Positions 1-50,803 of a stretch of DNA of 50,803 nt are shown piece after piece. Positions within the stretch are counted from its first letter, which is position 1. The number at the start of each line of letters is the position of its first letter. This DNA is from Promethearchaeota archaeon (GTDB lineage: Archaea > Asgardarchaeota > Lokiarchaeia > Sigyniarchaeales > SOKP01), in the NCBI GenBank assembly GCA_011364975.1, contig RDOE01000017.1, positions 1-50,803 on the forward strand, written 5' to 3'. A program made the position numbers and the translations under genes. The notes under the pieces were generated by a model that worked only from the letters and a program-made list of their open reading frames with translations, ran no database searches and had not been told where the DNA came from.

Positions 1-66
1 ATCGCTAAAATAATCCTCGTCAGTTTCTTCTCCCTCGTCATCCATAACCTTGTTTGCTTCACTCAT
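1..66 (-). CDS. 5' end of an unidentified gene running off the left edge (MSEANKVMDDEGEETDEDYFSD...)
   Basis: ATG at 66-64, open frame to the window edge, AT-rich upstream region. Confidence 0.6.
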   Translation of the reverse strand, partial: MSEANKVMDDEGEETDEDYFSD

Positions 67-273
67 GACCTTTCAGTTTAAATATTATATAGCTTGTATT
101 AAATAACACAAAAGAAATATATAAAGATTCCACAGATTAATAGCGCTGAAAAAAAAATCTACCGACTATTTCTACTTGGTATTCTCTCTCTTGTAACAAT
201 TCTTATAAAAGCAAAAAACTAAAGAAATCCTAAAATCAAATCTAAATTTTTAATATGCTTTTTCAAAGGAATT

Positions 274-537
274 TTCATTGAAATCAGACTTTGAATTTAC
301 CTTCCCATAAATTTTAGTGGAATAAAAAAAATACTTAAAATTAGTCCCATAAATTTGAAGGTTCAAGTATATTTGGATAATAAGGTCTTAAAAATATTTA
401 TTCATCTAATTAAGTGCATTATTAAATCATATTTTAACTTAAAGGATTAAAAGTCTATAATAAACATTATACGAATTATTGGTATATAATAAAAATTATT
501 CATGGAAATCAGATTTTGAATTTACATTTCCCTAAAA
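274..537 (+). repeat. Two imperfect ~38-bp direct repeats (274-311 and 499-537)
   Basis: ttcattgaaatcagactttgaatttaccttcccataaa vs ttcatggaaatcagattttgaatttacatttccctaaaa. Confidence 0.7.
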
Positions 538-608
538 CTGAACTGTAAATTAAAAAATTTAAAGAATTAGATCATCGTATAAATAATAATTTAGCTAAAA
601 TCTTTTAA

Positions 609-854
609 TCTGAGTTTGAGTTCTCTATTTATACTCATATAACAATAATAGAAAGTCAACAGACGCTTGAAAGAATAAGAAAAGAGAGAAACCTACTTAA
701 GTCCAATATGAAATACCAATTCATGGGTAATGTTGAAACTATTAATGAAAAAATAAATGAAGTTGAAGAATTAGGAGTAAAAAAAATGGTTGTAATTGTA
801 GAAAGTCCCGAAAGCGAGGATCCTCTAAAAATTTTTAAAAATGAAATAATGTAA
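609..854 (+). pseudogene. C-terminal remnant resembling an LLM-class (luciferase-like, F420/flavin) oxidoreductase
   Basis: Frame 609-854 reads ...FMGNVETINEKINEVEELGVKKMVVIVESPESEDPLKIFKNEIM*, like LLM C-termini; in-frame stop at 606-608, N-terminal barrel absent. Confidence 0.5.
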
Positions 855-1007
855 TACCCCACAATAAAGAAATACCGGTTATTATGAATAATTTTATTTT
901 CTCATACCTTAATATGTATTTTATTTGGAAATAATTAATAGAATATAAATATTAAGCCCAATTTGGGATATATATAATACACTAAAGAACATTTCTGTTG
1001 TGAAATC

Positions 1008-2765
1008 ATGCCTTTAATAATGAAACTTGGTTATCTGCTTTTTCCTTTTATTAGATTAGGTAACATAATTAAAAGAACTGTATCCGTATACCTTAAACGT
1101 TTTTATGCGTTGAAACCATCCAATACTACCTTTAAGCTTGGTTCGTGGAATAATGATACTCTCGTCCAAACTAAATATGGTTTAGTATCTGGTTTTTCAG
1201 ATAAAGCATCTTGGTGTTGGAAGGGAATTCCATATGCAAATCCTCCAATTGGTCCCCTTCGTTGGAAAGCACCACTTGATCCCATTCCTTGGATCGGAAC
1301 ACGCAAAGCAAGGAAATTTAGCAATTCTGCAGCCCAAATTATGCCTATATTAGGCCCAATTGGTTCAGAGGATTGTCTTTATCTCAATATTTGGCGTCCT
1401 AAAACTTCAGAGACAAAATTACCGGTTTATCTATATATCCATGGGGGAGGGAATTCAATTGGGAGTTCCGCGGATATTACATATTACGGTAATGCGGTAG
1501 CGGAGAAATCTAATATGTTATATGTCTCAGTTAATTACCGTCTTGGAGCAATGGGTTGGTTTATACATCCAGCAGTAATAGATAATGGCTCACCTAAAGA
1601 TAAAAGTGGGAATTTTGGTACTCTTGATCTGATAAAAGCCTTGGAATGGGTACAAGACAATATTGAAGCATTTGGAGGTAATCCTAATAATGTTACAATC
1701 GCGGGTGAATCTGGCGGTGCTTTTAACGTTCTTTCACTCCTTATATCTCCTCCAGCAAAAGGACTCTTCCATCGTGCTATCGCTGAAAGTGGATTATCCT
1801 TTATTTCGAGTACTAGAACTGCAGAAGTTCAAAGTATCAATCTTCTAACAAATCTTTTAATTAAAGATCATAAAGCTAAGGACAAAGAAGGAGCAGAACA
1901 AATTATCAACAAAATGTCGAAAGCCCAGATTAATGATTATCTTCGTTCAAAATCTGCGTTTAAAATAATAAAAAATATCCCTACTATAGACTTTGGAATG
2001 ACTGAATGGCGAACTATTTTCACTGATGGTACTGTAATACCAAAAGAAGGCTTTGCTGTATTTTCAACTGGAGAGTGGGCAAATAAGGTACCTTTAATTA
2101 TAGGTTGTACTAAAGACGAATTAAAGCTCTTTGGTAAATTTAGAAAGGATCCTCCCCGAGGTACAAGAAAATATGACTTACTTTGGGGTTATCGTTCTCT
2201 ACTTTGGCGTGTGAGTGGTCTTGATTCCTTGGTATGTAAGATGACTTCAAATACTAATATACCCATTTACGCGTACCGATTTGATTGGGGCACTCTAGAT
2301 AATGATGGTGTGAGTGTTCTCCCAAAAACCTTGGGTCGAGACTTGGGTGCTCACCACGCATCAGAGATCCCTTTCTTCTTAGGGATGGGTATGGGTTCTA
2401 TATCTATGATGATAGGAAAAACCCATAATAAAAATAATCGACTTGGTCGGGAAAAGTTAACAGACTTATGTATGAAGTATCTCGCTAATTTTGCACGAAC
2501 AGGAAATCCAAATGGAGAAAATCTACCTCATTGGCCTCCTTGGGAACGTACTGAAGGGAAAAACAAGATTATTATCCTTGATGCGGGTTTTAATGATTTA
2601 AGGATTTCGTATTTAAAGGATATAGTCTCTATTCAAAGTGTCCTTGATCTCATCAATTCTGAGCTGAAAGAACCTGAACTAGGAAATATACTGTCAATTC
2701 TCGATGATATTATACCCTTTGGAGTTAATGAACTTAATCCAGAGATATTTAGAGAAAGAAAGTAG
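1008..2765 (+). CDS. Type B carboxylesterase (para-nitrobenzyl esterase-like)
   Basis: GIPYANPPIGPLRWKAP, SEDCLYLNIW, HGGG oxyanion hole, GESGG nucleophile elbow, HASEIPF His. Confidence 0.92.
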   Translation: MPLIMKLGYLLFPFIRLGNIIKRTVSVYLKRFYALKPSNTTFKLGSWNNDTLVQTKYGLVSGFSDKASWCWKGIPYANPPIGPLRWKAPLDPIPWIGTRKARKFSNSAAQIMPILGPIGSEDCLYLNIWRPKTSETKLPVYLYIHGGGNSIGSSADITYYGNAVAEKSNMLYVSVNYRLGAMGWFIHPAVIDNGSPKDKSGNFGTLDLIKALEWVQDNIEAFGGNPNNVTIAGESGGAFNVLSLLISPPAKGLFHRAIAESGLSFISSTRTAEVQSINLLTNLLIKDHKAKDKEGAEQIINKMSKAQINDYLRSKSAFKIIKNIPTIDFGMTEWRTIFTDGTVIPKEGFAVFSTGEWANKVPLIIGCTKDELKLFGKFRKDPPRGTRKYDLLWGYRSLLWRVSGLDSLVCKMTSNTNIPIYAYRFDWGTLDNDGVSVLPKTLGRDLGAHHASEIPFFLGMGMGSISMMIGKTHNKNNRLGREKLTDLCMKYLANFARTGNPNGENLPHWPPWERTEGKNKIIILDAGFNDLRISYLKDIVSIQSVLDLINSELKEPELGNILSILDDIIPFGVNELNPEIFRERK

Positions 2766-2817
2766 GAAAAAAAAAGAGATTTTCTTTAATCTTATATTAC
2801 TTTTAGGGTTTTCATTT

Positions 2818-3648
2818 TTATTTTATTACTTTTTTACTTAAAATGTTCCATACTTCAGGTCCGGCTGGCTTCCCAAAAATAGTAAATGGGCCTATTGCTT
2901 TAGCACTCGGTATTTTAAAAGGATGTACGCCATGAGTCCTCTCTATTTTTTTACCAGCAAGAAATAAATTGTTAACAACAAGCTCCATTTTACTTTCTGG
3001 TATTGAGAAAATCATTTCATGATCTTGTACCCCTGCTATGACGCGATCACCCATTCCAGGTGAAACTACCTGACATTCATTAGTAAGATATGTTCGAATT
3101 ATACCTTCTTTACAAGATGCCTCCATCCCATTAAATCTACTTGTTATACAATCTCCATCGTAAGTAGCTGCTAAAATTAGATGCGATAAAATTAAGGGTG
3201 TAACATATATCATCACTAAATGAGGTTTAACAATGGTTTGATGTAATGGAGAGATAACAAGTCCTTTAATTTGACCATAAGATAATTTCGCATCAGATTC
3301 GCGTGATTTTTTTTCCAAACTCGCATTTCTTTTATAAGCGGCTTTCTTCTCCCAAGCTTTGTATAAATCTTCGGTATCTGTTATTTGCTCTAATCCAAAA
3401 TAACCTATACTTATTGGTTTGCAGCCAATATCGTTTTTTGTTAGATAAAATGAAAAACCACTTCTACTACACCATGTATATATTAAACATGCAGCAACTT
3501 CGGAACCAAACATATCTAATGGTTTTATTGCGTTTGATGGGACTTCTTCGTCTGGTGCAATCAACTTCACAGCTACGGGGTATGTGATAAGCTTCAACTG
3601 ATTTATCAACGTATTTCCAATTTCTTTATAATGTTCTAAATCTGTCAT
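2818..3648 (-). CDS. DUF169 family protein
   Basis: YPVAVKL N-terminus, KPHLVMIYVTP, ASC and SPGMGDR...DHEMIFSIP pattern. Confidence 0.75.
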   Translation of the reverse strand: MTDLEHYKEIGNTLINQLKLITYPVAVKLIAPDEEVPSNAIKPLDMFGSEVAACLIYTWCSRSGFSFYLTKNDIGCKPISIGYFGLEQITDTEDLYKAWEKKAAYKRNASLEKKSRESDAKLSYGQIKGLVISPLHQTIVKPHLVMIYVTPLILSHLILAATYDGDCITSRFNGMEASCKEGIIRTYLTNECQVVSPGMGDRVIAGVQDHEMIFSIPESKMELVVNNLFLAGKKIERTHGVHPFKIPSAKAIGPFTIFGKPAGPEVWNILSKKVIK

Positions 3649-3991
3649 ATTTTACATTACTTCATTATTTAGTTAGTTTTAATTTTGAATATTACTATTA
3701 AATTAATTGACTTAAATAAAATACTTTTATGAGAGTTTTGTAAAAGTTAAAATGAACCTCGAAAAGTGATCGAGACTTAAGTACTCAATAAAATGGTTTA
3801 ATAGAATTTTCACAATATTAGACTCTGAACCTACCATTCAAACTTTTTTATTAATGAATAAGTACTACTAAAACATCAAAAATATAAACTTAAAATGACT
3901 TGTTTATGATTAATAATTTCATTAAAAAAGTAGTGGGTATTAAGGAATATTAATTATTAATATAAGAAATTAAAAATGTAAAGGTAATGTT

Positions 3992-4918
3992 ATGACAGAA
4001 GAAGATCCTGTAGAGGAGATTGAAGAAGAAAAAGAAGTTAAACCGCGAGAAAAAGCTCGCTCAACTCCAAAGAAAAAGAAAGCTGCTCCAAAGGCAAAAA
4101 AGGGAATCCCAGAAGCTCCCGCAGTACCAGAAAAATTGGTACATAAAAAAATAAAGGTTAATTTCTGGCGAACACGTCTACATGACGAAGAATTAGGCGT
4201 TCATCAGCAATTAAAATACCAAGCAAAAACTAGATGGTTTAGTAGAAACTTCGATATCGAAGGTATCATTGAAATCGATGATAAAAAGAATAGCATCATT
4301 GCTTTTAATAAAGACCAATGGGAAGAAAGTCCATTAGAAGAAAAACGATTGGTTTGTCGTTTCTTTACGGTAATGGAGGAGTCTATGGAAGCAATGCCTA
4401 AAGGTGGTAATTTTAAAGGGGGTGTAGAATTAAGTGTAGCACATTCATTAATTCAGAGTTATGAAATTAAACATACAGCCCCTGTATTCTTCTTTCAAAT
4501 CCCTGGAAATATTAACTTAGTTAAATTGGTTAGAGGATGGAGATTAATTGGGTCTCGATGGTCGTTCCCACTTTTACCTGAGCAAAAAGAAGATGAATTT
4601 CAAATGGTGGTTGCTAAAGGTGTGGTTGGACCTGGGAGAAACTATAAAATCCATATTGGTAAAAAATTAATTGCGCGAATAGACGGGCATCCTATTCAAA
4701 AAGAATTTATCATTGAAATTTATGATGAAGACTACGCTAAAGATAAGACTTTTGAACGATATATGATTTTATTCGGCTGTGCATGTAATTTCATGGATGG
4801 TGCCATGAAATTAATAAAAAGGCTTTATAAGAAAATGAAAAGTACTGGATCATCCACATACAAGCCACCAAAGCAAGAATTAGATCTTTTCCGTAATCCA
4901 AGAATGATGAGACGGTAA
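3992..4918 (+). CDS. Hypothetical protein with acidic/Lys-rich N-terminal tail; possible tubby-C/LURP-one-like beta barrel
   Basis: 308-aa ORF; beta-strand-rich body ending in a hydrophobic helix (YMILFGCACNF); fold guess is inference. Confidence 0.6.
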   Translation: MTEEDPVEEIEEEKEVKPREKARSTPKKKKAAPKAKKGIPEAPAVPEKLVHKKIKVNFWRTRLHDEELGVHQQLKYQAKTRWFSRNFDIEGIIEIDDKKNSIIAFNKDQWEESPLEEKRLVCRFFTVMEESMEAMPKGGNFKGGVELSVAHSLIQSYEIKHTAPVFFFQIPGNINLVKLVRGWRLIGSRWSFPLLPEQKEDEFQMVVAKGVVGPGRNYKIHIGKKLIARIDGHPIQKEFIIEIYDEDYAKDKTFERYMILFGCACNFMDGAMKLIKRLYKKMKSTGSSTYKPPKQELDLFRNPRMMRR

Positions 4919-4994
4919 TTAATCCATCCTTAATTAGGTAAAAATCTTTCTATTTTCTTTTTTATTTCTAAAAGTATGAAATTAATAACTTTAA

Positions 4995-5312
4995 TTATAT
5001 TATTACTTCTTTCCATTCCTTATTAGTTAATTTAAGAAGATTAATTTCTTGATTATTTGATGAATTTCTGATTTTTTCATTATTAAGATTGATTTCATTG
5101 TTAACAAATTCTTTAATTGCATTAATATCAATCTCTTTTTTTTCAATCAATTTAAGGAGCTTTTCGTTAATCGAATTTCGTATAAGATAAAGATCATAAG
5201 CTTCTTTTGATAAATTAGCGATCAAATTTGGATGATACATCGCCTTAAATTTGAATATTTTTTCCTCAATCTTAATTATTTTTAGGCGGTTATCTAAATC
5301 CTTTGAGTCCAT
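4995..5312 (-). CDS. Hypothetical protein
   Basis: 105-aa ATG ORF with no recognisable motif. Confidence 0.6.
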   Translation of the reverse strand: MDSKDLDNRLKIIKIEEKIFKFKAMYHPNLIANLSKEAYDLYLIRNSINEKLLKLIEKKEIDINAIKEFVNNEINLNNEKIRNSSNNQEINLLKLTNKEWKEVII

Positions 5313-5405
5313 AATCGAAAAAATTTCTCTTAAATTAGTCTTGTTTAAGTATATTTATTAAAAGAAACAAAAATTATAAAAAAAAATCTATTAAATTAAC
5401 TTTTA

Positions 5406-6215
5406 TTAGCTTAACATTTTCTTTTTCCAAGCAGTATAACCTTTAGTTTCTTTTCCCCGATAGATTGCTCGTTTCCCAGTCTGTTTTTCATAAACTGCTT
5501 GTAATGTTTCCTCGTCAGCACCCATTAATTCTTCTTTCTTAATCTCCTCTTCAATCTCATATTCTTCTTCAATTCTTTTCACGCGTTTTAATACAGAGAA
5601 GACACCCTTATTCCATAAGACAAATCCTAAATAGACTAACAGAATTATTATAAACATCAAAACACCTACTAATAAAACCCATTCACCTGGACCAAAGGTA
5701 GTAATTATAAACATCCAGAGATCTGCTACTAGTTGCCAAAAGACTTGAGGCATAATTACAAAAACCAATGCGATTAAGAAGATGTAAATACTAATAAGCG
5801 TAACAGCAATTAAAAGTCTCAGTGTGGAATAATCTTCATATTTTTTAGCTAAAAGACGATCTTTAAACAATCTTCTGCACAATTTAAGAATACCGCCTCG
5901 AAAGAGGGTATAAAATAATACTAGAAGAAAGAGGTGTACTACAACGATACCAACAATGATTAGCGTGACAATTCCAGGACCTAAAGCTACAATAGCATCC
6001 CATCTTCCAGTTCTTATTAACCATCCTATGATTGTTAACCAGATTCCTAAGATAGTAATAACTGAGGCTAGAATGATGGAATAGTATATGGTTTTTGCTA
6101 TACGAAGATCCCAAGTACTTTAAGCTATTGGAGCGAACTGCTCTAGGTTTTAACTATACTCATCCAAGGGATCTGGTTCTCTAGTCGGTGCTTTCCTTGC
6201 TCTTCGTGGTGACAT
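5406..6215 (-). CDS. Multi-pass membrane protein gene interrupted by a 36-nt in-frame segment with two TAA stops (intron-containing gene or pseudogene)
   Basis: ATG 6215 preceded by GAGGA; reads MSPRRARKAPTREPDPLDEYS*NLEQFAPIA*STWDLRIAKTIYYSIILASV... then stays open and in frame with the listed 5406..5882 ORF. Confidence 0.8.
6117..6152 (-). other. 36-nt intervening sequence (candidate intron or miniature insertion with AGT duplication)
   Basis: AGT-TAAAACCTAGAGCAGTTCGCTCCAATAGCTTAA-AGT; inner GAGC/GCTC hairpin; TTAA near both ends; removal restores the ORF. Confidence 0.6.
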
Positions 6216-6353
6216 GTTAATATCCTCTACTAATTTTTAATATTTAATATTAGAATTTCAAATAACTATTACTTTATTATTAGTTTGAGTTTATTTGAAT
6301 ATTTTTGATATTTAAATATTAGGTGATTGATAAATATTTAAAAAATGAAATGA

Positions 6354-6788
6354 TTAAGGTGTTTTTAATACTGTGTGGCAGAAAGGGCATTTTTTCGTAC
6401 CAGGTTTAATGTCCTCACCGCAATATGGACAAAAAGTATGTTCTGGTTTAACCTCATCTTCTTCCTCTTCACCATCTTTTCGTTCAAATTCCTTTTTGGC
6501 AGGAAGCTTCTTTCCAGCCTTTCTAAGCACTTTTTCTTTAGGAGTTGATGGTATCTCTTCCTCTTCTTCTGACTCAAAAGGTTCATTAGAAAATTGAACC
6601 TTTGATACACAGGTTGGGCAGTAATCTTTTTTTCGATTCATAATGTAAAATGCATAAAAGATTGCGGCAATTCCGACGGTAGCGATGATTAATATAACCC
6701 ATACTACTTTTTGAAATGTTTCTAATGGTTTTCGTACAGTATATTCAACTTGTTTTTTACATATATTACAATATGCGTATTTTGTCAT
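6354..6788 (-). CDS. Membrane-anchored zinc-ribbon protein
   Basis: CNIC...TM segment...CPTC plus C-terminal CPYC/CPFC. Confidence 0.8.
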   Translation of the reverse strand: MTKYAYCNICKKQVEYTVRKPLETFQKVVWVILIIATVGIAAIFYAFYIMNRKKDYCPTCVSKVQFSNEPFESEEEEEIPSTPKEKVLRKAGKKLPAKKEFERKDGEEEEDEVKPEHTFCPYCGEDIKPGTKKCPFCHTVLKTP

Positions 6789-6921
6789 TATTTTACACTG
6801 AATGAAGAAGCGTTATTAAATTTAATAATAGATGATTCTATTTAAAATAATTTTTGCATTTTATCTTCTAAATTTTTTACTTTTAATTTATTATACTAAA
6901 TATAGTCTTTTTAATTGTAAT

Positions 6922-8235
6922 ATGAAGCGAAGATCATTTTATATTGAGACCTATGGATGTACTTCTAATAAGGCAGACTCACTTGTAATCTCTAAGATTT
7001 TAAAAGATAATGGCTACTATGAGGTTAATTTTGAAGAAGCTGAGTTTATAATCATCAATACTTGCGCTGTTAAACAACAAACTGAAAATAAAATCAAATC
7101 ACGTCTTAAACAGCTCTATAGTCGATATAAAAATAACAATAATAAGCACTTCATTATAGCTGGGTGCTTACCTCATATAGATTCAAATTATATTGATGTT
7201 GTAAAGAATCTAATACCCAATTTTTCAGCAATACTTGATCTTGATAACTTTAATGAGCTTCCAGCTATTCTTGATAAGATTTCAACGGGAAATAGAAACC
7301 TAATTATTCACAAAGAGCATAAAGTAGATAAATCTGAATATTTAATTGATTATCCTAAGGGAAAAATAACCGGAATTCTGCCCATATCGGAAGGATGTTT
7401 AGGATCATGTACTTATTGCTGTGTAAAAAATGCTAGAGGAAATCTAAATTGCTATGATCCAGAGAATATTGTAAAAAACGCTGAATTTCAATTAAAGCAA
7501 GGAATTAAACAACTATATTTAACTTCACAGGATTGTAGCACTTATGAATATAAATCAACGAAATTAGTTGATTTAATAACATCGATCACAAATTTTAATT
7601 ATGAATTTTTTTTAAGAATGGGAATGCTCAATCCCAGTTTCTTAATTGAGAATTATAATCAACTCTCATTCATTTATACTTTAAAAAAAGTTTATCAATT
7701 TCTGCATATACCCCTTCAATCGGGGAGTGACACTGTTCTTAAAAAAATGAATCGTCATTATAAAATTTCAGACATAAAAGAAAGTCTTACTACTTTAAGA
7801 ACCAAATTCCCGTATTTATCTATCTCTACAGATATAATCTGTGGATTTCCGGAAGAAACTGAAAACAACTTTCAGGAAACGATTGATTTAATAACATGGT
7901 TAAAGCCAGAGATTTTAAATATATCTAAATTCACCATTCGACCTGGAACAAAAGCGCGAAATATGGACCAAGTTGAGAGTCGTGAGATTAAGGAACGCTC
8001 TATTAGGCTTTCTAAAATATTTCGAGCATCTTTAATAAATATAAATGAGAAATGGAATAATTGGGAAGGTAAAGTTCTAATCTTACATAAAGGAAGTAAA
8101 GTGAATCAAGCTTTTGGTAGAAATTTTGCTTATAAAAACATTTTTGTTGAAAATTTCAAAGGGAATTATGGATCATTTATTGATGCTCGAGTAAATAAGG
8201 TAGATGGATTTAATTTATACGCAGAACAAATCTAA
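6922..8235 (+). CDS. mtaB: tRNA methylthiotransferase, archaeal/eukaryotic MtaB (MiaB-like radical SAM)
   Basis: ETYGC, NTCAV, AGC N-terminal cluster ligands; CLGSCTYC radical SAM motif; LHIPLQSGS; TDIICGFP; start moved to ATG 6922. Confidence 0.88.
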   Translation: MKRRSFYIETYGCTSNKADSLVISKILKDNGYYEVNFEEAEFIIINTCAVKQQTENKIKSRLKQLYSRYKNNNNKHFIIAGCLPHIDSNYIDVVKNLIPNFSAILDLDNFNELPAILDKISTGNRNLIIHKEHKVDKSEYLIDYPKGKITGILPISEGCLGSCTYCCVKNARGNLNCYDPENIVKNAEFQLKQGIKQLYLTSQDCSTYEYKSTKLVDLITSITNFNYEFFLRMGMLNPSFLIENYNQLSFIYTLKKVYQFLHIPLQSGSDTVLKKMNRHYKISDIKESLTTLRTKFPYLSISTDIICGFPEETENNFQETIDLITWLKPEILNISKFTIRPGTKARNMDQVESREIKERSIRLSKIFRASLININEKWNNWEGKVLILHKGSKVNQAFGRNFAYKNIFVENFKGNYGSFIDARVNKVDGFNLYAEQI

Positions 8236-8257
8236 TTTCGATAAAATCTAAAGTTGG

Positions 8258-8815
8258 TTACTTTCTAAATTCAAATAATACTGTATTTTTCTCCTGATGT
8301 TTATTAGAAATTTTTAAAAACGCATTATTAAATAGTTCCAAGACTTCATCTTCAGAAATTCCATGCGGCTTTTTACAGTATTCTATCAGCAAGACTCTCC
8401 CGTTTTGTTTTAGAGTGGAGGCAAATTTCTCAATAATTTCTTTACGATCCTCAGGGGAAATATGATGGATTACCCAACTCGAGATAATAACATCAAAACT
8501 ATTTGGTTGTATTTTTAAATCTCGAATATCTCCTAATAAATATTCTACATTATCGTAGTTTTTGAGCTTTTTATGTGCTTTATTAAGAAAGGCAGATGAC
8601 GTATCCAAACAAGTTAATTGACCATTATCCCTTAGATATTTAATTACTTTTTTAGCTAAAACTCCCGCACCACTCCCAAAATCTAAAATGGATTCATCAC
8701 CATTTAATTCAAGAACTTTTAATAGCTTTTTATAAAATTTTCTACCATAAAAAGGACACAACAGTGAATAATACCATGCAAACAATTTTGACGGATTTTT
8801 AAAATTAAACGACAT
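8258..8815 (-). CDS. Class I SAM-dependent methyltransferase
   Basis: ILDFGSGAG motif I; FDVIISSWVIHHI; LKQNG. Confidence 0.88.
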   Translation of the reverse strand: MSFNFKNPSKLFAWYYSLLCPFYGRKFYKKLLKVLELNGDESILDFGSGAGVLAKKVIKYLRDNGQLTCLDTSSAFLNKAHKKLKNYDNVEYLLGDIRDLKIQPNSFDVIISSWVIHHISPEDRKEIIEKFASTLKQNGRVLLIEYCKKPHGISEDEVLELFNNAFLKISNKHQEKNTVLFEFRK

Positions 8816-8867
8816 AGTTTATCAGATCTAAATTTTGAATTATTCTTTAATATCTACTTTGATGTGT

Positions 8868-9767
8868 TTATAACTTAAAATATTCTAAAGCTTTCTTCGC
8901 TACAATATTGCCCCATTCCTGCACAAAATGGCCTGCTTCTTTAAGTCTTAAGGGCTTAGAGCATCTAGGAATAAAACTTCTTAAAATCTTCATTATTGGA
9001 GGCCCTAATACTGGATCTTGCATACCAATTGCCATAAATGCGTCACCAGACCATTCATTTTTAAACCAGTCTCTTGCTTTTCTTGAAATATCTGCACCGG
9101 GAGCATTAAGTTCCGTAGGTACTAAGTTTGGAAATCTTCTTATACCTGCTTTAAAAGTAACGTCCGGAAATGGCGCATCATAAACTTTTACTTCTTCTTT
9201 AGTAAGATTAGGAATAGCACGTATCATTAGCTTCCCCACATCCATGTCTGGTGTTCTATTTACCCAGTCACGAAATGATTTAAAACCCTGTGAAATTTCA
9301 TAATCTCCTGTTCCTAAGGCAGTATTCATAAGAATCAATCGAGAGAATCGATTAGGCATCTCCATTGGCAATGTCAATCCTAGTAATCCTCCCCAATCCT
9401 GACATACTAATATGATATTCGAACTATCAATATAATTAAGAAATGAAATGAGGGAGTTTCGATGAAATTCGAAGGTATAAACTTCGTCTTTTATTGGTTT
9501 ATCTGAGCGACCAAATCCAAAAAAGTCCGGAGCAATTACTCTATAACCCGCTTCTAAGAAAATGGGTATCATTTTACGATATAAATAACTCCAAGTTGGC
9601 TGTCCGTGTAAACATAAAAATGTACATTCTGCCTTTTTAGGACCCTCATCGATATAATGTAATCGTAAATTTTCAAATCCTCTTAGATTCTCAATATAGT
9701 GTGGGGAATATGGAAAATCTATTAAATTATTGAATCGTTCATCAGGTGTTCTTACCATTTCTATCAT
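8868..9767 (-). CDS. Haloalkane dehalogenase (alpha/beta hydrolase)
   Basis: RTPDERF N-terminus, HGQPTWSYLYRKMIP, QDWGG nucleophile, AGHFVQE. Confidence 0.9.
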   Translation of the reverse strand: MIEMVRTPDERFNNLIDFPYSPHYIENLRGFENLRLHYIDEGPKKAECTFLCLHGQPTWSYLYRKMIPIFLEAGYRVIAPDFFGFGRSDKPIKDEVYTFEFHRNSLISFLNYIDSSNIILVCQDWGGLLGLTLPMEMPNRFSRLILMNTALGTGDYEISQGFKSFRDWVNRTPDMDVGKLMIRAIPNLTKEEVKVYDAPFPDVTFKAGIRRFPNLVPTELNAPGADISRKARDWFKNEWSGDAFMAIGMQDPVLGPPIMKILRSFIPRCSKPLRLKEAGHFVQEWGNIVAKKALEYFKL

Positions 9768-9859
9768 AATGCGTAATAACCAAATTCATTCACTAATAAT
9801 ATTTGAGATCTTCTTATGAGCATTAAAAAAAATTAAGAACTAGATAAAAAATACTATTT

Positions 9860-10747
9860 TTATTTAAGACTATATTTTTCTAATAACGCGTTAAGCCGTG
9901 AACGATGGAACTTTAAACCCAACTCATCAGAAGTAAAACCAAATGCTAAAGCCATTAATTCAGTTAAATATAAAATTGGTACATTGAACTCAGTTCCTCC
10001 TTGTGTGCTTGCTTTTTTTTGATTAGTATCCATTTGTTGAAAGCAAGCTGGACAAATTACTACAAATGCTTCAGCACCTGCTTTTAAACCACTGTTGAAT
10101 TTATTAGATAAAATCATCATTGAAGGTTCTTCCTCAGCATTACCCACTCCAGAGCCACAACAAAGCATTTCTTCTTCATAATCTACAGGTGTAGCTCCGG
10201 TAGCTGCAACTAATTCTCTTAATTTAACAGGTTTCATAGGATCATCCGTTTGCATAACCTCGGAAGGTCGATTATAATGACATCCCGTATGACACGCCAC
10301 TTTGAGACCAGATAGATCATGTTTAATATGCTCCTTTATTTTATCCGCACCCAATTCATAAAGTACTTCAACAAAATGTTTAACATTGATAGTTCCTTTG
10401 AATTCTCTCTTTAAATCCTTTAATATAAGATTAATTTTGTTTCTTTCATGATCATCATGCTTCAACTCATGATTTACCGCTTTTAATGTTTGAAAACATC
10501 CATTACAAAGAGATACTATATCTTTTCCTTCATCCTCCGCAAGTGTTAAATTCCTCGCTCCCATTGCTAACCAGCTAGTATGATCTACTGAATTAAAGCC
10601 TACAGGATCTGGACAGCATGCGAATGGTGCTTCAGTGGTTGTTATCCCAAGAGTCTCAAACACTTTTCTTGCTGATGCTTCGATAAAAGGTATTCTGTTT
10701 CCAATCGTACAGCCTTGAAACATCTTATATTCTTCAACTTTCGCCAT
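9860..10747 (-). CDS. hdrB: Heterodisulfide reductase subunit B
   Basis: FQGC, CCP, CNGC, HTGCH, CCG, CPAC motifs of two CCG domains. Confidence 0.92.
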   Translation of the reverse strand: MAKVEEYKMFQGCTIGNRIPFIEASARKVFETLGITTTEAPFACCPDPVGFNSVDHTSWLAMGARNLTLAEDEGKDIVSLCNGCFQTLKAVNHELKHDDHERNKINLILKDLKREFKGTINVKHFVEVLYELGADKIKEHIKHDLSGLKVACHTGCHYNRPSEVMQTDDPMKPVKLRELVAATGATPVDYEEEMLCCGSGVGNAEEEPSMMILSNKFNSGLKAGAEAFVVICPACFQQMDTNQKKASTQGGTEFNVPILYLTELMALAFGFTSDELGLKFHRSRLNALLEKYSLK

Positions 10748-10760
10748 AACCTTTCCTCTT

Positions 10761-11261
10761 TTATTCTTTATTTATAATTGTATTTAATTTTGTTTGTTTT
10801 AATATTTTTTGAACCTCATCTATACTTGGGGGTTCGATTTTAGGAAGGCCCATTTGTTCTCTTCTTCGTTCAATAGCTGGTTGAGGTGGTATTGCTTTTC
10901 CATTGTCATAAATTGCCGAAGCTTGAGTGGTATAGTAATCAGGACCTTCATTACGTTTAATTGCCATGTTTTTAAGAACAATAAAAATTTCTGTTAATTC
11001 GATTTTTTGGGGGCATACCTCATCGCAAGTATCACACATTGTACACCCCCATAAATTAAAATTATCTTCTACCCCTAGAATATTCCCTTTAAACCCTAGA
11101 AATGAATTTAGAATAACATTTCTAGGATTATATCTATTAGGAGCAATATCTGCTACAGGACATACATCTGTGCATCGATTACATTGGTAGCAATATTTTA
11201 AGGTATCGTGAATATGAGCATCCATTACTCTTTTTTTTAATTCATAATCAATTAATACCAT
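10761..11261 (-). CDS. hdrC: Heterodisulfide reductase subunit C
   Basis: CYQCNRCTDVCP and WGCTMCDTCDEVCP; directly upstream of hdrB. Confidence 0.9.
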   Translation of the reverse strand: MVLIDYELKKRVMDAHIHDTLKYCYQCNRCTDVCPVADIAPNRYNPRNVILNSFLGFKGNILGVEDNFNLWGCTMCDTCDEVCPQKIELTEIFIVLKNMAIKRNEGPDYYTTQASAIYDNGKAIPPQPAIERRREQMGLPKIEPPSIDEVQKILKQTKLNTIINKE

Positions 11262-11264
11262 TTT

Positions 11265-12665
11265 TTACTCACTCTCCATTTTATCATGATATTTATGGCC
11301 AAGAATACTATCGGCTAAAGTAAATCTATTGAATAGTCCTGCGGGATCCTTTATTGCTTTCAATACTTCTTGAGGGTCCTTATCAGCACACAGTGAACCG
11401 AGAGTACTAATAAATTTTGGACCTTGATCTTCAATTCCTACTGGTGGACCGTAACAACCTAAACAAGGTGCATTTGCTTTATTTGGACAAATAGTTCCAC
11501 ATCCTGCTTGAGTTACTGGCCCTAAACAAATATATCCTTGTTCTAAAAAGCAAGTGTCCATGGTAGGTAATCCTTCATAATCTCTCTTTAATTCGGTTGG
11601 TACTTTATCTGCAACCTCTCTTTCACAATGACTACACACTGTTTTTGAACTGAACTTAAAATTTGGATCATTCTTAAGCAAAAATAACGCATTTCCTATA
11701 ATTTCATCAATTGCTTGAGTACCAGTAGGTTGAACATCAATAATCAATTTAGGTCCATTTTCCGTTTCTACTTCCTTAACTTTAAAACTATCTGGTTCAT
11801 AAGCCAATCTCTGAAGTAAATCACCACGGAAATAAAAATTTGTTATATTTGAAACTCCAAGATATAAATCAAGGAAATGTTGTAAGCTTGCACCGGTTTC
11901 ACTATCAATTTGTTCTAGTTCTGAAATCATTTTCTTTAGTTTTTTCGCTTTTTGGTTAGGCTTACTTGTGGGTCTAAAACATCCGTAGCAAATTTCATTT
12001 TGATGAGGGCACATCAACTCACAACCAGCGGCTGTAATCGCGCCATAACATAACGTTCCCTTATCTAAGAAACATCCTTCTTTATATAATTTGCATGAGT
12101 CACATACACTTTTAGTTTTGTTTAATGTACTTGGGCCTTCTCCAACTAATGTTAATAAATAGGAAATAGCTGCCACAATATTTTCCGTTGTAGGAGGACA
12201 ACCAGGTATAAAAACATCAACATCAATAATATTTTTAACATTGATGATGTAATCTTCAAAACCGGGAACATGTTGTGTAGGTTCTTTTGGATTTTCATCA
12301 GTTATAGATTCTGTTTCCGTAAATTTCCGCTTAACTAAATCTTCTTTATCAGATAAATTAGCTAATCCCTTAACACTACCATAACAAGCACATGCTCCAA
12401 TAGCTACAATAATTTTACACTTTTTTCTCATCAATTTAATGTTAGCAGTATCCTGTTTTGTCCTAGCAACGCCTTCCAAAAATCCTACAACTATACTTCC
12501 ATCTTCTCTTGCCTCTAAAGAATCATGCTTCATATCAATAACTGCTGGCCAATAAACAATATCTAATTCTGGTAAAATTGGAAGTAGACCTAAATGAGCA
12601 TTCAATAAGCTCTGATGACAACCCCAACACGAACTTAATTGCATAAAAGCGACTGGTACTGGCAT
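11265..12665 (-). CDS. mvhG: Extended MvhG-like [NiFe]-hydrogenase small subunit with duplicated C-terminal Fe-S domain
   Basis: SCWGC, GACACYG, PGCPP; two copies of VCxxC...CFL..G..C.G..T.AGC...CP.....C.GC. Confidence 0.8.
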   Translation of the reverse strand: MPVPVAFMQLSSCWGCHQSLLNAHLGLLPILPELDIVYWPAVIDMKHDSLEAREDGSIVVGFLEGVARTKQDTANIKLMRKKCKIIVAIGACACYGSVKGLANLSDKEDLVKRKFTETESITDENPKEPTQHVPGFEDYIINVKNIIDVDVFIPGCPPTTENIVAAISYLLTLVGEGPSTLNKTKSVCDSCKLYKEGCFLDKGTLCYGAITAAGCELMCPHQNEICYGCFRPTSKPNQKAKKLKKMISELEQIDSETGASLQHFLDLYLGVSNITNFYFRGDLLQRLAYEPDSFKVKEVETENGPKLIIDVQPTGTQAIDEIIGNALFLLKNDPNFKFSSKTVCSHCEREVADKVPTELKRDYEGLPTMDTCFLEQGYICLGPVTQAGCGTICPNKANAPCLGCYGPPVGIEDQGPKFISTLGSLCADKDPQEVLKAIKDPAGLFNRFTLADSILGHKYHDKMESE

Positions 12666-12979
12666 TTTAATATTTCCCCTTTCAAAATCTAATTTTCAAA
12701 TTTATTATAATTATATTTGGTTAAATGCGAACTTTATTAAAAAATTTTTTAAAGAAAAAACAGGGGATATACTCTTTCCAATAGAATTTAAAATTAAATA
12801 TGTAGAGATAAAATGATTATACCCGTTATAATTAAATTAGACCAGCGAGGATAATAAATAATTCTCCTTACTGTGTTCTATTTTGAAATAAAGTACATAA
12901 ATCTTAAAAAAATCCATTTAAACTATATAAATTGAATTTAAATCTCGATTTTATATTTTTTCTCTTTCTCCAATAATAA

Positions 12980-14566
12980 TTAAAAAGTATAAGTTTTGCC
13001 TTTTTTTGGAAGGATAATTTTTCCATTTAATCCAAAATCCTCGAAAACCTCAGGATGATTAGTATGAACAGGTATAACATTGTCAGCGTCAATTTCTTTA
13101 AGAAAATTAATTAAGTCATCAACATTGCAATGGCCTGATGAGTGAATAGTCTCAGTCTTTAATACTCCAAACCGATTAAGCCATGCATTGAGTTTATCTT
13201 CTTTTAATAACATTTCTTCGTTAAAAGGGTCTGTCGTTGAATTAATAAATAAAACACTATTTTCTGGTTGATCTAAATCAATTAATTCAGTTGTCATGAA
13301 ATAATCTAAATAGAGTATAAATTGTTCAGGATTATTTTTAATATCTTTATATGTAATGTAATTTTTAATCTTGAATACTTCTTTATCATAAACCTTATAA
13401 TCTTTCGATTCAAAAATTCCCCAGCCCTTACGTGGTAAGTATACTTTAAAGTGCTTATCGTGAAAATCTGGTAGATGATAATGTTTGTAAAACTCCTTTA
13501 TTTCAGCTTCATTCATATTATCTAATCTCATTCGAAAGCTGTCAACTAATTGGAAAATTTTAGGAGTAATTGCAAAAGTCCGATCATTTTCTTTGGCTAA
13601 AGAATAGTATAAAAGAAGTCTATCCAGATTTCTAGTCGGGCAATTAACAAGAATTAATCCGGAGTGCTTTCGGATAAGATCTCGAGATCGAATTTCTACA
13701 TCATCTTCTGATTGATCTTCACTACGATATGAACCGTTTTTAAAGTCTTCAAGAGATGGTACTCTCGTTCCTTCGGTAATAATTGCTATAGGGTTTGCTT
13801 CTTTAGCTTTCTGCATAAAATTATTAACCCATTCTTTATGAGCCCCATGCATTCTAAAGTCTCCAGTATATATTATGCTTGTTCCATCATTTGTAATAAT
13901 ATAGGAACATGCTCCAGGTATAGAATGATCCGTTTTGTATTGATTAATTAAGATTTCTCCTTTCGTTGAATTAAATTTGTAAGGTTTTTCCTCGTCCATA
14001 ATAATAATTTTTCTTTTAATTTCTGAATGGTTATAATCATTTTTGTTAGCTCGTTTATATTGGATTTCCTCTTCACTTGCTTTTTTTTTCTTCTTTGGGA
14101 CCAATTTAAAGGATTCATAAAAATTCAATATATCAGATAATAACGGATCAGTAGATGCCTTAGAAAGGTAATCTAAAATCGTGTCAGAAATCCAGTTAAC
14201 ATAAATTGGAGTTTCTTTTTTAAGGAATCCAATAAATTTATAATGATCCATATGAGTGTGAGTTAAAAAGAAGGCATCAACAATATTTTGGTTAGAAGGA
14301 GTGATATTGTAATGTTTGGAGTTCAAAACATCGGAAAATGGGGTGATTAAATCATTCCGGTATAAATGATTAAGTGGAGGTATAAGATCGAGATATAAAT
14401 AATCAATAATTCCATTAAACTTGCGAGGATTTAGAAATTCGGAAAAATATTGATTATTATCGCTAAAGGAAAGACCAAAGTCAAATAAAAACTTCTTATC
14501 TCCAGCACTTATGAAAATTTTATTTCCCCCAATTTCATTTATTCCGCCAAATATTTCGATGTTCAT
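12980..14566 (-). CDS. MBL-fold metallo-hydrolase, RNase J/beta-CASP-like
   Basis: GGINEIGGN, THTHMDH, DHSIPG, YTGDFRMHG, EGT, HSSGH, PVHT. Confidence 0.85.
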   Translation of the reverse strand: MNIEIFGGINEIGGNKIFISAGDKKFLFDFGLSFSDNNQYFSEFLNPRKFNGIIDYLYLDLIPPLNHLYRNDLITPFSDVLNSKHYNITPSNQNIVDAFFLTHTHMDHYKFIGFLKKETPIYVNWISDTILDYLSKASTDPLLSDILNFYESFKLVPKKKKKASEEEIQYKRANKNDYNHSEIKRKIIIMDEEKPYKFNSTKGEILINQYKTDHSIPGACSYIITNDGTSIIYTGDFRMHGAHKEWVNNFMQKAKEANPIAIITEGTRVPSLEDFKNGSYRSEDQSEDDVEIRSRDLIRKHSGLILVNCPTRNLDRLLLYYSLAKENDRTFAITPKIFQLVDSFRMRLDNMNEAEIKEFYKHYHLPDFHDKHFKVYLPRKGWGIFESKDYKVYDKEVFKIKNYITYKDIKNNPEQFILYLDYFMTTELIDLDQPENSVLFINSTTDPFNEEMLLKEDKLNAWLNRFGVLKTETIHSSGHCNVDDLINFLKEIDADNVIPVHTNHPEVFEDFGLNGKIILPKKGKTYTF

Positions 14567-14713
14567 TTTGCTTTAGAAGATAATCACATTTAAGATGTAT
14601 AATTAATGAGAGAACTCTTTTTTATTATTTACTATTAATGGAATAGACCTTAAACCGTATTTGAAAGAAGTATTAAATAAAAGATAATAATAAAGATTAA
14701 GAAAGTACTTTTA

Positions 14714-15343
14714 TTAATCAAAACTGGTTCCACATTCATTACAAAAATTAGCATGAATTGGTAGAATTTTACCACAATTAGGGCAATATTTATTTTTCAA
14801 ATTACTGATATGGGGATCGATTTCGGGAACTTCTTGAGCTGGTTCTGAAGTGATTAATCCATCCTCAACTTTTTTCGCTTCTATTTTTGGCGTTTTCTTT
14901 ATTCCAGATTTACCAACTATCGCAAGAACAGTTCCTGCAAATGCTGCTCCAGAATTGATTGTAAAAAAGTTATAGATTTGATCTAGTATTGCTTGAACTG
15001 AGGGATCTAATGAGATTCCAGCAATAGTTATAAACCATACTATAATAAAAATAATAAGACCAATTAACCCAAAACTAGTGGCAATACTAATTATTATTTT
15101 GCCTAAACGCCTTAATCCCAGAAGAATTAAAAAAATCCCAACTATGACACTATAACCACCCCAATACGCAATATATTCCATACCTGTTAATATTGTCAAC
15201 AATAAGGGATGCCATTCAGGGCTTGCCATCAATATTGTTAATTCCACTAACTTTCCATAAAATCCAGCACTTCCAGTAGCAGAACCAATTATCATTAAGA
15301 TTCCACCGAGAAAAATTATAACTATCCACTTTCTATCTTCCAC
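14714..15343 (-). CDS. Membrane protein with C-terminal zinc ribbon
   Basis: About four hydrophobic helices; CPNCG...FCNECG. Confidence 0.75.
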   Translation of the reverse strand: MEDRKWIVIIFLGGILMIIGSATGSAGFYGKLVELTILMASPEWHPLLLTILTGMEYIAYWGGYSVIVGIFLILLGLRRLGKIIISIATSFGLIGLIIFIIVWFITIAGISLDPSVQAILDQIYNFFTINSGAAFAGTVLAIVGKSGIKKTPKIEAKKVEDGLITSEPAQEVPEIDPHISNLKNKYCPNCGKILPIHANFCNECGTSFD

Positions 15344-15459
15344 TATTAATTACCTCACAAACTAGACTTGAATTGATGAAATAAATCGCTTTGTTATTTA
15401 ATTAAATACCAATTATTTTTTTTGAATATAAAGGATAATTGTTATGAAAATTTTTAAGA

Positions 15460-16269
15460 TTATGGTATGATTCTTTCTGGATGTGTGTAAATATTCATTT
15501 TAGCGCCTCTTGCAAAACCAATTAATGTAATACCATAATCTTCCGCTAAACTTATTCCCGTATCAATCGCTGCTGATAATGATGCTACAATCGGAATGTT
15601 TGCTCTAATTGCCTTCAATACAGAATCTCCAGTGAGTCTGCCAGTTGTAGCTAAAAATTTATTATGAAAATTCTCCTGCTTTAGTAATATATCACCAATT
15701 ACTTTATCAATAGCATTGTGTCTCCCAATATCTTCTTTTATAGCTAAAAGACTCCCTTCTTCATTAAAAATTGCTGCTCCATGACAGCCACCAGTAGCTC
15801 GAAATAATTCTGTTTCTTTTTGCATTTTTACGATACTATCTAAAATGATTCTAGATTTAATTACTAATTTAAATTCTGAAGATAATTCCTCCTTAGACGC
15901 TATTAATGCTTCCTTAATTATAGTTCGCCATGGTGATGGTATTCCACAACTCGTATCGATAACTCTACTCACCGGATTCAATTCAAAATTTTTAAAGAGG
16001 TTAAGTTTCGAATCTATAAGGGTAATATCTATTCTTTCTTCTTGCTCTTTTATTAGTATTTCTTTTACTTCTTTGATATTATCAATCAACCCAACAGAAT
16101 AGATGAAACCCAGAGCTAATTCTTTTAAATCTTTGGGAAGACATACAATATTCACTAAAGGGTTGAGATTGATGAATAGATCGATTGCTTTTTCCACAAG
16201 AACTAAATCAGTTTCCTCAAATTTTTTATCTTTTTTAATTCGAGTAATCTTTACTGAGCGTTTATACAA
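15460..16269 (-). CDS. fdhD: Formate dehydrogenase accessory sulfurtransferase FdhD
   Basis: TSCG, FRATGGCHGAA, EDIGRHNAIDKVIG, TLIGFARG. Confidence 0.92.
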   Translation of the reverse strand: MYKRSVKITRIKKDKKFEETDLVLVEKAIDLFINLNPLVNIVCLPKDLKELALGFIYSVGLIDNIKEVKEILIKEQEERIDITLIDSKLNLFKNFELNPVSRVIDTSCGIPSPWRTIIKEALIASKEELSSEFKLVIKSRIILDSIVKMQKETELFRATGGCHGAAIFNEEGSLLAIKEDIGRHNAIDKVIGDILLKQENFHNKFLATTGRLTGDSVLKAIRANIPIVASLSAAIDTGISLAEDYGITLIGFARGAKMNIYTHPERIIP

Positions 16270-16360
16270 TTCAAATCATCTTCTAAACAAAATAAATTTA
16301 GTAATAAGCTTATCTTAATAATTAGTTATAAAAATAGATGATAATAAAATAAATAAAATT

Positions 16361-17170
16361 TTAGACTGCGATATAGATCCTTCCGTTTGTTTCTTTGTTA
16401 ACCGAATGATCTCCACTATATTCTATAAATTTACCTACAATTTTTTCTCCGTTGGGAAGTTCTACTTCATCCACTTGACCCATTTTCTTATAAGATGGGA
16501 GAATTCTTGAAATCTTACCTTTAATTACAATAGTTCCCCATGCCTGATCTGCACCTGTGCATCGATCAACATCACCTTCTACAACTATAGTCCCTCCATG
16601 ATTATGAATCCCTAAAAAAGCACCCGCGCTACCACAATATAAGGTAGGCCATTTATTCGAAGGTTTTGAGCTTTTTGCCCATAGCATAGATTCATTACCC
16701 ACTTTACCTTTCACTCGAATTATTCCACTTTTCATTCCTTGCCAAAATCCTCTATAAGCGGATCCTATATAATGTCCTGCGTCGCCATTAATTATAAGTT
16801 CACCTCCTTCCATCATAGCACCCGCCCAGTCGTCAGCATTTCCATTTACTGTAATCTTACCCCCTTTCATTTGATTCCCCACATGCATACCAACATCGCT
16901 ATTAATAATGATTTCTCCTCCAGTCATATTTTCACCAACCCTTTTAACTCGTGAGACATCGCCATCTATGATAATAGTAGTTTCTTTCAAATCTGTTGAT
17001 TTGCCTGAAACGTCAAAAAAGTCTCCTAATTTAACTAAATCTTTACCATGATAAATCTCTAATTTTTTAATTTCGGCAGCAGTTTTACCTACGAAATTAT
17101 CAGGTGTTATTGAATCAACTTCTAATGGAAAGCTGGGCTTTTTTTTTAATTTTAATTTTATTTCTGCCAT
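16361..17170 (-). CDS. fwdC: Formylmethanofuran dehydrogenase subunit C
   Basis: Gly-rich beta-helix repeats (MxGGxIxxxG), GSAYRG, LGDFFDVSG. Confidence 0.92.
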   Translation of the reverse strand: MAEIKLKLKKKPSFPLEVDSITPDNFVGKTAAEIKKLEIYHGKDLVKLGDFFDVSGKSTDLKETTIIIDGDVSRVKRVGENMTGGEIIINSDVGMHVGNQMKGGKITVNGNADDWAGAMMEGGELIINGDAGHYIGSAYRGFWQGMKSGIIRVKGKVGNESMLWAKSSKPSNKWPTLYCGSAGAFLGIHNHGGTIVVEGDVDRCTGADQAWGTIVIKGKISRILPSYKKMGQVDEVELPNGEKIVGKFIEYSGDHSVNKETNGRIYIAV

Positions 17171-17172
17171 CT

Positions 17173-18501
17173 CTAATCCCCTAATTTTTGTTTTACTTTT
17201 TCGATTAAACGCTCTAAAATCTCTTTATCAGACAAACATTCTCCAGGAGCATCCTTTACCTTTCTTAATCTTATTGGAACTTTATCCATACGATAGGCAG
17301 TACCTTCACATTCTATTCCTGCAAATGCAGCAGGCAGTATCACATCCGCAAAGGCTGATGTAGGAGTTTCATGTGGTTCTATCGAAATTAATGGATGTTT
17401 AAACATATTTTTTACAGAAGCTGCTGGAAAATTACTTGCTGGATCAGAAGCAACTATTAATGACGCATCAACTTCATCTTTCATCAAAAGATCAACAGAG
17501 GAGAATTCTCCTGGATTATATCTTGCATATCCTCTTGAAAAATCAATAGAATAAGCATAGCCTGTATTCCAAGTAAATACTTGGTTAGCTCCTGCAACAT
17601 TATAATGACCTCGCATAGGACATAAGAGAAACTTAGTATAATCATTCAATTCTCGAACCAAACATATTGCCGTATCAATATTACGATGATGAGCTAACGT
17701 TTGAGTTAATCCCATTCCAAAGAAAATTACTCCAAATTTTGCTTCTTTAAGAATTTTAACTAATTCTTGGATTTGTTCTTTAGAAACACCAGAAACTTCT
17801 TTTTCATCGATTTCTGTTCCTCTTAATGTTGCTCTTATTGCGTTTAATAGCTCATAATCCTCATTTGGATTAACTTTTATATATAAATCTGCAATTTGAG
17901 CCGTATGAGTGTTTCTCGGATCTACAACTATTATAAATCTATCATTTCGGCCATCGGTTCGAAAATATCCTCGTACAAATTCACTGTATCTTCCCAGATG
18001 TCTTGGATGAGCATGAACAGGATTACTCCCCCAAAAAATAACTAAATCCGCACGATTCTTATATTCACCTAGAGTAGATAATGGGGCACCTACATCTTGA
18101 ATTGCTAATAGTGATGGACCATGACATACAGACGCGGTATTATCTAATATAGCTCCTAAGATTTCAGCCAATTCAACACCCCTACTCTGGGCATCACATT
18201 CGGTGCTTGAAAAGCCATATAATAATGGTCGTTTTGCTTTAATTAAAATGTCCGCAGCCTTATCTAAGGCTTCATCCCATGAGACTTCCTTATAAGAACC
18301 ATTATCCTTTATTCTTGGTTTAAGGTACCGATGTGATCCAGGATTAGAAGAAAAAAACTTTTTAGTTCCGATCTGGCAACTATTACGCATTTCTATAACT
18401 TTATTTTCTTTAACGTCAATATCAACTTCCAAATCATCGCATAAAGTTCCGCAAAATGGGCAAACTACATCATATAAGGTCTTTATTTTCTTTTCTACCA
18501 T
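17173..18501 (-). CDS. fwdB: Formylmethanofuran dehydrogenase subunit B (W/Mo-pterin, Cys form)
   Basis: CPFCGTLCDDL, ASVCHGPS, NPVHAHPRH, MRGHYNV, GTAYRMD. Confidence 0.95.
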   Translation of the reverse strand: MVEKKIKTLYDVVCPFCGTLCDDLEVDIDVKENKVIEMRNSCQIGTKKFFSSNPGSHRYLKPRIKDNGSYKEVSWDEALDKAADILIKAKRPLLYGFSSTECDAQSRGVELAEILGAILDNTASVCHGPSLLAIQDVGAPLSTLGEYKNRADLVIFWGSNPVHAHPRHLGRYSEFVRGYFRTDGRNDRFIIVVDPRNTHTAQIADLYIKVNPNEDYELLNAIRATLRGTEIDEKEVSGVSKEQIQELVKILKEAKFGVIFFGMGLTQTLAHHRNIDTAICLVRELNDYTKFLLCPMRGHYNVAGANQVFTWNTGYAYSIDFSRGYARYNPGEFSSVDLLMKDEVDASLIVASDPASNFPAASVKNMFKHPLISIEPHETPTSAFADVILPAAFAGIECEGTAYRMDKVPIRLRKVKDAPGECLSDKEILERLIEKVKQKLGD

Positions 18502-18505
18502 ACTT

Positions 18506-18901
18506 TTATGCCTCCTTGAGTTGTCTTATTAAATCTAATGCATCTAGCACCTTCCCATTTTTAAGGACTTCTACTTTCGCTTTCATTCCTTTAAAGGTAG
18601 GGGTACCAGTTCCCTGAGTTGAGGGATTAACTACTTGATTACTCCATGGCCCCATTGGAATGAATATTATTCCAGGATGAGGCCCCTCTTCTGATATAGT
18701 AGAATATACTATTACTTCTCCAAACGCTGTTGAAACTTTTACAGGAGTTCCTGCTAAGCAATCAAGCTTTTTAAAATCATCTTTATCAAAAGCACATATT
18801 GCTGCAGCTCGAACATTCTCTTTTGTGGTTTTCCCTCCTTCTAAAGCAACTCCTTGATTAATTGTTCGTCCTGTTAACAAAATTAAGTTTTCTAAACTCA
18901 T
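18506..18901 (-). CDS. fwdD: Formylmethanofuran dehydrogenase subunit D
   Basis: LLTGRTINQG, GIIFIPMGPWSN, GTGTPTFKG. Confidence 0.92.
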   Translation of the reverse strand: MSLENLILLTGRTINQGVALEGGKTTKENVRAAAICAFDKDDFKKLDCLAGTPVKVSTAFGEVIVYSTISEEGPHPGIIFIPMGPWSNQVVNPSTQGTGTPTFKGMKAKVEVLKNGKVLDALDLIRQLKEA

Positions 18902-18902
18902 T

Positions 18903-19625
18903 TTATTTATCCCCCTCTTGACTCCATCTTAAATTTTTTAATCGTTCAATTAAAGGTGGCCAAAAAAGTTCGCTAAACTCTCCTGAATATTTGACATCTT
19001 TTATTTTTAATTGTAGTGCTCCTGTAGGACATGCATTATCACATGCACCGCATGCAACACACGCATCTGGGTCAACTACTTCAACATTTTTACTCATTTC
19101 CCAACCATGTTCAGGTCTCTTTGCAATAGCAATCGTTCCTGATGGACATACTTCAGCACAAGAACCACATCCTTTTGCACATTGCTCATCAATTATTTTT
19201 ACTTCTGCTGTTGAGTATTGTTTTACAATTCGTTCAAGACCTTTAACATTTTTTATTTTTTTTGGTTTAAATTCGAGCGTTGGTACAACTTTTTGTGCTA
19301 CTAAAGGAATATCCTCAAGATTATATACTTCATCATCCTTTTTGAGTGTCAAAGCGCTAAAAGGACACATTATGACACAAGTTCCGCAAAAAACGCACTT
19401 TTTTGGATCGTATACTTCAGGAATCATTTCTTGGGTTTCAGGGAACCTTCGAGATGCACCGACTGGTCCACGGGATATAGCTTCCTTAGGACAAACTCGA
19501 GAGCATGTTCCACAACCCACACATTTTTCTCGATTAAGTATAAGTTCCAAACTTTCAGTTAAAAATTGAACCTTAACATGTTCCACTTCCGGGGTTATTT
19601 CTCTTGTTATTTTTGGAAATGACAT
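18903..19625 (-). CDS. fwdF: FwdF-like polyferredoxin (four 4Fe-4S motifs)
   Basis: Four CxxCxxCxxxCP-type motifs; start set at ATG 19625 behind GGAGGAGGT. Confidence 0.75.
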   Translation of the reverse strand: MSFPKITREITPEVEHVKVQFLTESLELILNREKCVGCGTCSRVCPKEAISRGPVGASRRFPETQEMIPEVYDPKKCVFCGTCVIMCPFSALTLKKDDEVYNLEDIPLVAQKVVPTLEFKPKKIKNVKGLERIVKQYSTAEVKIIDEQCAKGCGSCAEVCPSGTIAIAKRPEHGWEMSKNVEVVDPDACVACGACDNACPTGALQLKIKDVKYSGEFSELFWPPLIERLKNLRWSQEGDK

Positions 19626-19627
19626 TT

Positions 19628-19885
19628 TTAGACCTCCTCCACACATTCTATTTGGATAGCCCGAGCAGGGCATATTTCAATACAAACTCCACATCCATCA
19701 CAATTTACTTCTCTTCCTTCTTTATATATTGGATAAGCAACTCCATTCTTCACTAAAAGTACAGCATTTTCTTGGCTAAGATAACTATCTTTCCTTAATT
19801 GATTAAAATTTAATGGACAGCTAACCACGCAGTCATTACAGCCAAAACAGCGATTAGTATTAACTTTTAATTTATATATTTGCAT
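19628..19885 (-). CDS. fwdG: 2[4Fe-4S] ferredoxin, FwdG-like
   Basis: CFGCNDCVVSCP and CDGCGVCIEICP; inside the fwd cluster. Confidence 0.75.
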   Translation of the reverse strand: MQIYKLKVNTNRCFGCNDCVVSCPLNFNQLRKDSYLSQENAVLLVKNGVAYPIYKEGREVNCDGCGVCIEICPARAIQIECVEEV

Positions 19886-19888
19886 ACA

Positions 19889-20311
19889 TTATGCCTCCTT
19901 TTTGATAGGATTAGGACCTAACTCTTTTAGTTCTTGTACAAATTCTTCTACAATTTCAGTTAATTCGGCACCTTCCGATGCTGAAACATATGTATACTTT
20001 ACTCTTTTTGGATTAATCCCAAATTGTTTTAAATATTTATGAAGTAAGGGCAATTTTCGCATAGTTTTAAAATTACCTTCAACGTAATGACAATCACCGG
20101 GGTGGCAATGAGAAACAAGCACCCCATCTACCCCGTTTTTCAATGCATCCAAAACAAAGGTAGGTTCTATTCTACCACCACACATAACCCTCATAATTCG
20201 TAAATTTGCAGGACGTTGCATACGAGACGTACCTGCTTGATCCGCGCCAGCATACGTACACCAATTACAACATATCCCCAAAATATATGGTTTAAATTCA
20301 CTTTCCGTCAT
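19889..20311 (-). CDS. mvhD: Hydrogenase iron-sulfur subunit MvhD
   Basis: CCNWCTYAGADQAG, RVMCGGR, CHPGDCHY, SASEG. Confidence 0.93.
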   Translation of the reverse strand: MTESEFKPYILGICCNWCTYAGADQAGTSRMQRPANLRIMRVMCGGRIEPTFVLDALKNGVDGVLVSHCHPGDCHYVEGNFKTMRKLPLLHKYLKQFGINPKRVKYTYVSASEGAELTEIVEEFVQELKELGPNPIKKEA

Positions 20312-20600
20312 ATTTATCCAAATTAAATAGTAATTAGATTAATAACTAGACGTTATTTGTACAATTTAACTAGTAAAATATTGTTATAAACTTAAATTTT
20401 AGAAAGTTTAGTGTTATAAAAAATTTAGTATAAGTATTATTAATTATGTAATTTAAGTACTCATGGAAACAGCTTAGTTAACAAATAATTGCTCATAAAC
20501 TATTATATAAAAACTATAGGTTGGTTTTGAAAAGGACAAATGAAAAAAATAAACCCAAGAAAGTTATACAATTACTTAAACCTAAGTGAATATTTAAGTT

Positions 20601-20641
20601 TTAAAGCGCTTTAATAAAAATCTAGCAATTTTAAATTGCTA
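20601..20641. promoter_or_regulatory. Two adjacent palindromes upstream of the MFS gene (candidate operators)
   Basis: TTAAAGCGCTTTAA (20601-20614); TAGCAATTT-T-AAATTGCTA (20623-20641). Confidence 0.35.
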
Positions 20642-20694
20642 TTTCTCATTTTGTTGATTTATTGAAAAAGGTTAAAATTCGGTTATGAAATATA

Positions 20695-21888
20695 TTGAAA
20701 ACCCATGCTAATAAATCTACAGTGATCCACCAATTTGTTATTTTAATGACTATTTTTATTGATGCCACTGGATACGCTATGATTAGACCTCTATTCTCGT
20801 TTTATGTTTTATCATTTAACTTAGGGGCGGTTGCTTTAAGCCTTTTGATGATTATGTTTGCTCTAATGCAGTTCATTTTTTCACCGATTTTAGGTAGATT
20901 ATCGGATAAATATGGCAGACGTTCACTTCTTCTAATATCCATTTCAATATCGAGCGTGAGTTTTTTATTATTTACGTTAGCGTCTTCATATTGGATGCTT
21001 CTATTATCCCGGATGATATCAGGGATGGCTACTGAAATACCTATTGCCCAAGCATATATGGCAGATATAACAACCAGTAAAAATAGAACTTCAGGTTTGG
21101 GTAAAGTTAGAGCTGCTTTCTCAGCGGGAGTAATTATAGGACCTTCAATGGGTGGACTTTTAAGTGTTTTTGGTTATTGGAGCACTGGGTTATTAGCAAT
21201 TCTATTAACATTAATTAATCTTATTTCTGTATATTTTTTCCTTCCTGAACCTAAATTGGAAAAAAAAGAAATTAGTGTGCAAATATCTCAAAAGAATACT
21301 TTTACTAAGAATTTGAAAAATGCATTTACAAAACCGTTATTACCCTCCTTACTTCTAATACTTTTTGTTATGATTATGGCTTTCTCCGCAATTCCCGTTC
21401 TCATACCTTTAATTGGCATAGAATTTTTCAATTTTAACGAAATTGAACTGGCATTTGTGTTCATGATAATTGGCGGTTTCCAATTTGTAACTCAAGGTTT
21501 TCTTATGGGAAAACTATCGCAGAAATTCGGTGAAGGTATTCTTATCATTGTAGGTATAATTTTTGTCATAATCGGTATTTTCTGGATGCCAATTTTCCCA
21601 ATTTTAATAATTTTTTATATCTTAGTGGCTTTACTTTCAACAGGGGGAGGCCTTGTAAGAACTTCAATTCCTAGTTTGATTTCTAAAATAAGTGGTGAAG
21701 ATGAACAGGGTGGATTTTTAGGGCTTGCACAATCAGTCGTCAGTTTTGCTTTTATTCCAGGACCGTTACTTGCTGGTTTCTTTTATGATTATATAGATAT
21801 AGCAGCTCCATTTTTCTTTAGTTCATTATTGCTTTTGGGTTCACTAATCTTAAGTATAAAAGTATATTTTCAAATAAAAAAGCTATAA
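20695..21888 (+). CDS. MFS transporter, TetA/DHA1-like
   Basis: About 12 TM helices; GRLSDKYGRR motif A; AQAYMADIT; GPSMGG motif C. Confidence 0.9.
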   Translation: MKTHANKSTVIHQFVILMTIFIDATGYAMIRPLFSFYVLSFNLGAVALSLLMIMFALMQFIFSPILGRLSDKYGRRSLLLISISISSVSFLLFTLASSYWMLLLSRMISGMATEIPIAQAYMADITTSKNRTSGLGKVRAAFSAGVIIGPSMGGLLSVFGYWSTGLLAILLTLINLISVYFFLPEPKLEKKEISVQISQKNTFTKNLKNAFTKPLLPSLLLILFVMIMAFSAIPVLIPLIGIEFFNFNEIELAFVFMIIGGFQFVTQGFLMGKLSQKFGEGILIIVGIIFVIIGIFWMPIFPILIIFYILVALLSTGGGLVRTSIPSLISKISGEDEQGGFLGLAQSVVSFAFIPGPLLAGFFYDYIDIAAPFFFSSLLLLGSLILSIKVYFQIKKL

Positions 21889-21938
21889 TATTTTATGATA
21901 TGTTAAGAACCATTTTTGAAATAAATTTTTTTTATAAG

Positions 21939-22937
21939 TTATTCTTTAGATTCAAGTTGTTTCTTAAGTTCTGATTTTTCGCGTTCTAATTTTTCAATCT
22001 GTTTATCTTTTCTCTTTATTTTTAAATCTTGGACTGTAATTCCACGCAGACTCAGTAATCTTTTCAGAAATATAAATGATGCTAAGGTTATTCCTAATAA
22101 GTAGAAAATATTTATTGTCCAGAAATACTGAGAAATTGCTACATAGAATGGTAAATTGAAAAATGGTGCTAATAAAGCAATTATCCCAATTATAGAGATC
22201 CCGATCAATAATGCAAATCGTTCATAATTTTTCCTTTCTATTCTAAAAAGTACGTATAATCTTAGCCAGTACATTACACAAATGAACGCAATAGGAGTAA
22301 AAATGAGCGAACCAATAGCAAGAATAACTAGAAAATTAACCGCAAATTTATTTCTCCATGTACCTAATAAGTCTCGAATAGTCAAATGATCTTGCTTTTC
22401 TAATTTTGCATATTCCCCTTTTAGACTATAATACTTCTTTTTTACTTTACGTGCTGCTTTTTTAGCTCCTTTTTTGAATCCTATGAATTTGCTCAATTCT
22501 ACACTTTTATAAAACGTGTCTTTGAATAAAGGCAATATATATAGATTGACTAATAGCGATAGAAGACCATAAATGTATATCAGAATCTCAACTACTAACC
22601 AAAAGCCTTCTTGGGAAAATAGAGTACTCTTGAAAAAACTTGAGAAAATTTGGTAAATTGCATATCCTATAAAGACAAATGGTATAATTATTTCTATTAT
22701 TACAACGATGTTTGTAGCTTTTTTATCCATCTTTTCACTTGCTTTGTCTAATAATACTAAAAATCCGTTTGCGATACTTAAGATCAACCCAAAACCTGCT
22801 AAAAATTTGATGGCATAAAAAAATATCAAGGACGTTATGTTAAGTGTTAGGACTCCAAAAATCATAATTAATAACATAATAACTAAGGAAATTGCCATGC
22901 CGATATAATATATAAATTTTAAATTAGTTTCTTTCAT
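21939..22937 (-). CDS. Hypothetical multi-pass membrane protein
   Basis: About seven TM segments, basic loop, C-terminal coiled coil; start set at ATG 22937. Confidence 0.7.
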   Translation of the reverse strand: MKETNLKFIYYIGMAISLVIMLLIMIFGVLTLNITSLIFFYAIKFLAGFGLILSIANGFLVLLDKASEKMDKKATNIVVIIEIIIPFVFIGYAIYQIFSSFFKSTLFSQEGFWLVVEILIYIYGLLSLLVNLYILPLFKDTFYKSVELSKFIGFKKGAKKAARKVKKKYYSLKGEYAKLEKQDHLTIRDLLGTWRNKFAVNFLVILAIGSLIFTPIAFICVMYWLRLYVLFRIERKNYERFALLIGISIIGIIALLAPFFNLPFYVAISQYFWTINIFYLLGITLASFIFLKRLLSLRGITVQDLKIKRKDKQIEKLEREKSELKKQLESKE

Positions 22938-23154
22938 GGTAAGCAATAATAAGAGTTTATTTTTAATAATCTTTAGTAACATTTTTCTATTAATATAGTC
23001 CCAAACTTGATTTTATAACATGGCAGTAGAGAATTTACAACCATATGGCGCTATCATCTGATTATAAACCATATGTTTAAATAATATTTGAAAAATGATA
23101 GATTAATACTATTTTTTTAAAGATTATGAAATACAAAATAAGGAATTCATAATT

Positions 23155-24816
23155 ATGGTTAATGATGTTTTTACATTTCTTGTAGGAGGAAAAGCTGGAG
23201 AAGGAGTTAAAAAAGCAGGTTCGGTCGCAGCACATATATTTTCTAGTTTAGGTCGTCATATTTTTCAAATGGATGATTATATGAGCTTGATTAGAGGGGG
23301 CCATAACTTTTCAATAGTAAGTACTTCAAAAAGATGGATAAGTAGCCAATATATGAACGCTGATTTGGTCGTAAATTTTGATAAAAGAAGTTGCGATTCT
23401 CATGCTAATGACTTGGCAGAAAATGCGATTATGGTATATAATTCTGATGAGCTAGAATCTAAAGAAGGAATTGGTATTCCACTAAGTTCAGAAGCTAAAG
23501 AATATCCTATGAAAGAGTTAATGTATGGAGTCGGAGCAGTAGCAATCTTATCTTCAGTAATTGGCTTTAAAAAAGAAGAAATGAATCAAATTATTAAAAA
23601 TGAATATCCAAGAGGAATAGAGAATAATATTGAATTTGCCGATAAAATATATAATCTGGTTAGGGATAAATGTTGGAATAAATTTCCGTTAGAGAAAGGA
23701 GATAAGGAACGAAAAATAATAACTGGGAATGAGTCAATAAGTATGGGCGCTATTACTGCTGGCTTAAATGTATATTATGGTTACCCAATGACACCAGCAT
23801 CCTCCATCCTACATTTTCTTGCTTCACAAGCAGAGAACTTCGGATTGGCCGTTGTTCATGCTGAAAGTGAATTAGCAGTGATTAATTTAGCAATAGGTGC
23901 TTCTTTTACAGGTGCCAAAACGATGGTTGGTACAAGTGGCGGTGGCTTCGCATTGATGACCGAGGGACTTTCATTAGCTGGGATGATTGAAGCTCCTGTC
24001 CTTATAATACTTTCCCAAAGACCCGGACCTGCAACAGGACTCCCTACTTACACTGAACAAGGAGAACTTTTATTTACTTTAACAGCAGGGCATGGTGACT
24101 TTTTAAGAATTGTAGCTTCACCGGGGACAATTGAAGAAGCATTTTACTTATCTGCTGAAATGTTAGATTTGGTTTGGAAATTTCAGACTCCTGGTATACT
24201 CCTTACCGAAAAACATTTGTCAGAATGCAGTATGACTGTTGAGATAGATCCTAACCAGGCTAAATGGGCGCAACCAAGAATGCATACTAAAGGATCCTAT
24301 AGAAGATACCTCGATACCAAAGATGGTATCTCTCCCATGTTATTCCCTCCTTCAAAGGAGATCATTAAATGGAACAGTCATGAGCACGATTTTGATGGAA
24401 TTACTACTGAAAATGCTGATATAACCATTAAAATGCATGATAAGCGTAACAAAAAGTTTAATTCGCTTGTATCTTATTTAAAAAAACAAAAGACTGTCAA
24501 TATCAGGCGGGGGGAGTATTCAACTAACATTTTTACGTATGGTTCATCATACATGAGCGTATTAGAAGCACTTAGCCATAATAATTTAAAACCTACTGTG
24601 ATTCAACCAATTTATTTGAATCCATTACCCATTTGGGAATTAGAGGAATTTAAGGATCAAGACAATATTGTTGTTGAGCAAAGTGTTTCGGGACAGTTTA
24701 CATCACTTTTAAAAGAAAAAGCAAAATTAAGAGTAAAAGCTTCGATTAAACAATATGATGGACGCCCATTCGATCCTATTCGATTATCACACAAGATTAA
24801 GGAGGTGCTTAAGTAA
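23155..24816 (+). CDS. korA: 2-oxoacid:ferredoxin oxidoreductase alpha subunit (gamma-alpha fusion)
   Basis: GGKAGEG, SLIRGGHN, YPMTPAS, TSGGGFALM, QRPGPATGLPT. Confidence 0.9.
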   Translation: MVNDVFTFLVGGKAGEGVKKAGSVAAHIFSSLGRHIFQMDDYMSLIRGGHNFSIVSTSKRWISSQYMNADLVVNFDKRSCDSHANDLAENAIMVYNSDELESKEGIGIPLSSEAKEYPMKELMYGVGAVAILSSVIGFKKEEMNQIIKNEYPRGIENNIEFADKIYNLVRDKCWNKFPLEKGDKERKIITGNESISMGAITAGLNVYYGYPMTPASSILHFLASQAENFGLAVVHAESELAVINLAIGASFTGAKTMVGTSGGGFALMTEGLSLAGMIEAPVLIILSQRPGPATGLPTYTEQGELLFTLTAGHGDFLRIVASPGTIEEAFYLSAEMLDLVWKFQTPGILLTEKHLSECSMTVEIDPNQAKWAQPRMHTKGSYRRYLDTKDGISPMLFPPSKEIIKWNSHEHDFDGITTENADITIKMHDKRNKKFNSLVSYLKKQKTVNIRRGEYSTNIFTYGSSYMSVLEALSHNNLKPTVIQPIYLNPLPIWELEEFKDQDNIVVEQSVSGQFTSLLKEKAKLRVKASIKQYDGRPFDPIRLSHKIKEVLK

Positions 24817-24817
24817 G

Positions 24818-25654
24818 TTGGATGAACTTAGAACAAGTGCAGAGGTAACATGGTGTCCAGGATGTGGAAATTTTGCAATTAGAACCGCAGTACAGAATGC
24901 AATTCTTGAACTCGAAAAAGATGGATTGAAAAGGGAAGAAATTGTAATTACAACAGGTATTGGATGCCATGCAAAAATATTCGATTATTTAAATTTGAGC
25001 GGAATTTATGGCTTACATGGGAGAAATAGCTCAAATGCAGAAGGAATCAAAATAGCTAACCCTAATCTAAAAGTAATAACATTCTCAGGGGATGGAAATG
25101 GCTTAGCTGAGGGCTTAGAACACACGTTGTTCGCAGCAAAAAGAAATCAAGATATAACCATGATCCTTCATAACAACAGCGTATATGCTCTCACAACGGG
25201 TCAGTATTCTCCTCTAACCGATCCAGGATGGAAAGGACCATCAACGCCAAAAGGTACATTTGAAATACCATTCAATGCTATGTCGTTATTAATTGAAGCA
25301 GGTGCAACATTCGTAGCAAGGAGCTATTCTGGTGATATAAAACATTTAACTGAAACATTAATTAAGGCAATTAAGCATAAAGGGTTTTCATTCATTGAAG
25401 TATTACAACCTGCTGTTCCATATCACAAATGGGAGGAATATAAAGATAACATTCAAAATCTTGATAAACAACCGGATTCTCACGAAGAAGCAATGATTAC
25501 TGCCAAAAAAGCCTCCAAATTTACAACGGGAATATTTTATCAAACAGAAAGAGGCTTATTTCATAAAGGTTTATACGGAGATTTTAATCCAATAAAAAAC
25601 AGCTTATCGCGTGAAAAAAGAATAGAAAAAATCAAGGAATTATTAAAACCCTAA
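24818..25654 (+). CDS. korB: 2-oxoacid:ferredoxin oxidoreductase beta subunit
   Basis: WCPGCG, GIGC, LHGR, GDG...NN TPP motif; start set at TTG 24818 after GGAGGTG. Confidence 0.9.
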   Translation: MDELRTSAEVTWCPGCGNFAIRTAVQNAILELEKDGLKREEIVITTGIGCHAKIFDYLNLSGIYGLHGRNSSNAEGIKIANPNLKVITFSGDGNGLAEGLEHTLFAAKRNQDITMILHNNSVYALTTGQYSPLTDPGWKGPSTPKGTFEIPFNAMSLLIEAGATFVARSYSGDIKHLTETLIKAIKHKGFSFIEVLQPAVPYHKWEEYKDNIQNLDKQPDSHEEAMITAKKASKFTTGIFYQTERGLFHKGLYGDFNPIKNSLSREKRIEKIKELLKP

Positions 25655-25750
25655 TAAAAAAAGTGACTTTATTTTATATCAAATTATTATGGTAAAAAAC
25701 ATCTTATTAGACTATTTTCCTAATCTAAAATAAGAGGTAATATAATAAAT

Positions 25751-27109
25751 TTAGTTTAAATTAATTCTACCGATTGCTCTGAATGGTAAAGCCTTATTAT
25801 ACTCTTCAAAATCATAAATTCGGCGCCCATCAACAAGATTAGGAGTTTTCATAGATTTTTTAAAGTCACTTGGAGTTAATTTCTTAAATTCCTCCCATTC
25901 AGTAATCAATAGTGCACATTCAGAATCTTTTAAGGCTTCTTCAATTGTTTCAGCATATTTAACTTTATTGCCTAATTCCAACTTAGCAGTTTTATTAGCT
26001 TTTGGGTCATAACCATGAATATTGGTAATTCCCCGTTTTATCAATTCTTTCACAACTCTAATACTAGCTGCTTCTCTCATATCATCTGTACCCGGTTTGA
26101 AGGCGAGACCCAGTAACGTAACCTTTTTACCCTTTAAATTACCAGCAAGTTCTTCTGCCATATCAACTATTTTAATCGCTTGGTCGTCATTAATACCTAA
26201 TACGGCTTTTAACAGTCTTGAATCATAACCATTAGATTTAGCCCAAGCCATTATCGCATTTACATCTTTATGAAAACAAGAACCTCCAAAACCAGCTCCT
26301 GCACCGAGAAATCGTGGATTAATTCGATAATCCAAACCAACACCCTTCATCACCTGAATTATATCTACATTTGGTACTAATTGCGCAAAGTTCGCAAATT
26401 CGTTCGCATAACTAATTTTAGTAGAAAGAAGACAATTGTTCCCATATTTTACTAATTCAGCACTTTCAAGATTCATTCTAAGAATTGGACACTGTTCCAA
26501 ATGTTTTCCATAAAAGTATTCATAAAATTCCTGAAGCATAGCGCCACTCTTCTCATCGAATTCTCCAATAACAATTCTATCTGGATGCAAAGTATCTGAA
26601 ACAGACGATCCTTCAGCTAAAAACTCAGGTTGCATACATAAGCCAAAATCTTTTCCAGCCACTTTTCCTGAGACTTGTTTAATAATTTTTCCAACCAGAT
26701 TTCTTGTTGTTCCAGGAACCACTGTGGATCGAACAACTACCAAATGATACCTATCTTTCTTCTTTAGAGCTTCTCCTATCTCTCTCGCAGTACTTTCAAT
26801 GTAACTCAAATCAATGCTTTTGTCTTCTCGCATAGGAGTTCCTTGAGTAATCATGGTTATATCTGTTTCTACTACTGCTTGAATGGGATCTAAAATGCAT
26901 TGTAAGAGTTCAGGGTTATTATTTTTAATACGAGTCATCATCTCTTTCAAACCCGCTTCGAAAAATGGAGGATTTCCCTCATTTATTAATTTTGCCTTCC
27001 TTTCGTTATGAGTTGAAGCAATAACCTTAATATCTTTATCTGCAAAACATGCTGCGCTACATAAACCTATAAATCCTGTACCTAAAATTGAAACACTATG
27101 TTTATACAT
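25751..27109 (-). CDS. ugd: UDP-glucose/GDP-mannose dehydrogenase family protein
   Basis: GTGFIG, STVVPGTT, PEFLAEG, GFGGSCF, GLAFKPGTDDMRE. Confidence 0.92.
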   Translation of the reverse strand: MYKHSVSILGTGFIGLCSAACFADKDIKVIASTHNERKAKLINEGNPPFFEAGLKEMMTRIKNNNPELLQCILDPIQAVVETDITMITQGTPMREDKSIDLSYIESTAREIGEALKKKDRYHLVVVRSTVVPGTTRNLVGKIIKQVSGKVAGKDFGLCMQPEFLAEGSSVSDTLHPDRIVIGEFDEKSGAMLQEFYEYFYGKHLEQCPILRMNLESAELVKYGNNCLLSTKISYANEFANFAQLVPNVDIIQVMKGVGLDYRINPRFLGAGAGFGGSCFHKDVNAIMAWAKSNGYDSRLLKAVLGINDDQAIKIVDMAEELAGNLKGKKVTLLGLAFKPGTDDMREAASIRVVKELIKRGITNIHGYDPKANKTAKLELGNKVKYAETIEEALKDSECALLITEWEEFKKLTPSDFKKSMKTPNLVDGRRIYDFEEYNKALPFRAIGRINLN

Positions 27110-27225
27110 TCTTTACACGTATAGTTCTTAATTTTTAAATCTAATGAGTAATCTATTATGTTATAAGTTTTTGGATGGATTAAAATAAATTTATAATATA
27201 ATGAAACTTGTATTAAATTTATGGT

Positions 27226-27288
27226 CTTTCCCAATGTAATTTGGAATTATGGGAAAGGTATGGGTAGAATAATAATTAATTATCCATA
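27226..27288 (+). promoter_or_regulatory. Tandem hairpins upstream of the 27319 operon
   Basis: CTTTCCCA/TGGGAAAG (27226-27257, inner TAATT/AATTA) followed by TATGGGTA/TATCCATA (27259-27288). Confidence 0.4.
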
Positions 27289-27318
27289 ACAAATTATAAA
27301 TTAAGGTAATATGTTAAA

Positions 27319-28602
27319 ATGAAAGATTTAAGAAAGAAATTGGAAATTCCTAAGGAAGCCTTGAAAATAGTCAATGATTTTTTACTTGATGAGAATAATC
27401 CATTAATTAATGATCTTTTGAATGTGGTAGATAAATATGGTGGTGTTGATGAGATTAATAAGAAAGCACAAGAGGCAGGTAAAATAGAGAATTTAATCGA
27501 AAAGGTTAAGAGTAAAAATCCAGATTATGTTAAGGATCTTGAATGGTTAATTGAAGCTCGTGATAGTCTTTCCTTTATAAATATAACTGATTTTAGGAAG
27601 AAAATCCTAGGCGATAAAGCATCTGGAATGAAATTTGACGAGGATTTTGCAGTTACTTTAGAACTTAGTGCTTGTCAATACTTCCCATTTTTAATTGATA
27701 TTGCCAAAGATGCTCTAGAAAATCACAAATTAGTTCCAGGACGAATTATCAGAGTAAGAAATATGAAAGAACAGGAAAGTGATGGAGATTTACCAGCCAT
27801 GGCTGCTGCTATGCAAATAATAGGGTCTTCTTGGGTTGAAACATTAGATACTAAGGGTACTGCTCCAGGACCCGATGGTTTACCTGTAAATGTGCATTTA
27901 GGAGGTCCAGATACAATTACAGGATATTTTGGGGGTGTAGGTCAACCAAATGATTTTGCATTAAAGTGGATTGATGAATTTTTATATTATTACACTAATT
28001 ATGGAATTAAACAAGTGCTTAATGTAAATCCTGGTACTGTATTATTAGGATACTTTATTTACAAGTTAGGGATTAATAATGAATTTAAAATTTCAGTATA
28101 CATGGGAAATGATAATCCTTATTCTTGCTTATGGACTTTATTAACTGCTAAATTATTTGCTCGTGAAGATGGTACTAGTCCTTTAATTGGATTTAATTTA
28201 TCAAATGCTGTTAATAATAAGACTATTAATATGGCCGCTTATATTAGAAAACCATTTGGATTTGAGGATGTTGTACGATTAGAACATCATATCACTGAAA
28301 CATGGAAAAGTATCGTACGACAGCCATATGATCGAAGAGATGAGTTGTTAGAATTGGCATCAAATGTCAAGAACATAAGTGCTAAACATGAGGGGGGAAA
28401 GGTTGATGTTGAAGAAAAAAGAGAGCATCCTACCGACATACTTGAATATTTTATGCCGAAGGAAGAGTTAAAAAAAGCAGGATTATGGGATTATCTACGT
28501 ATTAATCATCTAGATCGAAATGATGCAGTTAATTCTACAGCTGAAGCACTCACTAAAAAAGGATTAACCTTTATCGCTGCTAAAAATTTACATCATTACT
28601 AA
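27319..28602 (+). CDS. Uncharacterised enzyme-like protein (427 aa)
   Basis: Long ORF with motif-like blocks ETLDTKG, NVHLGGPDTITGYFGG, FKISVYMGNDN, RLEHH, KHEGG; 23 bp from the next gene. Confidence 0.8.
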   Translation: MKDLRKKLEIPKEALKIVNDFLLDENNPLINDLLNVVDKYGGVDEINKKAQEAGKIENLIEKVKSKNPDYVKDLEWLIEARDSLSFINITDFRKKILGDKASGMKFDEDFAVTLELSACQYFPFLIDIAKDALENHKLVPGRIIRVRNMKEQESDGDLPAMAAAMQIIGSSWVETLDTKGTAPGPDGLPVNVHLGGPDTITGYFGGVGQPNDFALKWIDEFLYYYTNYGIKQVLNVNPGTVLLGYFIYKLGINNEFKISVYMGNDNPYSCLWTLLTAKLFAREDGTSPLIGFNLSNAVNNKTINMAAYIRKPFGFEDVVRLEHHITETWKSIVRQPYDRRDELLELASNVKNISAKHEGGKVDVEEKREHPTDILEYFMPKEELKKAGLWDYLRINHLDRNDAVNSTAEALTKKGLTFIAAKNLHHY

Positions 28603-28625
28603 TGAAATAACGAGGGATAAATAAA

Positions 28626-30113
28626 ATGAGTAAATTTGATTTTAGACCAAGCGGAGTAATGCCAGCAATGGTTACCCCGTTTAATAAAGATGAGTCGATT
28701 AATGAAGAACAATTGAGAAATTTAGTCAATCATTTTATTGAACAAGGAGTAACAGGATTAGTCCCTTGTGGAACAACGGGAGAGTTCGTTAATATGACTT
28801 TTGAGGAACGGTTAAAAGTTATTGAAATCGTAGTTGATGAAACTAATGGTAGAGTACCAGTAATAGCTGGTACGGGAGAAACAGGAACAAAATTAGTTAT
28901 TGATGCTAGTAAAGCCGCAACTGATTTAGGGGCAGATGCTGTTATCATTGTCACGCCTTATTATTTAAAGCCTAAAGCTAAAGGTTTATATGATCATTAT
29001 TTCACCATAGCTGAGCAAACAGATATCCCAATTGTCCTATATAATATTCCTGTGTGCACTGGAGTGGAATTACCATGGACCGTAGTAGAGGATTTAGTTG
29101 ATATCGAAAATATAGTTGCAATTAAAGATTCTAGCGGTGATTATAAATATCACTCCGCATTATTAGAAAAGGTTAGCGATAAAATTTCAGTTCTAATAGG
29201 ATGGGATGAATTAGTATTAGGTTCACTAGCCGGGGGTTCAGCAGGTTGTATTTTAGGCTCTGCAAATGTTATTCCCCACATTTGGTTAGAAATATATAAC
29301 CATGTTAAGAATAATCGGTTAAAAGAAGCTCAAGCACTTCAAAAAAGCGTTCAAAAACTTGCAAGGATGCTCATTAATTCTGGTGCTTTAGGCGCAAAGG
29401 AATGTTTAAATATGATGGGCATTCCTGTAGGAATTACAAGACAACCAATAATTCTTGGAGATGCGCTTTCATATGAATTAAGAGATGAATTTCGAGTAGA
29501 ATTGGAGAAACTTGGGCTTATAAAAAAGAAGGAGATAAAATTTGAAATTGCGGAAAAGGAACTTACCAGTCGATTTTATGCTGTTGGAGTTACCCCTGAA
29601 AAAATTTCTGACTTTGATTTAAAAGTTGGAGAATCTCTTGTTGGGGAACGAGTTGAATTAGCTCATATTGATCTTTTAATCGGAGATAAAAAAGGTCCTG
29701 TTGGAGAAGCATATGCTCGGGCTTTAACACACCCCGCAAAAGGAAGGGAAGGTTTGCAAGTTATTCTTGAGCCAAATATGCAAGTGAAACCAGCAACAAT
29801 TATGATTCCTACTGTAAAGGTAAATTCGTTACGACATGCGAGTTTAACTTATGGTCCTGCTCAAGCGGCAGTTGCTAAAGCAGTAATGCAATGTGTTGAA
29901 GATGGAATCATTCCAAAAGAGGCAGTTGAGGATTTAGTGATTATTGTAAATGTTTTTGTACATCCTAGTGCCTCAGCAAGAAAAAGGGTATTTATAAACA
30001 ACTTTAAAGCTACAAGAAATGCGATTCGTAAAGCAATAGAAGGATTACCCTCTGTAAATGACGCAATTGAAAATCTAGAAAACGCCCGTCATCCATTAAG
30101 AAATGATCCTTAA
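28626..30113 (+). CDS. DapA-family aldolase fused to C-terminal formaldehyde-activating enzyme (Fae) domain
   Basis: GTTGE, VTPYY, LYNIP, IKDSSG; then VGESLVG..AHIDLLIG..VKPATIMIP..GPAQAAVAKAV. Confidence 0.9.
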   Translation: MSKFDFRPSGVMPAMVTPFNKDESINEEQLRNLVNHFIEQGVTGLVPCGTTGEFVNMTFEERLKVIEIVVDETNGRVPVIAGTGETGTKLVIDASKAATDLGADAVIIVTPYYLKPKAKGLYDHYFTIAEQTDIPIVLYNIPVCTGVELPWTVVEDLVDIENIVAIKDSSGDYKYHSALLEKVSDKISVLIGWDELVLGSLAGGSAGCILGSANVIPHIWLEIYNHVKNNRLKEAQALQKSVQKLARMLINSGALGAKECLNMMGIPVGITRQPIILGDALSYELRDEFRVELEKLGLIKKKEIKFEIAEKELTSRFYAVGVTPEKISDFDLKVGESLVGERVELAHIDLLIGDKKGPVGEAYARALTHPAKGREGLQVILEPNMQVKPATIMIPTVKVNSLRHASLTYGPAQAAVAKAVMQCVEDGIIPKEAVEDLVIIVNVFVHPSASARKRVFINNFKATRNAIRKAIEGLPSVNDAIENLENARHPLRNDP

Positions 30114-30159
30114 AAATTTAAACAGATTTCTTTTCCTTTGCATATTTTTATGAAAATTG

Positions 30160-30750
30160 TCATCCAATCTTTTTTATAATTAAATGAAATCCAAAATAGA
30201 TTAGCAACCCTCCAATTAATAACCAAAAAAACGATAATACTAAGGAATATTCTACAATCAATTGAAATAAAATGATGTATGATATTATATTGACAATTCC
30301 AATAACCATTGAGACCAGTCCCAATACTTTATTATATCTTTTTCTTGTGTTGATGTTTTTAAGATAACCTTCTGAAAGCATTAAAAATACGCCATATACT
30401 ATTATGAATAAGCCCACAAGGGCTAACGGAAATAAAATAAGAAGTCTTATATGATGAATATCAACAAGCCGGGTATCTATTAATGCAATAATGGTTGCTA
30501 AAATTGGTATTAATCCATCTATTAAAAGAATTAATCCTTTGGCTTTCATTCCTAATCTTTTTTCGAATATGGAGTATAAACCATAAAATATTGTGAAGAA
30601 ACTAAAAGCTAACAAAGGAATTGATAATATTATATAAACTGCTTTATCAGTAGTTAAATCAAAAAACATACTCCATATTGTAATACCCGAAATTACCAAA
30701 AAAATAAAACCTAAAACAACCAGAAATGGACCCAAGCTCTTTTTATCCAT
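30160..30750 (-). CDS. Hypothetical membrane protein
   Basis: About six hydrophobic helices; GGAGGT upstream. Confidence 0.7.
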   Translation of the reverse strand: MDKKSLGPFLVVLGFIFLVISGITIWSMFFDLTTDKAVYIILSIPLLAFSFFTIFYGLYSIFEKRLGMKAKGLILLIDGLIPILATIIALIDTRLVDIHHIRLLILFPLALVGLFIIVYGVFLMLSEGYLKNINTRKRYNKVLGLVSMVIGIVNIISYIILFQLIVEYSLVLSFFWLLIGGLLIYFGFHLIIKKIG

Positions 30751-30973
30751 ATCAATAACCTCCCTTTAATTAAAAGTACCATATTTTATAAACATTTAAT
30801 TATGGATTCAATTCCTTAAGTGCTTTATAGATTATTAACTTTCAACCTCTATAGCTTTGCTTATCTAACTGTATTAATCTAAAGATTAATAATCAATAAT
30901 ATGAACTTTAATATGGATTTTCTAGCTATTTAATTTAATAAGATTAAAAAAATATTTGGAGTAAATTCTCATT

Positions 30974-31459
30974 ATGCCGGAAAAAAAAGTAGAGTTAAAG
31001 GTCGGAGATAAAGCACCTGACTTTTGTCTCCCAGATAAAGATAATCAAGAAGTATGTCTTAAGGATTTTAAGGGAAAAAATACAATTATATATTTTTACC
31101 CCGCCGATAATACGCCTGGTTGCACCACTGAAGCAATAGGCTTTACTGATATATTACCCGAATTCCAAAAACTAGATGCTACGGTGATAGGAGTAAGTCC
31201 CGATAGCCCAGAGTCACATGCAAAATTTATTGAAAAGAAGAATTTGAAGGTGACTCTTTTAAGTGATGAGAATAAGGATGTATTAAAAAAATATGGTGCT
31301 TGGGGACTAAAAAAATTTAAAGGAAAAACCTATACTGGTGTGATTAGAAGCACCTTTTTGGTAGATTCCGAAGGAAAAATAGCATATATTTGGCCAAAAG
31401 TAAGTGTTAAGGGTCATGCTGAAGAAGTAAAGAATAAATTAGCAGAATTCTCAACCTAG
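30974..31459 (+). CDS. bcp: Peroxiredoxin, Bcp/PrxQ family
   Basis: GDKAPDF, YFYPADNTPGCTTEA, GVSPD, RSTFLVD. Confidence 0.93.
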   Translation: MPEKKVELKVGDKAPDFCLPDKDNQEVCLKDFKGKNTIIYFYPADNTPGCTTEAIGFTDILPEFQKLDATVIGVSPDSPESHAKFIEKKNLKVTLLSDENKDVLKKYGAWGLKKFKGKTYTGVIRSTFLVDSEGKIAYIWPKVSVKGHAEEVKNKLAEFST

Positions 31460-31532
31460 CTAATTTTATTAATTTATTTTTCTTTTTTGTATTTTATTAT
31501 AATTTAAATCAAATTTCATTGAAAAAAAATTT

Positions 31533-31760
31533 AATTTTAAAGAAGCAATTCAAATAAGAAGAGCTTATCCTTCACTGGATCCTGTAGAAATTGATGATTA
31601 TTTAATTAATGATTTAGCAGAAACTGTAAATCCTGTACTTTCTGATGTAATGAAATTAGGTGAAAAACAAAGACCTACAAGAAAACAATTAGAAGAATTT
31701 ATATTTGTAGATCACTACGGAAATAATTTTATTGAAGATTCTATAATAAAAAATAAATAA
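31533..31760 (+). pseudogene. Internally deleted nitroreductase-family remnant
   Basis: NFKEAIQIRRAYPSLDPVEIDDYLINDLAET joined to VNPVLSDVMKLGEKQRPTRKQLEEFIF; nitroreductase-like N- and C-termini with no core and no clear start. Confidence 0.55.
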
Positions 31761-31766
31761 AAAAAA

Positions 31767-32333
31767 TTAAGCATTCATCTTTTTAAGTACATAAGCAAAG
31801 TTTTTACCCAGATTTTTAAATGTTTTAATCCCTTCTTCATCATCAAGTACTTCCCCAGGATTTCTTCCAAATCCCATATTCCAGTATGTACTCCCTACTA
31901 CAATCATTTCTTTAATTAAGAAGAAATAATTTATACTCGAGAAAACATGATTAGCCCCAGCTCTTCTTACTGCTACAACTGATGCACCAATTTTGTTTTT
32001 TAAAAATCTAGAAGTTGCAAAACCTGCTCGTTCTATTAATGCTTTTGTACTTGTTGTTAGATTTGAGAAATATGTAGGAGATCCGATAATTATTCCATCG
32101 GCTTCAAGCATTTTCTGAATATATTCATTCATCTTATCCCCTTTCAGAACACATCTTTGATCATTATTTTCAATACATTTGTAGCAAGCTGTACATCCTT
32201 GCAATTTCTCCATACCAATCCAAACATAATCGCATTCTATCCCTGCAGATGTTAATTCTTTCATTACTGTACTTAAGCAAAGATATGTATTTCCTTCTTT
32301 TCGGGGACTCCCATTAAATAATACTACCTTCAA
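31767..32333 (-). CDS. Iron-sulfur flavoprotein (flavodoxin family)
   Basis: GSPRKEGNT, CTACYKC...C, ADGIIIGSPTYF. Confidence 0.9.
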   Translation of the reverse strand: MKVVLFNGSPRKEGNTYLCLSTVMKELTSAGIECDYVWIGMEKLQGCTACYKCIENNDQRCVLKGDKMNEYIQKMLEADGIIIGSPTYFSNLTTSTKALIERAGFATSRFLKNKIGASVVAVRRAGANHVFSSINYFFLIKEMIVVGSTYWNMGFGRNPGEVLDDEEGIKTFKNLGKNFAYVLKKMNA

Positions 32334-32514
32334 TAGTTTGATTCCTCATACTTTTTATTTTAAATTAGAATCTCAAAATTATAATTTATAGAATATTATA
32401 ATTCTTATTTTTTACCTTTTGAATGGTATGAACTATATTAATTTCTCTCATGAATTATAAGCATTATTTTGATATAATTACAACACATTGATTATTTAGA
32501 ATGGTGAAAACATA

Positions 32515-34626
32515 GTGATTAATACGTCAAATTTAAAAAATAATAAATTAATTAATGAAAAAAGTCCCTATTTATTACAACACGCTAAGAACCCAGTAGA
32601 TTGGTATCCTTGGGGTGATGAAGCTTTTCAAAAGGCTAAGAGTGAAGATAAACCTATATTTCTATCTATTGGATATTCAACATGTCACTGGTGTCATGTC
32701 ATGGAAGCAGAGTCATTCGAAAATGAGCAAGTGGCAGAACTTATCAATAAGACGTTCGTTTCCATCAAAGTTGATAGGGAAGAACGTCCCGATATTGACA
32801 AGATTTATATGTCGGTTTGCCAATTGATGACCAATTCCGGTGGTTGGCCATTGACTATATTAATGACTCCGGATAAAAAGCCTTTCTTTGCGGGTACTTA
32901 TTTTCCAAGAGAAACTCGTTTTGGAAGAATAGGGCTAATTGACTTAATCAATAGGGTAAAGACCTTATGGAATAATAATCGTAAAGAATTACTCGAGTCT
33001 AGTGAAAAGATTACATTTGCACTTAAAGATATGACTCAAGAATCTCCTGGTCAAATCCTAAATGAAAAAGCTTTGAAAACTGCTTATAATCAACTTAAAG
33101 CTCGTTTTGATGAGAAGAATGGTGGGTTTGGAAATGCTCCTAAATTCCCAGCTCCTCATAATTTATTATTTTTATTGAGAGTATGGAAAAGAACGGGAGA
33201 TAAGGACGCTTTAAATATTGTTGAAAAAACACTAAACGCGATGAGAAGGGGAGGGATATATGATCATATCGGATTTGGGTTTCATCGATATTCAACAGAT
33301 TCGCACTGGTTGGTTCCTCATTTTGAAAAAATGCTTTATGATCAGGCATTACTAGCCTTAACATATTTAGAGGCTTTTCAGGCGACAAGAAAGGAAGATT
33401 ATAAAAATACTGCTAAAGAAATTTTAGAATATGTGTTAAGAGATATGACCGCTCCAGAAGGAGGTTTTTATAGTGCGGAGGATGCAGATAGTGAAGGTGT
33501 TGAAGGAAAGTTTTATATATGGACCAAAGATGAAATTGAGCATTTACTTGGAAACGATGAGGCTGATTTATTTATGAAATTATATAATGTTGTTGATGAG
33601 GGAAATTATTTAGAAGAAGCATCAAGAGAGAAAACTGGTAAGAATATACTTCATCTCAAACCTAGTTTAGATGAAATATCCAAAGATACTATCATCTCTA
33701 TTAATCAATCCAACAATTCTGTTAATTTTATGAGAAATTTACTATTTAAAGCCAGAAATGAGCGAATAAAACCACATAAAGATGATAAAATTTTAGTTGA
33801 TTGGAATGGATTAATGATAGCGGCTTTTTCATATGCAGGATACGTGCTTAATGAGTCTAAATATACAAGTGCAGCTAAAAAGACCGTTAAATTTATTTTC
33901 GAAAACATGGTAACCTCTGAAAACAGTTTACTCCATAGATTTCGTGATGGAGAGGCGGATATTCCTGCTTTTCTGGACGATTATGCTTTCTTAATATGGG
34001 GATTGATAAACCTATACGAATCAACCTTTGAAATAGAATATCTTAAAAAAGCAATTGAATTAAATGATATTCTCATTGAAAAATTTTGGGATTTCAATAT
34101 AGGAGGATTTTTTTTCACTACAGGCGATTCCGAGGATTTATTGACCCGTCAAAAAGAAATCTACGATGGAGCTATTCCCTCTGGTAATTCAGTTCAAATG
34201 TTAAATCTTCTTAGGTTATATCAAATAACAGGTGATGGAGATTTTGAAAAGAAAGCAGAAATTATCAGTAAACTGTTCGCAGAAAATGTTAGAGCAAGTC
34301 CATCAGCCTACACATTCTTGATGATTGCGGTAGATTATGCTGTTGGGCCTTCTTACTCATTAGTTATTGCAGGGGATACTGAAAAAGAAGATACTTTATT
34401 TATGATAAAATCTTTTAAAACAAAATATTTACCTAACAAATCTTTAATTTTTAGACCTACAGATGAAGATTACCCTTTAATTGACAAGTTTTCGAACTTT
34501 GTTCAATTTTTTGATAAATTTGGGGATAAGGCCACTGCTTACGTTTGCATAAATAAAACTTGTAAAGCTCCAACAAATCATATTGAAAAAGCTTTAGAAT
34601 ATTTAAAACCAGAATGGAATAACTAG
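32515..34626 (+). CDS. YyaL/SSP411 (SPATA20-like) thioredoxin-domain protein
   Basis: [46 protein letters not shown]. Confidence 0.93.
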
Positions 34627-34637
34627 ATGAATTAAAA

Positions 34638-36122
34638 ATGGTAAAAGCATTCGATTTTCCAGCAAATTTGACTTGGTTAAACACTCAAGAACCGCTAACC
34701 CTAGAGATGTTAAAAGGTCATGTTGTTCTGTTAGATTTTTGGACATATTGCTGTATTAACTGCATTCATGTGCTTAATGATTTAAAGTATCTCGAAGAGA
34801 AATATAAAGATCAGCCATTTATTGTAATTGGGATTCATAGTCCTAAATTTAAAAATGAAAGAGATCTTGATAATATAAAGTCTGCTATCGCTCGATATGA
34901 GATTTATCATCCTGTATTAGCGGATACATATATGGTTCTATGGCGAGAATATGGAATTAATGTATGGCCCTCATTTATTCTAATTGATGTAGAAGGAAAC
35001 GTAATTGGAACGACTTCTGGTGAAGGACAAAGAACTATCCTAGACACTGCTATTAAACAAAGCTTAGATGAAGGAAAAAGGACGGGAAAAATTGCTAAAG
35101 AAAAAATTTCAATAGTTTCTGACATTAGTTATGATTCTATACTTAAATTTCCAGGTAAGTTAGCTATAGACTCTACAAATGATATTTTATTTGTAAGTGA
35201 TTCAAATCATAATCGAATTTTAGCAATTAAATTAGAAGAAAAGGATATAGGTAAAATCCTCTTTACAATTGGAAACGGAAAGGACGGATTTAAGGATGGT
35301 AATTTCGAAGAAGTCAACTTTAATAAACCTCAGGGGATGATTTTTCATGAAAATACTTTATTTATAGCAGACACAGGAAATCATGCGATACGATTAATTG
35401 ATCTTGCTAAAAAAAGTGTAAAAACCATCGCAGGAACGGGGAAACAAGGATTTAAAAGAAATTATGACGGGGCGGCCTTATCTGTATCTTTAAGTTCACC
35501 TTGGGATTTAGCATTACATGAGCATTATCTCTATATCGCTATGGCAGGAATTCACCAAATATGGAGAATGAATTTAAAAGATAATACTATTCAAAATTAT
35601 GCGGGTAGTGGCAAAGAAGATATTATTGATGCTAAACTAAAAGATGCTGCCTTAGCTCAACCAAGCGGTTTGTCTTATGATCCCTCCAAAAATCGTTTAT
35701 ATTTTGCGGATAGTGAAGTTTCTGCTCTCCGATATATAGATATTGGGAAAGGATTAGTTAAATCTCTAATTGGTAAAGGTTTATTTGTTTTTGGGTTGAA
35801 AAATGGAGAATTTGATAATGCTCTCTTACAGCATCCCTTAGGCGTTGATGTAGAGGGAGATACTATTTATATCGCTGATACTTATAATCATGCTATTAGA
35901 ATTGCAAATCTTAAAACTAACGAGATTGGAAACTTAATTTATCGCCCAAAAAAGGGGGTATGCAAAATTGGTGATGAAAATTGCGATGTTTTACCATTAT
36001 TCGAACCTAATGATGTGTTAAGTTATAATGGAAAGCTATATATTGCAGATACAAACAATCATCTGATAAGAGTTTTTGATTTTAATAAGAAGAACCTTTC
36101 CGATTTATATTTACTTAGTTAA
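34638..36122 (+). CDS. Thioredoxin-like plus NHL-repeat protein (NHLRC2/SOQ1-like)
   Basis: DFWTYCCINC, GIHSPKF, repeated ADT.NH.IR blades, HQIW, AQPSG. Confidence 0.9.
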   Translation: MVKAFDFPANLTWLNTQEPLTLEMLKGHVVLLDFWTYCCINCIHVLNDLKYLEEKYKDQPFIVIGIHSPKFKNERDLDNIKSAIARYEIYHPVLADTYMVLWREYGINVWPSFILIDVEGNVIGTTSGEGQRTILDTAIKQSLDEGKRTGKIAKEKISIVSDISYDSILKFPGKLAIDSTNDILFVSDSNHNRILAIKLEEKDIGKILFTIGNGKDGFKDGNFEEVNFNKPQGMIFHENTLFIADTGNHAIRLIDLAKKSVKTIAGTGKQGFKRNYDGAALSVSLSSPWDLALHEHYLYIAMAGIHQIWRMNLKDNTIQNYAGSGKEDIIDAKLKDAALAQPSGLSYDPSKNRLYFADSEVSALRYIDIGKGLVKSLIGKGLFVFGLKNGEFDNALLQHPLGVDVEGDTIYIADTYNHAIRIANLKTNEIGNLIYRPKKGVCKIGDENCDVLPLFEPNDVLSYNGKLYIADTNNHLIRVFDFNKKNLSDLYLLS

Positions 36123-36185
36123 TTAATATTTAATATTTGATTAAACAAACTTATATAAGTTGTAAATCTAATAGATTATCTGCAG

Positions 36186-36866
36186 ATGAATATAACTCTA
36201 AATCCTAAAAGTAATAATTCCGAAGATAATCATATTACTGATATGTTAAAAAAGCATCGCTTAAGAGTAAAATTTGGGCTTTTTTCTTTTATAATTTGTT
36301 CCTTAACGGGATTTGCGTTTCTATTTACAGCTTTAAGCTTTAACCCTGGTTTGGAAATAGTAATAGCCATTATATTTATAATTTCAGTTTCAATCATCAT
36401 CATGGGTTTAATTATATTATATACAATTGGCCTAAACTCAAGAAGACTGCTTTTTTATTACAACATTATTAAATCCATTCATTTTGACCAGGTAACCATT
36501 GATCTGAAATACATTATTTGTATCAAGGATGATATATTGATAATATACAAAGCATCACTTCATGGTATTTACTTGTTACCACTTGAATGTCTCAAACCTG
36601 TTATTAATTCAATGACTACTTCCGAGGATAAAAAGCCAAAAAGACTACCAAATTTCAAGAGATTAAATAAAAAAGTAAGTTCAGAAAATATAAAGATCAA
36701 ATATGCTGAATTTAAGGGAAATTTTAAAGTTTTGATAAATAAGGATAACTATATAGCTGAAAGCACAATGGTTCTGCTTATGCCTTTAATTTTAGCATCT
36801 AGAACTCAAATCAAAAGAGATCATATTATCGAAATGATTGATATTGCTAAAAAAACATTAAATTAG
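36186..36866 (+). CDS. Hypothetical protein with two N-terminal TM helices
   Basis: 226-aa ORF, hydrophobic around aa 30-82. Confidence 0.6.
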   Translation: MNITLNPKSNNSEDNHITDMLKKHRLRVKFGLFSFIICSLTGFAFLFTALSFNPGLEIVIAIIFIISVSIIIMGLIILYTIGLNSRRLLFYYNIIKSIHFDQVTIDLKYIICIKDDILIIYKASLHGIYLLPLECLKPVINSMTTSEDKKPKRLPNFKRLNKKVSSENIKIKYAEFKGNFKVLINKDNYIAESTMVLLMPLILASRTQIKRDHIIEMIDIAKKTLN

Positions 36867-36930
36867 GTTATTTTAAATGATATTTTAGCAGTAATTGATT
36901 TCATTGCATTTTTTAAAGACTAAAAGAAAA

Positions 36931-38235
36931 TTAAATATTCAATATTTCCTTTATAAGAGGGATAATTTCTTTCTGTTCAAATAACCCTGTATCTCCAGTT
37001 AATCTAAATTTTTCAATTAATTCTTCATATTTCTCTTCAAAGGATTCAATTAAATATTTTAATCTATCTTTTAAACTTTTATCAGCTGGACTTGATAGAA
37101 AACAAGCCAGTTTTGTAGATTTACCATATGCAGCTTGTACATAAAATCCTTTATAACTAATTTCTTCTAATTTAGTGCCGCCTATTTGAGATACATAAGA
37201 ATCCATTGCCGCTAAAAATCCTGATGCCAAGGCTTGTTCTTTAAAATTTTCATTTGTATAGGAAACAATCGGGGTTCCCGATACAATTTCCATAATAATC
37301 AGGTCTCTAAATCTCTCGGCATACTTTGGAGAATCTTCTTCTTTTAGAATTAGCTTATTATGCTCAAAATCTTCATATATTTCAAATAATCTAAAATCTT
37401 CTGGAGTAAAGGAATTAGATTCATCAAAATGATAATCTGAAAGTTTTATTAATTGCGAAGGTGCTCTCAATGGTTCTCTGGGTAAGGACCTAATAAAGTT
37501 ATCTCTTAGCTCTGTATTATATTCATCATTCTTTTTTGCTTTAGAAACACCAAATATCAGTTTCCTTGATGGATCTACAATATATAACCAACAATTCAAG
37601 TGATTCATGTCAAAAATTAATTTTCGTACCCCAATCTTTAATGCTCCTACAGGTGTAGTAATAAACACGTTCCAATTAGAAACTTTTCGAGACTCTTCAA
37701 TCAATGATTTAGTATCTAAGTAGGATTTTGCATTTATATCATAACCTGTCAACGTGAAAACGGACTCAGTCCTAAGCATCGGTTTTTTTCTTACTAAATA
37801 CATATCCATTTTTGGTTTTAGCGGATTCTTCAGTGTATTATATACAGTTATCCCTACATCAGCACAAAAATCTGCAAATACATCAATCAAATCCTGCTTT
37901 ACAATAAAGTCGAGATTATTTAAATACTTTTTAAAAACACTCTGATTAATAATGGCATAACCAAGATATTCTAAAGGATCTTTAAACCTCTTCTGAAGAT
38001 CTGTTGAATAAAACATTTTTGTTAAATGAATTGCAATAAGTTTTATGAATTCTAGTCGTGTTATAAAATCTTTTTTTGGAAGCCCAATCCCATATTTTTT
38101 AGCGAAATCATATAAATCCTCTGCCTTACAACTAATTAAAATGTAATTTAGGCAGATTAAGCCGACTTTACGCTCGCTTTTTTCCTTAAGATGGGGGATT
38201 ACATTTTTAAACGTAAAAGATTCGTTTGCAAACAT
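36931..38235 (-). CDS. Protein with C-terminal longin/roadblock-like domain
   Basis: LIIM..SGTPIVSY...LASGFLAAMDSYVSQ...LEEISY...FEEKY pattern typical of Asgard longin-like domains. Confidence 0.7.
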   Translation of the reverse strand: MFANESFTFKNVIPHLKEKSERKVGLICLNYILISCKAEDLYDFAKKYGIGLPKKDFITRLEFIKLIAIHLTKMFYSTDLQKRFKDPLEYLGYAIINQSVFKKYLNNLDFIVKQDLIDVFADFCADVGITVYNTLKNPLKPKMDMYLVRKKPMLRTESVFTLTGYDINAKSYLDTKSLIEESRKVSNWNVFITTPVGALKIGVRKLIFDMNHLNCWLYIVDPSRKLIFGVSKAKKNDEYNTELRDNFIRSLPREPLRAPSQLIKLSDYHFDESNSFTPEDFRLFEIYEDFEHNKLILKEEDSPKYAERFRDLIIMEIVSGTPIVSYTNENFKEQALASGFLAAMDSYVSQIGGTKLEEISYKGFYVQAAYGKSTKLACFLSSPADKSLKDRLKYLIESFEEKYEELIEKFRLTGDTGLFEQKEIIPLIKEILNI

Positions 38236-38466
38236 ATTCTTAAATAAACTTATAATTAATAGAAATTTGTTTATTTTATCCCAATAGCATTTAAAGAGCG
38301 TAATTATTTATTTATAAGTCTAAGTTTTTCCAAAATTATTCCTTACCATATCACAAACTAAACAAACTATAGGCTTTCTTTAATCTTACTAATACCATGT
38401 CAAAAAAAGAAGTAACAAAAATGCATTATATAAAAATTCGAACATTAAATAAGAAAGTAAAAAAAA

Positions 38467-40485
38467 TTATTTTCCTCCGTTTTCAACGGAAGATTCCTTT
38501 ATAGCAACATTAATTATAGAGTTCAATTGAAAATTAGCAAAATGATTCTGAACCATAGCTCCAGAAGGACATGCTGAAACACACGTTCCACATCCTTTAC
38601 ACATTGCTGGATTGACAACCGCGACTCGCCTAAATTCATCAAAATCGATTGCCCCAAAAGGACATAAGCTTTGACAAGATCGACACCCTGAACAGAGATG
38701 ATCAATAACTACTGAATAATATGGCTCTATTTCAACCTCTCCTTTAGCCATCAATGCTGAAGCACTTGAAGCAGCTCCTTTTGCTTGAGCAACTGTATCA
38801 GGTATATCTTTTGGCCCTTGAGCAACTCCCGCTACAAAAATACCATCAGTTAATGTATCAACGGGTCTCAATTTAGGATGCGCTTCCATAAAGAATCCAT
38901 CAGCAGATCGCTGAATACTTAATAAGGATGAAATATTATCTGCATCAGCTTTTGCTTCTAATCCACAAGAAAGGATAAACATTTCAACTTCGAGTTCTAA
39001 AGGTTCTTGTAATAATGTATCCTCCGCACGAATAATTATGTTGTTATTTTTTCCTTGTGAGACCTCAGCAATTCTTCCGCGTATGTAATTAATACCGAAG
39101 TTTTCAGAAGCTGATTCATAGAATTCTTCATACCCTTTTCCAAAAGCTCTAACATCCATATAAAAGATATATACATCTGCATCTGGATGTTTCTCTTTAT
39201 ATTGACGGGCTTGCTTAGTTGCATACATGCAACATACCCGAGAACAATACTGATTTCCCCCTTCTCTAAAGTTCCTACTACCAACACATTGTAAAAAAGC
39301 TATGCTATGAGGAGCTTTTGAATCTGATGGTCTAACCGGTTTTCCTAAAACAGGTCCAAATGAGGATAATAAACGTTCCATTTGTAATCCAGTTATTACG
39401 TTGGGATATCTTCCATAACCATATTGTTTTAACTCTGTTGGATCATATAAATCCCAGCCTGTAGCCACAATTATAGTTCCTACTTTTACTTTAAGAAATT
39501 CTGGTTTATCATCATACTTAATCGCTTCTGGTTCGCATACATCAAGACGAGCACAGATACCACATTTTATGCATTTATCCATATCTATTGTATATTGTCC
39601 CGGAACCGCTTGCGGAAAGGGAATGTATATAGCTTTTCTTGTTGCCATTCCTAAATCAAATTCATTTCCAACGGTAACCGGGCATTTTTCAGCACAAGCA
39701 CCACAAGCAGTGCATTTTTCTTGATCAACATAATGTGGTTTCTTTTTGATGGTTACTTCAAAGTTTCCTACATAACCAGATACATCTACAACCTCTGAAT
39801 ACGTCAAAAGTTCAATATTTTTTTCACGAGCTACATCAACCATCCTCGGAGTGATGATGCAAGCACTACAGTCCATTGTTGGAAAGGTTTTGTCAAGCTG
39901 AGCCATATGGCCTCCAATAGTAGGTGTACGTTCAACTAAGTAAACCTTATATCCCTCTTGAGCTAAATCTAATGCTGAATTCATACCCGCAATACCTGCT
40001 CCGATAACTAAGCAAGCAGGTTCTACCTGAACCTTCTGTACTTCTAGAGGTAATAATTTTCGAGCTTTAGCAACAGCCATTTTCACATGATCTTTAGCAA
40101 TTTCATATGCGCCCTCAGGATCATACATATTAACCCAAGTGGCATGTTCTCGAATATTTGCCTGTTCAAACAAAAATTGGTTTAATCCTGCTTCCTTGCA
40201 GGTTAGTCTAAATGTAGGTTCATGCATTCGAGGTGAACATGCTGCTACAATAACTCTATTTATTAAACCTGCTTCAATATCTTGCTTTATCATAGATTGT
40301 CCATTGTCAGAACACATAAATTTATACTCGCGTGCTAACACCACATCGGGTAAGGAAAGTGCGTAATCTTTAAGCTTAACAACATCAATGACACCAGCTA
40401 TATTTATACCACAATGACATACATAAACTCCAATTTTAGGCTTCTCTTTACCCGAGACTTTAATTTCTTTTTTAACTTCAGTCAT
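38467..40485 (-). CDS. hdrA: Heterodisulfide reductase subunit A
   Basis: GVYVCHCG, ACSPRMHE, GAGIAG, LDKTFPTMDCSAC, CVGSR, CSRVCC, inserted and C-terminal ferredoxin motifs. Confidence 0.96.
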   Translation of the reverse strand: MTEVKKEIKVSGKEKPKIGVYVCHCGINIAGVIDVVKLKDYALSLPDVVLAREYKFMCSDNGQSMIKQDIEAGLINRVIVAACSPRMHEPTFRLTCKEAGLNQFLFEQANIREHATWVNMYDPEGAYEIAKDHVKMAVAKARKLLPLEVQKVQVEPACLVIGAGIAGMNSALDLAQEGYKVYLVERTPTIGGHMAQLDKTFPTMDCSACIITPRMVDVAREKNIELLTYSEVVDVSGYVGNFEVTIKKKPHYVDQEKCTACGACAEKCPVTVGNEFDLGMATRKAIYIPFPQAVPGQYTIDMDKCIKCGICARLDVCEPEAIKYDDKPEFLKVKVGTIIVATGWDLYDPTELKQYGYGRYPNVITGLQMERLLSSFGPVLGKPVRPSDSKAPHSIAFLQCVGSRNFREGGNQYCSRVCCMYATKQARQYKEKHPDADVYIFYMDVRAFGKGYEEFYESASENFGINYIRGRIAEVSQGKNNNIIIRAEDTLLQEPLELEVEMFILSCGLEAKADADNISSLLSIQRSADGFFMEAHPKLRPVDTLTDGIFVAGVAQGPKDIPDTVAQAKGAASSASALMAKGEVEIEPYYSVVIDHLCSGCRSCQSLCPFGAIDFDEFRRVAVVNPAMCKGCGTCVSACPSGAMVQNHFANFQLNSIINVAIKESSVENGGK

Positions 40486-40495
40486 TTTTATCCTC

Positions 40496-41446
40496 CTAAG
40501 TTAATTCCTCCTTAACTTTGGCTAAAAAGGGTTCTACAGGAATAAATGGAGAAACATTCTTTAAATCATGATTCTTAATTAAACCTAACAAATTTGGATC
40601 TATACCAAAAGATAGACCTAGAAGTTGGGTTAAATATATTACAGGAATTTTAAAGGGTTCTCCTATCATGTCCTTATAGATACTATTTGCTTCCATTTGA
40701 CCTAAATCTAACTGCAAATGGCAAAACGGGCAACAATCAATTATGATATCCGCACCTGCATCCCTAATATTTGTTAATTTTTCTCTCGAAAAATCCGCAG
40801 ATACTTCTTTTACAGCAGTTCTCACTGCCCCCCCAGCACCACAACACATAAATTTATCTTTATAATCAATACTCTTTGCACCTGTTATTTCTACTATCTC
40901 ATCAAGAAAAGTAGGACATTCATATTCACCGTCCCAAGGTCTTTTATCGCTTGGTTTTACTATGTGGCATCCATAATGAACCGCAACTTTTAAATCTTTA
41001 AACTTATGCTTTACAAAACCTTTAAGGTAATCTATACCCATATCTAAATATAATGCTTGAACAACATGCTTAGGTTCTATACTTCCTTTAAATTTACGAC
41101 CCACTTTTGCAAGATGCTCATTAACCATTTTTTTCATCTCTGGTTCATGTTGTAGTTCATACCACGCGTCTCTTAATGTACCGTAACAACCATTACAACC
41201 AGTTATAACATCAACACCTAATTCTTCGGCGATAGTTAAATTCCTAGCAGCGATGACTAACCATGTAGGAATATGAAATGCTCTAAAAACGCCAGGGGCA
41301 GGACAGCATGATGCACCTTCCAGTTCCAATATCTCAGCTCCTAAATGGTCAAAAACCGCCCTAATAGATGTTTCTATCATTGGATATCTATTTGGAGCAA
41401 CACAACCTAAAAAAAACCCATACCTAAATTTCTTTTCTTCGCTCAT
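40496..41446 (-). CDS. hdrB: Heterodisulfide reductase subunit B
   Basis: FLGCVAPNRYP, SCCPAPG, CNGC, HYGCH, CCGAGG, CPFC. Confidence 0.95.
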   Translation of the reverse strand: MSEEKKFRYGFFLGCVAPNRYPMIETSIRAVFDHLGAEILELEGASCCPAPGVFRAFHIPTWLVIAARNLTIAEELGVDVITGCNGCYGTLRDAWYELQHEPEMKKMVNEHLAKVGRKFKGSIEPKHVVQALYLDMGIDYLKGFVKHKFKDLKVAVHYGCHIVKPSDKRPWDGEYECPTFLDEIVEITGAKSIDYKDKFMCCGAGGAVRTAVKEVSADFSREKLTNIRDAGADIIIDCCPFCHLQLDLGQMEANSIYKDMIGEPFKIPVIYLTQLLGLSFGIDPNLLGLIKNHDLKNVSPFIPVEPFLAKVKEELT

Positions 41447-41464
41447 TAAATTCACTCTCTTAAT

Positions 41465-42085
41465 TTATCCCTCTTTATTCTTCTCTGCTTCCTCTTTTTG
41501 CTGTAACTTCTTTCTTTCCACATTATCCATTAAATCTCTAAATCCTACCGACTTCATAAGTTCTTGGCATTCTTTAACTGCTTCTGGGTGCATATGAACT
41601 GTTGGTGGAAGAGGAGGTAAACCTATAGATTCTCGGAGGTCTCTCCATTGTTTATTATTATCCCCTGTTGCAGGGACTCCATGCCCGGTTTCGTAGAAAA
41701 TTTTATTTGCTAGAACAAAATGGGAATCTAAAATGTGACCTTCTTCAACAGCGATATTCCTTAATTTAATTATCATGTCTGTTACGGGTATATTTCGAGG
41801 ACAGCGTTCATAACAATAATAACAGGTTGAACATAACCAAATATCAATATCCTTTAAAACAGATTCATCTCCCGTCAGTGCTCGGCGAATTGCTGATCGC
41901 GTTCGATATGCGGTCCTGCGTCCACTTGGACATCCCCCTGTACAAGTTCCACAATTTATGCAAGCTCTAATTTTTTCCAAACCCGCGTCTACAAATTTCT
42001 GTGCTATCCTTGAGCTTGTACTTTTATATACCTTACGCTTAATATATTTTTCTACGTTATCACTCATTATTAAATCAAATCTCAT
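41465..42085 (-). CDS. hdrC: Heterodisulfide reductase subunit C (start may be 42067)
   Basis: CINCGTCTGGCPSGR, WLCSTCYYCYERCPR, TGHGVP. Confidence 0.93.
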   Translation of the reverse strand: MRFDLIMSDNVEKYIKRKVYKSTSSRIAQKFVDAGLEKIRACINCGTCTGGCPSGRRTAYRTRSAIRRALTGDESVLKDIDIWLCSTCYYCYERCPRNIPVTDMIIKLRNIAVEEGHILDSHFVLANKIFYETGHGVPATGDNNKQWRDLRESIGLPPLPPTVHMHPEAVKECQELMKSVGFRDLMDNVERKKLQQKEEAEKNKEG

Positions 42086-42144
42086 TTATCATTAAAAACT
42101 TAATTTGTAAATACACAAAAAAGTATTCCCATGACTTTTTTGGA

Positions 42145-42158
42145 TGTTTGATCAAACA
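42145..42158. promoter_or_regulatory. Perfect 14-bp palindrome upstream of hdrCBA
   Basis: TGTTTGATCAAACA. Confidence 0.3.
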
Positions 42159-42398
42159 CATTTAATTATAATATTATGAAAGGAAAAGTATTTTTTAATA
42201 AAAAATTTGTTATTGTTCCTTGATAACTTATTCTGCAAGAAAACTTAATTGAAAAACCCTTTAATTTTATAAGAGAAGAAATTTTGAAAGGATTGCGGTT
42301 TTAATGGCTTTTAATAATTTATATTTATCCAAAAGGCAATTTATAAAATATTTGCATTAGACTAATAATAATTTAAATATTTTCTGAATTGAAATAAT

Positions 42399-43391
42399 AT
42401 GATTAGGAATCAATGGTACGCAGTTTTAGAATCGAGGGAGCTTCCAAAAGATAAATTAGTGGGAGTAACTCGATTAGGAGAAAACCTTATTTTTTGGAGA
42501 AACAAGAAAAGTGAAGTTATCTGTTTGAAGGATAAATGCGCTCATAGAGGTGCCAAACTTAGTATAGGAAAAATATGTGATGATGGTGAATTAATAGAAT
42601 GCCCATTTCATGGATTACGCTATGATAGAACGGGTAAATGCACAATAATCCCCGCTAACGGAAAGAATTCCATAGTACCAGAAAGGTTTAAAGTAGATAA
42701 TTATCCTACTAGAGAAGAATATGATTTCATTTGGATTTGGTGGGGTGATGAACAATTCGATTATCCTGCTCTACCATTTTTTGAGGATATTGATCGGAAA
42801 TTTTCTTATAAAACTCATGCAGAAATTTGGCCAGTTCATTATTCTAGAGCCATTGAGAATCAATTAGATGTGATTCATTTACCATTTGTACATAGTAATA
42901 CAATTGGGAGAGGTTATCAAACTCTTGTTCACGGACCATTAATAGAACCCGACAAAGAAGGAAATGGGTTTACTTTCTGGGTATACAATCAAAAGGATGA
43001 CGGTAATACTAGGCCATTAAAACCTGAAGAATTTACAGACGATATGAAAGTTTTTCACTTAAATTTCAAATTTCCTCATATCTGGCAAAACTATTTAGGA
43101 GAAAAAGTTCGTATATTCATAGCTTTTGTACCTATTGACGAGAATAACACCCAATTTTATATGAGATTCTATCAAAAGTTTATTAGGATTCCAATTCTAA
43201 AATCATTTGTAAACTGGTTAGCTAATAAATTCAATATTATTATCCTTCATCAAGATCGACGGGTTGTTGTAACACAACTACCAACTAAAACTCAATTAAA
43301 AATGAATGAGCAATTAATTCAAGGTGATAATCCTATAGTCTATTATCGTCGTCGTCGTGAGGAATTAAAAAGTTTAAAGCAATTAAAATAA
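42399..43391 (+). CDS. Rieske non-heme iron oxygenase alpha subunit (VanA/demethylase-like)
   Basis: CAHR...CPFHG Rieske motif; ENQLDVIHLPFVH and QD mononuclear Fe ligands. Confidence 0.9.
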   Translation: MIRNQWYAVLESRELPKDKLVGVTRLGENLIFWRNKKSEVICLKDKCAHRGAKLSIGKICDDGELIECPFHGLRYDRTGKCTIIPANGKNSIVPERFKVDNYPTREEYDFIWIWWGDEQFDYPALPFFEDIDRKFSYKTHAEIWPVHYSRAIENQLDVIHLPFVHSNTIGRGYQTLVHGPLIEPDKEGNGFTFWVYNQKDDGNTRPLKPEEFTDDMKVFHLNFKFPHIWQNYLGEKVRIFIAFVPIDENNTQFYMRFYQKFIRIPILKSFVNWLANKFNIIILHQDRRVVVTQLPTKTQLKMNEQLIQGDNPIVYYRRRREELKSLKQLK

Positions 43392-43493
43392 AGTCACTGT
43401 GTTTCTTCATTTTTCCCATAATAATTTGATTTAAAATTAAAACCTTAATTGATTAAATAAAAAGAGCTACTAATTGATATTATAATTAGAAAT

Positions 43494-43715
43494 TCATTCG
43501 TCTTCTTCTAACTCATCCAAATATTCTCTCTGTTTTTCTTCAGGAAGGAACGCTAACTCTTTTTTAACATCTTTTATTTCTTGCTTTGTCAACTTTAAAG
43601 AAAGTAATCGCTTTCGAATATCTTTTGGTAATATGGTAAAAATTCTTAAGAAATATTTTTTAACTATTTCTAATTTCTCGAATCCGTTATATTTTTCATT
43701 ATCACTAGTTGTCAT
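43494..43715 (-). CDS. Small hypothetical protein
   Basis: 73-aa charged helical ORF downstream of the kinase on the same strand. Confidence 0.55.
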   Translation of the reverse strand: MTTSDNEKYNGFEKLEIVKKYFLRIFTILPKDIRKRLLSLKLTKQEIKDVKKELAFLPEEKQREYLDELEEDE

Positions 43716-43828
43716 GATTTCTTCTTAACTGTTAAAAATCATTAATTCAATATTAAACATGAATTTGTTACTTTATATTAAATAAGGATCTCTCAATTAA
43801 TAAAATAAAAGTAGTCCAATTATTCGAA

Positions 43829-46723
43829 TTATTTTTCTATAATTGGAAGAGAGAAATAAAAAGTGCTACCTTTATTTCTTCCCTCTGATTCTGCCCAAAT
43901 CTTTCCTTTATGCAATTCCATTATTTCTTTTGAGATGTATAATCCTAAACCAGTACCTTCAATGCCTACGTCAAATCCTTGACCATAACGTTCAATCTTT
44001 CCAAATTGAGTGAATAATTGTTTTCTCTCTTGTTTTGTTAACCCTATTCCCGTATCACTAATTGAGATAGTATAAGAATTTCGTTCTTTTTGGTAATCAA
44101 TGGTTATAGTACCACCAATAGGTGTATATTTTATTGCATTCAATAATAAATTTGATACAACCTCATAAATTCGTTCTTTATCAAAAACCGTATATAAATC
44201 AGCGTCAACATTAACTATAATAGTTTGTTCTCGAAATTCAGCCATTCCTTTTAACTCTTTAACACAATAATTAATCAGAAACGTTAAATTTTCTTTTGAA
44301 TTCTTTAATTTAAGTAACCCTTGTTCTAATTGAGAGCTTTCTACTATTGTATTAACATAATTCTCTAATCTTTTGCTTCCATTTTTAATTTCTTCAAGAA
44401 TTGAAATTACATCGCTATCAAATTTACTTGAATGCAATTTTAATAAAAGCTCGGTAAACCCTTTAATGGAAATAAGAGGGGTCTTTAATTCATGAGATGT
44501 TCTTGAGAATAAATCTGATTTTAGTTTATTAATTTCAGATAGCATTTTATTCTGTTCTTCTAAATGTTGCTGTGCTTCCCATCTTCTTTCTTCAATTTCT
44601 ATGGCATCACATATTAAGAATAGCACTAATTTATTTTGATTGGTAATAATGGGATTTTCTTTGAAAAATACGCATACAAGATCATTCAATTCATTTCCCG
44701 ATAAGATCAATTTTCCATAACATGCTTTTATGTCATTATTTGTGAGATAACCATCAGTTTTCATATATTTTGTTTTATCAATATCGAAGAATTCTTGAGT
44801 AAAATCATGATTTTCTCGAAATAACTCACTAATAAACAGTTTGCCTTCAACTTCTTCAGAAGAGAATCCTTTTATGTCCCCTTTTTCTGTCATTACTCGA
44901 TAATATTCTTTTCCATCATGAACATGCTTATTAACGTACAAAATGACTTCTCCATTCAATAATTTTAAACAAGTTTTAAGTAACATTTCAATATTTTGTT
45001 GAATATCCGTAGTAAAATTCAGAAAGTTAATGTTTAACTCATAAATCAGTTCTTCATAGAGCTTTTTTTCAGTGGTATCTTCTAACCACAATCTAAACCT
45101 TATTATTTCACCTTTGTCATCATATTGATTTAATCGTCTTCCATGTAACCATTTAATTTTTCCCTCTTTTGTGACTATCCGAAATTCTAAATCTCTATCT
45201 TCTTCTGAATGAAAAACCTTTTGCAAATCATCGGGATGGATTATTTCTTCCATTAACTTTTCGTTTACTTTCTTAATCTCGTTATAACCCATAATATCCA
45301 ATAATTTTGGATTGATATATGATACATTATTATTTTCTAAATCTAATTCTAAAATCCCAACTGTTGAAGTTTCTAATAAATCCCTATATTTTTCTTGAGA
45401 TTCTTTTATCTTTAATTCAGATAATTCTCTTTCAGTTATATCCTCAACAGTAAATATTATATTTTCTACATCTCCTTCAGATGAGATTAAAGGAGTACCA
45501 TTTATAGATATTAAAATTTCTTTTTTACTTGGAAGGATCATCTTTGCTCTATAGTCAAATAATGGTTGTTTTGTCGCCATTATAACTTGGAATGGTAATT
45601 TATCCTCTGAGATATATTTACCATCAATATCTAAAATTGTGAATTGGTCTGTTTTAAGAGTTAACTGAAAAAGTTTTTCCTTAGGAAATTGTAGTACTTT
45701 TTCTGCTTGAGAATTAGCATAAATTATATATCCCTCCCTGTCAACTGAAAGAATGCCTGCAGGATTTGTCTCCATAATTCGTTCTAACCGATCATGCTGG
45801 CGTATCAGATCCTCTGTTGCCTTCTTCCTTTCAGTAATATCTTCAAATGTTATTAAGACTCCCACAACATTTCCATCTGAATCATTTAAAGGAATTCTGT
45901 TAACATCAATCCAAATTTTTTCTCCATTTCTAAGAATCCAGGATTCTATGCTATGGAATTCTGGTTTATTTGATTTTATGACACTTTTTTCTTTTTTTTG
46001 ATTAGAATATATTCGTTCTTTATCCCAGAGTAATTCATTATCAGTTTTATTAATAATATTTTCAGAATGTTCAATATTAATTAATTTAGCATAATTTTCA
46101 TTACATCCTAAGTAACTTAAGTCAAGATCCTTCCATATAATATATTGAGGGATGCTTTCCATTACGATCTGCAGCATTTCATACGAACTTTGTAGTGCTT
46201 CCTCATACTTTTTTGGATTAAATAATTTCCAAAAACGAATTTCTGGGATTGTTTCAGTTATTTTTTTAAATCTTTCCTCATTCTCTTTTAAATCTTCTTC
46301 TAATTTTTTAATCTTTGAAATATCTTTTAATATAACCAAACTTTTCTTAGTTTTTTCTCCTATTGTGAACGTTTTAACTTTTATTTCTGCCCAAATACTC
46401 TCTCCTTTTACGGAAAGTAGTTTTATTTCTTGAGGTTTTTCTCCAGATTCACTTCCCTTTCTAATAATTTTTGCGGCTTTTTTTATATCATCAGAATGGA
46501 TTATCTGAGCAAATACTCTGCCCAGAATACCCTTTTGTGAATATCCTAACTTTTCTAAAAGTAAACACTTATTAACATACTCCATTTTAAAATCTTCAAC
46601 ATGATCTACGACGATTATAAGGTCATTAATTGTCTCCATGAAAAGTTGGAGTTGCGAGGCGAGCTCGTCATGTTTATCATCATTTGTTATCATTACGTAT
46701 TCCTCTTGATTCTTAGTACCCAT
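43829..46723 (-). CDS. Cytoplasmic multi-PAS sensor histidine kinase
   Basis: Four PAS/PAC units ending DISK/DITE/DTTE; SHELKTPL H-box; NAIKY, DTGIG, GTGLGL; no TM. Confidence 0.93.
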   Translation of the reverse strand: MGTKNQEEYVMITNDDKHDELASQLQLFMETINDLIIVVDHVEDFKMEYVNKCLLLEKLGYSQKGILGRVFAQIIHSDDIKKAAKIIRKGSESGEKPQEIKLLSVKGESIWAEIKVKTFTIGEKTKKSLVILKDISKIKKLEEDLKENEERFKKITETIPEIRFWKLFNPKKYEEALQSSYEMLQIVMESIPQYIIWKDLDLSYLGCNENYAKLINIEHSENIINKTDNELLWDKERIYSNQKKEKSVIKSNKPEFHSIESWILRNGEKIWIDVNRIPLNDSDGNVVGVLITFEDITERKKATEDLIRQHDRLERIMETNPAGILSVDREGYIIYANSQAEKVLQFPKEKLFQLTLKTDQFTILDIDGKYISEDKLPFQVIMATKQPLFDYRAKMILPSKKEILISINGTPLISSEGDVENIIFTVEDITERELSELKIKESQEKYRDLLETSTVGILELDLENNNVSYINPKLLDIMGYNEIKKVNEKLMEEIIHPDDLQKVFHSEEDRDLEFRIVTKEGKIKWLHGRRLNQYDDKGEIIRFRLWLEDTTEKKLYEELIYELNINFLNFTTDIQQNIEMLLKTCLKLLNGEVILYVNKHVHDGKEYYRVMTEKGDIKGFSSEEVEGKLFISELFRENHDFTQEFFDIDKTKYMKTDGYLTNNDIKACYGKLILSGNELNDLVCVFFKENPIITNQNKLVLFLICDAIEIEERRWEAQQHLEEQNKMLSEINKLKSDLFSRTSHELKTPLISIKGFTELLLKLHSSKFDSDVISILEEIKNGSKRLENYVNTIVESSQLEQGLLKLKNSKENLTFLINYCVKELKGMAEFREQTIIVNVDADLYTVFDKERIYEVVSNLLLNAIKYTPIGGTITIDYQKERNSYTISISDTGIGLTKQERKQLFTQFGKIERYGQGFDVGIEGTGLGLYISKEIMELHKGKIWAESEGRNKGSTFYFSLPIIEK

Positions 46724-46935
46724 TATTTATTCATAATGTAGCAGATAAACCTCTATAAAGAAAGTGAAGATTCTTTTATTTATATATTAGCATAATATTT
46801 AGATTGAATTAAAAAAACTAAATTTAAATACCTTACTTTAATGACTTGAATTTAGCAAATTTTAATCCCAGTTGCAATAAAATTAAATATAGGAGATAAT
46901 ACAATCGATTGGGTAATATAAGGTTCTACTTAAGG

Positions 46936-48810
46936 TTATATCCCATCCAATTCTTGAAAAGCCCAACCTATTCCAAGTTCTTCTAGCTTAAGTTTAGTGG
47001 GGATCCCTTTATTTGTCCATCCCATCATTTCATAATAGGTAGATAAAGCATGATTTAACTTATCTTTGTCAATTGGCTTATTAGATAATACACCGGAAGA
47101 ATGTGGTTGAAAATATCTTTCTGGTAAGTGATCATCCTTTGTAGTAAATCCCTCCCTTAAATTAAAAACGCGTGCTAAATTCATGATTCTTTCTCCTACT
47201 TTCATCAATTCCCAGGTACTCATATTCCATCCAGTCGATGCATTTACAATTTCCGTATATTCAGATAAATTCCAAGGAGTAAAGTAACAAATAAGTAATG
47301 CATTACCCGTTGCTTTCCAATTCATCAGATATATAATTGCTCTTACTTTTGCTGGCCCTAAATCATCGACAGATAACGGTTCAAATATTCCAAACGGATA
47401 AAATTGAGTAACATTTCTCTCATTATCCATTGATGTATCATGTAAATTATGCATATGTTCTGCTCCCGTTGGTGATATCATATAACCTAATCCCAATCCC
47501 TGTTTAAGTCGAGGTTCATGCATGGGTATTTCTTGGCCTTTAACATGAAGAGCAAAAAGTTCAGAATTTTTTCCTATAACTTTCGCAGCTTGCTTCACAC
47601 CTTTAGCAAGAAGGTTACCTAAGCCTTTTCTCTTTGCTATGTTTTCCACCATTAAAAGCATTGCTTTGCTATTACCAAATCTTAAATCTAAACCATCTGA
47701 ATCTTTCTTAGTTAATATAGCATTTTCAAAGCATTCCATTGCAAAACTTATACTCATTCCTGTTGATATTGTATCGATTCCATACATATTGCAAAGTTCA
47801 TTCGCTTTACATATTGCTTTAAAGTCGTATATTCCACAATTTGAGCCAAAAGCAGCAATAGTTTCATATTCTGGTCCTCCATATTTTGGATCGACAAGCC
47901 ATGGATCATCAAAAGCTACTACTTTTTTACACATAATTGGGCATGCATAACAACTTTCCATGTTAAGGTTAACAATTTCTTTTACTATTTGAGGATCGAT
48001 ATTTTTAGCAGATGGTGAACCAGCATCCCTAAAATTATTAGTAGGAAGATTTCCTGTTGATGCAAATAGTTCCATCATTCCTCCTCCAGTTCCATGAGTA
48101 AAATATCCTTTATATGGCTTCAAATAATACTTATTGAATCGTTCTCTTAATTCTTTAATTTTATCTTTATTAGCAATATGATTTTCTTGTCGCCCTTTAA
48201 CAACAATCGCTTTAAGATTCTTCGAACCCATTACTGCCCCCATACCAGATCTACCAGCAGCGTTACGAAGATCATTTATTATACAAGCATAATTTACTAA
48301 ATTTTCTCCTCCTGGCCCTATCTGAGCGATATGAATATATTTGTCCCTTAATTCTGATTGGATAATTTCTTGGGAATTGCCTGTAGTTTCTCCCCATATC
48401 GATGAAGCATCCTTAAATTCTACGTTAAGATCATGAATCCAAAGATAAATTGGCTCTTTTGATTTTCCTTCAATAATTAATGCATCGTAACCGGCTCGTT
48501 TTAATTCGGGACCCCAATAACCTCCTACTTCAGCTTCTCCGAATCCGTTCGTTAATGGTGATTTAGCCCCTACAGAATTTCTTCCTGTCCCTGATAAAGG
48601 TATACCCGTTGCTGGACCAACAGCAAAAATCAATTTATTCTCAGGTCCAAGAGGGTCTATTCCCTTCCTTAATTCTTTTAGAAGGTAATAAGCGGTGATA
48701 CCTTCTCCACCTAGATATAATCGATAAAATAATTCTTCAGGTTCCTCAACTGAGGTTGTTTGATTAGACAGATTTACTCTTAATATTCGATATTGATATC
48801 CAAACTTCAT
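46936..48810 (-). CDS. aor: Aldehyde:ferredoxin oxidoreductase (tungsten AOR family)
   Basis: KSPLT, AGRSGMGAVMGSKNLKA, CYACPIMC, GPEYET, GIDTIS. Confidence 0.93.
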   Translation of the reverse strand: MKFGYQYRILRVNLSNQTTSVEEPEELFYRLYLGGEGITAYYLLKELRKGIDPLGPENKLIFAVGPATGIPLSGTGRNSVGAKSPLTNGFGEAEVGGYWGPELKRAGYDALIIEGKSKEPIYLWIHDLNVEFKDASSIWGETTGNSQEIIQSELRDKYIHIAQIGPGGENLVNYACIINDLRNAAGRSGMGAVMGSKNLKAIVVKGRQENHIANKDKIKELRERFNKYYLKPYKGYFTHGTGGGMMELFASTGNLPTNNFRDAGSPSAKNIDPQIVKEIVNLNMESCYACPIMCKKVVAFDDPWLVDPKYGGPEYETIAAFGSNCGIYDFKAICKANELCNMYGIDTISTGMSISFAMECFENAILTKKDSDGLDLRFGNSKAMLLMVENIAKRKGLGNLLAKGVKQAAKVIGKNSELFALHVKGQEIPMHEPRLKQGLGLGYMISPTGAEHMHNLHDTSMDNERNVTQFYPFGIFEPLSVDDLGPAKVRAIIYLMNWKATGNALLICYFTPWNLSEYTEIVNASTGWNMSTWELMKVGERIMNLARVFNLREGFTTKDDHLPERYFQPHSSGVLSNKPIDKDKLNHALSTYYEMMGWTNKGIPTKLKLEELGIGWAFQELDGI

Positions 48811-48878
48811 AGTTATTCCCTAATTCTTATTAAATGCGCATTGAAAAATATTTCATGAAAATAACCTAATTTTTGGAA

Positions 48879-50054
48879 TTATTGTATATTTAAAGCTTTA
48901 AGTAATTTTTCGACTTTTTTAATATCTTTTAGATTATTATAATAATTAAAGGCGAATCTCAATAATTTATCCTCCTTATCTTCAGGATACCTTTTAGGTG
49001 TAATATAAATCTTGTTTTTTATAAATATTTCATAGATTTTTGAACAATTTTGATGTTCAATCGTGATTATGCCAGATCTGTTTATTATGTTTAATGGAGT
49101 AATAATTTTTAAATCTAAGGGTTCTATACATTTTAGAAATTCACTTGTGAGCCATAGAATTCTAGATTGAATTCGAGTAACACCCTTTTTTATATCCCCT
49201 TCTCCAATAACGTTTTTAATTAAATCGAAACATCCTTTAAGAGAAATTAGTGCGCCAAAATTGGGGCACCCTCCAAAGCCATCCATAGAACGAGTCTTAT
49301 TTATAATGTTCATATTTTCATTATTTAATTGGAAAGCATTTTCAACGCTCAACCATCCTGATATTGGAATTACATTTTCATTAAAGAACTCATCCTTTAT
49401 ATAAAGAATACCTGCACCATAGCCACAACCTGGCCATTTTAAGCCATTACTCACCAACATATCTATTTTTTGTTTTTTAACATCGAGTTCAAAGCTACTA
49501 AATCCTTGCGTAGCATTTACTATGTGATATAGATTATTCTTTTGACAAAAATTACCCACTTCCTCCAAATTTTGTCTAAATCCTGTCAATGATTGGATAT
49601 ATGAATTGATAACATACTTTGTATTAGGCGAAAGGCTTTTTTCATAATTCTCGATTAAATAACTATTATTGTTATCAAATATCTTCTTACATATAAAGCC
49701 TTTTCTTTTAAAGCTGTGAATAGAAGCAGGAAATTCAATTGAGGGATAAATAATTCCACCAGCATTATCTAATGAATTTGCTATAATATTCATTCCAGAG
49801 GTTGTATTAATTAAGAATGCTATTTCATCTGGTTTAGCATTAATATAATTAGCAACAATGCTTCGCAACCTTTCAAGCTCTTCATTGAAATCATCATAAT
49901 GAATATCACCATATTTTAGCATATCATTATAAAACCACAACACCTTTTTGTAAGCTTCTTTATTTAAAGGAGATGCTGACGCAGCCATAATGTAAGTTAA
50001 ATGCCTTAGAGCTGGAAAATAATTTTTTCTAATTTTTTCCCAATCAACCGCCAT
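48879..50054 (-). CDS. Class V PLP-dependent enzyme
   Basis: NTTSG, EFPA, NATQ, SNGLKW PLP lysine, LRFAFNYYN. Confidence 0.85.
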   Translation of the reverse strand: MAVDWEKIRKNYFPALRHLTYIMAASASPLNKEAYKKVLWFYNDMLKYGDIHYDDFNEELERLRSIVANYINAKPDEIAFLINTTSGMNIIANSLDNAGGIIYPSIEFPASIHSFKRKGFICKKIFDNNNSYLIENYEKSLSPNTKYVINSYIQSLTGFRQNLEEVGNFCQKNNLYHIVNATQGFSSFELDVKKQKIDMLVSNGLKWPGCGYGAGILYIKDEFFNENVIPISGWLSVENAFQLNNENMNIINKTRSMDGFGGCPNFGALISLKGCFDLIKNVIGEGDIKKGVTRIQSRILWLTSEFLKCIEPLDLKIITPLNIINRSGIITIEHQNCSKIYEIFIKNKIYITPKRYPEDKEDKLLRFAFNYYNNLKDIKKVEKLLKALNIQ

Positions 50055-50222
50055 AATTTTCCTTAATTAAAGAGTTCCTTTAATAATTAAGTGCTTCAAT
50101 TAAGTTTTTGATATAAAAAGAAGGCTATTGAAAGATTTATGAATTATAACCAATAATTATTTGATTTCTCAAAGTTATTATTAGAATTAAGATATTAATG
50201 ATTTCCAAAGAAGTGAGGATTC

Positions 50223-50803
50223 ATGGAAATGAATGATTTTTTAAGATGCCTTTCATGTGGAAAGAAACTTGGAACTAAGGTGACACATCAACCTACTCAA
50301 TGCACAGAATGTATTTTAAAACTTGATTTTAAAACATCTGATTTAAATCAATTAGAAATTAATCTTGATCTCCAAAAAATTCTTGATTTTTTTATCTCAG
50401 ATGTAAATGCTGCTTTCAATAAGGATCCTGCGGCTCATACCCTCATTGAGGTATTAACTAGTTATCCTGGAATTAAAGCTGTTTTACTTTACCGAATTGC
50501 TCATTTTTTTTGGAAATTGGGAATGCCATTTATACCTAAATATATCTCAGATATCGCTAGACAACTGACTGCTATAGAAATTCACCCGGGAGCAGAAATC
50601 GGTAGTGATTTTTTTATAGATCATGGTGCAGGAGTAGTCATTGGAGAAACAGCAGAGATCGGTAATAATGTGACGATATACGCCGGGGTTGTACTAGGAG
50701 GTACAAGTTTAGATAAGACAAAACGACATCCCACTTTGGGAGATAATGTAGTAATAGGAACCGGAGCAAAGCTTTTAGGTCCGATTAATATTGGTAATAA
50801 TGT
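50223..50803 (+). CDS. cysE: Serine O-acetyltransferase with N-terminal Cys4 extension (runs off the right edge)
   Basis: [40 protein letters not shown]. Confidence 0.92.

What the first reader, a model, noticed from the sequence alone, without database searches (positions are those of the whole stretch)
6105..6175. 36-nt in-frame, stop-containing, structured insertion in a protein-coding gene: candidate archaeal mRNA intron
Seen: from ATG 6215 the minus strand reads ...DPLDEYS*NLEQFAPIA*STWDLR... and is then open to 5406. Both stops lie in one 36-nt block flanked by AGT repeats, and removing it gives ...DEYSTWD... The block has an inner hairpin (CTA-GAGC/GCTC-CAA-TAG). The flanks pair with each other (GAGUAU/GUACUU and GAUCCC/GGGAUC), bringing the junctions together. 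A 42-nt GT...AG excision (6159-6118, GTATAGTT...TTAAAG) also restores the frame, giving DDTW. Known: archaeal mRNA introns are rare (cbf5 is the classic case) and are cut by EndA at bulge-helix-bulge motifs. Caveat: I found only an imperfect BHB register, with one A-A mismatch in the 4-bp helix. Inference: either a spliced intron or a tiny mobile hairpin with a 3-bp target duplication that inactivated the gene.
Basis: partly seen in the sequence, partly recalled or inferred. Interest (0 to 1): 0.82.

Follow-up and report, generated by a model that had tools for sequence, protein, structure and literature searches.

The report
Probable young tRNA-type intron in mRNA
A conserved membrane-protein gene of a Loki-type Asgard archaeon is cut by a 36-base insert with two stop codons that only this species has; it is most likely a recently gained small intron removed by the tRNA-splicing enzyme, but no RNA data yet exclude a freshly broken gene.

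Summary
A 36-nt block (6120-6155, minus strand) carrying two in-frame TAA stops sits exactly at DEY|STWD. No sequence examined from another species has it: 21 orthologue loci from genomes and 44 metagenome loci read straight through. The 36-nt excision restores the conserved sequence; the 42-nt GT..AG one does not. DNA contigs from two further studies carry the insert, so it is not an assembly artefact. In the only register that restores the protein, the boundaries form an hBH-type bulge-helix-bulge core: H GAGU/GCUU, bulges AU|A and AA|A, h 2 bp. Chance rate is 3-6%. This core nearly matches the 30-nt mini-intron I found in this genome's own cobO gene (GGGU/GCUU, AA|A, AG|A). Congeners carry a conserved, covarying 30-nt intron in RNase HII. 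Two EndA paralogues and RtcB are present. The closest relatives with truncated gene calls still evolve under purifying selection. Against: no intron-side helix next to the 5' cut, weak folding energy, no RNA reads over the site, and some congeners lack the gene. Verdict: BHB intron about 0.55, pseudogene about 0.25, ribosome hop about 0.05. The scan had already noted similar Asgard mini-introns on other DNA.

The parts
5406..6215 (-). Whole interrupted gene: a conserved 4-TM membrane protein of unknown function (about 257 aa when uninterrupted), including the stop at 5406-5408
   Evidence: Orthologues in 35 of 41 congeners and 92 of 134 family genomes. No Pfam family above its cut-off.
6223..6227 (-). 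GAGGA Shine-Dalgarno-like motif upstream of ATG 6215-6213, retained as in the orthologues
   Evidence: Read (orthologues show agaggaa...ATG).
6156..6215 (-). Exon 1: 20 codons, MSPRRARKAPTREPDPLDEY
   Evidence: Identical in amino acids to the N-termini of the uninterrupted closest relatives P0001, P0002 and P0004.
6120..6155 (-). 36-nt insert / proposed intron (AGUUAAAACC...AAUAGCUUAA). Because of the AGT repeat, excisions shifted by 1-3 nt (down to 6117-6152) give the same product.
6150..6152 (-). First in-frame TAA
6120..6122 (-). Second in-frame TAA
6153..6155 (-). AGT, first copy of the 3-nt direct repeat (second copy at 6117-6119)
6158..6161 (-). 5' strand of the central BHB helix H (GAGU, exon 1). 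It pairs with 6122-6125.
   Evidence: H 4 of 4: G-U, A-U, G-C, U-G.
6122..6125 (-). 3' strand of helix H (GCUU, inside the insert). It has the same four letters as in the cobO mini-intron of this genome.
6155..6157 (-). 5' bulge A-U|A, proposed cut between 6156 and 6155. It is not closed by an adjacent intron helix: 12 nt are unpaired before the inner hairpin.
6119..6121 (-). 3' bulge A-A|A, proposed cut between 6120 and 6119
6162..6163 (-). Outer helix h, 2 bp (A-U, U-G), paired with 6117-6118
   Evidence: h = 2.
6126..6145 (-). Inner hairpin of the insert (UA + GAGC / GCUC + UA, with a CAA bulge). Its 3' strand abuts helix H.
6168..6173 (-). GAUCCC, paired with GGGAUC at 6107-6112. This exon-exon helix clamps the two junctions together and is compatible with the 36-nt BHB fold.
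5409..6119 (-). Exon 2: 237 codons, STWDLRIAK...KKKMLS

Best explanation
The 36-nt block is a recently gained archaeal bulge-helix-bulge (BHB) intron of the relaxed hBH class inside a protein-coding gene. In the pre-mRNA, exon letters GAGU (6161-6158) pair with insert letters GCUU (6125-6122) to form the 4-bp central helix. The 3' cut site lies in a 3-nt bulge (AA|A) closed by a short exon-exon helix and, further out, by the GAUCCC/GGGAUC clamp. The 5' cut site (AU|A) lies two letters after the helix. The two-subunit splicing endonuclease EndA would cut at 6156|6155 and 6120|6119, and RtcB would join the exons. That gives ...DPLDEY-STWDLR..., the sequence of all relatives. Shown: the exact insertion, its fixation in the species' DNA, BHB compatibility in the restoring register, the presence of the enzymes, and other mRNA mini-introns in this genome and genus. 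Inferred: that this particular site is cut and ligated.
For: (1) The excision is exact. All 21 genome orthologue loci and all 44 metagenome loci that include the N-terminus read [YF]STWD without an insert. G000 is the only one of 93 family genomes with a match whose open frame stops at the S codon (237 aa; the 92 others are at least 247 aa). (2) The DNA is real. Contigs of two runs from two studies, neither marked as a possible source, bridge the site with 0 gaps (X12 5700-6500; X18 5851-6348). Six protein variants of the species cluster, from contigs up to 85 kb, are all truncated calls of 115-158 aa. (3) BHB geometry follows PMC2738675 (cuts between the 2nd and 3rd bulge letters) and the classifier of preprint 10.64898/2026.10.13.758758. 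Register 0 gives H 4/4, h 2, h' 0, which is class hBH and counts as 'canonical' there. The chance of any canonical class within the 4 equivalent registers is 29/714 (insert moved within the gene), 307/5000 (dinucleotide shuffles), 1144/40000 (random genomic 36-mers) and 1181/40000 (insert placed at random sites). (4) The same organism needs mRNA splicing. Its cobO gene (G000:C53:1194-1730, minus) carries a 30-nt TAA-containing insert in the P-loop GRGK|GKTT. Its core is H GGGU/GCUU, bulges AA|A and AG|A, h' 8, h 0. The core here is GAGU/GCUU, AU|A, AA|A. (5) RNase HII in the family carries a 30-nt stop-containing insert inside DEAGR|GP. By my count of the table, about 78 of 127 matching genomes have it, including 14 of 39 other congeners. 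In 13 of 14 congener loci the classifier gives HBh' and restores DEAGRGP. The BHB pairs are 92.8% formed against 30-37% with slid partners, and the covariation score was reached by 1 of 500 shuffles. (6) Two EndA paralogues of 208 and 206 aa are present, as is RtcB. A tRNA-Lys intron in this genome has the same hBH shape (H 4, h 4, h' 1). (7) The closest relatives P0109 (90% identity, 192 aa) and P0003 (85%, 234 aa, starting at the L of DLRIAK) are also N-terminally truncated calls. P0001, P0002 and P0004 are intact. Differences among the truncated lineages avoid conserved columns: 0 of 19, 2 of 34 and 1 of 22, where 44-46% of columns are conserved. The AU test does not reject them forming one clade (p = 0.24). 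(8) G000 shows no excess change: 3 unique substitutions at otherwise invariant sites against 0-4 in the others, and a terminal branch of 0.138 against 0.126 for its neighbour. Exon 1, its ATG and its GAGGA motif are intact.
Against: No intron-side helix h' adjoins the 5' bulge: 12 nt are unpaired before the inner hairpin. The verified mRNA mini-introns (cobO, RNase HII) are 30 nt and have h' of 3-9 bp. The BHB-36 fold is 4.3 kcal/mol above the MFE (-15.3 against -19.6) and makes up about 0.1% of the ensemble. The local fold is not better than shuffles. H contains two G-U pairs and h is only 2 bp. The insert occurs in one species only, so there is no comparative or covariation support for this site itself. 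The sharing of the interruption by P0109 and P0003 is inferred from gene-call starts, not seen in DNA. At E <= 1e-40 the gene was not found in 6 of 41 congeners, one of them 100% complete (G017, which still has a 26%-identical match), so loss is tolerated. Genome-wide screens for ORF-restoring BHB excisions showed no excess over a wrong-handed control: 28 against 31 of 122, 145 against 166, and 153 against 132. These screens also missed cobO, so they have low power.
Confidence: 0.55

Rival explanations
1. Recent inactivating insertion. A 36-nt piece of unknown origin was inserted with a 3-bp duplication (AGT) and killed the gene. The rest of the ORF is still intact only because too little time has passed.
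For: Two stops lie 21 codons after the start, and no canonical start follows for 79 codons. The insert is restricted to one species. At E <= 1e-40 the gene was not found in 6 of 41 congeners. The BHB is weak and lacks h'. Within-species diversity is too low to test selection: X12 differs at 4 of 801 letters. A canonical BHB class arises by chance at 3-6% of sites.
Against: The boundaries match the BHB core of this genome's cobO intron in the one register that restores the protein. Exon 1, the ATG and the RBS are untouched and identical in amino acids to intact sister lineages. There is no acceleration on the G000 branch. Two further lineages at 85-90% identity also have truncated calls, yet differ only at variable columns. 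If they share the lesion, a pseudogene is very unlikely.
Confidence: 0.25
2. Programmed translational bypass (a ribosome hop). Peptidyl-tRNA-Ser takes off at AGU 6155-6153, which is followed directly by UAA. The ribosome slides 36 nt and lands on the matching AGU 6119-6117.
For: The take-off and landing codons match, a stop follows the take-off codon directly, and a hairpin lies in the gap. These are the features listed for T4 gene 60 and for the byps of Magnusiomyces in PMC8211752 (passages).
Against: The passages of the archaeal recoding review that I read name hopping only in T4 and in yeast mitochondria. The hairpin starts 7 nt after the take-off codon. The nascent chain is only 21 residues long. 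The cobO and RNase HII inserts of the same lineage have no matched codons and so need splicing, which makes splicing the simpler route here. The AGT repeat contains the A that follows both BHB cuts.
Confidence: 0.05
3. The insert is not removed. A shortened but functional protein is started downstream at a non-canonical start codon, and exon 1 has become a dead leader.
For: Several other genes of this genome seem to lack ATG/GTG/TTG at their N-termini: ABC ATPases on C194 and C43 and an SMC-like gene on C169. P0003 and P0109 are called from internal codons.
Against: No Shine-Dalgarno-like motif precedes any candidate start after the insert. The called starts differ between lineages (L25, L66, L100). 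Exon 1 is perfectly preserved, and it encodes the family-wide DPLxxYSTWD tail.
Confidence: 0.07
4. Assembly or sequencing artefact.
For: The genome is a 200-contig assembly with 6% contamination.
Against: Contigs from two other studies carry the identical insert with 0 gaps. Gene calls from at least five other contigs of the species are truncated in the same way.
Confidence: 0.01

Closest known systems
cbf5 pre-mRNA intron of Crenarchaeota (Watanabe 2002; Yokobori 2009, PMC2738675, passages read)
   Same: Both are short inserts inside a protein-coding sequence with an unconventional or relaxed BHB, predicted cuts between the 2nd and 3rd bulge letters, a hetero-oligomeric EndA, and a patchy gain-and-loss distribution.
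   Different: This one is in an Asgard (Loki-type) archaeon, in a membrane protein of unknown function, and in a single species. Splicing is not shown here. For cbf5 the paper cites earlier demonstration of splicing and of EndA cleavage, and mentions unpublished cDNA for further species.
30-nt mini-introns of cobO (this genome) and RNase HII (congeners), verified here and first noted by earlier scan reports
   Same: They share the lineage and the BHB core: exon xGGU or GAGU pairs with intron GCUK, an A follows both cuts, the intron 3' end is ..AUGCUUAG against ..AUAGCUUAA here, stops lie inside, and the insert is in frame.
   Different: Those are HBh' (a strong intron hairpin of 3-9 bp next to the 5' bulge, h 0-1), 30 nt long, and shared by several species with covariation. 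This one is the mirror class hBH (h 2, h' 0), 36 nt long, has 9 extra unpaired letters at the 5' side, and occurs in one species.
Non-canonical tRNA introns of Asgard archaea (preprint 10.64898/2026.10.13.758758; abstract, passages and sections 4.8 and 2.5 read; supplements not seen)
   Same: Both involve repeated recent gains of short, unique intervening sequences with no identifiable donor, sitting at BHB-compatible boundaries, in lineages with two EndA paralogues.
   Different: That work concerns tRNA genes only; the word mRNA does not occur in its main text. Here the host is an mRNA.
T4 gene 60 hop and the byp elements of Magnusiomyces mitochondria (as described in PMC8211752)
   Same: Matched codons flank a short stop-initiated gap that contains a hairpin.
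   Different: None of the passages I read mentions an archaeal case. No nascent-peptide signal can be assessed. The gap is 36 nt against 50 nt.
BHB intron in the 5' UTR of Haloferax HVO_1309 (PMC7714728, passages read)
   Same: It is an mRNA substrate of EndA outside tRNA and rRNA.
   Different: It lies in an untranslated region, not in the coding sequence.

Membership tests
Archaeal BHB intron (EndA/RtcB-spliced) | [quoted passage not shown] | tested here: met
   GAGU/GCUU, 4 of 4 pairs (two of them G-U), in the register that restores DEY|STW.
Archaeal BHB intron (EndA/RtcB-spliced) | Two 3-nt bulges on opposite strands, each cut between its 2nd and 3rd letter | tested here: inconclusive
   The 3' bulge AA|A is well formed. 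The 5' site AU|A is followed by 9 more unpaired letters, giving a 12-nt loop instead of a 3-nt bulge.
Archaeal BHB intron (EndA/RtcB-spliced) | At least one flanking helix of 2 or more contiguous pairs (h or h') | tested here: met
   h = 2 (A-U, U-G) and h' = 0, which is the minimum. A 6-7-bp GC-rich exon-exon helix lies further out.
Archaeal BHB intron (EndA/RtcB-spliced) | The motif is more than chance would give | tested here: inconclusive
   The canonical class arises by chance at 2.9-6.1% of sites. The fold z-score is -1.14. There is no genome-wide excess over the wrong-handed control.
Archaeal BHB intron (EndA/RtcB-spliced) | A splicing endonuclease with broad specificity and an RNA ligase are encoded | tested here: met
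   There are two PF01974 genes of 208 and 206 aa and one RtcB. That the two-paralogue (alpha-beta)2 type cuts relaxed motifs comes from the abstract of PMC5829648 as shown in the search listing.
Archaeal BHB intron (EndA/RtcB-spliced) | Conservation of the insert in relatives with compensating changes | tested here: not met
   None of 92 family genomes or 44 metagenome loci has it. DNA of the two closest truncated relatives could not be fetched.
Archaeal BHB intron (EndA/RtcB-spliced) | A spliced junction or circular intron seen in RNA | not testable with these tools
   No RNA data span the site (see Tried and rejected).
Programmed translational bypass (gene 60 / byp type) | Identical take-off and landing codons, with a stop directly after the take-off codon | tested here: met
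   AGU-UAA ... UAA-AGU.
Programmed translational bypass (gene 60 / byp type) | A stimulatory nascent peptide and a take-off stem-loop | not testable with these tools
   Only 21 residues precede the site. The hairpin starts 7 nt downstream.
Multi-copy mobile hairpin (MITE-like) element | Further copies elsewhere in the genome or in other genomes | tested here: not met
   blastn-short found no match longer than 17 nt in the 3.74-Mb genome. The 22-nt core was absent from genome contigs, viral contigs and metagenome contigs. The insert has no similarity to its own flanks.

The most novel reading that the evidence does not exclude
The insert is not spliced but hopped over. Ribosomes would take off at AGU-UAA and land on the matching AGU 36 nt downstream. 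That would be the first programmed translational bypass in an archaeon, in the lineage closest to eukaryotes.
Probability: 0.05. Interest if true: 0.9.

Novelty: new member of a known kind. Interest (0 to 1): 0.62.

Why it matters
In the papers I could search, BHB introns inside archaeal coding sequences are documented only for cbf5 (PMC7714728 passage; searches). How Asgard introns arrive is stated to be open (abstract of the 2026 preprint). If this insert is spliced, it is an intron caught very young. It occurs in one species, its uninterrupted ancestor sequence is preserved in all sister lineages, and its boundaries are exact. It has a 3-nt direct repeat, no donor sequence, and a relaxed motif that is the mirror image of the older cobO and RNase HII introns. 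That would make intron gain in a protein gene of a eukaryote-related archaeon directly testable. It would also show how little structure EndA needs. If it is instead a dead gene, it still shows that the short-insertion process seen in Asgard tRNA genes also hits protein genes.

Tried and rejected
RNA evidence. The two RNA-library runs laid (X19, X20) gave contigs only at 5700-5860 and 6361-6500. Nothing covers the insert, so they say nothing about splicing.

The 42-nt GT..AG excision is rejected by the orthologues.

A 45-nt excision gives a full hBHBh' motif (H 4, h 4, h' 3). Motifs that strong arise by chance at 0.9% of sites in the same scan. I rejected it because it deletes the invariant S-T-W and its fold is 17 kcal/mol above the MFE.

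TAA reassignment is rejected. The window is densely coding under code 11 and the gene ends in TAA TAA.

Rfam and tRNA scans of the window found nothing.

The stops flagged inside paralogue matches in relatives are only the terminal stops.

Search for a donor or a local duplication found none.

Genome-wide screens of G000 were done three ways. There were 122 in-frame interrupted-ORF candidates. BHB-plus-ORF-fusion scans were run against a wrong-handed control. None showed an excess. One attractive hit (guaA on C22) was a shadow frame of an intact gene. These screens also missed cobO, so their sensitivity is low. One search timed out and was rewritten.

A motif scan (NRGU-AN|A...GCUK-AN|A with ORF restoration) gave 3 hits: cobO, this gene and one that looks spurious. 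The motif was written after I had seen the cases, so it describes them and does not test anything.

Calibration on tRNA introns by splice-and-rescan with ARAGORN was too permissive to use systematically.

G004's 97%-identical fragment turned out to be a diverged orthologue without the insert.

DNA for P0109 and P0003 could not be obtained.

RNase HII and the ADH_N genes of G000 itself carry no insert.

In 6 RNase HII loci of other genera my strict classifier found no restoring canonical motif.

Full report
**What is there.** On the minus strand an ORF starts at ATG 6215-6213, behind a GAGGA motif (6227-6223). It reads MSPRRARKAPTREPDPLDEYS, then TAA (6152-6150), nine sense codons and a second TAA (6122-6120). 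After that it reads STWDLRIAK... and stays open for 237 codons to 5408-5406. AGT occurs at 6155-6153 and again at 6119-6117. No ATG, GTG or TTG lies in frame between the second stop and TTG 5882. So 79 codons, including two predicted membrane helices, have no start of their own. The rest of the 50.8-kb window is densely coding under the standard code. There are no tRNA or Rfam hits.

**Is it an insertion, and which one?** The window is contig C85 of a 3.74-Mb, 200-contig genome that is 99% complete. An earlier scan note calls it Lokiarchaeota-type. Orthologues are found in 35 of 41 other genomes of the genus and in 92 of 134 other genomes of the family.
- In every one of those the open frame runs at least 247 aa. 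In G000 it stops at 237.
- All 21 orthologue loci I fetched have an ATG 19 codons upstream and read M[PA]RK..DPL..[YF]STWD[LIV]R without interruption.
- So do 44 of 44 metagenome loci that include the N-terminus. Three of 47 loci lacked that part and were left out.
- Removing exactly 36 nt gives DEYSTWD.

**Is the DNA real?** Contigs from two runs of two further studies, not marked as possible sources, span the site with no gap and no difference inside the insert. The species' protein cluster holds six variants of 115-158 aa from contigs up to 85 kb. All are truncated gene calls. This is not an assembly artefact. The insert appears fixed in the species.

**Origin.** The insert has no second copy in the genome. 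Its 22-nt core is absent from one-genome-per-species contigs, viral contigs and JGI metagenome contigs. It is not similar to its own flanks. A multi-copy mobile hairpin is therefore not supported.

[quoted passage not shown] I checked it by hand on the tRNA-Lys(CUU) intron of this genome and got (4,4,1) from the script.
- Of the four equivalent registers, the one that cuts at 6156|6155 and 6120|6119 gives H = GAGU/GCUU (4 of 4), h = 2, h' = 0. That is class hBH.
- Chance rates for any canonical class in four registers are 4.1%, 6.1%, 2.9% and 3.0% under four null models.
- The BHB-36 fold keeps the GC-rich GAUCCC/GGGAUC clamp and costs 4.3 kcal/mol relative to the MFE.
- A 45-nt full hBHBh' also exists, with a chance rate of 0.9%. 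It would delete the invariant STW and is energetically very poor, so I set it aside.
- The local fold as a whole is not unusual (z = -1.14).

**Does this organism splice mRNAs at all?** Earlier scan notes reported 29-31-nt BHB mini-introns in Asgard iolM, RNase HII, thiolase and cobO. I tested two of these.
- RNase HII. Of 127 family genomes with a match, about 78 (my count of the table) have one or two stops inside a 627-645-nt match, against 600 nt when uninterrupted. These include 14 of 39 other congeners. G000 itself is uninterrupted. In 20 fetched loci the insert sits inside the catalytic DEAGR|GP motif. In 13 of 14 congener loci the classifier finds HBh' (H 4, h 1, h' 3-9) with a 30-nt excision that restores DEAGRGP. 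In 6 loci of other genera it finds none. On 15 sequences the BHB pairs are 92.8% formed against 30-37% with slid partners, with changes on both sides in 3 pairs.
- cobO. G000's own cobO gene has one TAA inside the Pfam match. The cause is a 30-nt insert in the P-loop GRGK|GKTT with H = GGGU/GCUU, bulges AA|A and AG|A, h' = 8 and h = 0. Five congeners have a stop there too (6 of 36 with a match). Two of them show H covariation: GGGC/GUCU and GGGC/GCUU.
- Enzymes and tRNAs. G000 encodes two EndA paralogues and RtcB. Only 15 tRNAs are found by ARAGORN and 21 by RF00005 in a 99%-complete genome, many with inserts of about 30 nt. That fits the heavy tRNA interruption described in the preprint.

**Comparison with the finding.** The BHB core here (GAGU/GCUU, AU|A, AA|A) is almost the same as that of the cobO intron in the same genome. 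The insert ends resemble each other as well: A[AG]UUA... at the 5' end, and ...AAU(A)GCUUA[AG] at the 3' end. The inner hairpin abuts helix H on the 3' strand, as in cobO. On the 5' strand, however, nine extra unpaired letters separate the cut site from the hairpin. The site is therefore the mirror class (hBH) of the verified HBh' introns. cobO is cut although its 3' bulge has no outer helix (h = 0). Here the 5' bulge has no inner helix. A post-hoc motif scan with ORF restoration returns three places in the genome: cobO, this gene and one that looks spurious. That result is descriptive only.

**Is the gene still under selection?**
- G000 has 3 unique changes at otherwise invariant sites; other orthologues have 0-4. 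Its terminal branch (0.138) is like its neighbour's (0.126).
- The closest proteins in the large collection form one clade with 100/97 support. P0001, P0002 and P0004 (85-88% identity) are intact, and their N-termini are identical to exon 1.
- P0109 (90%) and P0003 (85%) are called from internal codons (L66, and the L of DLRIAK). I read that as an upstream interruption, but I could not see their DNA.
- Differences among G000, P0109 and P0003 fall at conserved columns in 0 of 19, 2 of 34 and 1 of 22 cases, although 44-46% of the columns are conserved. That is the same pattern as among the intact proteins.
- One change of state on the tree suffices. The AU test does not reject a clade of the three truncated lineages (p = 0.24).
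- If the lesion is shared, the gene has stayed functional with the insert in place.

**Weighing.** For splicing:
- the insertion is exact;
- the BHB core appears in the restoring register and in the style of this organism's own mRNA intron;
- the machinery is present and demonstrably needed for cobO;
- exon 1 and its translation signals are preserved;
- there is indirect evidence for retention under selection.

Against splicing:
- h' is missing and the energetics are weak;
- the insert is in one species only;
- no RNA reads cover the site;
- the gene is dispensable in some congeners;
- the genome-wide screens show no excess.

My odds are: EndA-spliced intron 0.55; fresh pseudogene 0.25; downstream non-canonical initiation 0.07; ribosome hop AGU to AGU 0.05; artefact 0.01; the rest unassigned.

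**Known or new.** In the searchable literature, coding-sequence BHB introns are reported for cbf5 only, plus a 5'-UTR case in Haloferax. The 2026 Asgard preprint treats tRNA genes only. The scan itself has already flagged several Asgard mRNA mini-introns on other DNA. This is therefore a new member of a known kind. Its particular interest is its youth and its relaxed, mirror-image motif. I could not see the supplements of the papers. They may list intron positions or genomes that bear on this.

Noticed in passing
G000:C53:1194-1730 (minus), not in the window; locus L134: This genome's own cobO (CobA_CobO_BtuR) gene is split in the P-loop (GRGK|GKTT) by a 30-nt TAA-containing hairpin with an HBh' BHB motif (H GGGU/GCUU, h' 8). 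Five of the 35 congeners with a match also have a stop there. Seven others match only from profile position 14 onward.
   Followed up: partly
Loci L114-L133 (RNase HII of relatives); G000:C130:12518-13117 is uninterrupted: A 30-nt (sometimes 45-nt) stop-containing insert lies inside the catalytic DEAGR|GP motif of RNase HII in about 78 of 127 family genomes. The BHB pairs are maintained through sequence changes. The distribution is patchy within the genus (14 of 39), which suggests gain and loss.
   Followed up: partly
G000:C194:4562-6367 (+), C43:458-1255 (+), C169:53635-57096 (minus): Two ABC-ATPase genes and an SMC/Rad50-like gene have conserved N-terminal motifs right after a stop, but no ATG/GTG/TTG for 57-121 codons. 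On C194 an ATA follows a GGAG motif at Shine-Dalgarno distance. Possible explanations are non-canonical start codons or unrecognised upstream exons.
   Followed up: no
Whole genome G000: Only 15 tRNA genes are found by ARAGORN (9 with predicted introns) and 21 by Rfam RF00005 in a 99%-complete genome. About nine of the RF00005 hits are 100-126 nt long. Many tRNA genes are presumably hidden by multiple or non-canonical introns.
   Followed up: no
window 6117-6173 (minus): The same 5' cut site can also pair into a complete hBHBh' motif with a 45-nt excision (H GAGU/ACUU, h 4, h' 3). This would delete the invariant S-T-W. The two 3' sites (GCUU-AA|A and ACUU-GG|G) compete for the same exon strand.
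   Followed up: yes
window 5409-5550 (minus) and about 985-aa proteins elsewhere (e.g. G000:C113:9870-10010): The C-terminal 45 residues (..EETLQAVYEKQTGKRAIYRGKETKGYTAWKK) recur at 40-55% identity at the C-termini of proteins of about 900-1600 aa in the same genomes. This looks like a shared small domain of unknown function. A shorter paralogue family (about 205 aa) lacks it.
   Followed up: no
window 6354-6788 (minus): The upstream neighbour is a 144-aa protein with a LITAF-like zinc ribbon, a membrane helix and a second C-terminal zinc ribbon (Pfam PF10601 at 27.1 bits against a cut-off of 23.8). The LITAF-like domain is one I recall as mainly eukaryotic; I did not check this.
   Followed up: no
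Protein P0142 compared with the window gene, residues around MPQVFWQLVADLWMFII: A variant of the species cluster differs at 5 clustered residues (MPQFLWQLVADFWTFVI) and is identical over the other 110. The variant patch resembles the sister lineage P0004, which suggests a small recombination tract.
   Followed up: no

Follow-up and report, generated by a model that had tools for sequence, protein, structure and literature searches.

A DHDPS-family aldolase fused to a formaldehyde-activating enzyme in Asgard archaea and its probable place between pyruvate and the tetrahydromethanopterin C1 pool

The locus described here raises the question of why a protein that resembles DapA, the 4-hydroxy-tetrahydrodipicolinate synthase (DHDPS) of lysine biosynthesis, should end in a formaldehyde-activating enzyme (Fae) domain, and what reaction the two parts would carry out together. 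The fusion gene is located in a window of 50,803 nucleotides (contig RDOE01000017.1 of assembly GCA_011364975.1, from a Promethearchaeota archaeon), which is the whole stretch of DNA that was analysed, and is flanked by an orphan gene, designated the partner, on one side and by a membrane-protein gene on the other (Table 1). As the initial annotation had stated, the aldolase continues without a stop into the Fae domain, and both parts of this single 495-residue frame match their Pfam families. The aldolase domain scores 259.1 bits against PF00701 (E 4.3e-77; cut-off 22.1; profile positions 2–272 of 289), and the Fae domain scores 192 bits against PF08714 (E 1.1e-56) and 190.3 bits against TIGR03126 (cut-off 118.05; profile positions 2–160 of 160). 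The Fae domain had been expected to begin at about nucleotide 29616, whereas its start in the Pfam match is nucleotide 29625. It aligns end to end with the solved Fae structure 1Y5Y (residues 6–165 of 169 in the chain, E 9.7e-32), with the sequence AHIDLLIG of the fusion, which contains His347 and Asp349, opposite AHIDLIIG; we take this His-x-Asp pair near the N terminus of the domain to be functionally important. The 1Y5Y sequence is present as 10 chains in 2 entries; Fae is a pentamer and DHDPS enzymes are dimers or tetramers, and the fusion may therefore assemble in an unusual way.

Table 1. Positions of the fusion gene, its domains, and the adjoining features in the window
Feature	Position	Strand	Remarks
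Partner gene, orphan enzyme-like protein	27319..28602	+	427 aa; upstream of the fusion
Spacer between partner and fusion	28603..28625	+	23 nt; Shine-Dalgarno-like GAGGG some 10 nt upstream of the ATG; read from the sequence
Whole aldolase-Fae fusion ORF	28626..30113	+	495 aa; single open frame without internal stop
DHDPS/NAL-family class I (Schiff-base) aldolase domain	28647..29453	+	aa 8-276; Pfam PF00701
End of aldolase fold and linker	29454..29624	+	aa 277-333; between the two Pfam envelopes
Fae domain	29625..30098	+	aa 334-491; PF08714, TIGR03126; His347-x-Asp349
T-rich tail after the fusion stop codon	30114..30159	+	possible archaeal terminator of the fusion gene; read from the sequence
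Next gene after the fusion, convergent	30160-30750	-	from the ORF list

The aldolase domain includes the motifs GTTGEF (residues 49–54), TPYY (residues 110–113), and YNIPVCTG (residues 139–146), and Lys167 is part of the sequence AIKDSSG (nucleotides 29124–29126). In a HMMER alignment, Lys167, Tyr139, GTTGEF, and TPYY match the corresponding residues of the solved DHDPS 2yxg. Lys167 is the predicted Schiff-base lysine, and Tyr139, Thr50/51, and Tyr113 are the putative equivalents of the catalytic triad, if these residues have the roles that we assume for them from E. coli DHDPS. The set of close homologues comprises the query and the 120 closest 90% clusters (n = 121), with identities of 83–91% over the 120 clusters. 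Every one of the 121 has YNIPxC, KDSSG, AH[IV]D, GWDE, and GTTGEF, indicating a conserved gene and not a chance read-through; the Schiff-base Lys, the Tyr motifs, and the Fae His, which the initial annotation had described as intact, are kept throughout the set. The length of the linker is also kept in the alignment of the close fusions.

The simplest interpretation of the database label would be a genuine second DapA that merely carries a Fae domain. Every source name given for the homologues of the fusion is DapA, the fusion scores 238.6 bits against the DapA equivalog TIGR00674, above its cut-off of 206.15, and among solved proteins it is most similar to DHDPS enzymes such as 2yxg, DHDPS being the nearest known system in sequence (E 2.6e-52). 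However, Cys144 (nucleotides 29055–29057) is aligned by HMMER with the Arg of YNVPSRT in 2yxg, the substitution that had first been noticed in the YNIPVCTG motif. In all 121 close homologues Cys takes the place of this Arg (Arg138 in E. coli numbering), the presumed ligand of the aspartate semialdehyde carboxylate, and in a set of 15 diverse fusions the position is never Arg. A separate canonical dapA was sought and is present elsewhere in the genome (335.6 bits against TIGR00674), with the Arg kept as YNVPGRTG and with dapB (268.7 bits) after it on contig C138. No dapB-like neighbour was found in 80 fusion loci, among the 10 genes of the window that were compared, and the contexts of the gene are unrelated to lysine. 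A second DapA is hardly credible on these grounds, in agreement with the initial annotation, which had set the fusion apart from the lysine-pathway DHDPS; as judged from its sequence, the protein is a pyruvate-type aldolase distinct from DapA, despite the label.

The reading that we prefer, to which we assign a probability of roughly 45%, is a two-gene module in which the fusion performs the second step, 4-hydroxy-2-oxobutanoate (HOB) + tetrahydromethanopterin (H4MPT) <-> pyruvate + 5,10-methylene-H4MPT + H2O, with cleavage slightly favoured. The class I aldolase would form a Schiff base between Lys167 and a 2-oxo acid, most likely HOB, and would split HOB to give pyruvate and formaldehyde. 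The formaldehyde would be taken over by the fused Fae domain and condensed with H4MPT, and the net reaction would be the H4MPT counterpart of the PanB-type reaction with folate. Of the 2-oxo acids that a pyruvate aldolase could cleave with release of formaldehyde, HOB is only the simplest. The partner would produce or in some other way transform a 4-substituted 2-oxo acid; hydration, dehydration, or elimination at C4 would be examples of such a reaction. For the physiological direction we lean to cleavage, a catabolic role in which the C1 unit would enter the H4MPT branch. HOB as the substrate, the direction, the channelling, and the reaction of the partner are all points that we infer.

The H4MPT enzymes needed alongside the Fae domain are encoded in the genome: Mch (365 bits in a profile search), FwdB (609 bits), FwdC (255 bits), and FwdD, the three Fwd genes all within the window, and a Fae-Hps elsewhere in the genome (537 bits). 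The proposed connection with the H4MPT/Fwd pathway is supported by this gene content; the Fwd genes are 9 kb from the fusion and on the other strand.

The fusion is widespread, being present in 151 of the 301 Asgard genomes searched, and also in Bathyarchaeota and on higher-GC metagenome contigs of unassigned taxon. Of the 15 diverse fusions, 2 have lost the Schiff-base Lys and 7 have no Fae His motif, so that not every member of the family could perform both reactions alone. A 757-residue protein (P0264) was considered as a long form of the fusion and set aside, only its residues 3–254 being fusion-like and nothing in it matching the partner. The partner, which the initial annotation had not noticed, is present in 182 of the 301 Asgard genomes, and it directly precedes the fusion at 76 of the 80 related loci, including two from Bathyarchaeota. 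However, 54 genomes have the partner only and 23 the fusion only; the two genes are separable, a point that counts against the preferred reading. The 23-nucleotide spacer with its Shine-Dalgarno-like motif suggests that in the window they are on one transcript. No fusion transcripts were found in four metatranscriptome contig sets at 80% match, and the same sets contained four pieces of the partner (46–67 bases), from other organisms.

The AlphaFold2 (AF2) model of the partner is an α/β barrel (pLDDT 72, pTM 0.79), in which a predicted N-terminal helical part (about residues 1–103) is followed by a TIM barrel (about residues 108–420). The partner has no sequence match in Pfam, NCBIfam, or the PDB and no usable match in the ESM Atlas. 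Foldseek gave nothing for the model at E ≤ 0.001, and VIA returned a flat list at Z 9.6–11.4 (class II FBP aldolase, MTHFR, DUF849, and mutase barrels); the fold matches from the two programs are generic TIM barrels only. Neither a 1074-residue frame that contains the partner (locus L145) nor a divergent neighbour family of about 303 residues has a sequence match in the PDB. Peptidase U32 and class II aldolase-like barrels were considered as possible relatives of the partner. The lead to U32 concerns a second orphan gene in other lineages, for which PF01136 (peptidase U32) is found in 17–23% of cluster members and 5d88 appears at Z 12.7 in an equally flat VIA list; its profile-profile comparison with the partner gave a probability of 7.5%, which does not demonstrate homology. 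Another idea was that the partner provides the homoserine kinase that is otherwise lacking. It was dropped because 285 of the 301 Asgard genomes have no canonical ThrB, among them 108 of the 119 that have no partner either, so that the absence of ThrB is not complementary to the partner.

In the Asgard families f25, f9, and f26, the partner is the first gene of an operon with a class I aminotransferase, a homoserine dehydrogenase (431 bits; cut-off 373), and AOR, an arrangement present in 9 of 9 loci examined; the aminotransferase and the homoserine dehydrogenase point to the interconversion of homoserine and HOB. In family f11, the partner and a gene for a threonine synthase-PadR fusion are divergently oriented (318.6 bits for the one tested; cut-off 303), and in 17 further f11 genomes a ThrC frame of about 500 residues is, by its coordinates, at most 2.6 kb from the partner on the opposite strand. 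DHDPS-type aldolases that lack both the Fae domain and the Arg (YNIPLFA[TP], AMKDSSG) adjoin the partner in 18 metagenome loci, and AOR is beside the Fae-less aldolase in 12 metagenome loci. Thus an aldehyde-disposal enzyme accompanies the aldolase, either as the fused Fae or as an adjacent AOR, and through the latter the contexts lean slightly to cleavage. The association of the two enzymes extends to a 759-residue protein (P0391) that combines a DHDPS-like domain with a partner domain (54% identical to the partner over 99% of its length), and to a genome (G196) in which the partner comes directly after a Fae-less DHDPS-like gene. Taken together, these contexts tie the module to the homoserine/HOB node and to pterin-dependent hydroxymethyl transfer. 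The possible C1 entry route that the initial annotation had envisaged presupposes synthesis of HOB, whereas the contexts lean slightly the other way.

Instead of formaldehyde, the aldolase could release or use another aldehyde (glycolaldehyde, a semialdehyde, or a sugar, for example), with the Fae domain as an oligomerisation scaffold, as a pterin-binding unit, or as the activator of that other aldehyde. This would be compatible with the AOR genes beside the Fae-less relatives, which do not specify formaldehyde, with the degeneration of the Fae His motif in the diverse fusions noted above, and with the conservation of GWDE in the 121 close homologues. The Fae domain is nevertheless of full length and well above the cut-off (190 against 118 bits) with His-x-Asp in 121 of 121, which argues for a working Fae, and formaldehyde is to our knowledge the only described substrate of Fae; we regard a different aldehyde as improbable. 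GWDE presumably corresponds to the GxDE motif by which sialic-acid lyases hold a larger aldehyde. The GWDE motif was counted against HOB as the substrate.

Grouping of the partner's neighbours by BLAST clusters over 71 metagenome loci gave a largest cluster that occurs in 21 of the 71, mostly directly upstream of the partner, and of which the one member tested matches a solved PanB (E 3.5e-69). PanB-like genes as the commonest neighbours suggest that the partner may act on ketopantoate-like products, and hence that the fusion might be an H4MPT-dependent hydroxymethyltransferase for another 2-oxo acid, converting 2-oxoisovalerate to ketopantoate as an analogue of PanB in coenzyme A synthesis, or using 2-oxobutanoate. 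PanB was not matched in two methanogen control genomes, so that users of H4MPT may need an alternative. Against this stand the presence of PanB in the genome that encodes the fusion (364.5 bits) and the homoserine dehydrogenase and threonine synthase contexts, which point to an unbranched C4 skeleton. Moreover, pyruvate is the usual nucleophile of the characterised aldolases of the DHDPS/NAL family, for which an attack through a tertiary C3 would be exceptional. A point against the preferred reading is that in some loci (L148 and L188, for example) a PanB-like gene and a DHDPS-type aldolase occur together and are therefore not simple substitutes for each other. Another 2-oxo acid is quite improbable in our estimate. 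The fusion was also considered as a replacement for a missing PanB or SHMT, and this was rejected since both genes are present in the genome.

If HOB is the substrate, the reaction could also proceed in the synthetic direction. Methylene-H4MPT from the methyl branch of the Wood-Ljungdahl pathway and pyruvate would give HOB, and transamination of HOB would give homoserine, implying a route to threonine and methionine that is independent of homoserine dehydrogenase and would be the natural form of the Hal + Hat segment in the synthetic homoserine cycle. The combination of an HOB aldolase and an HOB aminotransferase is described in PMC8879981 as yielding homoserine in engineered E. coli. The homoserine dehydrogenase (Hom) family PF00742 is absent from the genome of the fusion, which is 99.25% complete, and present in 14 of 14 control genomes, yet the genome has a threonine synthase (554 bits against a cut-off of 303), a combination that suits the synthetic direction. 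Across the Asgard genomes, Hom is present in 28 of 151 with the fusion as compared with 100 of 150 without it. Families f11 (fusion 66/71, Hom 3/71) and f29 (8/9 and 0/9) are rich in the fusion and poor in Hom, whereas f25 (0/19 and 16/19) and f9 (0/27 and 21/27) lack the fusion and are rich in Hom, and a ThrC-like gene is present in almost every genome (273 of 301). However, the anticorrelation is largely between families and is therefore confounded by kinship, and within the genus of the present genome Hom is also found in 12 of 27 fusion-bearing genomes. Hom is accompanied there by a second, higher-scoring ThrC, and according to the coordinates both are lost together, which looks like plain pathway loss. 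In addition, the absence of canonical ThrB is the same whatever the status of the module, the partner would be left without an obvious job, and AOR beside the Fae-less aldolases suits the release of an aldehyde. We consider the synthetic direction somewhat unlikely. It is likewise unlikely that Asgard archaea and Bathyarchaeota run a natural segment of the homoserine cycle that replaces homoserine dehydrogenase, with the orphan barrel performing an undescribed elimination or addition at C4 of the keto acid.

The naming of the fusion as DapA means that, for the closest archaeal relatives of eukaryotes, metabolic reconstructions count a lysine enzyme in place of what is probably a connection of pyruvate, in central carbon metabolism, with the H4MPT C1 pool. 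No paper on the aldolase-Fae fusion was found among openly accessible articles, supplements excepted, and the passages on Fae-Hps and AOR in PMC11291895 do not mention the fusion. Pyruvate-formaldehyde aldolase activity appears in the account given in PMC8879981 only as a promiscuous side reaction exploited for synthetic methylotrophy. If the preferred reading is true, the fusion would be a natural, dedicated pyruvate-formaldehyde aldolase and a ready-made part for synthetic methylotrophy. It also offers a starting point for the study of an abundant orphan family, predicted to be a TIM barrel, beside the genes for PanB, homoserine dehydrogenase, and threonine synthase. In the synthetic direction, the module would represent an unrecognised route of C1 assimilation and a new entry into the aspartate family of amino acids.

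Among known systems, Fae-Hps (NF009833) likewise joins Fae to an aldolase-type enzyme with formaldehyde as co-substrate or product. In such fusions the aldehyde need not accumulate freely, and they provide a precedent for the logic of the aldolase-Fae protein. The order of the domains is opposite, Fae being C-terminal in the present fusion, and the Hps barrel acts on ribulose 5-phosphate, whereas the fusion has a Schiff-base DHDPS/NAL barrel for a 2-oxo acid. The fusion scores 160 bits against NF009833 (cut-off 274), over model positions 2–161 of 392, which are the Fae part only; it may work like Fae-Hps, though it does not belong to that family. With DapA (TIGR00674, 2yxg) the fusion has the fold and the catalytic Lys, Tyr, and Thr motifs in common, and it differs in having Cys for Arg, GWDE for GDD, an added Fae domain, and no dapB context. 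PanB catalyses the same type of net reaction as that proposed here, the transfer of a hydroxymethyl group between a reduced pterin and C3 of a 2-oxo acid, but is unrelated in sequence. PanB is a single-domain enzyme with a metal-enolate mechanism and folate as the carrier; the fusion would instead combine a Schiff-base aldolase with a separate Fae and pass free or channelled formaldehyde to H4MPT. RhmA of E. coli is a class II, metal-dependent aldolase. Its Hal activity (pyruvate + formaldehyde <-> HOB, followed by transamination to homoserine) forms part of the synthetic homoserine cycle of PMC8879981, where HOB is termed a "non-native metabolite" and Hal is a promiscuous side activity in an engineered pathway. 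In contrast with this promiscuous and engineered activity, the fusion would be a class I enzyme that occurs naturally, is dedicated to this reaction, and is coupled to H4MPT. A further parallel is found in aldolase-dehydrogenase pairs that hand over a toxic aldehyde. In meta-cleavage pathways, a hydratase makes a 4-hydroxy-2-oxo acid, the aldolase DmpG cleaves it to pyruvate and an aldehyde, and the bound second activity, DmpF, takes up the aldehyde; the folds and the acceptor of the aldehyde differ, CoA and NAD serving there and H4MPT in the reaction proposed for the fusion.

The aldolase-Fae fusion gene is a single frame of 495 open codons that encodes two Pfam domains, as described in the initial annotation, in which a DapA-type aldolase ran without a stop into formaldehyde-activating enzyme (Fae). 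In NCBIfam, the protein scores above the cut-offs of the dapA model TIGR00674 (238.6 bits against 206.15) and of TIGR03126, the equivalog-domain model for Fae (190.3 bits against 118.05), whereas the Fae-Hps model NF009833 matches the Fae half alone, at 160 bits and below its cut-off of 274. The solved structures nearest to the N-terminal half are DHDPS enzymes (2yxg, E 2.6e-52), and in this alignment 'lynipvctg' of the fusion lies opposite 'lynvpsrta', which places Cys144 at the position of the DHDPS Arg. The C-terminal half pairs with residues 6–165 of the 169 residues of Fae 1Y5Y, including AHIDL. The key residues are Tyr139, Cys144, Lys167, His347, and Asp349, and the motifs YNIPxC, KDSSG, AH[IV]D, GWDE, and GTTGEF are retained in all 121 sequences compared (the fusion and its 120 nearest 90%-clusters). 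The intact Schiff-base Lys and Tyr motifs (Lys167 and Tyr139), the Arg to Cys replacement (YNIPVCTG), and the conserved Fae His (His347) noted earlier are thus confirmed.

The best 120 homologues are all about 495 residues long, have both Pfam domains, and are 83–91% identical; those with names belong to MAGs of Promethearchaeota, Hodarchaeota, Heimdallarchaeota, and Thorarchaeota and are always labeled '4-hydroxy-tetrahydrodipicolinate synthase', which places the window in a Lokiarchaeia-like Asgard archaeon. In a set of representatives clustered at 50% identity, the best 150 matches include 13 clusters that are full-length and two-domain. When 15 diverse fusions, including a Bathyarchaeota copy, were aligned alongside the genome's own DapA, none had Arg at the DHDPS position, which is occupied by C, V, L, or A; the Schiff-base Lys is absent in two (P0249 and P0252), and AH[IV]D is retained in just eight. 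Relatives are encoded on 98 stretches of one-genome-per-species contigs, the best 80 of which were used as the locus set; three of these 80 carry a Bathyarchaeota label (57–58% identity). A match (E ≤ 1e-90) is present in 151 of 301 Asgard genomes, each at least 80% complete. Tandem aldolase-Fae-like pairs, which account for most matches in family f11, also occur at metagenome loci; at L141 and L157, the first copy has YNIPQVVD and lacks the Fae His motif and the second has YNIPQCAG and AHIDL. The fusion is a real, conserved, and mis-annotated protein, predicted to be a bifunctional enzyme. No published account of a DHDPS-Fae fusion was found in openly accessible articles, and the parts of PMC11291895 on Fae-Hps and AOR (aldehyde:ferredoxin oxidoreductase) of Asgard archaea do not discuss this gene.

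The genome (3.74 Mb, 99.25% complete; window GC about 31%) has the separate canonical dapA whose presence had been raised in the initial annotation (299 aa, YNVPGRTG, 335.6 bits), and dapB (268.7 bits) is the next gene. It also encodes a stand-alone Fae-Hps (537 bits) and Mch (365 bits), and the window itself encodes FwdB, FwdC, and FwdD; the reported proximity of H4MPT/Fwd genes also stands, with genes for the H4MPT (tetrahydromethanopterin)/methanofuran entry step on the opposite strand, 9 kb away from the fusion. With these functions encoded separately, the fusion is an additional paralogue in an H4MPT-using organism. A third DHDPS-like gene of this genome encodes a 683-aa protein, of which the N-terminal 243 residues match DHDPS weakly (65.6 bits) and the remainder is a long C-terminal part. 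An AOR-family gene, of a type that recurs near the upstream neighbor of the fusion in other lineages, lies 17 kb from the two genes, beside a class V aminotransferase/cysteine-desulfurase-like gene. The window also encodes a Rieske [2Fe-2S] protein whose C-terminal domain is of the VanA oxygenase type, resembling an oxygen-dependent demethylase, in a presumed strict anaerobe.

Coordinates of the fusion, its partner, and related features (L numbers denote related loci)
Feature	Location	Details
Partner	window 27319-28602 (+)	427 aa, 23 nt upstream of fusion
Fusion	window 28626..30113 (+)	
DHDPS domain	aa 8-276 of fusion	Pfam, 259 bits
Fae domain	aa 334-491 of fusion	Pfam, 192 bits
fdhD-like, fwdC, fwdB, fwdD, polyferredoxin (FwdF-like), adjoining MvhD-like gene	window 15460-19673 (-) and 19889-20311 (-)	
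Rieske/VanA-type protein	window 42399-43391 (+)	
AOR-family gene; class V aminotransferase/cysteine-desulfurase-like gene	window 46936-48810 (-), 48879-50054 (-)	
Third DHDPS-like gene	L003 178-2229 (-)	
Threonine synthase fused to PadR DNA-binding domain	L105 4715-6193 (-)	also L106, L107
Second orphan upstream of fusion	L116 9026-10015 (-); L117 8813-9760 (-); L119 8929-9876 (-); L123 6340-7287 (+)	
Second orphan downstream of partner homologue	L195 9338-10297 (+)	
Tandem aldolase-Fae-like gene pairs	L121 5706-8587; L122 5608-8519; L120 7104-10008; L123 7303-10191	
FGGY sugar kinase-like gene	L148 6595-7962 (+)	
1074-aa open frame	L145 4978-8202 (+)	also L147

The upstream neighbor, designated the partner, had no match in Pfam, NCBIfam, or PDB sequence searches. 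In 76 of the 80 loci, the gene just before the fusion is a homologue of the partner; three of the other four are short of upstream DNA, and one (L081) has another gene there. In two Bathyarchaeota loci, the partner adjoins the fusion in divergent orientation. The partner-fusion spacer contains GAGGG. An AF2 model (pLDDT 72, pTM 0.79) predicts a TIM barrel preceded by a helical N-terminal part, and fold searches with it returned a flat list of TIM barrels only. The partner is present in 182 of the 301 Asgard genomes: 128 have both genes, 54 the partner alone, 23 the fusion alone, and 96 neither. In four of five genomes of family f2 (G196, G264, G081, and G085), the partner match contains one in-frame TAA, which could indicate a pseudogene or recoding, or result from an edge effect of the alignment.

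In Asgard families f25, f9, and f26, the partner is the first gene of an operon in all nine loci examined, followed by a class I aminotransferase of 387 aa (top NCBIfam rows AspAT-like and GntC-like, all below cut-offs), homoserine dehydrogenase (Hom; NF004912, 431 bits against a cut-off of 373), and AOR; a PatB-type C-S lyase (475 bits; cut-off 340) is next in three of the nine. The fusion was not found in any of five genomes with this operon (P0001 as query). In family f11, a gene for an ECF-transporter S component precedes the partner, and a threonine synthase-PadR protein (threonine synthase 318.6 bits in L105; cut-off 303) is encoded divergently from them. This protein may be an enzyme-derived regulator that senses a ligand; by coordinates, 17 further f11 genomes have the same arrangement of threonine synthase and partner. 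In genome G196, the gene immediately before the partner is DHDPS-like and lacks Fae (348 aa, PF00701 55.8 bits). The 759-aa protein P0391 combines a divergent DHDPS-like domain and the partner (54% identity over 99% of the partner) but, coming from one contig, may be an artefact. In lineages that have only the fusion, another conserved orphan (315–329 aa; predicted TIM barrel) precedes it in four of ten loci examined; Peptidase_U32 is found on 17–23% of members of its Atlas look-alike clusters, and at one metagenome locus (L195) the gene immediately before it is a partner homologue.

A metagenome scan seeded with P0391 gave 80 loci of 32–67% GC, with a called partner ORF in 71; neighbor families were defined as BLAST clusters. 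A family of about 284 aa occurs in 21 loci, in most of them as the gene just before the partner and on its strand, and the one member tested matches solved PanB (E 3.5e-69). DHDPS-family neighbors occur in 18 loci, 12 with stand-alone proteins (301–324 aa, YNIPLFA[TP] and AMKDSSG) and the rest with tandem aldolase-Fae-like pairs. AOR adjoins the stand-alone aldolase in 12 loci, and glutamine synthetase occurs in seven. In eight loci (L148 and seven others), the PanB-like gene and the partner are separated by a gene for an FGGY-type kinase, a hint that an intermediate is phosphorylated in these bacteria. A 1074-aa open frame on a 65% GC contig (L145; see also L147) has the partner domain at residues 658–1073; the approximately 650 residues ahead of it had no PDB sequence match, and the frame may represent a further fusion or, in such GC-rich DNA, a start called too far upstream.

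Three kinds of enzyme recur around the partner. (i) Enzymes acting on 2-oxo acids or their cognate amino acids, namely aminotransferase, DHDPS-type aldolases, and PanB. (ii) Enzymes of the homoserine node (Hom and threonine synthase). (iii) An enzyme handling an aldehyde or C1 unit: in organisms with H4MPT this is the Fae domain joined to the aldolase, elsewhere AOR next to a Fae-less aldolase, or PanB with folate. The simplest intermediate common to these contexts is a 4-hydroxy-2-oxo acid. 4-Hydroxy-2-oxobutanoate (HOB) is the keto acid of homoserine and the simplest 2-oxo acid that yields formaldehyde with a pyruvate-type Schiff-base aldolase; we therefore infer, with a probability of roughly 45%, that the fusion catalyzes HOB + H4MPT <-> pyruvate + methylene-H4MPT. 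The review PMC8879981 describes HOB as a 'non-native metabolite', the product of a promiscuous aldolase in a synthetic homoserine cycle. The partner would act at C4 of the same skeleton; candidate reactions are hydration of 2-oxobut-3-enoate, thiol loss from 4-(methyl)thio-2-oxobutanoate, and tetronate dehydration. That the aldolases occur together with enzymes disposing of aldehydes inclines us towards cleavage. Identical chemistry in the synthetic direction is the main rival, which we consider less likely. In its favor, the genome lacks Hom yet keeps threonine synthase (554 bits), and among the Asgard genomes 28 of the 151 with the fusion have Hom, as compared with 100 of the 150 without it. 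This pattern is mostly between families, and within the genus 12 of 27 fusion carriers have Hom too. Canonical ThrB is rare throughout (16 of 301 genomes).

The fusion follows the design principle known from Fae-Hps but with a different class of aldolase. Its natural reaction most likely differs from that of Fae-Hps, with HOB as the proposed substrate and cleavage as the direction that we favor.
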